Source of the DNA: an uncultured Limibaculum sp.
GTDB lineage: Bacteria > Pseudomonadota > Alphaproteobacteria > Rhodobacterales > Rhodobacteraceae
Direction: 5' to 3'
Assembly (NCBI GenBank): GCA_964632555.1
Contig: CAZWDE010000002.1
Location: 1-42,619 of the forward strand
Length of the DNA stretch: 42,619 bases
Part shown: piece after piece, positions 1-42,619 of the stretch
Numbering within the stretch: the first letter of the stretch is position 1
How the letters are laid out: the number at the start of each line of letters is the position of its first letter
Notes under the pieces: generated by a model
Database searches by the model: none
Told to the model about the DNA's origin: nothing
Seen by the model: the letters and a program-made list of their open reading frames with translations, nothing else
Made by a program: the position numbers and the translations under genes

Positions 1-1
1 C

Positions 2-1003
2 GGCTCGGCGGCGGCGGTCGCGGCCGATCTGTGCACTGCCGCGCTCGGCACCGACACCGGCGGCTCGATCCGCCAGCCCGCGGCCTTCACCGGCACCGTC
101 GGGATCAAGCCGACCTATGGCCGCTGCTCGCGCTGGGGGATCGTCGCCTACGCCTCCTCGCTCGACCAGGCGGGCCCCATGGCCAAGACCGTGCGCGACG
201 CCGCGATCCTGCTCGGCGGGATGGCCGGCCACGACGCGCGCGACTCGACCTCGGTCGACACGGCCGTGCCGGACTACGAGGCCGCGATCGGGCGCGACAT
301 CCGCGGCACGCGGATCGGCCTGCCCGTGGAGTACCGCGAGGGGCTGCCCGAGGAGACGGCGCGGCTCTGGGACGAGGGCGCGGCGATGCTGCGCGAGGCG
401 GGCGCCGAGACGCTCGAGATCCGCCTGCCCCACACCAAGGCCGCCCTGCCGGCCTACTACATCATCGCGCCGGCCGAGGCGTCGTCGAACCTCGCGCGCT
501 ACGACGGCGTCCGCTATGGCCGCCGGGCGCGCCTCGAGCAGGGCGACGGGATCGTCGATCTCTACGAGAAGACCCGCGCCGAGGGGTTCGGGCCCGAGGT
601 GCAGCGCCGCGTGATGATCGGCGCCTACGTGCTCTCGGCCGGCTACTACGACGCCTACTACCTGCGCGCGCAGAAGGTGCGGGCGCTGGTGCGGCGCGAC
701 TTCGACGCGGCGCTCGCCGAGGTCGACGCGATCCTCGCGCCGGTGACGCCCGGCACCGCCTTCCCGCTCGGCGCGATGGAGGGCGACCCGGTCGCGATGT
801 ATCTGCAGGACGTGTTCTCGGTCACGCTCAACCTCGCGGGGCTTCCCGGCATCGCGCTGCCGGTGGCGCTCGGGGCGAACGGACTGCCGCTCGGGCTCCA
901 GCTGATCGGGCGGGCCTGGGGCGAGGCCGAGATCGTCGCGCTCGCCGCCGCGCTCGAGGCGCGCGCGGGCTTCAGCGCCAAGCCCGCGCGATGGTGGGCC
1001 TGA
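2..1003 (+). CDS. gatA: Asp-tRNA(Asn)/Glu-tRNA(Gln) amidotransferase subunit A (5'-truncated by window edge)
   Basis: The frame is open from base 2: GSAAAVA...[31 protein letters not shown] (amidase signature), [15 protein letters not shown], and [26 protein letters not shown]. Confidence 0.97.
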
Positions 1004-1021
1004 GCCGGCGGCTCGGGGGGC

Positions 1022-1201
1022 TCAGGCGGAGCCCGCGAGAAGCGCGGCGATCACACCGGCGCAGGCCGCGAAGAGCGCGAGCTCCCGCTCGAGGCCGACG
1101 ACGACGGCGATGGTCAGGGGCACGACGACGGCGAGCAGCATCGTCTGCGACGTGCTCAGCTCGAACGCCTCCACGATTCGGGGTGCGGTTTCGAAGTCCA
1201 T
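1022..1201 (-). CDS. small hypothetical membrane protein (59 aa, two hydrophobic segments)
   Basis: ATG at 1201 has GGAG about 8 nt upstream. MDFETAPRIVEAFELS is followed by two hydrophobic stretches. The ORF fills the gap between gatA and the next gene. Confidence 0.55.
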   Translation of the reverse strand: MDFETAPRIVEAFELSTSQTMLLAVVVPLTIAVVVGLERELALFAACAGVIAALLAGSA

Positions 1202-1413
1202 GCCGACAACTCCATCCGGCTCACAACGCACCCCCGCTCATGGTCACCCGAGACAGATAGTGCCTCAAACCGGCCACATTTCAAGTGTGTCGAACGCCCT
1301 CGGATCGGCCCGCCGCCCGCCCGCCCACCCCGGCGCGCCGATCCGAGGGCGGGTGACCGGGGCGGTCGGGGCGTGCTAGGGGAGCCCGAAGACCCAGAAC
1401 CGGGAGACCACCG

Positions 1414-1974
1414 ATGGCCCTTCAGGAGACGCCGATCTGCGAGTTCGGCCGCCCCGCGCCCGACTTCCGCCTGCCCGCGACCGACGGCAAGACCCATGCG
1501 CTCGCCGACATCCGGGGGCCGCGCGGCACGCTGATCATGTTCAACTGCAACCATTGTCCCTACGTGAAGGCGGTGGCCGACCGGATGGTGCGCGACGCGC
1601 GGGACCTGATGCCGCTCGGGATCGGGATCGCCGCGATCTGCTCGAACGACGCGACGACCCACCCCGAGGACAGCTTCGAGAACATGCGCCGGTTCGCGGA
1701 GCAGCACGGCTTCCCCTTCCCCTATCTCCACGACGAGACGCAGGAGGTGGCGCGGGCCTACGGCGCGGTCTGCACGCCGGACTTCTTCGGCTACGACGCG
1801 GATCTCGGGCTCCAGTATCGCGGGCGGCTCGACAGCTCGGGCGCGCGGCCGGCCGGGCGCGACGCGACGCGCGAGCTCTTCGAGGCGATGCGCCAGGTGG
1901 CCGAGACCGGCGAGGGCCCGCGCGAGCAGACGCCCTCCATGGGCTGCTCGATCAAGTGGAAGGCGGCGGCCTGA
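1414..1974 (+). CDS. thioredoxin-fold / AhpC-TSA family redoxin (PRX-like1)
   Basis: APDFRLP, CNHCPYV (CxxC), FPFPYLHDETQEVARAYGAVCTPDFF, C-terminal GCSIKWK; RBS GGGAG. Confidence 0.93.
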   Translation: MALQETPICEFGRPAPDFRLPATDGKTHALADIRGPRGTLIMFNCNHCPYVKAVADRMVRDARDLMPLGIGIAAICSNDATTHPEDSFENMRRFAEQHGFPFPYLHDETQEVARAYGAVCTPDFFGYDADLGLQYRGRLDSSGARPAGRDATRELFEAMRQVAETGEGPREQTPSMGCSIKWKAAA

Positions 1975-3142
1975 GCCGGATATAGGCGCGGAGCGCCGCG
2001 GCTCCGGCGGCGGGCCCGAGCGCGAGGGCCGCGAGGGCCGAGGGCCAGCCCGCGGCGGCGGCGAGGAGCGGCAGCCCCTGCACCGTCAGCGCGGTCAGCA
2101 GGAAGCCGAGCGCCGTCTGCAGCGTCATCAGCGAGCCCGCGCGCTCGGGCGGCGCGTGATCGGCGACCATCGTCGAGTAGAGCGCCGAGTCCGGGATGAT
2201 GGCGATCCCCCAGAGCACGAGCGCCGCGGCGACGAGCCAGGGCGCGCCGCCGAAGGCGAGGGCCGCGGCGAGCCCGGCCGCGCCGCTCAGCGCGAGGCAG
2301 CCGAGCGCGACCTCGGCCCGGCCGAGGCGGTCGGCGAGCCAGCCCGCCGGCACGCAGGCGAGGCCCCCGAGCGCGATCGCGGCGAAGGCGACGAGCTTGG
2401 CCGCGGCCGGATCCCCCGCTCCGGCGGCGGCGAGGGAGAGCCCGGCCGCCACGCCCACCCAGGCCCAGAAGGCATAGAGCTCCCACATGTGCCCGAGATA
2501 GCCGAGGATCGCATAGCGGAGCCGCGGCTCGGTCCAGGCGAGGCGGATGGCGCCGGGATCGAGCCGGGCGGCGCGCGCGTGGTGCGGCCCGAGGGCCGTG
2601 GCGAGCGCGAGGAGCCCGCCCGCGGCCGCGAGCGCCGAGCTCGCCGCGACCACCGCGCGCCAGTCGAGCCCGGCGCGTTCGCCCGCCCAGGCGAGGAGAT
2701 GCGGCGAGGCCGAGCCGAGCGTCAGCGCGCCGATCAGGAGCCCGACGAGGAGCGCGCGGTCGCGCGTGCCCCAGCCGACCGCGATCTTCATGCCGACCGG
2801 GTAGACGCCGGCGAGGGCCGCGCCGGCGAGCGCGCGGGCCGCGACCGCGGCCCACCCGCCGATCGGCAGGGCGAGGAGCGCGAGATTGGCCGCCGCGGCG
2901 ACCAGCGCGGAGAGGCAGAAGACCGTTCGCGGGTCGAAGCGGTCGGCGAGGCCGAGCAGCGCGTAGCCGAGCGCGCCCGCCGCGAAGCCGAGCTGCACGG
3001 CCGTCGAGAGCGGGCCGAGATCGCCCGCCGCGAGCCCCGCCTCGCGCGCCATCTCGGCGGTGACGGCGGCGGCGGAGAACCAGACCGAGAGGGCGGCGAC
3101 CTCGGCGAGGATGAGCAGCGCGATCGCGCGGCGTTTCGGCAT
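1952..3142 (-). CDS. MFS transporter
   Basis: About 12 hydrophobic helices with MFS loop motifs GLADRFDPR and GWLADRLGR; HMWELYAFWAW. Confidence 0.92.
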   Translation of the reverse strand: MPKRRAIALLILAEVAALSVWFSAAAVTAEMAREAGLAAGDLGPLSTAVQLGFAAGALGYALLGLADRFDPRTVFCLSALVAAAANLALLALPIGGWAAVAARALAGAALAGVYPVGMKIAVGWGTRDRALLVGLLIGALTLGSASPHLLAWAGERAGLDWRAVVAASSALAAAGGLLALATALGPHHARAARLDPGAIRLAWTEPRLRYAILGYLGHMWELYAFWAWVGVAAGLSLAAAGAGDPAAAKLVAFAAIALGGLACVPAGWLADRLGRAEVALGCLALSGAAGLAAALAFGGAPWLVAAALVLWGIAIIPDSALYSTMVADHAPPERAGSLMTLQTALGFLLTALTVQGLPLLAAAAGWPSALAALALGPAAGAAALRAYIRLRPPPST

Positions 3143-3158
3143 CGTTCCCTTCCCGCGA

Positions 3159-3187
3159 TTGACCCTGCCGTCGCGCGGCGATTAACT
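3159..3187 (+). promoter_or_regulatory. possible sigma70 promoter for the trans-sulfuration/GAF-channel operon
   Basis: TTGACC-N17-TTAACT, 45 nt upstream of the ATG at 3233. Confidence 0.3.
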
Positions 3188-3232
3188 CGGCAGGCGAACC
3201 AATGCCTTAGGCCGAGCGGGGGAGACGCGCAA

Positions 3233-4435
3233 ATGGCAGAGGACCACGCGCCGGGCCGCGATCACCGCTCGGTCGTGCGCCGGGGCCGGTGGCCGGCGAG
3301 CGCGACGCGCCCGCTCGTCACGCCGATCTGGCCGGCCGTCGCCTGGGAGGCCGAGGACGCCGACGCGCTCGACGCGACCTACGAGGGCGGCGCGGCGGGC
3401 TACACCTATGCGCGCGAGGGCCACCCGAACTGGTCGGTGCTGGCCGAGAAGCTCGACTGGATGGAGGGCGCGGCCGGGGGCGTCGTCACCGGCTCCGGCA
3501 TGGCGGCCGTCGGCGCCGTCTTCCTCGCGACCCTCGCCCGCGGCGATCACGTGGTGGCGGGCGACCAGCTCTATGGCCGCTCGCTGCGGCTCCTGCGCGA
3601 GGAGCTGCCGCGCATGGGCGTGGAGGTCAGCTTCGTCGACCCGACCGACGGCGCGGCCTTCGCCGCGGCGCTGCGGCCCGAGACGCGGCTCGCGCTCGTG
3701 GAGGTCGTCTCCAACCCGACGCTCCGCGTGGCCGACATGGAGGCGATCGCGGCCGCCTGCCGCGCGCGCGGCGTGGCGCTCGCCGTCGACAACACGTTCA
3801 CGACGCCCGAGACCTATCGCCCGATCCCCGGGGGCGCGGACTACACGATCCAGTCGGTCACCAAGCTGCTGGCGGGCCATGCCGACGTGACGCTCGGCTA
3901 TGTCGGCGCGCGCGAGCCCGAGGCGGCGCGGCGGGTCTACGACATCGTGGCGAGCTGGGGGATGACGCCCTCGCCCTTCGACTGCTGGCTGGCCGAGCGC
4001 GGGCTCCACACCTTCGCGCTCCGCTATGCCCGGGCCGAGGCCAACGCCGCGCGGCTCGCCGACCATCTGGCGGGGCTCGCGGGCGTCGAGCGGGTGATCT
4101 ATCCCGGGCGGCCGGACCATCCGGACCACAACCGCGCGATGGCGCTGCTCGGCGGGCATGGCGGGCACATGGTGAGCTTCCGCCTGCGCGGCGGGCGAGC
4201 CGCGGCCAACCGCTTCCTGCGCGCGGCCGAGCACCTGCCCTTCGCGCCGACCCTCGGCGACGTCGCGACGACGCTCTCCCACCCCGCCTCCTCCTCGCAT
4301 CGCGGCATGAGCGCGGCGGCGCGCGAGGCGCTCGGCATCACCGAGGGGTTCGTGCGCGTCTCGGTCGGGATCGAGGACCCGGAGCTCCTCCTTCCGGAGT
4401 TCGGAGAGGCCGTCGCGGCCGCGCGCGATGGCTGA
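3233..4435 (+). CDS. PLP-dependent trans-sulfuration enzyme (cystathionine gamma-synthase/lyase family)
   Basis: YTYAREGHPN, SGMAAV, VDNTFTTP, QSVTKLLAGHAD (PLP lysine), PTLGDVATTLSHP, RVSVGIED. ATG at 3233 follows a GGGAG RBS. Confidence 0.93.
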   Translation: MAEDHAPGRDHRSVVRRGRWPASATRPLVTPIWPAVAWEAEDADALDATYEGGAAGYTYAREGHPNWSVLAEKLDWMEGAAGGVVTGSGMAAVGAVFLATLARGDHVVAGDQLYGRSLRLLREELPRMGVEVSFVDPTDGAAFAAALRPETRLALVEVVSNPTLRVADMEAIAAACRARGVALAVDNTFTTPETYRPIPGGADYTIQSVTKLLAGHADVTLGYVGAREPEAARRVYDIVASWGMTPSPFDCWLAERGLHTFALRYARAEANAARLADHLAGLAGVERVIYPGRPDHPDHNRAMALLGGHGGHMVSFRLRGGRAAANRFLRAAEHLPFAPTLGDVATTLSHPASSSHRGMSAAAREALGITEGFVRVSVGIEDPELLLPEFGEAVAAARDG

Positions 4436-5474
4436 GGGCGCCGTCGCCACGGGGCGCGACTATGCAAGCCTGCGCAAGCGCATCCGCGCGCTCGCCGAGG
4501 GCGTCGACGACCCCGTGGCGCTGATGGCGACGATCGCCTGCGAGCTCTATCACGGCGCGGAGGGGTTCGACTGGGTCGGCTTCTACCGCGTGACCGCGCC
4601 CGAGATGCTGACGATCGGGCCTTATCAGGGCGGGCATGGCTGCCTGTCGATCCCCTTCGCCCGCGGGGTCTGCGGCGCGGCGGCGCGCACCGGGCGGACC
4701 GTGATCGTGCCCGACGTCGAGGCCTTTCCGGATCACATCGCCTGCTCGTCGAGCACGCGCTCGGAGATCGTGCTGCCGGTGCGCGACGCCGAGGGCCACC
4801 TGATCGCGGTGCTCGACATCGACAGCGACCGGCCGGACGCCTTCGCCGAGCGCGACCGGGCCGAACTCGAGGCGCTGCTCGACGAGATCTTCCGCCGGCC
4901 GCCGACGCCGCCGGAGCCGCCCGAGCGCCACGGGCTCCGCCGCGTGATCTTCGAGGACGACGTCTTCTACGGCCCGGTGCTGCTCGGCCTGCATTTCGCC
5001 ATCGCCCTGTTCGGCTGGGGCCTCGAATGGGCGTTCGCCGCGCCCAACCGCGTGGCGCCGGGCGAGCTCGCCGCGAGCTTCGTGATCGTCGCGCTGATGC
5101 TGGTGCCCGTGGGGCTGATCCTGCGCGCCTACTACCACCAGAAGGTGCGCCCGCTGCCGACCATCTTCTTCATGTTCGGCCATGCCGGGCTGATCGTCGT
5201 CGGCTTTGCCGGGATCTACGGCATGCTCGTCTACGGGCCGGCGGGCGGCTACGAGCCGGGGCAGGCGATCACGGCCGCGGGCTGCGAGCCGACCTGGGAG
5301 CGCAATCTCTACATGTCGGCGATCACCTTCACCACGGTGGGCTACGGCGACTGCACGCCCTACGGGATCACACGGCTGTTCGCCACGATGCAGGGCGTGA
5401 TGAGCGTGATCTTCCTCGGAACGACGATCGGCCTGATGACCGGGATCGCGCCGGCGGGCTCGGCCGACGACTGA
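4428..5474 (+). CDS. fusion of an MsrC/fRMsr-type GAF domain to a potassium-channel pore domain (Ion_trans_2-like)
   Basis: N-terminal WVGFY...GPYQG..GC..IPFARGVCG...HIACSS.TRSEIVLP...VLDIDS, then a Pro-rich linker, about 4 TM helices and a pore signature LYMSAITFTTVGYGD. Overlaps the upstream gene by 8 nt. Confidence 0.85.
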   Translation: MAEGAVATGRDYASLRKRIRALAEGVDDPVALMATIACELYHGAEGFDWVGFYRVTAPEMLTIGPYQGGHGCLSIPFARGVCGAAARTGRTVIVPDVEAFPDHIACSSSTRSEIVLPVRDAEGHLIAVLDIDSDRPDAFAERDRAELEALLDEIFRRPPTPPEPPERHGLRRVIFEDDVFYGPVLLGLHFAIALFGWGLEWAFAAPNRVAPGELAASFVIVALMLVPVGLILRAYYHQKVRPLPTIFFMFGHAGLIVVGFAGIYGMLVYGPAGGYEPGQAITAAGCEPTWERNLYMSAITFTTVGYGDCTPYGITRLFATMQGVMSVIFLGTTIGLMTGIAPAGSADD

Positions 5475-5484
5475 CCCGCCGGCC

Positions 5485-6147
5485 TCAGGCGATCTCCTCG
5501 TAGAGCGCGATGCGGCGGGGGTCGGCGCGGGCCTCGGCGATCCAGCGCGCCACCGGCTCGTGCCCCAGCACCCGGTCGGCATAGGCCGCCGTCTCCGGCC
5601 GGGTCAGCGCGTAGCTCCGGAGCCGGCTGGCGACCGGGGCATAGAAGACGTCGGCCGCCGTGAAGTCGGGGCCCGCGAGCCACGGCCCCCCGGTCTCCGC
5701 GAGCGCCCAGCCCCAGAGGGCCGCGAGCCGGTCCAGATCGGCGCCGAGCCCCTCGGGCACGGTGGCGAGCGGGCGCCCCTCGCGGTGCATGTTCATCGGC
5801 GCGACCCCGCGGAGCACCGGGAAGCCCGCATGCATCTCGGCGACGAGGCAGCGCGCGATCTCGCGGAGCCGCCGGTCGGCCGGCCAGATGCCCGCCGCGG
5901 CGTGGCGCTCGGCGAGCGTCTCGGCGATCGCGACGGTGTCCCACACGCGGCGGGTCGCGCCGTCCTCGCGCCACGAGAGCTGGGGCACGGTGCGCGCCGG
6001 AGCGCGTTCGGCGCGCATCCGGTCGAAGGCGGGCGTGTACATCGGCACGAGGTCCTCCTCGTGCTTGATCCCGAAGGCCGCGAGCAGCAGCCAGCCGCGC
6101 AGCGACCAGCTCGAATAGGCCTTGTCGCCGATGGTGATCGTGTACAT
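5485..6147 (-). CDS. glutathione S-transferase
   Basis: IGDKAYSSWSLRGWL, TVPQL, VWDTVAIAETLAE, AEMHAGF, FTAADVFYAPV. ATG at 6147 with GGGAGG RBS. Confidence 0.93.
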   Translation of the reverse strand: MYTITIGDKAYSSWSLRGWLLLAAFGIKHEEDLVPMYTPAFDRMRAERAPARTVPQLSWREDGATRRVWDTVAIAETLAERHAAAGIWPADRRLREIARCLVAEMHAGFPVLRGVAPMNMHREGRPLATVPEGLGADLDRLAALWGWALAETGGPWLAGPDFTAADVFYAPVASRLRSYALTRPETAAYADRVLGHEPVARWIAEARADPRRIALYEEIA

Positions 6148-6345
6148 CGCCGCCTCCCGTCCTGCACCGACCCGGGATCGTGGCGACGTGCGGGCGCGAG
6201 CGCAAATCAGGAAATCTGCGGAGACCGAGCACGCGCCGCGATGGTACCCGGCGGCGGGGGGCCGGGCGGCGCGGACCCGCCGGGCCGACGGCGCCTGCAA
6301 CCGCCCCGGGGTCTCGCCACACCGCCCGCCCTGCGCCCGCGCGGT

Positions 6346-6385
6346 CCGCCGCGAAATATTCAACGAAGCGTCACCGAACCGACGT
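6346..6385 (+). promoter_or_regulatory. degenerate tandem Pho-box-like 11-bp repeats upstream of the alkaline phosphatase
   Basis: 11-bp periodicity CCGCCGC-gaaa-TATTCAA-cgaa-GCGTCAC-cgaa-CCGACGT, resembling CTGTCAT-N4 units, about 100 nt before the phosphatase ATG. Confidence 0.35.
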
Positions 6386-6483
6386 TGTCCGCGCCGCCGG
6401 CCCGCCTTCATGTCGTGGGGTTGTGCGCGGGACGCCACCCGCCCGCGCCGGCCCGTCGTGTCATCCACCCAACGAGGTGCTCC

Positions 6484-7773
6484 ATGCTCCGGACCATGCT
6501 TCCGACGACGGCCCTCGCCCTCGTCCTCGCCGCCGCCCCGGCGCGCGCCCAGGACACGGGCAACGTGATCTTCCTCCACCCCGACGGCACCGGGGTGAAC
6601 CACTGGACCGCGGCCCGCATCGCCCATGCCGGCCCCGACGGCCAGCTCAACTGGGACCGCCTGCCGGCGATCGGCGTCTACACCGGCCACATGCGGACCC
6701 GCCTGACCGGCACGAGCCACGGCGGCGCGACCGTGCATGCCTACGGCGTCAAGGTCCACCACGACAGCTTCGGCCTCGACCGCGATCAGGAGATCACCGC
6801 GGCCTCGGGCGCGCAGATGTCGATCGCCGAGGAGGCGATGGCCGCCGGCAAGGCGGTCGCCCTCGTCCAGACCGGCCACATCGCCGAGCCGGGCACCGCG
6901 GCCTTCGTCGCCTCGAACGAGAGCCGCGGCGACCGCGAGGACATCGCGCGCCAGGTGATCGAGTCGGGCGCGCAGGTGATCATGGCCGGCGGCGAGCGCT
7001 ATCTCTTGCCGGAGGGCGTTCAGGGCCGCCACGGCGCCGGCGAGCGCGAGGACGGCCTCAACCTGATCGAGCGCGCCGAGGAGCTCGGCTACACCGTGGT
7101 CTACACGGCCGAGGAGCTCGCGGCCCTCGACCTCGCGGCGACCGAGCGTCTGCTCGGCGTCTTCGCCCGCCACCACACCTTCAACGACCAGGAGCGCGAG
7201 CGGAACCTGATCGAGGGCAAGCCGACCTATATCGAGGGCGCGCCGACGCTCGCCGAGATGACCGAGGCCGCGCTCGCCATCATCTCCCGCGACGAGGACG
7301 GCTTCTTCGCCGTCATCGAGGAGGAGGGCACCGACAACATCGCCAACAACATGAACGCCGCCGGCACGCTCGAGGCCCTCGGCCGGGCCGACGCCGCGGT
7401 GGGCGTGGCGATGGACTTCGTCGAGGCCAACCCCGACACCCTGCTGGTGATGGCGGCGGATTCCGACGCCGCGGGGCTCCAGGTCTATTCGGGCTCGCTC
7501 GCGCAGGAAGGCGAGCCGGTGCCCGCGGTGCCCGAGGGCGGCGGCGTGCTGCACGGCGTGCAGGGCAGCTTCGGCGACGTCTTCATGTCGGCGCCGGACG
7601 CCAACGGGGTCAGCCACCCCTTCGCGATCGCCTTCACCGGCTACGCCGACGTGGCCGGCGGCATCCTCGTGCGCGCGGCCGGCCTCAACGCCGACCAGGT
7701 GGAGCCGCTGATGGACAACACCGAGGTCTACACGCTGATGCACCGCACGCTCTTCGGCGCGCCGGGGCAGTGA
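6484..7773 (+). CDS. phoA: secreted alkaline phosphatase (PhoA family, atypical metal ligands)
   Basis: Signal peptide ending APARA-Q; NVIFLHPDG, GTSHGGAT (catalytic Ser region), VIMAGGE, PTLAEMTEAAL, GFFAVIEEEGTD, MDNTEVY. Confidence 0.85.
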   Translation: MLRTMLPTTALALVLAAAPARAQDTGNVIFLHPDGTGVNHWTAARIAHAGPDGQLNWDRLPAIGVYTGHMRTRLTGTSHGGATVHAYGVKVHHDSFGLDRDQEITAASGAQMSIAEEAMAAGKAVALVQTGHIAEPGTAAFVASNESRGDREDIARQVIESGAQVIMAGGERYLLPEGVQGRHGAGEREDGLNLIERAEELGYTVVYTAEELAALDLAATERLLGVFARHHTFNDQERERNLIEGKPTYIEGAPTLAEMTEAALAIISRDEDGFFAVIEEEGTDNIANNMNAAGTLEALGRADAAVGVAMDFVEANPDTLLVMAADSDAAGLQVYSGSLAQEGEPVPAVPEGGGVLHGVQGSFGDVFMSAPDANGVSHPFAIAFTGYADVAGGILVRAAGLNADQVEPLMDNTEVYTLMHRTLFGAPGQ

Positions 7774-7779
7774 GCCTCC

Positions 7780-7802
7780 GGGGGCGCGGCCGCCGCGCCC
7801 CC
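7780..7802. terminator. GC-rich hairpin between convergent phosphatase and dctM
   Basis: GGGGGCGCGG-ccg-CCGCGCCCCC is a perfect 10-bp stem; no long U-tract. Confidence 0.55.
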
Positions 7803-7813
7803 TTGTCCCGACC

Positions 7814-9199
7814 TCAGCCGATGACGAGGGAGGGCAGCCACAGCACGATGCCGGGGAAGGCGATCAGCACCGCCACCGTCGCGGCATCGGCGAGGAAGAA
7901 GGGCGAGGCGCCGCGGAAGACGTCCTGCACGCTGATGTCGTGGCGCTCGCCGGCCACGCCCGCCACCACGTAGCAGTTGAGCCCGATGGGCGGCGTGATC
8001 AGGCAGAGCTCGGCCATCTTCACAACGATGATGCCGAACCAGACGGCGCACTGGTCGGCCGTCATCCCGAGCGCGCTCTCCTCCGCGCTGCCCCCCTCGC
8101 CCCCGTTGAGCGCGATCACGGCCGGGAAGGTGATCGGCAGGGTGAGGATCAGCATGCCGATCGCGTCCATGAACATGCCGAGGATCACGTAGGCGCCGAG
8201 GATCATCAAGAGCGTCAGCATCGGCGACTGCTCGAGCCCGGCAATCCAGTCGGCGAAGGCGCCGGGCAGGTCGGCATAGCCGAGATAGCGCACATAGATC
8301 AGCACGCCCCAGATCATCGTGAAGATCATCGCCGTCAGCTTGGCGCTCTCGACCAGCGCGCCCGAGAGCTCCTTCCAGCGCATGCCGCGGGCGAGCGCCA
8401 TCAGCAGCACGACGAAGGCGCCGAGGGCGCCCGCCTCGGTGGGCGTGCCCCAGCCGCCGTAGATGCAGAAGATGATGATGAAGACGACGAAGAGGATCGG
8501 CAGCGCCCCCGGCAGCGCGCCGAACCGCTCGCGCCACGTGAAGCCGCCGACCGGGGGGCCGAGATCGGGGCGCAGCCGGGCGAGGCCGATCACCAGCCCG
8601 CCGTAGATGAGCGCCGAGACGAGGCCGGGGAGGAACCCCGCCATCAGCAGCTGGCCGACCGAGCTTTCGGTGATGATGGCGTAGATGACGAGGATCGCCG
8701 AGGGCGGGATCAGCGAGGCGAGCGTGCCGCCCGCCGCGACCACGCCCGCCGCGAAGCGCTTGTCGTAGGAGAGCTTGAGCATCTCGGGGATCGCGATGCG
8801 CGCGAAGACCGCCGACGTGGCGACCGAGGCGCCCGAGACCGCGGCGAAGCCCGCGGTGGCGAAGACGGTCGAGACGCCGAGGCCCCCCGGCAGCCAGGCG
8901 ACCCAGCGCTTGGCCGCCTCGAAGAGCGCGCGCGTGAGGCCGGCATAGTAGGCGAGATAGCCGATCAGGATGAAGGTGGGGATCAGCGAGAGCACGTGCG
9001 TCGACATCTTGGAGTGCGGCACCTGGCCCGCGATCTTGAGCGCGGTCTCGAAGCCGCGGGCGAAGCCCTGCCGCTCGGCGAAGATCCAGACGAGGCCGAC
9101 GAAGCCGATGAGCGCGGTCGCGAAGGCGACGCGCATGCCGAGCAGCACGAGCAGGATCAGGACGCCGGCGAGGAGGATGGAGACCTCGATCGTGGTCAT
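7814..9199 (-). CDS. dctM: TRAP transporter large permease
   Basis: GFAAVSGASVA, AAGGTLASLIPPSA, GTPTEAGA, LITPPIGLNCYV; highly hydrophobic. Confidence 0.95.
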   Translation of the reverse strand: MTTIEVSILLAGVLILLVLLGMRVAFATALIGFVGLVWIFAERQGFARGFETALKIAGQVPHSKMSTHVLSLIPTFILIGYLAYYAGLTRALFEAAKRWVAWLPGGLGVSTVFATAGFAAVSGASVATSAVFARIAIPEMLKLSYDKRFAAGVVAAGGTLASLIPPSAILVIYAIITESSVGQLLMAGFLPGLVSALIYGGLVIGLARLRPDLGPPVGGFTWRERFGALPGALPILFVVFIIIFCIYGGWGTPTEAGALGAFVVLLMALARGMRWKELSGALVESAKLTAMIFTMIWGVLIYVRYLGYADLPGAFADWIAGLEQSPMLTLLMILGAYVILGMFMDAIGMLILTLPITFPAVIALNGGEGGSAEESALGMTADQCAVWFGIIVVKMAELCLITPPIGLNCYVVAGVAGERHDISVQDVFRGASPFFLADAATVAVLIAFPGIVLWLPSLVIG

Positions 9200-9245
9200 C
9201 GCGCGGCACCGGGCGGCGTCGGGGGGCTCGGCGGCCTCGGGCGGC

Positions 9246-9938
9246 TCATCGCCGGTGCGCGCGTCCCGCGCGCGCCGGCTCTTCGCTGCCCGGTCCGCCC
9301 GCCTCGGCGTCGACCGCCGCGCCCGAGACCGTCTCGGCCTCCGCCGCGGCCTGTTCGGCCGCGCTCTCGATCAGCGGCACGGCGACCGGGCGCTCCTCGC
9401 CGCGCCGGAGCGCCCGGCCGTAGGCCCAGAGCTGGAGCGCGAGCCGCAGCGCCAGCAGCCACAGCATCACCGGCACGAGGAGCTTCACCGGCCAGGTCGG
9501 CAGGCCGAGATCGATGGTGCTGTCGCGCGACCACGAGGGCGAGCCCCAGTCGAAGCTCCGCTCGAAATGCAGGAACGCGCCCCAGGCGATCACCAGGGTG
9601 AGCGCGAGCATCAGGAGGACCGAGACGAACTCGAAGAGCCAGAGCGCGCGGCCCCGGAGCTGGCCGACCAGGATGTCCATCCGGATATGCCCGCCGACGC
9701 GCTGGCAGGCGGCGATGCCGAGGAAGGCGATGACCGGCACCGCCTGCACCATCCAGTCGACGAAGCCCGGCACCGGCAGGTCGAAGAGCTTGCGCCCGAG
9801 GATGTTGGCGACCGACACGAGCATCACCGCGAGGATCGCGAGCCCCGCCATCAGCGTGAGCGCCCGCTCGACCGCGTAGAGCGCCCGGTCGGCGCGGCTG
9901 ACCGCGCTCGCATCGGACCGGACGGACTGTTCGGACAT
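9246..9938 (-). CDS. dctQ: TRAP transporter small permease
   Basis: Four TM segments and the GGHIRMDIL motif; lies between dctP and dctM. Confidence 0.93.
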   Translation of the reverse strand: MSEQSVRSDASAVSRADRALYAVERALTLMAGLAILAVMLVSVANILGRKLFDLPVPGFVDWMVQAVPVIAFLGIAACQRVGGHIRMDILVGQLRGRALWLFEFVSVLLMLALTLVIAWGAFLHFERSFDWGSPSWSRDSTIDLGLPTWPVKLLVPVMLWLLALRLALQLWAYGRALRRGEERPVAVPLIESAAEQAAAEAETVSGAAVDAEAGGPGSEEPARAGRAHRR

Positions 9939-9954
9939 GGCGCGCTCCGGGGAA

Positions 9955-9975
9955 GCGGGGGCGCGGCGCCCCCGC
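9955..9975 (-). terminator. stem-loop directly 3' of dctP (attenuator or mRNA stabiliser)
   Basis: GCGGGGGCG-cgg-CGCCCCCGC is a 9-bp stem in the dctP-dctQ spacer. Confidence 0.5.
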
Positions 9976-9981
9976 GCGGGA

Positions 9982-11034
9982 TCAGCAGTCGGTCTCGACG
10001 CCCGAGGCGGTGACGGCCTTGCCGGTCTCGCGGCAGCTCCGGAGCACCTCCTGCGTCAGATCGTAGAGCTCCTGGCCCGGCACGCCCTGCGCTTCCATGC
10101 TGGCGATCCACTCGGCGCGGATCGGATCGGCCGCCTTGGAGCGGAACGCCGCGATCTCCTCCTCGGGGATCTCGACCTTCTGCACCGACTTCTCCGCGAG
10201 GATCTGCTCCCAGCGCGCCAGCAGCTCGCCGTAATTCGCGAGGTAGTGGTCGATCGCCTCGTCGATCGAGCTGTCGAGCGCGGCGCGGTGCTCCTCCGAG
10301 AGGCTCTCGTAGGCGTCGATGTTGACCACCACCGGGCAGTTGACGGTGCCGGGGTTGAGGTTGGTGGTCCACCAGTCGGCGATGTCGATGGTGCGGAACG
10401 AGAGATGCGCGTGCTGCGCGAAGGAGACCGCGTCGACCACGCCCGATTCGAGCGCACCGTAGGCCTCGGTCGCGGTCACGGAGGTGGGCGTCGCGCCGAC
10501 CGTGCGGAACGCCTCGCCGAGGCCGCCGGTGGCGCGCACGCGCAGGCCCTCGAAGTCCTCGAGCTCGGTCGGCGCCTCGCCCACGCCCGCGAGGTTGTAC
10601 TGCGGCATCGGCGAGGTCATCAGCAGCTTGGCGTTCCAGCGGGCGAGATCGCGCTGCGTCGCCGGGTGCTCGTAGACCGCGCGGGCCACCGCCACCTCCT
10701 TGCCGAGATCGGAGACGCCGAGGAAGGGCAGCTCGAGCACGGTGATCGTCGGGTTCTTGTCCGGGTGGTAGCCGGCGCAGAACTGCGCCATCTCGAAGGC
10801 GCCGATCTCGATCCCGTCGAGGTTCTCGGTGTTCCGCGACAGGCCGCCATAGGAGATGTTGAGGGTGAACTCGCCGTTCGTCTTCTGCTCCACGAGCTCG
10901 GCGAGCTTGTGCACGTGCTCGGTGAAGGCGCGGCGCTTGCCCCAGAGCGAGACGTTCCACTCGAGGGCCGCGGCCTCGGCGGCGCCGAAGGCGAGGAGGG
11001 TGGCGGCGAGAAGGCCGGTCTTGATGCGGGTCAT
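9982..11034 (-). CDS. dctP: TRAP transporter substrate-binding protein
   Basis: Signal peptide; ELPFL, FEGLRVRATGG, EAYGALESGVVD; GGAG RBS. Confidence 0.93.
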   Translation of the reverse strand: MTRIKTGLLAATLLAFGAAEAAALEWNVSLWGKRRAFTEHVHKLAELVEQKTNGEFTLNISYGGLSRNTENLDGIEIGAFEMAQFCAGYHPDKNPTITVLELPFLGVSDLGKEVAVARAVYEHPATQRDLARWNAKLLMTSPMPQYNLAGVGEAPTELEDFEGLRVRATGGLGEAFRTVGATPTSVTATEAYGALESGVVDAVSFAQHAHLSFRTIDIADWWTTNLNPGTVNCPVVVNIDAYESLSEEHRAALDSSIDEAIDHYLANYGELLARWEQILAEKSVQKVEIPEEEIAAFRSKAADPIRAEWIASMEAQGVPGQELYDLTQEVLRSCRETGKAVTASGVETDC

Positions 11035-11172
11035 CGGAGGACTCCCTGTGGCTGTGATGCGCTCTGACGGCGCTCGCGGCCGAGCCTACCGATCCCGTGT
11101 GAGGACACAACCGGTTTCGTCCCGGGAGCGCCGGGCCGCCCTGCGGGGCGCCCCGGCCTCGCCCGGTCGCGC

Positions 11173-11943
11173 CTAGAAGAAGAGCTCGAAGTTCAGCGAC
11201 AGGATCGCGTCGGGCGCGTCCTCGGTGATGCCGAAGAGGATGGCGAGCCGCGGCTCGAGCGCGCGCCCGCGGCCGAGATCGAACTCGTAATAGGCCGCAG
11301 GGCCGATGAAATGCTCGTCCTCGCTCTCGCTCTTGAAGGCGTTCTCGACCCCGCCATGCACCTCGACGCCGAGCGAGAGGGCGTCGATCACCGGTGTGCT
11401 CGCCTGGAGCGCGTAGGCGAGACCTGTGCCCTCTCCGTCCTCGAACGGCACCTCGAAGAAGACGTTGGCGATCGTCTCCACGGGGCCGATGGCGACCTCG
11501 GCGATCGGGCCCACCTCGACCGCGCCCGCATTGATCCCGCCGGTGTTCGGCACCTCGAGCGCCACGAAGACCCCGACCGCCTCGAGCGCGAAGACGCCGT
11601 GCTCGCCGTGGTCGTGCCCGCCATGGCCGTGCCCCTCTCCGAACGGCAGGAGCAGCACGTTCTCCCACTCGAAGGCCTCGAACTCGGCGCTCTCGTTCTC
11701 GGGGTTCGCGATCTCGGCGGCGAGCGTCGTCTTCCAGAAGCTCGTGACGCCGTAGCCGATGGCGAATTCGTGCGCCGAGCGCTCCTCGCCGTCCTCCACG
11801 TCGTCGAGCGCGACGCCGTTGAGGATCTCGAGCTCGAAGCCCTGCGGCACGACATCGGGGTGGATCACCTCGAAGATCTGTGCCTTGGCCACGGGTGCGA
11901 CGGCGGTCGCCAGGGCGGCGATCGCCACGGTCTTGGTTCTCAT
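11173..11943 (-). CDS. putative outer-membrane beta-barrel protein with His-rich loop (candidate zinc uptake porin)
   Basis: Signal peptide ending AKA-Q; alternating amphipathic strands; acidic; loop GEGHGHGGHDHGEHG; C-terminal LSLNFELFF (barrel-type terminal Phe). ATG at 11943 with GAGGGAG RBS. Confidence 0.75.
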   Translation of the reverse strand: MRTKTVAIAALATAVAPVAKAQIFEVIHPDVVPQGFELEILNGVALDDVEDGEERSAHEFAIGYGVTSFWKTTLAAEIANPENESAEFEAFEWENVLLLPFGEGHGHGGHDHGEHGVFALEAVGVFVALEVPNTGGINAGAVEVGPIAEVAIGPVETIANVFFEVPFEDGEGTGLAYALQASTPVIDALSLGVEVHGGVENAFKSESEDEHFIGPAAYYEFDLGRGRALEPRLAILFGITEDAPDAILSLNFELFF

Positions 11944-11995
11944 GACTGTCTCCCTCGTTGCGCCGGTCGCCTGGTGCGGGCCGGCCGAGGGAATA

Positions 11996-12020
11996 TGCAA
12001 TGTTATAACATAACATTACA
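11996..12020. promoter_or_regulatory. Zur-binding box
   Basis: TGCAATGTTAT-AAC-ATAACATTACA is a near-perfect palindrome matching the proteobacterial Zur consensus (AATGTTATANNATAACATT). It forms an AT-rich island about 55 nt upstream of the His-loop barrel gene. Confidence 0.85.
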
Positions 12021-12050
12021 GGTGAAAAAACGAGCCGCCACGGGCGAGCC

Positions 12051-12068
12051 GGAGGGCCGGGGCCCTCC
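12051..12068 (-). terminator. probable terminator hairpin downstream of the 2-hydroxyacid dehydrogenase
   Basis: GGAGGGCC/GGCCCTCC inverted repeat, with a T6 run about 20 nt further along the minus strand. Confidence 0.4.
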
Positions 12069-12085
12069 CGCCCGAGCCACCGGCC

Positions 12086-13048
12086 TCAGGCGACGCGATT
12101 GGGCGGCTCGCGGCCCTCGAAGAAGGCGGTGACGTTCTCGACCACGGTCATGCCCATCGCCTCGCGCGTCTCGGTGGTGGCCGAGCCGAGATGCGGCAGC
12201 AGGCAGACATTGGCCATCTCGGTCAGCGCCTGCGTCACCTTCGGCTCGAACTCGTAGACGTCGAGCCCCGCCCCGCCGAGATGGCCCGACTTCAGCGAGG
12301 CCACCAGCGCCTGTTCGTCGATGATGTCGCCGCGCGCCGAGTTCACGAGGATGGCGCCCCGCTTCATCCGGGCGAGCCGCTCGGCGTTGATCAGGTGGAT
12401 GTTCTCGCCCCCGCCGGGACAGTGGAGCGAGACGATATCGGAGACCTCGAGCACGGCGTCGACGCTCTCGAGCTGCTCGGCCGGCACGCCGGCGTCCGGC
12501 ACCGGGAAGGCGTCGTAGAAGACGACCTTCATGTCGAGCGCGTGGTGGCAGCGCTTGGCCATCGCCTTGCCGATGCGGCCCATGCCGACGATGCCGAGCG
12601 TCTTGCCCTGCGGCCCGACGCCGAGCAGCTGCGTCGGCCGCCAGCCGGTCCACTCGCCGCGGCGCAGCATCGTCTCGCCCTCCCAGGTGCGCCGCGCGAC
12701 GTTGAGGAGCAGGGTGAGCGCGATGTCGGCGGTGGCGTCGGTCAGCACGCCCGGCGTGTTGGTGACCACGAGGCCCGCCGCCTTGGCCGCCTCGAGATCG
12801 ATGTGGTTGAAGCCCACGCCGAAATTCCCGAGGATCTTGGTGCGCGCCGGGTGCTCGAGCACGTCCGCGCCCATCTTGTCGGTCACCGTCGGCAGGACCG
12901 CGTCGTAGAGGTTGAGCGCCGCGCGCAGCTCGCCCGGGCTCATCGCCTTGTCCTTGGCGTTCAACGTGGTGTCGAAGCGCTCCTGCAGCACCGCCTCGAC
13001 GGCGGCCGGCCAGCGCCGGGTCACGCAGATCTTGGGTTTCGCGGCCAT
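12086..13048 (-). CDS. D-glycerate dehydrogenase / glyoxylate reductase (D-2-hydroxyacid dehydrogenase)
   Basis: NFGVGFNHID, NTPGVLTDATAD, GIVGMGRIG, NSARGDIIDE, LDVYEFEP, LPHLGSAT. ATG at 13048. Confidence 0.95.
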   Translation of the reverse strand: MAAKPKICVTRRWPAAVEAVLQERFDTTLNAKDKAMSPGELRAALNLYDAVLPTVTDKMGADVLEHPARTKILGNFGVGFNHIDLEAAKAAGLVVTNTPGVLTDATADIALTLLLNVARRTWEGETMLRRGEWTGWRPTQLLGVGPQGKTLGIVGMGRIGKAMAKRCHHALDMKVVFYDAFPVPDAGVPAEQLESVDAVLEVSDIVSLHCPGGGENIHLINAERLARMKRGAILVNSARGDIIDEQALVASLKSGHLGGAGLDVYEFEPKVTQALTEMANVCLLPHLGSATTETREAMGMTVVENVTAFFEGREPPNRVA

Positions 13049-13241
13049 CCTGCTCGATCCTCCCTCGGGCTTCGCCGATCGCGGCCGCAACGCCTCTCGC
13101 GGGCGCCGCGCGGCCGGCACCCCTGTCGCTTAGCGAAGGAGCGGGCGCAGTGGAAGCCTGCCGCGCCCGATCGCGGCGTCGGTCTCGCGCGATGACGGTT
13201 AATGGGTTGTCCACACGCCGGGGGCGGGGCATCCTCGCGCA

Positions 13242-14294
13242 ATGACCGAGACCCAGCCCCTCCAGCCCGCGCGGGACAGGCCAGCCGATCCGGCCGCGGC
13301 GGCCCCGTCCCGCGAGGCGCGCGCCGGGCGACTGCTCTCGCCGGTCTGGACGCTCGTGCTCCAGCGCGTCGGGATCGGCGCCGTCCTCCTGCTGGCGATC
13401 TCGATGCTGCTCTTCATCGGGGTCGAGGCGCTGCCGGGCGACTTCGCGGCCAACTATCTCGGCCAGTCGGCGACGCCCGAGGCGATCGCCAACACCCGCG
13501 CCCGGCTCGGGCTCGATCAGCCCGTGGTGGTCCGGTACCTCGACTGGCTCGGCGGCGTGCTCGTGGGCGATTTCGGCGAGAGCTGGGCGAGCGGCGCCCG
13601 CGTCGCGGACCAGCTGCTCAAGCGCCTCGGCAACACGCTCTTCCTCGCCGCCGTGGCGGCCGTGATCGCCGTGCCGCTCTCGATCTTCCTCGGCATGCTC
13701 GCCGTGCTCTACCGCGACCGGCTGCCCGACCGCGTGATCAACGTCACCTCGCTGGTCGCGATCTCCATGCCGGAGTTCTTCGTCGGCTATCTCTTCATCT
13801 TCTTCTTCGCGCTGCAGTTCGGCCTGGGCGACGGTCCGCCGATCATCCCGAACTGGCGCGACGGGATCATGGCGAACGTCCAGCTGGTGTTTCTGCCGGC
13901 GATGACGCTCGTGGTGGTCGTGATCGCGCACATGATGCGGATGACCCGCGCCGCGATCCTCAACATCCTCGAGAGCGCCTATATCGAGACCGCCGAGCTC
14001 AAGGGGCTCTCCAAGCTCCGGATCATCTGGAAGCACGCCGCGCCCAACGCGGTCGCGCCGATCATCAACGTGGTCGCGCTCAACATGGCCTATCTCGTGG
14101 TCGGCGTCGTCGTCGTCGAGGTGGTGTTCACCTATCCCGGCATGGGGCAGTACTTCGTCGACGCGGTCAGCCTCCGCGACATGCCGGTGGTGCAGGCCTG
14201 CGGCATCGTCTTCGCCGCCGTCTACATCGTGCTCAACATGCTGGCCGATGTCGGCGCGATCCTCGCCAACCCGCGCCTCAGGCATCCGAAGTGA
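13242..14294 (+). CDS. peptide/nickel-type ABC transporter permease (DppB-like)
   Basis: LPGD, LGLDQP..RYLDWL, YIETAELKGL (EAA loop), RDMPVVQ, NPRLR. Confidence 0.95.
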   Translation: MTETQPLQPARDRPADPAAAAPSREARAGRLLSPVWTLVLQRVGIGAVLLLAISMLLFIGVEALPGDFAANYLGQSATPEAIANTRARLGLDQPVVVRYLDWLGGVLVGDFGESWASGARVADQLLKRLGNTLFLAAVAAVIAVPLSIFLGMLAVLYRDRLPDRVINVTSLVAISMPEFFVGYLFIFFFALQFGLGDGPPIIPNWRDGIMANVQLVFLPAMTLVVVVIAHMMRMTRAAILNILESAYIETAELKGLSKLRIIWKHAAPNAVAPIINVVALNMAYLVVGVVVVEVVFTYPGMGQYFVDAVSLRDMPVVQACGIVFAAVYIVLNMLADVGAILANPRLRHPK

Positions 14295-15118
14295 GCGACC
14301 TCCTCAAGAGCATGCCGTGGAGCGCGCGGATCGGCCTCGCCGGCTGCCTGATCTTCGCCTTCTGCGCGATCTTCGCCGATGTGGTGGCGCCCTACAGCGA
14401 GCGCGAGATCGTCGGCGACGTGTGGGAGGGCGCCTCGGCCGCGCACTGGCTCGGCACCGACAATCTCGGGCGCGACATGCTCTCGCGCCTGATCCACGGC
14501 GCGCAGACCACGATCGCGGTCGCGCTCGCGGCCTCGCTGCTCGCCTTCTCGATCGGCATGCTGCTCTCCTTCACCGCGGCGGTGATCGGCGGCTGGACCG
14601 ACCAGATCCTCAGCCGGGTCAACGACCTGCTGCTTGCGATCCCGACGCTGATCTTCGCCCTCGTGGTGCTGGCGGCGCTGCCGCAGACGGTGCTCGTGCT
14701 CGTCCTCGTGATGGCGGTGATCGACCAGACGCGGGTCTACCGCCTCGGCCGCGCGGTGGCGATCGACGTGGTGGTGCAGGACTATGTCGAGGCGGCGCGG
14801 CTCCGGGGCGAGGGCTGGGGCTGGATCATCTTCCGCGAGATCCTGCCGAACGTGTGGACGCCGCTGATCGCCGAGTTCGGCCTGCGCTTCGCCTTCGCGG
14901 TGCTCTTCCTCTCGACGCTCTCCTTCCTCGGCCTCGGCATCCAGCCGCCGGCGGCGGACTGGGGCGGCATGGTGAAGGACAACCGCGACGGGATCATCTT
15001 CCTCGTGCCGGCGGCGCTCTATCCGGGCGCGGCGATCGCGATCCTCGCGGTCTGCGTGAACCTCGTGGTGGACTGGCTGCTCAACCGGACCGCGAGCCTC
15101 AAGGGCGGGCGCGGATGA
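14291..15118 (+). CDS. peptide/nickel-type ABC transporter permease (DppC-like)
   Basis: GTG start overlaps the previous stop; HWLGTDNLGRDMLSRLIHG, YVEAARLRGE, LSFLGLGIQPPAADWG. Confidence 0.95.
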   Translation: MSDLLKSMPWSARIGLAGCLIFAFCAIFADVVAPYSEREIVGDVWEGASAAHWLGTDNLGRDMLSRLIHGAQTTIAVALAASLLAFSIGMLLSFTAAVIGGWTDQILSRVNDLLLAIPTLIFALVVLAALPQTVLVLVLVMAVIDQTRVYRLGRAVAIDVVVQDYVEAARLRGEGWGWIIFREILPNVWTPLIAEFGLRFAFAVLFLSTLSFLGLGIQPPAADWGGMVKDNRDGIIFLVPAALYPGAAIAILAVCVNLVVDWLLNRTASLKGGRG

Positions 15119-16767
15119 GCGCCGACGCGGGCCGGGGCGACGCCGTCCTCGAGGTCGAGGACCTGATGATCGGCGCGACGGCCTATCCCCCCGGCGAGCC
15201 GCCGCGCGAGATCGAGATCGTCAAGGGCGTGAGCTTCCGCCTCGCGCGCGGTCGCGTGCTCGGGCTGATCGGCGAGTCGGGCGCCGGCAAGTCGACGATC
15301 GGGCTCGCCGCGCTCGCCTATGGCCGCGGCGGGGTGAGGATCACCGGCGGGCGCGTGCGGCTCGGCGGCGAGGACATCCTCGACCTGAGGGCCGGGCGCA
15401 TCCGCCAGATCCGCGGGCGGCGCGTGACCTATGTGGCGCAGTCGGCGGCGGCCGCGTTCAACCCGGCGCACCGGCTCGGCGAGCAGGTGATCGAGGCGAC
15501 GCTGCGCCACGGGCTGATGTCGCGCTCGGCGGCGTGGGAGCGGGCGCGCATGCTCTTCGGCGTGCTCGGCCTGCCGGACCCCGAGACTTTCGGCGAGCGC
15601 TTCCCGCACCAGGTCTCGGGCGGGCAGCTCCAGCGCGCGATGACCGCCATGGCGCTCTGCCCCGAGCCCGACCTCATCGTCTTCGACGAGCCGACCACCG
15701 CGCTCGACGTCACGACGCAGATCGACGTGCTCGCCGCGATCAAGCGCGCGATCGAGGAGACCGGCGTCTCGGCGATCTACATCACGCACGACCTCGCCGT
15801 GGTGGCGCAGATCTCCGACGAGATCATGGTGCTGCGCCACGGCAAGACGGTCGAGCACGGGCCCGTCGAGCAGGTGATCGAGCGCCCGCGCGAGGACTAC
15901 ACGCGCGCGCTTCTCTCGGTGCGGTCCGACGTGAAGCCCGAGGCGGAGGACCAGTCGGGGCGGCTGCTCGCGCTCGAGCGGGTGGACGCCGCCTATGGCG
16001 GGACCTTCAAGGTGCTGTTCGGCGTGTCGATGCACCTGCCCAAGGGCCAGACGCTCGCGGTCGTCGGCGAGTCGGGCTCCGGCAAGTCGACCACGGCTCG
16101 GGTGATCACCGGGCTGCTCCCGCCCACGGGCGGGCGGGTGCTGTTCAAGGGCGAGCCGCTGCCGCCCGCGCTCAAGGACCGCTCGAAGGACCAGCTCCGC
16201 CAGATCCAGATGATCTACCAGATGGCCGACACGGCGATGAACCCGCGCCAGACGGTCGCCGAGATCATCGGACGCCCGCTCGCCTTCTACTTCGGCATGG
16301 GGGCCGAGGCGCGGGCGCGCCGCGTCGCCGAGCTGCTCGACCAGATCGAGATGGGCACGGGCTTCGCCGAGCGCTATCCGGCCGAGCTGTCGGGCGGGCA
16401 GAAACAGCGCGTCTGCATCGCCCGCGCGCTCGCCGCCGAGCCCGAGCTCATCCTCTGCGACGAGCCGACCTCGGCGCTCGATCCGCTGGTCGCCGAGGGG
16501 ATCCTGAAGCTCCTCATGGACCTGCAGCGCGAGACCGGCGTGAGCTATCTCTTCATCACCCACGACATCGCCACGGTGCGCGAGATCGCCGACTCGATCG
16601 CCGTGATGCATCGCGGCCGCGTCGTGCGCTTCGGGCCGAAATCGCGCGTGCTCGCGCCGCCCTTCGACGACTACACCGACCTCCTGCTGAAGTCGGTGCC
16701 GGAGATGCGCCTCGGCTGGCTCGAGGAGGCGATCGAGAGCCGGCGCATGGAGGCGGCCGGCCACTGA
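15115..16767 (+). CDS. ABC transporter ATP-binding protein with two ABC domains (DppD/F fusion)
   Basis: Two Walker A motifs (GESGAGKS, GESGSGKS), two signatures (VSGGQ, LSGGQ), two DEPT Walker B motifs. Confidence 0.96.
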   Translation: MSADAGRGDAVLEVEDLMIGATAYPPGEPPREIEIVKGVSFRLARGRVLGLIGESGAGKSTIGLAALAYGRGGVRITGGRVRLGGEDILDLRAGRIRQIRGRRVTYVAQSAAAAFNPAHRLGEQVIEATLRHGLMSRSAAWERARMLFGVLGLPDPETFGERFPHQVSGGQLQRAMTAMALCPEPDLIVFDEPTTALDVTTQIDVLAAIKRAIEETGVSAIYITHDLAVVAQISDEIMVLRHGKTVEHGPVEQVIERPREDYTRALLSVRSDVKPEAEDQSGRLLALERVDAAYGGTFKVLFGVSMHLPKGQTLAVVGESGSGKSTTARVITGLLPPTGGRVLFKGEPLPPALKDRSKDQLRQIQMIYQMADTAMNPRQTVAEIIGRPLAFYFGMGAEARARRVAELLDQIEMGTGFAERYPAELSGGQKQRVCIARALAAEPELILCDEPTSALDPLVAEGILKLLMDLQRETGVSYLFITHDIATVREIADSIAVMHRGRVVRFGPKSRVLAPPFDDYTDLLLKSVPEMRLGWLEEAIESRRMEAAGH

Positions 16768-16790
16768 GCGCCGCAGAGCCGCGCCCGGGC

Positions 16791-17291
16791 TCAGGCCTCG
16801 TGGCCGGGGGCCTTGCCCGAGGGGGCGATCCACGGCCGGCTCACGTCCTCGAGCGTCACGTCGAGGCATTCGACCTCGGCGGCGATCTCGCCGTCGCCCG
16901 CCACCGTCAGGACCAGCCGCCCGGTGCCGTCCTCGCCCGGCTCGAAGTCGATCGCGAGCAGCGCGTAGACCGTCTCGCGGTCGTCCGGCGCCAGGCCCCG
17001 CGCGCGCACCGCCGAGACGTCGGCGATCCGGAGCAGCGTCTGCACCCGCTCATAGCGCCGGCCCTGCCGCTCGGCCGCCTCGCGGTCCTCCCAGCGGAAG
17101 CGGTTGAGGAGCAGCGCGAGCGTCCGGCTCGCCCGCGCCCAGGCGATCCCGCCGGTCTTGCCCACCGCGTCCTGCAGCAGCGCCGAGATCACCGCGAGGT
17201 CCTCCGCGCTCTCGGCCTTCAGCCGCAGCGGGCGGTCGCTGAGCGGCACGTCCTCGAAGCGGGCGTCCTGCGTGTCCTCGGCCATGCTCAC
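16791..17291 (-). CDS. DUF2948 family protein
   Basis: [44 protein letters not shown]; conserved position downstream of murA. Confidence 0.88.
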
Positions 17292-18553
17292 TCCTTCACC
17301 CGTTCGATCGCGGCGCCGCAGGCCCCGAGCTTCTCCTCGAGCCGCTCGTAGCCGCGATCGAGGTGATAGACGCGGCTCACCACCGTCTCGCCCTCGGCCG
17401 CGAGGCCCGCGAGGATGAGGCTGACCGAGGCGCGGAGGTCGGTCGCCATCACCGGCGCGCCCTTCAGCCGCTCGACGCCCGCGATCCGCGCCGCGCCGCC
17501 GTGGATGTCGATGCGCGCGCCCATCCGCAGGAGCTCGGGCACATGCATGAAGCGGTTCTCGAAGATGCGCTCCTCGATCCGGCTCTCGCCCTCGGCGAGG
17601 CAGAGGAGCGCCATCATCTGCGCCTGCAGGTCGGTCGGGAAGCCGGGGAAGGGCGCGGTCTCGATCTCGAGCGGGCGCACGCCCTGCCCGTTGCGCCCGA
17701 CCCGCAGCCCCTCGGGCAGGGCCTCGACGGCGATGCCGGCGTCCTGCAGCCGCGCGATCAGCGCGCCCACGAGATCGGCGCGCCCGCCCGTCAGCGTCAC
17801 CGTGCCCCCGGCGATCGCGGGGGCGATCATGTAGGTGCCGAGCTCCACACGGTCGGGCAGCACACGGTGGGTGGTGCCGTGGAGCGCGTCGACGCCCTCG
17901 ACCGTGATCTCGGAGGTGCCGGCGCCCTCGATCCGCGCGCCCATCGCCGAGAGGCAGGCGGCCAGGTCGACGATCTCGGGCTCGCGCGCGGCGTTTCTCA
18001 GCACCGTGGTGCCGCGGGCGAGGGTCGCCGCCATCAGCAGGTTCTCGGTCGCGCCGACCGAGACGCCCGGGAACTCGATCACCGCTCCCGCGAGCCGGCC
18101 CGGCGCCTCGGCCTCGATGTAGCCGTCGGCGAGGTCGAGCCGCGCGCCCATCCGCTCAAGCCCCATCAGGTGCAGGTCGACGGGTCGCGCCCCGATCGCG
18201 CAGCCGCCCGGCAGCGAGACGCGCGCCCGGCCCGAGCGGGCCAGAAGGGGGCCGAGCACCAGCACCGACGCGCGCATCTTGCGCACGATGTCGTAATGCG
18301 CGGTGTGGCTCGAAAGATCGGCGGCGGAGAGCGCGAGCACCTGCCCGCCCTGCAGCGCCGCCACCTCGCAGCCGAGCGAGCGCAGGAGCGTCGTCATCGT
18401 CTCGATGTCGGCGAGGCGCGGCGCGTTGGTGAGCGTGAGCGGCTGGTCGGTCAGCAACGCCGCCGGCATGAGCGCGAGGCAGGCGTTCTTGGCGCCCGAG
18501 ATCGCGATCTCGCCCGAGAGGGGGCGCCCGCCGGCGATCCGGATGCGGTCCAT
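17288..18553 (-). CDS. murA: UDP-N-acetylglucosamine 1-carboxyvinyltransferase
   Basis: [33 protein letters not shown] (catalytic Cys), [23 protein letters not shown]. Confidence 0.98.
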
Positions 18554-18560
18554 CGCGCCC

Positions 18561-18779
18561 TCAGCGCCCCGGCGGATCGTCGCCGGCAACCGCGGGACCG
18601 GCCCGGTCCTCGGCCTCTGGTCCGCCGTGCGCGCGCGGGTCCGGCGCGGCGCGGCCCTCCGCCGCGAGGGCGCGGGCGCGCGCCTTGCGCCGGTGCAGAT
18701 TGGCCCGCAGCGCCGCGGCGAGCCGGTCGGCGCGCGTCGGTCCGGGTGCGGTCGGGTCGGGTGCGTCGTCGGTCGCCAT
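18561..18779 (-). CDS. small conserved hypothetical protein upstream of murA
   Basis: 72 aa with core [21 protein letters not shown], the type of small ORF I recall between tRNA-Thr and murA in alphaproteobacteria. Confidence 0.65.
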
Positions 18780-18835
18780 GGCCGTTCCATATCCTCGAGG
18801 GGCGGCGCGGTCCAGATCGCCCGCGCAATCGGGCC

Positions 18836-18863
18836 TTGCATTCATGGGGGGTTCCGGTATCAC
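18836..18863 (+). promoter_or_regulatory. sigma70-type promoter of tRNA-Thr
   Basis: TTGCAT-N16-TATCAC ending 10 nt before the tRNA. Confidence 0.55.
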
Positions 18864-18873
18864 GCGCCCCGAG

Positions 18874-18949
18874 GCCGGTGTAGCACAGCGGTAGTTGCAC
18901 TCCCTTGGTAAGGGAGAGGTCGTGAGTTCGAGTCTCACCACCGGCACCA
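18874..18949 (+). tRNA. tRNA-Thr(GGT)
   Basis: Acceptor stem GCCGGTG/CACCGGC; anticodon arm CTCCC-TTGGTAA-GGGAG; T-arm GTGAG-TTCGAGT-CTCAC; encoded CCA; 76 nt. Confidence 0.97.
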
Positions 18950-19095
18950 CTTCAGCACCAGCGCGAGTTTTCCGAAAGGTTGCGGGCGATCTGGCGTCCG
19001 GCCGATCGCGCGGAGGACCCACTGCCGACCCTCTCTCGAGCCCATGGCCGAGCGCGGAGAGGCGGCGCCTCCGTCCGAGACGGCAAAGCGTTGAC

Positions 19096-19121
19096 GGAAC
19101 GTGGGCGCGCCGGGCTTCGTT
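19096..19121 (+). promoter_or_regulatory. sigma-EcfG (general stress) promoter motif
   Basis: GGAAC-N17-CGTT, an exact match to the alphaproteobacterial EcfG/SigT/RpoE2 consensus, in an intergenic region. Confidence 0.45.
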
Positions 19122-19336
19122 TCGGCTGGAGTTCGAGGGCGGCCTCGCGACCCCAGCGCGCGTCCACGGGTTCGACCGTCGGCCGCGAGGAGCGCCGCCA
19201 CGGGGTCGATGGGCATCGCGGAAAATGCCCCGGCGAGGGCCATCGGGTGTCCCCGGATGACCCGCCCCGCACGGGAACCGTCGCGGCTCGCCCCGCGCGG
19301 CGTTGCTGGACCGTCATCGGATGGCGTTCGAGAGCC

Positions 19337-21352
19337 CTAGAGGTGGTCGCGGGGGATGCTCTCGTCCCAGGTCCCCTCGTGGACCAGCGTCTCTCCCTCC
19401 CAGGCGCGAAGCCGCGCGACGATGCGGAAGGCCGCGGGCGTCGCGGTCAGCGTCGTTTCGGTCAGGGTGCGGATCTCCCAGTCGCCGCGCGCCAGCCCCA
19501 TCTGCCAGCGGGTCTCGCCAGTGACGGTGGCGAGGTCGTCGCCCACCGAGGAATAGCGCTCCTCGGCGATCTTGGTGACCGTGATGTCGGGGCCGACGAG
19601 GCGGTAGCGCCCCGAGCCGTCGCGCACCTCGAGCGCGGTCTCGGCCGACCCGAGGTCTCGGGTGATCCGCCAGCCGGCGCCCGCGGGCTCGAGCCGCTCG
19701 ATCTCGGCGCCCTCCCCCCACTCGGGCCGGGCGAACGGGCGGAGCGCGGCGTCCGCGGGCGAGGGCGTCCGCACCGGCAGGTCGAGCGCGCTCGTCCCGG
19801 TGCGGAGGGTGAGCGTGACGGGCTCCGGCGCGGGCCAGATCAGCGGGAAATATTCGCTCGACACCGAAAGGCGGATGCGATGCCCGGCGCGGAACCGCTG
19901 GGCGACCACCTTCATCGGCACGGCGATCGCGGAAGGCCGCCCCGGTTCGAGCGGCGCCGGGCTCGCGTGGCTCTCCCGATGGGCGAGGTTCAGCACGCCG
20001 TAGGAGACGCGCGTCGCCGCGCCGTCGGGCGCGACATCCGAGAGCCGCACGGCGATGTTGGCGAGCGGCCGGTCCGACGCGATCACGAGGCGCGCCACGG
20101 GGTCGCCCGCGATCTCGAGCGGCCCGGCGAGCGGCGCGGTCTCGAAGACGAGCGCGCCGCCGTCGTCGATCCGCTGGTCGACCGGCTGGTCCCCGGGCAC
20201 GGCGTAGGAGCACCACTTCCCCGCCGCCTCGCCCGAGAAGACCGGCGAGCGGATCGCGAGCGCCGCCTCGGCGGGCGCGTCCCCGCCGAGGCGCCCGTCC
20301 GGGTGGAGCGCGAGGGGCGTCCGCGCGACGTTGGGCGAGGGCCAGGCGGGCTCGCCCACCCAGCGCCCCGCGCGCTCGGCGTGGTGGCCCGCGGGCGGCG
20401 CATGGTCCTGCAGGAAGAGGCGAAGCCGCGGCTCCTCCATGATCCCCGTGTCGCGACCCGTCAGCCAGTGGTCCCACCAGCGGAGCGTCTCCTGCATCCA
20501 GCCGATCGCGGGGCCGGGCACGCCGAGATGGGGATATTTGTGCGCCCAGGGGCCCACGAGGCCGAGCCGCGGGCCGGGGAGGTTCTCGACGAGCCGGAAG
20601 ACCGCGCGGCAATAGCCGTCGGCCCAGCCGCTGACCGCGAAGACCGGCACCTCGATCGCCGCGTAGTCCTCGCAGACCGAGCCGTGCCGCCAGAACGCGT
20701 CGCGCCGCTGGTGCTCCAGCCAGTTCCCGAGCCAGAGACCGCTCCCGGTCAGCCGCTCGAGCCACAGCTCGCGCCAGTTCTCGCGGTGCCTCGGATCGGG
20801 CGGCAGCGTGTTGCGCGCGAACATCTGGGAGGCCCAGGAGAGCTGGTCGAGCAGCAGGCACCCGCCCATGTAATGGATGTCGTCGGCATAGCGGTCGTCG
20901 GTCGAGCAGACGGTGACGACCGCCTTGAGCGCCGGCGGGCGCAGCGCCGCGATCTGGAGCCCGTTGAACCCGCCCCACGAGATGCCGATCATGCCCACCC
21001 CGCCGTCGCACCAGGGCTGGGCGGCGATCCAGGCGATGGCGTGGCAGCCGTCGTCGAGCTCCTGCGCGAGATACTCGTCGCGCATCAGCCCCTCGCTGTC
21101 GCCCGCGCCGCGCAGGTCGAGCCGCACATAGGCGTAGCCATGGCCGGCGAGATAGCGCCCGGTCGCGGTGTCCTCGGGCCGGCAGAGGTCGTTCTTGCGA
21201 TAGGGGATGTATTCGAGGATCGCCGGCACCGGGGCGGCCTCGGCCCCCTCGGGCAGCCAGACGCGCGCGCCGAGGCGGCAGCCGTCCGGCATCGGCACGT
21301 CGAGATGCTCGATCTCGCGCACCCGGTGCGGCAGGTCGGTGACGATCCGCAT
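19337..21352 (-). CDS. CocE/NonD family serine hydrolase (peptidase S15 / X-Pro dipeptidyl-peptidase-like)
   Basis: PAILEYIPYRK, DLRGAGDSEG, GISWGG (nucleophile), SGWADGY, GPWAHKYP, plus a PepX_C-like C-terminal domain; no signal peptide. Confidence 0.93.
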   Translation of the reverse strand: MRIVTDLPHRVREIEHLDVPMPDGCRLGARVWLPEGAEAAPVPAILEYIPYRKNDLCRPEDTATGRYLAGHGYAYVRLDLRGAGDSEGLMRDEYLAQELDDGCHAIAWIAAQPWCDGGVGMIGISWGGFNGLQIAALRPPALKAVVTVCSTDDRYADDIHYMGGCLLLDQLSWASQMFARNTLPPDPRHRENWRELWLERLTGSGLWLGNWLEHQRRDAFWRHGSVCEDYAAIEVPVFAVSGWADGYCRAVFRLVENLPGPRLGLVGPWAHKYPHLGVPGPAIGWMQETLRWWDHWLTGRDTGIMEEPRLRLFLQDHAPPAGHHAERAGRWVGEPAWPSPNVARTPLALHPDGRLGGDAPAEAALAIRSPVFSGEAAGKWCSYAVPGDQPVDQRIDDGGALVFETAPLAGPLEIAGDPVARLVIASDRPLANIAVRLSDVAPDGAATRVSYGVLNLAHRESHASPAPLEPGRPSAIAVPMKVVAQRFRAGHRIRLSVSSEYFPLIWPAPEPVTLTLRTGTSALDLPVRTPSPADAALRPFARPEWGEGAEIERLEPAGAGWRITRDLGSAETALEVRDGSGRYRLVGPDITVTKIAEERYSSVGDDLATVTGETRWQMGLARGDWEIRTLTETTLTATPAAFRIVARLRAWEGETLVHEGTWDESIPRDHL

Positions 21353-21359
21353 CCGCGCG

Positions 21360-22667
21360 TTATTCCACGATGTCCGCGAATTCGAAATGCAGCGATTTCA
21401 TCACCTGCTCGTAGTTCCAGAGGAGCGAGGACTCGGTCTTCGCCCCCATCCAGACGCAGGCGATGGCATAGCTGTAGGCGTCCTGCTCCGGCATGTCCGA
21501 GAGCCGCTGCCCCTCCTGGACGTTGGGGACGATCGTGGTGCCGGGCACGCGCTCGGCCGCGGCGGCGATCTCCTCGGGGCTCGGCACGCGGGCGACCGTC
21601 GCGTCCTTGAAGAACACGCGGTAGAAGAACTCCGCCGCGCAGCCATAGCCGCCTTCGCGCACCGGCATCCGCGGGCGCCGGCCGAGGCCGAGATCGATCG
21701 TGACCTGCTGGTGGCTCGTGCCGTCGACCTTCTCGAAGAGGTCGCAGTGCGACTGCGCGATGCGGGTGTTGATCTCGAGCAGCCAGATCCGGTCCTGCAC
21801 CTCGTCCCAGAAGAACTCGACGTTGAAGCCCGCATTGTCGTAGCCGACATGGGCGATCACGCGCTTCGTGATGTCGGCCATGGTGTCCTGCACGCGCTTC
21901 GGCAGCTTCGAGGGGTAGCGGTAGTAGAAGAAGCTCAGCACCTGCGGGAAGCGGATCGAGTCGACGATGCCGTAGGGCACCACCTCGCCCTCGTGGACAT
22001 AGCCCTCGAGCGTGCATTGCCGGCCGCCGATCACCTGCTCGGCCATGCAGTAGCGCCCCGACACGCGGCGAATGTCGGGCGGCAGGTCGGCCTTCGAGAG
22101 CACGAAGTCGAACGGCTCGGAGATCGAGCCGATCTCCTCGCGGAACCGCTCGACCGCGTAGTCGAAGTCCTCCGGGTTGTCGATGCGGAAGCCGAGCCGC
22201 GAGCCCGAGGACTTGATCGGCTTGACGAAGAAGGGGAAGGCGAGGCCGGCCTCGCCGATCCGGCGCAGGGTGCCGTCCTCGAAGGGGTCGAAGGCGGTGA
22301 AGGCGGGCACGTGGTCGGGGATCGCCTCGCGCTGAACGACGCGGCTCCAGTACTTGTGCTCGCATTTCAGGAGGCTCTCGAGCGAGGCGTTGCGCGTGCC
22401 GTATCTCGCGCAGAGGAGCGGCAGCATGGTCGAGACCGGGAAATCGGCGTAGCCGACGATGGCATCGACCGTGCCGCCGCCCTCGCGGTGCTCCTCGAGC
22501 TGGCGCTCGGCGATCTCGAGCATCGCGGGGATGTTGAAGTCCTCGGTCTCGAACACCATCGCGGGGTCGAGCAGGCCGTGGAACTCGATCTCCTCGGCGC
22601 CGCGGAGCCGCGCCAGGCGGTCCCGGTTGAGCTCGGTGAGCCCGACGACGAACACGTTCTTTTTCAT
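21360..22667 (-). CDS. ATP-grasp domain protein (carboxylate-amine ligase)
   Basis: KCEHKYWSR, FFVKPIKSSGSRLG, AEQVIGGRQCTLEG, FNVEFFWD, LLEINTRIAQSH (ExNxR). GGAGG RBS. Confidence 0.9.
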   Translation of the reverse strand: MKKNVFVVGLTELNRDRLARLRGAEEIEFHGLLDPAMVFETEDFNIPAMLEIAERQLEEHREGGGTVDAIVGYADFPVSTMLPLLCARYGTRNASLESLLKCEHKYWSRVVQREAIPDHVPAFTAFDPFEDGTLRRIGEAGLAFPFFVKPIKSSGSRLGFRIDNPEDFDYAVERFREEIGSISEPFDFVLSKADLPPDIRRVSGRYCMAEQVIGGRQCTLEGYVHEGEVVPYGIVDSIRFPQVLSFFYYRYPSKLPKRVQDTMADITKRVIAHVGYDNAGFNVEFFWDEVQDRIWLLEINTRIAQSHCDLFEKVDGTSHQQVTIDLGLGRRPRMPVREGGYGCAAEFFYRVFFKDATVARVPSPEEIAAAAERVPGTTIVPNVQEGQRLSDMPEQDAYSYAIACVWMGAKTESSLLWNYEQVMKSLHFEFADIVE

Positions 22668-22698
22668 TCTTTGGTCCTCCGGCGGGCGGAGGGCGGTG

Positions 22699-25320
22699 TC
22701 ATCCCGCCATGGGCGAGGGCGTGCGGAAGCTCCGCCCCTTCAGCCTCTGGATGGTGCCCTCGATATCGTCCACGAGCAGGACGAGGAGGTCGCCCTCCGA
22801 CGCCTCGTCCATCGCACGGCCGATGGCGTCGTACTCCTTCATCACGATCTCGGAGCGGCAGTTGGCGCCGGCCTCGCGCGCGCCCCGCGCCATCAGCCCC
22901 GCCGCCTCGCCGGTCGGACGCCCGCGCGCGTCCGTCTCGCAGACGAAGAGCGCGTCGGTCATCCGGGCGAGCTGCCCGCCGAGGCCGACGAGGTCCTCGT
23001 CGCGCCGGTTGCCGGGCGCCGAGGCGACCGCGATCCGCCGCTTGCCGCGGAGCCCGCGCACCAGCGGCGCCAGCGCCTCGAGCGCGGGCACGTTGTGGCC
23101 GTAGTCGATCAGGCAGCGCACCCCGTCGGCCTCGATGAGGTTGGTGCGCCCGGGCAGCTGGCCGGGCGTGGGGTGGAAGGTGCGGAGGCCCATCGCGATG
23201 TCGCCGAGCGTGAGCCCGAGCGCGAAGGCCGCGCCCGCCGCCGCCATGGCGTTCTGAACGTTGAAGGGCGCGTGCCCCTCGAAGGCGATCGGAACGTCGT
23301 TGATCTCGACGACCTCGGCCTCGACCGCGCCCTGCTTCATCACGATGCGACCGTTGCGCACCGTGAAGAGGACGCCGTGCTTCGCCACGTGCTCCGCGAG
23401 CGCCGGCGTGTCGCCGGTCATGCTGAAATAGATGATCTCGCCGCGCGCCCAGTAGGTGCCCTGGTCCATCACGCGGGGGTCGTCGGCGTTGAGCACGCAG
23501 TGCCCGTCGGGCTTCACCGCGTCGACCACCACCGTCTTGCAGCGGGCGAGCTCGTCGAGCGTGTGGATGTCGCGCTCGCCCAGATGGTCGCTCGCGATGT
23601 TGAGCAGCACGCCGACCGCGCATTCGTCGAAGCCGAGCCCGCGGCGCATGATGCCGCCGCGCGCGACCTCGAGCACCGCGTGGTCGACCGTCGGCTCCTT
23701 CAGCACCGCCTCCGCGGCGAAGGGGCCGGAATAGTCGCCCCGCATGATCACGTGGTTGTCGATCTCGATGGTGCCGGTGCAGCCCATCCCGACCTGCCGG
23801 CCGGCATGGCGCAGCAGATGCGAGACCAGCCGCGTCGTCGTCGTCTTGCCGTTGGTGCCGGTGATCGCGGTGATCGGGATGCGCCCGTCGTCGCCGTCCG
23901 GGAACAGCATGTCGACCACCGCCTCGCCGACGTCGCGGCCCTTGCCGTGCGTGGGCGAGATGTGCATCCGGAAGCCGGGCCCCGCGTTCACCTCGACGAC
24001 GCCCGCCGACTGCTGGTCGAGCGGCTTCGTCAGCGTCTCCGCGAGGAGGTCGATCCCGATGATGTCGAGCCCCATCAGCCGGCCGATGCGTTCGGCGGCG
24101 TATTTGACCTCCGGGTGCACGTCGTCGGTCAGGTCCGTGGCGGTCCCGCCCGTGGAGATGTTGGCCGTCGATTTCAGCCAGACGATCTGGCCCTCCGGGA
24201 TCACGCTCTCGAAGGTGAGGCCGGCCTGCTCGACGAGGCGCTCGGTCTGCTCGTCGATGTGGATCTGGGTCAGCAGGTTCTCGTGGCCGACGCCGCGGCG
24301 CGGGTCCGCGTTCTCCCGGTCGATCAGCTGGCGGAGCGTCGAGCGGCCGTCGCCGGTCACGTGCGCCGGGCGTCGCCGGGCGGCGGCCACCAGCTTGCCG
24401 TCGATCACGAGGAGGCGGTGGTCCTCGCCGCGGATGTAGCTCTCGACGATCACCTGGTCGTGGCGCTGCTGCGCCGCCGCGAAGCCGTCGCGGAGCTCCG
24501 CCTCGTCGCGCAGGTTGGTCGTGATCCCGCGCCCGTGATTGCCGCTGAGCGGTTTGGTGACCACCGGATAGCCGATCTCCGCGGCCGCCGCGATCGCCTC
24601 CTCGAGGTCGTTGCAGATCCGGCCCCGCGGCACCGGGATGCCCGCCTCGCCGAGGATCTGCTTGGTCCAGTCCTTGTCGTCGGCGATCGTGTGGCCGATG
24701 ATGCCGGTCTTCGCCGTCACGGTCGCCTGGAACCGCTGCTGCTTGCAGCCATGCCCGAGCTGGATGTAGCTCGTGCCCTCGGTCAGCCGGTAATGCGGGA
24801 TGCCGCGCCGCTTGGCGGCGTCGACGATCGAGGCGGTCGAGGGGCCGAGCATGTTGGCGTCGCGCACCGCCTTCAGCCGGTCGATCACCGGGGCGAGGTC
24901 GACCGGCTCGCCGGCGTAGAGCTTCTCGACGATGCCGACCGCCTCCTGCCCCGCGGCGAGACCGCAGGCCTCGTCGCGGTAGCGGTAGACCACGTTGTAG
25001 ACGCCCGGTTCGTAGGTATCGACGGTCTTGCCGTAGCCCACCGAGAAGCCGATCATGTTCTGCAGCTCGATCGCCACGTGCTCGACCATGTGCCCGGCAT
25101 AGGTGCCGGCCGCGACCCGTTCGAGAAATCCGCCCGGCGTGCCGACCGAGCAGCGATGCTCGTAGATCCCGGGCAGCAGCGCCTGCAGGCTCCCCACGAT
25201 GTTCGGCACCTGGTCGCTCGGCTTGTGATCGAGCTCGCCGATGTCGAGCCGCAGGTAGATCGTCAGGTAGCGGCTAAAGTAGTTCGGCCCCCGCAGCGCC
25301 CGCTGCTCCAGAATCCGCAA
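22699..25320 (-). CDS. cphA: cyanophycin synthetase (CphA1)
   Basis: LRGPNYFS, N-domain Cx19HxxEH, LGPSTASIV, QLGHG, ATP-grasp KPLSGNHGRG and EVNAGPGFRMH, Mur-ligase GTNGKTTT, EVARGG, DYGHN. 873 aa with TTG start. Confidence 0.97.
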   Translation of the reverse strand: MRILEQRALRGPNYFSRYLTIYLRLDIGELDHKPSDQVPNIVGSLQALLPGIYEHRCSVGTPGGFLERVAAGTYAGHMVEHVAIELQNMIGFSVGYGKTVDTYEPGVYNVVYRYRDEACGLAAGQEAVGIVEKLYAGEPVDLAPVIDRLKAVRDANMLGPSTASIVDAAKRRGIPHYRLTEGTSYIQLGHGCKQQRFQATVTAKTGIIGHTIADDKDWTKQILGEAGIPVPRGRICNDLEEAIAAAAEIGYPVVTKPLSGNHGRGITTNLRDEAELRDGFAAAQQRHDQVIVESYIRGEDHRLLVIDGKLVAAARRRPAHVTGDGRSTLRQLIDRENADPRRGVGHENLLTQIHIDEQTERLVEQAGLTFESVIPEGQIVWLKSTANISTGGTATDLTDDVHPEVKYAAERIGRLMGLDIIGIDLLAETLTKPLDQQSAGVVEVNAGPGFRMHISPTHGKGRDVGEAVVDMLFPDGDDGRIPITAITGTNGKTTTTRLVSHLLRHAGRQVGMGCTGTIEIDNHVIMRGDYSGPFAAEAVLKEPTVDHAVLEVARGGIMRRGLGFDECAVGVLLNIASDHLGERDIHTLDELARCKTVVVDAVKPDGHCVLNADDPRVMDQGTYWARGEIIYFSMTGDTPALAEHVAKHGVLFTVRNGRIVMKQGAVEAEVVEINDVPIAFEGHAPFNVQNAMAAAGAAFALGLTLGDIAMGLRTFHPTPGQLPGRTNLIEADGVRCLIDYGHNVPALEALAPLVRGLRGKRRIAVASAPGNRRDEDLVGLGGQLARMTDALFVCETDARGRPTGEAAGLMARGAREAGANCRSEIVMKEYDAIGRAMDEASEGDLLVLLVDDIEGTIQRLKGRSFRTPSPMAG

Positions 25321-26167
25321 GGCTGACCCCTTCCAGGAACGTATTGACGTCGGCGTCCGTCAGGAACTTCCGACTCTCCACGTCGTAGCCATAGCCGCTG
25401 GTCAGGGCATGCATCACGACGTGACCGACAGCGACAGGCTCCCCGTCGCTCAGATCGGCCACATTAGAGAATTTTAGATCGGTGCAGTCAACCACGATCA
25501 CGTGCCCCTTGCCCACCGCCTCGAGGACATGGCCGTCATGCACGATCACCCCGGCGTCTTCGCCGAGCCCGAGGCCGATATACTCGGGGTTGGTCGAGCC
25601 CACTTCCATCAGGCGGGTGAACCGCCCGCGCTCGAGGAAGTGGCTGTCGATCACCACGCCGTGGATGAAGGCGAGCCCCGCGCTCATCTTCACCGCGCCC
25701 TTGCGCAGCGCGTCGGCGGCGTAGCCGTTGTAGATCATGGTGGCCGACATCGCGGCCGCGCCCGCGCTCGTGCCCGCGATCACGGTGCCGCGCGCGCGCG
25801 CCTCGCGCATCGCGGCGAGGAGCGGCGAGGCGCCGAGCACGTTGGTCAGCCGCAGCTGGTCGCCGCCCGACATGAAGACCGCGCCGGCGCGGCGCGCGCG
25901 GTCGACGGTCGCCTCGGCCCGCGCGTCCTCGCGCGTGCGCACGTTCAGATGGTGGACGGCGGTCGCGCCCAGCTCGCCGAACACCGTCTCGTATTCCGGG
26001 AAGACCTGGTCCGGGATCTGGCTCGCGGTCGTGATGACCGCAACGTCGCGATTCTCCGCCGGGGCCAGGTCCAGCACCCGCTTCAGGATCTCGGACCGCG
26101 AGGTCCGGTCCTCGGCGCCGCCGATCGCGACGATTTTTCCCGCGCCGGGGCCCTTCGGTGCGTCCAT
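25274..26167 (-). CDS. cphB: cyanophycinase (peptidase S51)
   Basis: IGGAED, FMSGGDQLRL, GTSAGAA (catalytic Ser), DSHFLERGRF, GLGED. Overlaps the cphA start by 47 nt; alternative start at 26212. Confidence 0.95.
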   Translation of the reverse strand: MDAPKGPGAGKIVAIGGAEDRTSRSEILKRVLDLAPAENRDVAVITTASQIPDQVFPEYETVFGELGATAVHHLNVRTREDARAEATVDRARRAGAVFMSGGDQLRLTNVLGASPLLAAMREARARGTVIAGTSAGAAAMSATMIYNGYAADALRKGAVKMSAGLAFIHGVVIDSHFLERGRFTRLMEVGSTNPEYIGLGLGEDAGVIVHDGHVLEAVGKGHVIVVDCTDLKFSNVADLSDGEPVAVGHVVMHALTSGYGYDVESRKFLTDADVNTFLEGVSLADSGAAGAAGAELL

Positions 26168-26417
26168 CGATACCTGCCGCTCACGCGGCCCTCCAAAAGT
26201 TCCGGCCGACACGACGCCGGACGGTCGCGGGTTAGATCACCCGAACCCGCCGGAAACAAGGCGTTCGCTCGACCCGGCCGGCGCGCGCCGCGAACCGTGC
26301 TCCCGCGCAACGGCTCGCGTCCCAGAAACTGGGAGGGCCCCTGTCGTTGATCGCACCGGCGCCGCCGACCACCTGCCCGGCGTGGCCGGCGAGCCGCACG
26401 GACAGAGGGGACCGACA

Positions 26418-26633
26418 ATGGCGACCAAGCTCAAGACCACGACGAAGCCGACGATGATGCGCAAACGCGCCAGCCGGCACGACGGGCTCGATTTCGCGGC
26501 GATCGCGGGCGACATGGCCCGCGGACGGGCGCGCGGGGCGGGCCGCGGCGGCGCCGAGGCGGAGATGCCGGCGCCCGGCCTCAGCCGGCGGGCCGCCGAC
26601 CTGACCGACATTCTCAACGCCGACTGGGCCTGA
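26418..26633 (+). CDS. small hypothetical protein (71 aa)
   Basis: ATG with GAGGGG RBS and genome-typical codon usage; basic N-terminus, ends LTDILNADWA. Confidence 0.55.
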   Translation: MATKLKTTTKPTMMRKRASRHDGLDFAAIAGDMARGRARGAGRGGAEAEMPAPGLSRRAADLTDILNADWA

Positions 26634-26729
26634 CGCGCACCGCCCGGCCCGGGGGGCGCCACAACCCGGACCGGGCGACCACGAAACCGCCCGCAGGCCG
26701 TCGCAATCCCGGCGCGGAATCGCCACGGG

Positions 26730-26748
26730 GGTTGAGCATCTGTCAACC
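26730..26748. promoter_or_regulatory. CtrA-like palindromic site upstream of the Tad minor pilin genes
   Basis: GGTTGA-N7-TCAACC perfect inverted repeat with the spacing of TTAA-N7-TTAA, 85 nt before the first TadE ATG. Confidence 0.45.
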
Positions 26749-26833
26749 GTGCGGTGACGGGGAGCGGACCGTGTCGGTTCGCTGCCGCCGCCCCCGCCGT
26801 TGCGTTGGGTCGAGGTGGTCCGGGAGTTGTGGC

Positions 26834-27400
26834 ATGGCGAGTTGGTCTCTGTCTTCGTTTCTGGCGTGCGAGCGGGGCACGGCGGCTCTCGAGTTCGTGG
26901 TGGCGTTGCCCCTCTCGATCGGGCTCGCGGTGATGGCCGCGGAATACGGCAACGGGCTGATGACGCGGGAGGCGCTCGACAGCGCCCTCGGCGACGCGAC
27001 GCGCGTGCTGTCGCGGGCCCCGCTCGACGCGGTCGGCGATCCCGAGACCGGGGCCCCGACCCCCAAGATCTACACCGCCTTCCTGACCGAGGCGCGCGGG
27101 CTCATCGCGAGCCGCACGGGCGTGCCGGTCGAGGCGGTGGGCTTCACGGCCGAGGCGGTCGTGGTGCCGGGCACCGAGAGCTTCCGCACGCCGATCATCA
27201 TGATCGAGACGCGGGCGAGCGTCGGCGTCGATCTGCGGCTCCTCTCCTTCATCGACAACTGGCTCGACGGCGGCGAGGTGGCGAAGGCGCTGACCATGCG
27301 CGCGATCGACCGGGCGCGTTACGTGGGCGAGCTCGCGCCCGGGCAGCGGGCCTGTCCCGCCTCCGAGCGCGACGCCGGTCGCTGCGGGGGGGCGGCGTGA
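26834..27400 (+). CDS. tadE: TadE-like minor pilin (pseudopilin)
   Basis: Prepilin motif FLACERG/TAALEF followed by a hydrophobic helix and ALDSALGDATRVL; GGGAG RBS. Confidence 0.85.
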   Translation: MASWSLSSFLACERGTAALEFVVALPLSIGLAVMAAEYGNGLMTREALDSALGDATRVLSRAPLDAVGDPETGAPTPKIYTAFLTEARGLIASRTGVPVEAVGFTAEAVVVPGTESFRTPIIMIETRASVGVDLRLLSFIDNWLDGGEVAKALTMRAIDRARYVGELAPGQRACPASERDAGRCGGAA

Positions 27401-27963
27401 TGCGCGAGTTCCTGAAGGACGAGGGCGGCCACGCCACGACGGATTTCGTCGTGGTGTTCCTGCCGGTGATGCTGTTCGTGCTGACGATCTGCGAACTGGC
27501 CATCGCCTTCCACTTCACCGCCTCGGCGCAGAAGAGCGCGCAGCTCGGCGCCCGGCTGGCGGCGGCGCAGGCGCCGGTGCACCGCGATGTCTGGCCGACC
27601 AACCGGCTCGACCCGGCGAACGGCGCGCCCGGCGACGCCTGCTACCAGCCCACGGGCGACGCCTGCGTCGATCCCGGGGTCTCGTGGGTCTGCGACGGCG
27701 CCGCGCTCGACGCGCGCTGCGACGCGCAGGCCTTCGTCGATCTCGTCTCGGAGGTGCGCCGGCTCTACCCGGCCGTCGTGCCGAGCGATGTGCGGATCTC
27801 CTACGTCTACCGCCGGCTCGGCGTGGCCGGCGGGCCGTTCGTGCCCGAGGTCGCGGTGTCGATCCGCGAGCGGGCCATGCCGGTCGAGTTTCTCAGCCTG
27901 CTCGGTCTCCTGCGCCTGCGCGAGACCACGGCGAGCGTGATCGGCGAGGACATGGCGTCCTGA
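27400..27963 (+). CDS. TadE/TadF-like minor pilin
   Basis: MREFLKDEGG/HATTDF, hydrophobic helix, SAQKSAQLGARLAA, several Cys, GGPFVPEVAV. Translationally coupled (TGATG). Confidence 0.85.
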   Translation: MREFLKDEGGHATTDFVVVFLPVMLFVLTICELAIAFHFTASAQKSAQLGARLAAAQAPVHRDVWPTNRLDPANGAPGDACYQPTGDACVDPGVSWVCDGAALDARCDAQAFVDLVSEVRRLYPAVVPSDVRISYVYRRLGVAGGPFVPEVAVSIRERAMPVEFLSLLGLLRLRETTASVIGEDMAS

Positions 27964-28048
27964 TGCACGGGCCGGCGGTGGGGGCCGGCCCGGAAGAGTG
28001 GCGGCGCTTGGCCGCCGGGTGTTCCCAGAGTGAGGTGAGGGTGTGTCG

Positions 28049-30670
28049 ATGACTTGGGAGTGGATGAACCGCGGTCGGCCGGAGCGCAGGCGCGGGGGCG
28101 CCTTCGCGAGCGACGAGCGCGGCGCGATGACGATCTACATGCTGCTGATGGCGGTGCTGCTGATCGGGCTGCTCGGCCTCGTGGTCGACAGCTCGCGCAG
28201 CTTCGTCGCGCATTCCAACATGCAGAACTATGTCGACGACATGGTGCTCGCCGCGGCCAACGAGCTCGACGGCCAGCCGGACGCGATCGAGCGCGCGAAG
28301 GCGGTGATCACCTCGTCGTTGCTGGCCAAGGGCACCAGCGTGACCATGGCCGAGGCGGAGACCTTCGCGCTCGACTCGGTCTTCTTCCTGACGGGCGCGC
28401 CGCGCAGCCCGACGAGCTCGCTCAGCGTCGACGACTTCGGCGATCTCGTGACCACCGACCCGACGCTCGCGACGCATGTTCTCATGACCACGGCGCCGCA
28501 GTCGGTGCCGTGGGGCGCGCTCGGGGTGATCAACCTGCTCCAGCCGCCCTCGACCGATCTCGACGCGTTCACGGTCCAGACCTGGGCGGCGGCGACGCTG
28601 GTGCAGGACCAGGCCTGCACCACGCCGCTGCTGACCGCCTGCCTGCCCGCGGGCACCGACCCGACGACCTTCCGGCCGGGCTCGCAGATCCAGCTCACCA
28701 AGAACCGCGACGGCGACTGGCAGGCCGGCGAGTACGGCATCGTCAGCAACATCCCGGACGACGACCAGGGCACCTGCAGCGCCTACACGGGCGTGGCCCA
28801 GCTCGAATGCCTGCTGGCGATCGACACGCACATGACCGAGTGCGGGCCGAGCACGGTCGATTTCGAGGGCGACAGCACGATCGCGACCGCCGTCGCCGCG
28901 CCGGACGGCAACATCATCACCGTGCGCACCGACAGCGTGAACGTGCACGCGGCGCTCAACACCCGGTTCGGCATGTTCGACCCGGGCTCGGCGGGCTACG
29001 AGACCTCGGAGGCCGTGTCGATCGACACCAACCACATCTCGGGCAAGCCCTATGACTGCTCGGGCGACGTGCAGGACATCTCGTCGGAGACGCAGGCGCT
29101 GCCGCGCGACGAGTGCTTCGCCGAGGGCAGCTGCGGCTTCATCTCGGATCCGGTGACCGCGGCCGAGCTCGAGACCTACTGGGAGCGCGCGCACGGCACG
29201 GACCTGCCGGAGACCGACTGGCAGGGCAACCCGATCGAGACCCGCTACGACGCCTATCTCCACGAGATCGCCATGGGCCTCGTCGATCCCGAGGGCGAAA
29301 CCGCGCTCGGGCCGCGCGCCCAGTGCCACGCCACCAACGGGGCGACCGCGACCAAGGCCAACCGGCGCGTCTTCGAGATCGCCTTCGTGGACTGCACCGG
29401 CATGACCGCGGTCTCCCAGACCGACGCCGATGTCGAGGCGTTCGCCGAGGTCTTCCTCTCCGAACCCGCCGAGAGCACCGAGTATTTCGTGGCGGATTTC
29501 GACCACGTGATCGACGTCACGCCCGATGACGGCGTGCACAACCCGCTCGCCATGTCGGGCGGCGACGCGGTGACCGCCAAGATGGGCTACGATCCCTATG
29601 CCGCGCAGGGCATGCGGATCCACGCCCTCGCCGACCCGAACGGGCGCAACACGCCGGATCTCGACTACACGCCCTGCGCGGTCGGCGATTTCTGCGCCGT
29701 GTTCAACAACTCGAACGGGTTCCGGCTCGACCACAAGAGCGTGGACGACGACGCGGTCGACTTCCTCGACGATCTCGGCCTCGACGACTTCGAGCTGCTG
29801 GCGGTCGACGAGTCGAACGGGACCAACGCGGTGTTCGACGCGGGCGGCATCGGCGAGACCTCGGGCACCTGGACCTCCGACACGCCGGTTCAGCTCGTCG
29901 TCTTCAAGGCGGCCACGGGCTTCGCGGTCTCGGTCTACGAGGAGCCGCGCACCTCGGGCGAGTGGACCATGGAGGCGCTCGGGCTCGTCAACAACGGCGG
30001 CAACCCGCCCGATCTCAGCAACCTCCGCGCCTACAGCTTCTCGGGCAGCGTGCCCGACTCGATCATCTCGAGCGGCCGGCACAAGGGCTACAACTGGCCG
30101 ATGCTTTTCGACACCCAGGAGGGCTGGGCCGAGGACCCCGATCTCCAGTCGGTCGAGAAGGGCAATGTCGTGATCATCCCCGAGCACGCCAATCCCTCGG
30201 CGCCGGACGACCACGCCAACGGCGGCATGATCATCTTCCAGTTCGACGAGCCGACGCAGGTGGGATCGGTGGTGTTCTTCGACGGCGAGGAGCGCCACAA
30301 CAAGATCAAGCTCTACAACGAGGCGATCATCCTCGAGGGCGTGGGCTCGATGACCGACCCCGACCAGCTCGACGACCTCTACGAGCCCGATCTCGTGCTC
30401 GACGTGCCGGTGATCGGCGACCATGCGCACCGCACCTTCGACATCGACTCGCACGCCGCCTATCTCGCGGCCCAGGCCGACGGGCGGATCGAGCGGGACG
30501 GCATCCGGACGCTGATCTATCACCTCAAGGGGTCGGGCGCGATCGACGAGATCAGCTTCACCAACTCGACGGCGACGCAGAACCGTCATGACGACGTCAC
30601 CGTGGAGCTGCTCGAGGTGATCGACGAGACCGATCCCCGGATCAGCGCCTATCCGGTGATCACGAACTGA
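28049..30670 (+). CDS. tadG: large TadG-like pilus-tip protein / adhesin with inserted domains
   Basis: FASDERG/AMTIY, hydrophobic helix, VVDSSR...MQNYVDDMVLAAANEL (TadG N-terminus), ALNTRFGMF, RRVFEIAFVDC, FLSEP. About 873 aa; start could also be 28043 or 28064. Confidence 0.85.
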   Translation: MTWEWMNRGRPERRRGGAFASDERGAMTIYMLLMAVLLIGLLGLVVDSSRSFVAHSNMQNYVDDMVLAAANELDGQPDAIERAKAVITSSLLAKGTSVTMAEAETFALDSVFFLTGAPRSPTSSLSVDDFGDLVTTDPTLATHVLMTTAPQSVPWGALGVINLLQPPSTDLDAFTVQTWAAATLVQDQACTTPLLTACLPAGTDPTTFRPGSQIQLTKNRDGDWQAGEYGIVSNIPDDDQGTCSAYTGVAQLECLLAIDTHMTECGPSTVDFEGDSTIATAVAAPDGNIITVRTDSVNVHAALNTRFGMFDPGSAGYETSEAVSIDTNHISGKPYDCSGDVQDISSETQALPRDECFAEGSCGFISDPVTAAELETYWERAHGTDLPETDWQGNPIETRYDAYLHEIAMGLVDPEGETALGPRAQCHATNGATATKANRRVFEIAFVDCTGMTAVSQTDADVEAFAEVFLSEPAESTEYFVADFDHVIDVTPDDGVHNPLAMSGGDAVTAKMGYDPYAAQGMRIHALADPNGRNTPDLDYTPCAVGDFCAVFNNSNGFRLDHKSVDDDAVDFLDDLGLDDFELLAVDESNGTNAVFDAGGIGETSGTWTSDTPVQLVVFKAATGFAVSVYEEPRTSGEWTMEALGLVNNGGNPPDLSNLRAYSFSGSVPDSIISSGRHKGYNWPMLFDTQEGWAEDPDLQSVEKGNVVIIPEHANPSAPDDHANGGMIIFQFDEPTQVGSVVFFDGEERHNKIKLYNEAIILEGVGSMTDPDQLDDLYEPDLVLDVPVIGDHAHRTFDIDSHAAYLAAQADGRIERDGIRTLIYHLKGSGAIDEISFTNSTATQNRHDDVTVELLEVIDETDPRISAYPVITN

Positions 30671-30730
30671 GGCGGCCGGCCGCCGCTCCGGCGCGCCGCC
30701 CTCGCGGTGGCGCGCCGGCCAGGCCCGCGC

Positions 30731-30756
30731 CGATCGGTTGGATCGGCGATATCAAT
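30731..30756 (+). promoter_or_regulatory. OxyR-like LysR operator upstream of the flavin disulfide reductase
   Basis: CGAT-N7-ATCG-N7-CAAT matches three of the four tetramers of ATAG-N7-CTAT-N7-ATAG-N7-CTAT with one mismatch each. Confidence 0.4.
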
Positions 30757-30825
30757 GCTCCCTTCCTCTGCGGAATTGGCTAGTCTCCCGGCCCGGCGAC
30801 ATCGGGAAAGGGAGGGGCAGTCCCC

Positions 30826-32262
30826 ATGGATCCGCTCAAGGTCGAGATCGCGATCATCGGCGCGGGGAGCGCCGGCATGCGCGCCTACCGGGAGGCCGCG
30901 CAGGTCACCGACAGCATCCTTCTGATCGAGGGCGGGCCCTATGGCACGACCTGCGCTCGGGTGGGCTGCATGCCCTCGAAGCTCCTGATCGCCGCCGCCG
31001 AGGCGGCGCATCACGGGCGGCACGCCGAGCTGTTCGGCGTGCGCTACGCGGCCCCCGAGATCGACGGGCGCGCCGTGATGGCCCGGGTGCGCGCCGAGCG
31101 CGACCGGTTCGTCGGCTTCGTCGTCGAGGCGGTCGAGGAATGGCCGGAGCGCCACCGGGCGAAGGCGATGGCGCGGTTCGTCTCCGATCACGAGCTCGCG
31201 CTCTCGGACGGGCGCCGGGTGATGGCCGAGCGCGTGGTGATCGCCACCGGCTCGCGGCCCAACCTGCCCCCGCCCTTCGCCGAGTTCGGCGACCGGCTGA
31301 TCGTCAACGACGACGTCTTCGAGTGGGAGGACCTGCCGGGCTCGGTCGCGGTCTTCGGCGCGGGGGTGATCGGGCTCGAGCTCGGCCAGGCGCTGGCGCG
31401 GCTCGGCGTGCGCGTCACGCTTTTCGGGCGCGACCATCTCGTCGGCCCGCTGACGGATCCCGAGGTGCTCGCGGCCGCGCTCGCGATCTTCCGCGACGAG
31501 ATCGACTTCCACCCGCATGGCGAGGTGACCCGGCGCGCGCGGACCGAGGACGGGATCGAGATCGATCACGTGGTCGACGGCCGGACCCGCACCGAGCGGT
31601 TCGACTACGCCCTCGTCGCCACCGGCCGTCGGCCGAATGTCGACGATCTGGGGCTCGAGACGACATCGGTGCCGTGCGACGAGCGCGGCATCCCGGTCTA
31701 CGACCTCCACACCGGGCGCTGCGGCGACACCCATGTCTTCATCGCCGGCGACGCCAACAACCGCCTGCCGCTGCTGCACGAGGCGGCGGACGAGGGCATG
31801 GCGGCCGGCTACAACGCGGCGAACTGGCCCGAGATCCGCCGCTTCGCCAAGAGCGCGCCGATCACGGTGATGTTCTGCGACCCCCAGATCATGATGGTGG
31901 GCGCCAGCCACCGCGAGCTGACCGGGCGCGGCGCCGATTTCGCGATCGGCGAGGTCGACTGGTCGGACCAGGGCCGCGCCCGCGTGATGGGGGTCAACCG
32001 CGGGCTGCTGCGGGTCTATGGCGAGCGCAACACGGGCCTTTTCCTCGGGGCGGAGATGGTGGGCCCGCGGGCCGAGCACATCGCGCATCTCCTCGCCTGG
32101 TCGGTCCAGTCGCGGCTCACGGTCACCGAGATGCTGGCGCGGCCGTTCTACCACCCGGTGATCGAGGAGGGCGTGCGCACGGCGCTCCGCACCCTCAACC
32201 GCGCGCTCGAGATGGGGCCCGATTTCCCGCCGCGCTGCCTCGACTGCGGCCCCGGCGCCTGA
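30826..32262 (+). CDS. dihydrolipoyl dehydrogenase-like pyridine nucleotide-disulfide oxidoreductase
   Basis: IIGAGSAG, GTTCARVGCMPSK (redox disulfide), FGAGVIGLE, IAGDAN, YHPVIEEG, C-terminal CLDC. Confidence 0.92.
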   Translation: MDPLKVEIAIIGAGSAGMRAYREAAQVTDSILLIEGGPYGTTCARVGCMPSKLLIAAAEAAHHGRHAELFGVRYAAPEIDGRAVMARVRAERDRFVGFVVEAVEEWPERHRAKAMARFVSDHELALSDGRRVMAERVVIATGSRPNLPPPFAEFGDRLIVNDDVFEWEDLPGSVAVFGAGVIGLELGQALARLGVRVTLFGRDHLVGPLTDPEVLAAALAIFRDEIDFHPHGEVTRRARTEDGIEIDHVVDGRTRTERFDYALVATGRRPNVDDLGLETTSVPCDERGIPVYDLHTGRCGDTHVFIAGDANNRLPLLHEAADEGMAAGYNAANWPEIRRFAKSAPITVMFCDPQIMMVGASHRELTGRGADFAIGEVDWSDQGRARVMGVNRGLLRVYGERNTGLFLGAEMVGPRAEHIAHLLAWSVQSRLTVTEMLARPFYHPVIEEGVRTALRTLNRALEMGPDFPPRCLDCGPGA

Positions 32263-32279
32263 TCCGGGCGCGGCCGGCG

Positions 32280-34232
32280 TCAGTCGGGGCGGGAGGCGTC
32301 GCGGAAGGCCCGGATGCGGTCGCGGATCGCGCCGAGGCCCGCCGCGATCGCCTCGAGCTCGGCCAGCGCCTCGACCGGGTCGGCGCCGTCCTCCTCGGGC
32401 TCGAAGCCGACGCGGGCGGCGGCGGCGTCCGCCTCGATCGTCTCGACGGCGGCCTGCCGCAGCGCGAGCGCCGCCGACTCCACCACGCGCTCGACGACCA
32501 CGTGATAGGGGGCCGCGATGTGGCGCTGCGCCTCGGCCGCGCTGGCCTCGGAGCCCGCCGTCGCGAGCGTGGCCACGTCCGGCTCGTTGTCGCCCGCCGC
32601 CTCGATCTGGCGCAGCGCGGCCGTGAGGTCGGGCGGGGCGGCGCGGCCGAGCGGCGGGAGCTCGCCGCTCTCCCGGAGCGCGGTGCGCCGCACCGCCGCG
32701 ATGCGCCGGCGCGGGGCGTCGAGCGCCCCGATGAGCGATCCGTAATGGCTCTCGATCCGCTGCGAGAGGGCGGCCTTGAGCGCGGCCGCGAGCGGCGCGG
32801 CGGTCACGGACAGCGCCTCCGCCCCCGCCTCGGCGCTCGCCCGGCGGTTCTCGACGACGGCGGCGGCCTGCGCCTTGAGGATGGCCATCGCATCGGTGCG
32901 GATCCGGCCCCAGAGCCCCGACAGCTCGGCGTCGAGCACCGCGGTCGCGGCCTCAACGGCCTCCTCGAGCGCCGTGGAATGCGCCTCGATGCGGTCCTCG
33001 CTGAGATGCGGCCCCTCGGCCCGGGCGCGGTGGGCGGCGGCCTCGCCGGCGATCCGCGCGAGCTCGCCCTCGGCCAGCGCCTGCAGGGCGCCCGCCGCAT
33101 CGTCGTGCACGGCCATCGCGGGGCCCCAGAACAGCGCCTCGTCGATCGCCTCGGCGAGGCCCGCGAGGTTCGACGCCTCGAGCGTCGCGATCGGGTCCGA
33201 CGCGCCCCCGGCGCCGGCGAGCGCGGCCAGCGCCCGCTCGGCGTCGTCGGAGCAGCCGAGCACCACCGGCACCCGCCCGCCCGGCGCGATCTCCGCGACA
33301 TGCCGCGCCACGGCCTGGGCGAGCACCGCCCGGTCGACGCCGGTCGCCGGCTCGCGCCCCCGGTCGAGGAAGACGACGGCCCGGCCGCCGGCGAGCCCGA
33401 GCGCCCAGCCCAGCATCTCGCGGTCATCGCGGGCGAGCGGGCGGTCGGCCGTGATCGAGACGAGCGCGAGATCGGCGGTCGCCACCGCCGCCGCGGTCCG
33501 CTCCTCGCGGATCCGGAAGCCCGGGTCGATGCCGGGCGTCGCCACGAGGCCCGCGGGCAGCGCGAAGGGCCCGCGCGGCAGGAAGATCTCGGCGTCGCGC
33601 GTGATGTCGGCGTAGCGGGCGCGCTCGGGCGCGTGATCGGTGCCGTCGATCGGCGTGCCGATGCCGATATAGCGCGCGGCGGTTGCGGGCGTCAGATCGT
33701 CGATCCGGTGGCCGCGCCCGGTCAGGCGATGGAAATGGTCGCCGAGGCGCATGAAGCCGCGCGTGCGCATCTCCTCGATCTCGCGCTCCAGTCGGGCGCG
33801 CAGTTCCTCGCGGGCGGCGTCGTCGAGATCCGGCCGGGCGCGGCCCGCATCGGCGAGGATCGCGTCCCAGTCGCCCCGGTCGTAGAACTCGAAGCGCCCG
33901 CCGGCTTCGGGGCCTCCGGGGCGCCCGCAGACGAGGCGGATCGTGGTCGCGGATTTCGCGGGGGGCTCCTCGGGCAGCAGCCCCGGCCGGCCGGCGAGCG
34001 CGTTGAGCAGGCGCGGTGCGCCGGTGCCGGCGCGCCAGACCAGCGCGATCTGGAACAGCCGCCGTCCGAGCAGCGCCATGGTCTCGGCGACCGAGGGGCG
34101 CGCGCGCTCGGGCAGGGCGGCGGCGAGATCCTCGGCCAGCCGTCCGAGCGCGAAGCGGTGTTCCGCCGCCCCGGCGCCGATCTCCACGCCCGGGTCGGAA
34201 GCCGACGCGGCACCGAGGGCGAAATACTCCAT
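32280..34232 (-). CDS. dynamin-like protein with degenerate GTPase motifs
   Basis: LLNALAGRPGLLP, RFEFYDRGDWD, YADITRDAEIFL, LVATPGID, VVFLDR, and a long helical C-terminus. Start at 34232 (or 34241) behind AGAGGAG. Confidence 0.65.
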   Translation of the reverse strand: MEYFALGAASASDPGVEIGAGAAEHRFALGRLAEDLAAALPERARPSVAETMALLGRRLFQIALVWRAGTGAPRLLNALAGRPGLLPEEPPAKSATTIRLVCGRPGGPEAGGRFEFYDRGDWDAILADAGRARPDLDDAAREELRARLEREIEEMRTRGFMRLGDHFHRLTGRGHRIDDLTPATAARYIGIGTPIDGTDHAPERARYADITRDAEIFLPRGPFALPAGLVATPGIDPGFRIREERTAAAVATADLALVSITADRPLARDDREMLGWALGLAGGRAVVFLDRGREPATGVDRAVLAQAVARHVAEIAPGGRVPVVLGCSDDAERALAALAGAGGASDPIATLEASNLAGLAEAIDEALFWGPAMAVHDDAAGALQALAEGELARIAGEAAAHRARAEGPHLSEDRIEAHSTALEEAVEAATAVLDAELSGLWGRIRTDAMAILKAQAAAVVENRRASAEAGAEALSVTAAPLAAALKAALSQRIESHYGSLIGALDAPRRRIAAVRRTALRESGELPPLGRAAPPDLTAALRQIEAAGDNEPDVATLATAGSEASAAEAQRHIAAPYHVVVERVVESAALALRQAAVETIEADAAAARVGFEPEEDGADPVEALAELEAIAAGLGAIRDRIRAFRDASRPD

Positions 34233-34505
34233 CTCACACATACTCCTCTTCCCAGCGGATCGGCGCCAAACCCCTGACGCCGGCCGTGTTCCACCGATCC
34301 GAGAGCCCCCACGAAAGACTCTCCTACCAGTTGAGCGGCAGGGCTGTGAAGCCGTTTTTTTGGGCGCCGCGGTGGATCGTGGCGAAATTGCGGCCGGCGG
34401 CGGGCAAGCGTGGGGCGACGCGGCCGTTTCGGGCTCCGAGGGGGCCTTGCGCGGCCGTGCGCGGCGGATAGGGTGGCGCCAGCGAGGGGCGAGCGGGAGA
34501 GCGCG

Positions 34506-35917
<1,412 letters not shown>

Positions 35918-35921
<4 letters not shown>

Positions 35922-36766
35922 CGCCGGACCCGCGCATCACGCCCGCCCGGCCCGATCTGGCGGCCGCCTCCCTCGAGGGCGCGGTCGAGGCGGCCCGGTT
36001 CGTCGAGCCGCGCGACCTCGCGGTGACGGTGCCGGTGGCGCCGGTGACCGCCGAGCCCGACGGCGGGGGGCGGATGACGAGCCAGCTGCTCTTCGGCGAG
36101 CGCTTCCTCGTCTACGAGCGCGACGGGCTTTGGGCGTGGGGGCAGTCGGCGCTCGACGGCTATGTCGGCTACGTCCCCTCGGCCTGTCTCGACGATCCGG
36201 CGGGGCTCGGGATGGCCGGGCTGACGCATCAGGTCGCAACCCTCGGCACCCATCTCTACCCCGAGCCCGAGGTGAAGGCCCGCCCCGGCCTCGCCCTGCC
36301 CTATGGCGCCCGCGTCGCGGTGACGGGTCGGGCCGAGGCCTTCGTCTCGGTCGCGCCGGGCGGGTTCGTGCCCGCCGCGCATCTCGCGCCGATCGGCGGG
36401 GCGGCGGACTGGGTGGCCGAGGCCGAGCGGCTGCTCGGCGTTCCCTATCTCTGGGGCGGGCGGTCGTCCTGCGGGATCGACTGCTCGGGCCTCGTCCAGA
36501 TCGCCCTGCAGGCCGCGGGACGCGACTGCCCACGCGACAGCGACCAGCAGGAGGCGTGCCTCGGGCGCCCGCTCGCCAAGGGCGAGCGCCCGGCGCGCGG
36601 CGACCTCGTCTTCTGGGCCGGCCATGTCGGCATCATGCTGACGGCGACCCGGTTCCTGCACGCCAACGCGCACCACATGGCGGTCGCGGCCGAGCCGCTG
36701 GCGGCGGCGCGCCGGCGCATCGCCCAGTCGGGCGGCGGGGCGGTGACGTCGATCCGCCGGCCGTGA
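35918..36766 (+). CDS. NlpC/P60 (C40) cell-wall peptidase with SH3-like N-terminus
   Basis: DPRITPARPDLA, SQLLFGE, DGYVGYV, LGVPYLWGGRSSCGIDCSGLVQ, FWAGHVG, HANAHHM; ATGA-coupled. Confidence 0.93.
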
Positions 36767-36819
36767 TCGCGCGCCGCTTGCCGCGCCCCGGCCGGGCCGC
36801 CTAGGGTGCGGCGCGACGG

Positions 36820-38118
36820 ATGGGGATGGAGCCGATGACGCCGAGAGCCGCGCTCCGGGGAACGCTGATCGCGCTCGCGCTGGTCGCCGCGGGCTGCGCG
36901 CCCGGCGTCGCGGTTCCGGGCGCGACGGAGACCGCCCCGATGCCGCCCGAGAGACCCGCCGCCGCCGATCCCGCGCCCGCGACCGCGCCCCTGTCCTTCG
37001 AGGCGTGGCGGGCCGCCTTCCGCGCCCGCGCGCTCGCCGCCGGGATCCCCGCCGGCGTGTTCGACCGCGCCTTTTCGGGCGTGCGGCCGAACCCCACCGT
37101 GATCGAGCGCGACCGCTTCCAGCCGGAATTCGTCCGCCCGATCTGGGAGTATCTCGACAGCGCCGTCTCGGCGGCCCGGATCGCCGACGGCCGCCGGGCC
37201 CTCGCCGCCCGGGGGCCGCTGCTCGCCCGCATCGAGGAACGCTTCGCGGTCGACCGCGCCGTCGTCGTCGCCATCTGGGGGCTCGAGAGCGCCTATGGCG
37301 CGGTGCGCGGCGACATCCCCGTGGTCGAGGCGCTGGCGACGCTCGCGCATGACGGCCGCCGGCAAAGCTTCGGCGAGGAGCAGCTGATCGCGGCGCTCCG
37401 GATCCTCGCGGCCGGCGACGTCGCCCCCGGGGAGATGCGCGGCTCCTGGGCGGGCGCGATGGGGCACACGCAGTTCATCCCGACGAGCTACCTCTCTTAC
37501 GCGGTGGACGTCACGGGCGACGGGCGGCGCGACATCTGGGGCGAGGACCCGTCGGACGCGCTCGCCTCCGCGGCCAACTACCTCGCCCGCTTCGGCTGGC
37601 AGCCCGGCGCGCCGGCCGTGCGCCGCGTGACGCTGCCGGCGGGGTTCGACTACGCGCTGGCCGACGGCGCCTCGCGGCGCCCCGTCGCCGCCTGGCGGGC
37701 CGCGGGGATCGCCCCCGCCGCGGGCGGGCCGCTGCCCGAGGGCGAGGCCGCGCTCCTGCTGCCGGCCGGCGCGGCCGGCCCGGCCTGGCTCGCCTATCCC
37801 AACTTCTTCGTGATCAAGCGGTACAACAACGCCACCTCCTATGCGCTCGCCGTCGCGCTTCTCGCCGGAGAGATCGACGGCCGGCCCGGCGTCTCGCAGG
37901 GGCTCGGCTGGCCGCGCGGCGACCGCCCGCTGTCGCGCGACGAGCAGATCGAGCTGCAGGAGCGGCTGACGGCGGCGGGCTACGACACCGGCGGCATCGA
38001 CGGCATCCTCGGGCCCAACACGCGCGCCGCCGTCCGCGCCTACCAGGCCGCCGAGGGGCTCTCCCCGGACGGCTACGTCAACGCGGCCCTCCTCGAGCGT
38101 CTTCGCGCGCGGCCCTGA
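36820..38118 (+). CDS. mltB: lytic murein transglycosylase B with C-terminal peptidoglycan-binding domain (lipoprotein)
   Basis: Lipobox VAAGC; QPEF, AIWGLESAYG, GSWAGAMGHTQFIP, YNNATSYALAV, DGILGPNTRAA. True start may be 36835. Confidence 0.94.
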   Translation: MGMEPMTPRAALRGTLIALALVAAGCAPGVAVPGATETAPMPPERPAAADPAPATAPLSFEAWRAAFRARALAAGIPAGVFDRAFSGVRPNPTVIERDRFQPEFVRPIWEYLDSAVSAARIADGRRALAARGPLLARIEERFAVDRAVVVAIWGLESAYGAVRGDIPVVEALATLAHDGRRQSFGEEQLIAALRILAAGDVAPGEMRGSWAGAMGHTQFIPTSYLSYAVDVTGDGRRDIWGEDPSDALASAANYLARFGWQPGAPAVRRVTLPAGFDYALADGASRRPVAAWRAAGIAPAAGGPLPEGEAALLLPAGAAGPAWLAYPNFFVIKRYNNATSYALAVALLAGEIDGRPGVSQGLGWPRGDRPLSRDEQIELQERLTAAGYDTGGIDGILGPNTRAAVRAYQAAEGLSPDGYVNAALLERLRARP

Positions 38119-38197
38119 GGCGGGGGCGGGCGGCGATGTCGCCCCTCGCGCCCCCGCCCGGCCGTGATAGTCTGCCCCCGCATCCGGAGGAGGGCCC

Positions 38198-39595
38198 ATG
38201 CGCGATCAGTCTGTCCAAGACCGCGGCGAGCCGGCGGGCGCCGCGCCCCCGCCCGCCGACCGGCCGGCGCCCAACCAGTTCGCGCTCCTCGGGCGGCGGC
38301 GCTTCCTGCCGCTCTTCCTCGTGCAGTTCCTCGGCGCCTTCAACGATCAGGTCTACCAGAAGGCCTTCGTCGCGCTCGTCACCTACCGGCTGGCCGACCA
38401 GGTGGGCCTGCCGCTCGAGCTGCTCGGCGTGATCGCCTCCGCGCTCTTCATCCTGCCCTTCGCCATCGTGACCCCCACGGCCGGCCAGATCGCCGACCGG
38501 GTGGACAAGGCGGTGATGATGCGCTGGGTCAAGGCGTGGGAAATCGTCGTGATGTGTCTCGCGGTGGTCGGCTATTTCACCCAGAACATCTGGTTCCTCT
38601 ACTTCGTGCTGTTCCTGATGGGCGCGCAGTCGGCGGTGTTCGCGCCGATCAAGTACTCGGTGCTGCCGCAGTATCTCCATCGCTCGGAGCTGGTCGGCGG
38701 CAACGGGCTGGTGCAGGGCTCGACCTTCCTCGCGATCATCTTCGGAACGATCCTCGGCAACGAGCTGATCCTGACCGAGCGGGGCGTGACGATCGTGTCC
38801 GTCCTCGTCGTCTCGGTCGCGATCGTGGGGTTCGTCTCGAGCCTCTTCACGCCGAGCGCGGGCCCCGTCGAGCTGACGCGCCGCCCCATCGACTGGGTGT
38901 TCCCGCGCGCGATCTGGCACCTGATCCAGCTCTGCCGGGGGGCGCCGGTCGCGTTCCGCACGATCCTCTTCATCTCGTGGTTCTGGTTCCTCGGCGCCAC
39001 CTTCCTGTCGCTCCTGCCGGCCTATGCCAAGGAGTCGCTCGGCGTCGACGAGGGGGTGCTCACCGTGCTGCTGGCCGGCTTCTCGATCGGCGTGGCGATC
39101 GGGGCGCTGTCGGTCGAGCGGCTGTCCCACGGGCGCGTCGGCTACGCGCTGCCCCCGGTCGGGGCGATCGGTCTCGCGGTGATGGCGATCGAGCTCTACA
39201 TCGCCACGCCCCCGCCGCCCGAGCCCGGCGCGGCGCTGATCACGCGCGCCGAGTTCTTCGCCGATCCGCGGGGCTGGCGCATCCTCGCCGATTTCGTGCT
39301 GCTCGCGGCCTTCGCCGGCGTCTATGTCACGCCGCTCAACACCGTGCTGCAGGCCGAGAGCCCGGATGGCCGGCGCGCGCAGTTCATCGCCTGTTCGAAC
39401 GTGATCGACGCGTCCTTCATGGTCGGCTCGGCGGCGGCGGTGGCGATCTTCGTGGCGTTCGGCCTCGGGGCGACCGAGGTTCTGGCGCTCGTCACGCTCT
39501 CGGCGCTGCCGATGGCCTTCCTCGTCGCCCGCCACGCGCCCGCGACCCGGATCGGCCGGCTGGCGCTGCGCGTCTGGCCGCGCGAGGGCGCGTGA
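38198..39595 (+). CDS. MFS transporter (LplT / AAS N-terminal-like)
   Basis: RRFLPLFLVQFLGAFND, AGQIADRVDKA, FAPIKYSVLPQ, ISWFWFLGA; GGAGG RBS. Confidence 0.92.
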   Translation: MRDQSVQDRGEPAGAAPPPADRPAPNQFALLGRRRFLPLFLVQFLGAFNDQVYQKAFVALVTYRLADQVGLPLELLGVIASALFILPFAIVTPTAGQIADRVDKAVMMRWVKAWEIVVMCLAVVGYFTQNIWFLYFVLFLMGAQSAVFAPIKYSVLPQYLHRSELVGGNGLVQGSTFLAIIFGTILGNELILTERGVTIVSVLVVSVAIVGFVSSLFTPSAGPVELTRRPIDWVFPRAIWHLIQLCRGAPVAFRTILFISWFWFLGATFLSLLPAYAKESLGVDEGVLTVLLAGFSIGVAIGALSVERLSHGRVGYALPPVGAIGLAVMAIELYIATPPPPEPGAALITRAEFFADPRGWRILADFVLLAAFAGVYVTPLNTVLQAESPDGRRAQFIACSNVIDASFMVGSAAAVAIFVAFGLGATEVLALVTLSALPMAFLVARHAPATRIGRLALRVWPREGA

Positions 39596-40053
39596 CGGGC
39601 CTGCGCCACCGGTTCTGGGAGCGGGTGCCGCTCGCGCGGATGACCCACGAGGAGTGGGAGGCGCTCTGCGACGGCTGCGCCCGGTGCTGCGTGCTGAAGC
39701 TCGAGGATGCCGACACCGGGCGGGTGCACTACACCGACATCGCCTGCCGGCTGCTCGACGCCGGAACCTGCCGTTGCGGCAACTACGAGCTGCGCCACCG
39801 GCTGGTCGAGGGCTGCGTGCGGCTGACCGCGGGCAACATCGCCACCGTCGCGGGCTGGCTGCCGCAGAGCTGCGCCTATCGCCGGCTGCACGAGGGGCGC
39901 GGGCTCGCCGAGTGGCACCCGCTGGTCTCGGGCGATCCCGAGAGCGTGCACCGCGCCGGCATCTCGGTGCGCGGGCGCACGGTGCCGGAATGGGAGGTCG
40001 CGGAGGAGGAGCAGGAGGACCGGATCCTGCCCGACGAGACCGGGGAGCCGTGA
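39592..40053 (+). CDS. YcgN family cysteine cluster protein (UPF0260)
   Basis: EWEALCDGCARCCVLKLED, IACRLLD, WLPQSCAYR, WHPLVSGD; GTG start overlaps the previous stop. Confidence 0.92.
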   Translation: MTGLRHRFWERVPLARMTHEEWEALCDGCARCCVLKLEDADTGRVHYTDIACRLLDAGTCRCGNYELRHRLVEGCVRLTAGNIATVAGWLPQSCAYRRLHEGRGLAEWHPLVSGDPESVHRAGISVRGRTVPEWEVAEEEQEDRILPDETGEP

Positions 40054-40121
40054 GCGGCGGGCCGCGCGCCCGCGCTTGACGGGGGCGCCGGCGCGCCGGA
40101 TGGTGCGCGCACGGAGGGGCG

Positions 40122-41177
40122 ATGATCTTCACGTCGGACAATGCGGCGGGCGTCGCGCCGGAGATCCTCGCCGCGGTCGGCCGCGCGGCCGAGGGGCCGG
40201 CGATGCCCTACGGCGCGGACCGGGTCACGGCGGCCGCCGAGGCGCGGGTCCGCGAGGTCTTCGAGGCGCCCGACGCGCGGGTCTTCCTCGTCGGCACCGG
40301 CACCGCGGCCAACGCGCTGGCGCTCGCCTGCCTCTGCCCGCCCTGGGGGACGGTCTACGCCCACGAGGAATCGCATGTGGAGCGGGACGAATGCGGCGCG
40401 CCCGAGTTCTTCACGGGCGGGGCGAAGCTCACGCTGATCGACGGCGACGGCGCCCGGATGCGTCCCGCCACGCTCGAGGCCAAGGCCGTCGACGCCGGGC
40501 GGCCCGGCGTGCACCATGTTCGCAACGGGGCCGTTTCGCTCACCCAGGCGACCGAGCAGGGCGCGGTCTACCCGGTCGCGGAGGTGGCGGCGATCGCCGA
40601 GATCGCGCGGGCGCACGGCATGGCGCTGCAGATGGACGGCACGCGCTTCGCCAACGCGCTGGTGCGGACCAATGCGAGCCCGGCGGGGATGAGCTGGCGC
40701 GCGGGGGTCGACGTCCTCTGCCTCGGCGCCACCAAGAACGGCGCGATGGCGGCGGAGGCGGTGATCCTCTTCGACCCCGCGAAGGCCGAGGAGTTCGAGC
40801 TGCGCCGCAAGCGCGGCGGGCACCTCTTCTCCAAGATGCGCTTCGTCGCGGCGCAGATGGACGCCTATCTCGCCGAGGGGCTCTGGCTCCGGCTGGCGGC
40901 GCGCGCCAACGCGATGGCCGACCGGCTCGCGGCGGGGATCGGCCGGGCGGGGGGCGCGCGCGTGCTGAACGAGGTGGGCGCCAACATCGTCTTCGCCGAG
41001 ATCCGGCGCGGCCAGCACCGGCGGCTCACCGAGGCCGGCGCGCGCTACTATGTCTGGCCGAAGGCGCAGCCGCTCGACGGCCCGGACGACGCGCCCGTCT
41101 CGGTGCGTCTCGTCTGCTCGCACGACACGACGGAGGACGAGGTCGACCGCTTCCTCGAGGTGGCCGCGGGCGCGTGA
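40122..41177 (+). CDS. ltaE: low-specificity L-threonine aldolase
   Basis: FTSDNAAG, TGTAANALAL, DECGAPEFFTGG, MDGTRFANA, LGATKNG (PLP Lys), GHLFSKMRF. Confidence 0.93.
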   Translation: MIFTSDNAAGVAPEILAAVGRAAEGPAMPYGADRVTAAAEARVREVFEAPDARVFLVGTGTAANALALACLCPPWGTVYAHEESHVERDECGAPEFFTGGAKLTLIDGDGARMRPATLEAKAVDAGRPGVHHVRNGAVSLTQATEQGAVYPVAEVAAIAEIARAHGMALQMDGTRFANALVRTNASPAGMSWRAGVDVLCLGATKNGAMAAEAVILFDPAKAEEFELRRKRGGHLFSKMRFVAAQMDAYLAEGLWLRLAARANAMADRLAAGIGRAGGARVLNEVGANIVFAEIRRGQHRRLTEAGARYYVWPKAQPLDGPDDAPVSVRLVCSHDTTEDEVDRFLEVAAGA

Positions 41178-41184
41178 GGCCCGC

Positions 41185-41550
41185 TCAGCCGATGAACTTC
41201 TTCACGGTCAGCTCGAGCTGCAGCTCGTTGAACGGCTTGACGATCCAGCCCGAGGCGCCGGCGCGCTTGCCGGCGCGCATCTTCTCCGCCTGCCCCTCGG
41301 TCGTGAGCATCACCATGGGCAGGCCGGCGAAGCGCTCCTCCTTGCGCACGGCGCTGATGAACTCGAGGCCGTCCATGTTGGGCATGTTGAGATCGGTGAT
41401 CACGAGATCGACCTTGGCGTGGCCGAGCCGCTCGAGGCCCTCCACGCCGTCCTCGGCCTCGAGGATCTCGTAGCCGAGCGGCTCGAGGGCGAAGCGGACC
41501 ATGTCGCGGATGCTGCGGCTGTCGTCGACGGCGAGAATCGTCTTGCTCAT
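41185..41550 (-). CDS. cheY: CheY-type single-domain response regulator
   Basis: MSKTILAVDDS, VITDLNMPNMDG, MLTTE, GASGWIVKPF; 121 aa. Confidence 0.93.
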   Translation of the reverse strand: MSKTILAVDDSRSIRDMVRFALEPLGYEILEAEDGVEGLERLGHAKVDLVITDLNMPNMDGLEFISAVRKEERFAGLPMVMLTTEGQAEKMRAGKRAGASGWIVKPFNELQLELTVKKFIG

Positions 41551-41852
41551 GGGGCGGCTCCGGGTGCGGCTGGTGTGACGGTGGCGCGGGCGGCCGCAGC
41601 GCGCGGGCCGAGGCGCAGCGTCAGCCCGGCCGCGGCGGCCGATCGCTCGGCGGCGACGAGGAGCTGCAGCGCCGCGGGATGGGCCGGCCCCTCGTGGATC
41701 TCGATCGCGAGCGCCGCGCCGCCGGCCTGGGCCGCGGCCAGCGCCTCCTGCAGCCGCGCGGCCGCCTCGCGCGCCTCCGGCAGCCCGAGGGCGGCGGGAA
41801 AGGCGACCTCCACCTCGGCGGGCGGCTGGGCGGCGGGCTCGGTGTCCGGCAT
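41547..41852 (-). CDS. STAS-domain protein (alphaproteobacterial CheX/CheS-like)
   Basis: 101 aa, FPAALGLPEA...LQLLVAAERSA...LTL; AGAGGAG RBS; ATGA-coupled to cheY, the position this gene takes in alphaproteobacterial che operons. Confidence 0.7.
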   Translation of the reverse strand: MPDTEPAAQPPAEVEVAFPAALGLPEAREAAARLQEALAAAQAGGAALAIEIHEGPAHPAALQLLVAAERSAAAAGLTLRLGPRAAAARATVTPAAPGAAP

Positions 41853-41908
41853 CCTCGGCTCCTCTCTCGCGGTTCGGCGGCGCTCGCGGGCGAGATAACA
41901 ATATCTTT

Positions 41909-41925
41909 GTAAAGGCGCGGCTAAC
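41909..41925. promoter_or_regulatory. degenerate CtrA-like site in the divergent che spacer
   Basis: GTAAA-N7-CTAAC within an AT-rich patch (41893-41925), with one mismatch per half-site relative to GTTAA-N7-TTAAC. Confidence 0.35.
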
Positions 41926-41992
41926 TGGGCGTGCGCCGGGGGGCCGGCGCGGGCCGGCCGCCGGTTTGGCCCGGGCTTGGCAGGGGGATCGC

Positions 41993-42619
41993 ATGCTGGG
42001 ACCGACCGAGAAGGAGCGGAGCGCGCGGCGCCGGCCGTCGCCCTTCGAGTCGCTGACCCGCCGGACCCGCGGGGCCTTCGAGACGCTGGCCGAGGCCACG
42101 CACAGCCTGCCGCGGATCGACGGCGGGCTGGCCGCGCGTCTGCGGCGGCCGATCGGCCGGCTGGTGGCCTGCGCGCAGCACCGCGACGTGTTCGACCAGC
42201 GGATCGCGCATATCGGCGCGGCGGTGGAGCGTTGGCCCGTGCTGTCGGCCGACCAGCGGGCGGCGGCGGCGACCGTGATCGCGTTGCAGCTCGTCGATCT
42301 CTCCGCGCTTCTCGAGAGGGCGGCGGGCGAGGCCGGGGCCGCCTTCCGCGCGGTTCTCGAGGAGGCCGAGCGCGCCGAGGCGGGTCATGCGGAAAGGGCG
42401 GGGCCGGTCGGCGAGGTGGGGCGGCGGGGCCTTCGGGCGGCGGCCGATCTCTCGGCGGCGAGCGACGTCGTCGCGGCCGAGGCGCACGCGCAGGCGGCGC
42501 TGGTGGATCCCGCGATCGACGCCGCCGCGATCCGCGCCGCCGATCTGGGCTGGATGATGGCGCTCTACACCATGGACGACGAGCGGCGGGTGCACCGGAT
42601 GGCGATCGCCCGGGCCGGC
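41993..42619 (+). CDS. chemotaxis-associated helical protein with CheZ-like DxxxQ motif (3'-truncated by window edge)
   Basis: Absent from the ORF track because no stop is reached. MLGPTEKERS...AQHRDVFDQRIAHI...LQL...LYTMDDERRVH; GGGGGA RBS. Confidence 0.65.
   Translation, partial: MLGPTEKERSARRRPSPFESLTRRTRGAFETLAEATHSLPRIDGGLAARLRRPIGRLVACAQHRDVFDQRIAHIGAAVERWPVLSADQRAAAATVIALQLVDLSALLERAAGEAGAAFRAVLEEAERAEAGHAERAGPVGEVGRRGLRAAADLSAASDVVAAEAHAQAALVDPAIDAAAIRAADLGWMMALYTMDDERRVHRMAIARAG

Follow-up and report, generated by a model that had tools for sequence, protein, structure and literature searches.

Gating of Kv channels is regulated by Kv-beta, an aldo-keto reductase (PMC9317154). Kv-beta is a cytoplasmic oxidoreductase carried by a tetrameric K+ channel, and in Kv1 redox state is linked to gating (PMC9317154). 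In bacteria, full activation of KefC requires the quinone reductase KefF; catalysis by KefF is dispensable for this activation, and Kef systems protect against thiol-reactive stress (PMC10224563). TRPM2 carries an enzyme domain within the channel chain itself: the NUDT9H domain of human TRPM2 has lost catalysis and gates by binding, and gating of sea-anemone TRPM2 does not require the enzyme domain (PMC5671594). Free methionine-R-sulfoxide reductase (fRMsr, MsrC) acts on free, not protein-bound, methionine sulfoxide (PMC6316033). The available portions of three reviews present fRMsr as a free Met-R-sulfoxide enzyme and mention no channel fusion (PMC6211008, PMC6210582, PMC6316033), and in what is accessible of PMC4030172 it serves only as a GAF template.

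The window analysed here, a stretch of 42,619 nucleotides from an uncultured Limibaculum sp., holds a gene that joins an fRMsr domain to a K+ channel pore (Table 1). Like Kv-beta/Kv1 it combines an oxidoreductase with a K+ channel. However, Kv-beta is a separate eukaryotic subunit with NADPH chemistry, whereas the fusion is covalent and bacterial, its chemistry is that of thiols and sulfoxides, and its coupling is putative. KefFC and KefGB are also bacterial K+ efflux systems with an oxidoreductase partner, but Kef, a glutathione-gated K+/H+ antiporter, has an RCK/KTN domain and its KefF is a separate protein, whereas the fusion is a channel of the filter type that carries its GAF domain in the same chain. 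The likeness to TRPM2 lies in an enzyme domain that is active in one lineage and dead in another, to be compared with lineages A and B of the fusion described below; TRPM2 differs in being animal, in its unrelated channel and enzyme families and in the C-terminal position of its enzyme domain.

Table 1. Features of the fusion gene and its neighbours, with positions in the window.
Feature	Position	Strand	Basis
fRMsr-K+ channel fusion ORF (P0001), 348 aa	4428..5474	+	Translation, Pfam, full-length relatives
fRMsr/MsrC GAF domain, aa 10-155	4455..4892	+	Pfam, PDB sequence matches, Foldseek
Cys72, equivalent of yeast Cys91, resolving	4641..4643	+	
Cys82, equivalent of yeast Cys101	4671..4673	+	
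HIAC motif with catalytic Cys106	4734..4745	+	
Asp130 and Asp132, equivalents of yeast Asp149/Asp151, absent in lineage B	4815..4823	+	
Linker rich in Pro, with a short amphipathic helix, aa 156-175 (relatives: 15-22 aa)	4893..4952	+	
Additional pair of predicted transmembrane helices, aa 178-203 and 211-236, no Arg repeat	4959..5135	+	
Outer pore helix M1, aa 242-266	5151..5225	+	
Turret Cys286	5283..5285	+	12/12 fused clusters
Pore helix, TTVGYGD filter (5331-5351) and Cys309	5295..5354	+	
Inner helix M2, aa 314-339, then a tail of ~10 aa	5367..5444	+	
Upstream Cys/Met metabolism PLP enzyme (PF01053), 8-nt overlap with fusion	3233..4435	+	
Convergent glutathione S-transferase (GST) gene, a neighbour also where there is no fusion	5485..6147	-	

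Translation confirmed the single stop-free ORF described in the first-pass annotation, an enzyme half followed by a channel half, and every motif was found at its place: GHGC at aa 69-72, RGVCG at 79-83, HIAC at 103-106, PPTPPEPP at 158-165, AAGCEP at 283-288, TTVGYGD at 302-308 and GDCTP at 307-311. Pfam assigned GAF_2/GAF to aa 32-152 and Ion_trans_2 to aa 288-338, both above the curated cut-offs. As in channel-enzyme fusions, enzyme domain and pore stand in one chain, in the ORF, in eight genomes and in contigs. The reported 8-nt overlap with the upstream gene also held, the upstream stop lying at 4433-4435 and the fusion start at 4428. For an alternative in-frame start between aa 140 and 190 the sole candidates were two GTG codons, neither preceded, as judged by eye, by a Shine-Dalgarno-like sequence, which agrees with the earlier statement that the channel half has no clear ribosome-binding site or start of its own. 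No Rfam family was found in window positions 1-12000, and no match to a sigma-70 promoter or a terminator in positions 3000-6500.

The fusion is real and conserved, and both of its halves are intact. The host's genus-level group comprises 61 genomes, and 8 of them have it uninterrupted (G000, the host, and G004, G027, G033, G036, G061, G075 and G084), which diverge down to 62% identity; in five other genomes only the GAF half was matched, in one the match ran into a contig end, and in 47 msrC was not matched. Genome G061 is that of Paralimibaculum aggregatum NKW23 (Paracoccaceae), a cultured strain. The junction was bridged without an indel by one contig in each of four runs (4/4), all of which come from one study, are labelled stromatolite or microbial mat, and are possibly the window's own source. 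A stop or frameshift between the domains, the test set beforehand, was seen in none of the eight fused genomes or the four runs, and the four in-gene variants listed were all synonymous. In two NCBI gene calls named 'ion channel' (P0010 and P0307) the channel half appears by itself, as would be expected if the fusion were an artefact of assembly or sequencing, or a recent read-through in a single strain. Each of these calls, however, sits within an uninterrupted fusion ORF, and public gene calls hide the fusion by giving the channel half alone. The intact ORFs, the eight diverged genomes and the junction-spanning contigs rule out the artefact reading, whose probability is negligible.

Among the best 120 of 679 protein matches, 12 clusters (the query included) had both HIAC and GYGD, with at least 95% query coverage and 43-100% identity. 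In other genera msrC was matched in 314 of 400 genomes. The 149 msrC matches listed outside the host genome all ended short of the pore, and a close fusion is unlikely among the 168 unlisted other-genus matches, all of which score below a GAF domain alone. A GTDB pattern scan for the channel half returned P. aggregatum alone. In metagenomes (11 of 64 parts scanned) the channel profile matched at least 80 loci of distant channels, all of which lacked the fRMsr motif, and none of 683 matching plasmid records covered 80% of the query.

All ten matches in a PDB sequence search (10/10) fell on the N-terminal half. They were fRMsr or GAF-protein homologues (5hl6, 3mmh, 3ksf, 1vhm, 1f5m), and Foldseek superposed the GAF model on 3ksf with an E-value of 3e-12 and an rmsd of 1.8 Å. 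Twelve conserved or catalytic fRMsr residues are given in the consulted part of a fungal Msr preprint (bioRxiv 10.1101/2021.02.26.433065), and all 12 were present in 12/12 lineage-A fusions and in 23/23 stand-alone controls. In the window's protein the equivalents of yeast Trp66, Tyr70, Glu132, Asp149 and Asp151 are W49, Y53, E113, D130 and D132, and those of Pro84, Gly87, His122 and Val134 are P65, G68, H103 and V115; the catalytic Cys in HIAC is C106, and the two upstream Cys are C72 and C82. The domain shares its GAF fold and all 12 residues with the stand-alone enzymes of S. aureus (3ksf), N. meningitidis (3mmh), E. coli (YebR, 1vhm) and yeast (1f5m), but is fused to a membrane channel, and in lineage B lacks both Asp. 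The lineage-A GAF domain, with its active site complete, likely still reduces free Met-R-sulfoxide, the thioredoxin-dependent reaction of the fRMsr family. The fusion was the single msrC match in the host genome (80% complete), in which thioredoxin-like, MsrA and MsrB motifs were also found.

Fusion left few marks on the GAF domain. Only Arg18 (12/12 fused vs 4/23 stand-alone) and Val50 (12/12 vs 10/23) were enriched in fusions. Scaled to the neighbour gene, the GAF domain evolved at similar rates in fused pairs (median 1.3, 21 pairs) and stand-alone pairs (1.7, 6 pairs). Among the matches listed, fRMsr domains were also joined to other partners, including thiolase, HD, GNAT and ROK. Purifying selection acts on both halves: of 28 pairs, the eight closest had a dN/dS of 0.13-0.28 for the GAF half and 0.02-0.17 for the pore, while distant-pair values (pore up to 0.73, one of 28 pre-pore values above 1) are unreliable at a GC3 of ~95%. 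Within subclades the pore was the best-conserved part of the protein (88-96% identity). Codon bias was equal in the GAF half, the channel half and the neighbour genes. Counts of retention overstate it, because kin are not independent.

Lineage B (P0011-P0013 and the members of their clusters) is likewise fused and comes from metagenomes only, on short contigs. In all six sequences (6/6) Tyr and Gly replace the two catalytic Asp, and Cys stands at the position of Arg79, creating CGVC, a new CxxC; Arg replaces Gly71 in 5/6, and the three GAF Cys are kept. Mean difference was 0.094 in the GAF half vs 0.028 in the pore (8 sequences). These substitutions suggest a non-catalytic role for the lineage-B GAF domain, which may be an enzyme that has become a sensor or, alternatively, a decaying GAF domain. 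In the channel tree GAF-less channels fell between lineages A and B with moderate support. A single origin of A and B was not rejected (AU p 0.061, channel half), and the GAF-half trees gave AU p values of 0.26 for A and 0.16 for A+B. The fusion may have arisen independently in the two lineages.

In the AlphaFold model the linker is followed by four long helices (aa 178-203, 211-236, 242-266 and 314-339), in keeping with the roughly four transmembrane helices claimed earlier, with a pore helix at aa 290-302. The order is GAF, linker, two extra helices, M1, pore helix, M2. The pTM of the monomer models was 0.59 for the whole protein vs 0.85 for the channel alone, and the linker (pLDDT 58-65) is Pro-rich, 15-22 aa long and not conserved across relatives. 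Pfam (Ion_trans_2) and AlphaFold both indicated a helix-pore helix-helix module. In alignment the filter of the window's protein matches that of KcsA letter for letter, and it was intact in 12/12 fused clusters as TTVGYGD, STVGYGD or TTLGYGD. Foldseek with the channel model returned no match at E≤0.001, its top rows all being K+ or CNG channels, and VIA aligned 89 residues with KirBac3.1 (rmsd 2.6, Z 8.3) with no Z exceeding those of unrelated helical bundles. A predicted complex of four channel copies and one GAF domain scored 0.00, a value that leaves the channel copies unscored against each other and is given no weight here.

M1 is preceded by a loop with basic residues, and the turret is acidic; together with the four helices, this would place the GAF domain inside the cell and the turret outside. 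With an even number of helices, the GAF domain would share its compartment with thioredoxin, and the two pore Cys would face outward. The predicted assembly is a K+ channel tetramer with cytoplasmic GAF domains. Further Ion_trans_2 proteins were found in 5/5 fused genomes examined, with two more in the host genome, so the fusion is probably an accessory channel. That the pore is not the hosts' sole channel would also suit a membrane half that conducts nothing and merely anchors the enzyme. We consider this very unlikely, since the filter is intact in 12/12 fused clusters and no other part of the protein is as well conserved as the pore within subclades.

Compared with known channel classes, the channel half has in common with KcsA-type pores (Ion_trans_2) the succession of helix, pore helix, TxGYGD and helix. 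It has in common with the small four-helix channels P0121, P0123, P0124, P0134 and P0280 the extra helices and the pairing of turret Cys with GYGDC. It differs from KcsA-type and small bacterial four-helix channels (160-230 aa) in its N-terminal enzyme domain and, in lineage A, in a longer turret. Unlike RCK- or cyclic-nucleotide-gated channels (MthK/Kch, SthK) it has no C-terminal RCK or cNMP domain: Pfam gave no match to either, and the tail beyond M2 measured ~10 aa in 12/12 lineage-A sequences. Nor does it have the four-helix sensor with repeated Arg of voltage-gated six-helix K+ channels. Only the two extra helices precede the pore module, and the second of them ends in a single Arg.

The Cys pair flanking the pore helix had been noted as a possible outer disulfide, alongside the proposal of redox gating. 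Cys286 and Cys309 were invariant in 12/12 fused clusters, but the same pair occurs in GAF-less channel homologues and lies on the predicted outer face, so it lends that proposal no support. Among 190 filter motifs from 148 representatives, a turret Cys accompanied 8/9 GYGDC motifs vs 49/181 others, a count in which relatives are not independent and for which the search profile was seeded with these Cys. The pair is more likely a structural outer disulfide than a redox gate, and fits an inherited disulfide, not a GAF-linked switch.

The upstream PLP-enzyme gene had been offered as support for a link between the channel and sulfur metabolism. This support did not stand: the same gene precedes stand-alone msrC in four genus-level genomes and in one genome of another genus, and therefore says nothing about the channel. 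In the best 30 loci of 48 matched genomes, the slot between the PLP and GST genes held the fusion in seven and stand-alone msrC in four, was cut by contig ends in two and lacked msrC in 17. GST directly followed the PLP gene in four of those 17, and many different genes occupy the slot behind the PLP gene. Since the contents of the slot vary and include stand-alone msrC, the sulfur-metabolism neighbour predates the channel.

In a quick tree of the neighbour gene (31 rows) the eight fused genomes and G003 formed one clade (SH-aLRT 99), and G003, which is 99% complete, matched neither half. Close channel homologues occurred only in fused form in the 61 genus-level genomes (8/8 strong profile matches). 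Among 1.84 billion representatives, the nearest channel relatives were GAF-less Ion_trans_2 proteins of 156-230 aa, the same small channels named above, and these grouped with the fused channels (support 95/94, channel tree). P0280 may be a truncated gene call. We infer that a small channel gene without a regulator was inserted behind a resident msrC and that loss of the stop then produced the fusion. The stand-alone msrC of G026 paired with the fused P0009 (96/89); this genome had no close channel match, and its contig ends ~70 nt past the msrC stop. G026 is likely a reversion from the fusion to stand-alone msrC.

The reading that we narrowly favour is an enzyme-channel fusion in which the fRMsr GAF domain may modulate the K+ pore, with a probability of roughly 0.45. 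Modulation is favoured by the intact fRMsr site kept in a genus mostly without msrC, by the loss of both halves in G003 and the lack of a free channel in the genus-level group, and by lineage B, which keeps its GAF domain without apparent catalysis and its pore best conserved. The ~10-aa tail, which leaves the channel no regulatory domain of its own, and the precedents of Kv-beta, KefF and TRPM2, as far as the cited sources describe them, point the same way. The substrate-bound or disulfide state of the GAF domain would modulate the pore. A flexible linker joins this domain to a peripheral helix, not the gate helix, so coupling would be indirect rather than through a rigid lever: the GAF domain could dock on the inner face, or GAF dimers could pull on neighbouring subunits. 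At typical bacterial membrane potentials, a channel that opened under oxidative load would most likely let K+ into the cell and reduce the potential.

Tight gating is disfavoured by the length of the Pro-rich linker, by the attachment of the GAF domain elsewhere than to the gate helix and by the near absence of fusion-specific residues. Several further observations speak against modulation. Related channels (P0121, P0123, P0124, P0134) lack a GAF domain, G026 likely reverted, and the greater variation of the lineage-B GAF domain also fits decay; in precedents, as their sources describe them, the channel or transporter can work without enzyme catalysis (KefF) or even without the enzyme domain (sea-anemone TRPM2). 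Fusions of fRMsr to unrelated domains and the variable slot indicate that this fusion, too, may be merely tolerated.

A tolerated joining of two independent parts is accordingly a strong competitor, close behind modulation. A channel gene behind msrC would have lost the intervening stop and borrowed the msrC promoter and start; the enzyme would be active while tethered to the membrane, and the channel would be gated by pH, lipid, tension or voltage. Such a fusion would persist because splitting it requires both a stop and a new start, and the gain would be at most 1:1 co-expression, with GAF dimers perhaps aiding assembly. The flexible and variable linker, the unchanged GAF rate with hardly any fusion-specific residues, the GAF-less channel homologues and other msrC fusions, the many genes in the slot and the likely G026 reversion all suit this explanation. 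It accounts less well for full active sites in the fused GAF domains of a group in which 47/61 genomes have no msrC match, for a channel that never stands alone among those 61, for the retention in lineage B of a GAF domain minus its catalytic Asp pair, and for two fusions, if A and B arose separately (AU p 0.061).

The fully conserved lineage-A site and the loose linker would also be consistent with an enzyme that serves the channel locally, consuming Met-R-sulfoxide or oxidant near the pore or passing a disulfide to a partner without mechanical gating, as the description of sea-anemone TRPM2 might suggest (PMC5671594). This seems quite unlikely, as the channel half has no evident ligand site, lineage B has lost the catalytic Asp pair, and fRMsr is described as acting on free, not protein-bound, Met-O (PMC6316033). 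Returning to modulation by the GAF domain, its most specific form is doubtful: that free Met-R-sulfoxide, or the disulfide left on the fRMsr domain, gates the K+ channel, with lineage B a step from enzyme to pure sensor and possibly a second independent fusion.

No description of an fRMsr-channel fusion was found in the parts of the open-access literature that were consulted (subscription journals lay outside the scope), and the pairing was absent from the PDB matches. The ESM Atlas listed no large cluster with both domains, which is evidence of neither novelty nor absence. Each part is already known, as is the principle of pairing an oxidoreductase with a K+ system; the architecture appears to be new. 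If the halves are independent, the fusion is a curiosity confined to one clade of alphaproteobacteria. Should the GAF domain control the pore, the fusion would add a new gating input to those of prokaryotic K+ channels. At 348 aa it would also offer a small model of how a channel sensor develops from an enzyme, and it would test whether sensory GAF domains can arise from fRMsr-like enzymes; gating by Met-R-sulfoxide, if true, would give a direct electrical read-out of oxidative damage. Because cultured P. aggregatum NKW23 carries the fusion, the gating question is directly testable.

The architecture joining a free methionine-R-sulfoxide reductase (fRMsr) GAF domain to a K+ channel is hidden in databases because NCBI gene calls P0010 and P0307 span the channel half only; the ORFs at loci L003 (genome G036) and L005 (genome G027) are intact fusions. 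Proteins P0298-P0301 look like channel-half calls of the same type. Matches to msrC were found in 14 of 61 genomes of the genus-level group versus 314 of 400 genomes of other genera: msrC has been lost widely within the group.

A second lineage (P0011-P0013 and cluster members P0281-P0297) is also fused. Both residues of its catalytic Asp pair are substituted, its GAF domain has a newly present CGVC motif, and its turret is shorter. These proteins may reflect a shift from enzyme to sensor or a fusion of separate origin. Among the matches listed, precomputed Pfam assignments also joined fRMsr-like GAF domains to thiolase, FGase, HD, B3/4, GNAT (96 members) and ROK domains (P0025, P0054, P0056, P0073, P0099, P0101, P0113).

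The site after the upstream PLP-enzyme gene is prone to insertion. Varied, unrelated genes occupied it at L034, L036, L037, L041 and L043; by eye, slot genes were methyltransferase-like, sulfotransferase-like and membrane glycosylation-like. The MFS and GST genes adjoin the locus in relatives without the fusion as well.

Features flanking the fusion and elsewhere in the window
Feature	Coordinates	Strand	Remark
AhpC/TSA-family redoxin	1414-1974	+	flanks fusion locus
MFS transporter	1952-3142	-	flanks fusion locus
GST	5485-6147	-	flanks fusion locus
275-aa acidic protein, secreted-looking	11173-12000	-	His-rich stretch

A turret Cys was present in 8/9 bacterial K+ pore loops with GYGDC, a count in which relatives are not independent and the profile was seeded with these Cys. 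Such loops, noted in P0121-P0124, P0134, P0227, P0230, P0250, L062 and L063, probably form an outer disulfide subfamily. The host genome encodes two additional K+-filter proteins (contigs C32 and C268), one with a long C-terminal domain, RCK-like by eye, the other a small two-helix pore.

The acidic protein matched no Pfam family and, judged by eye, looks like an outer-membrane barrel.
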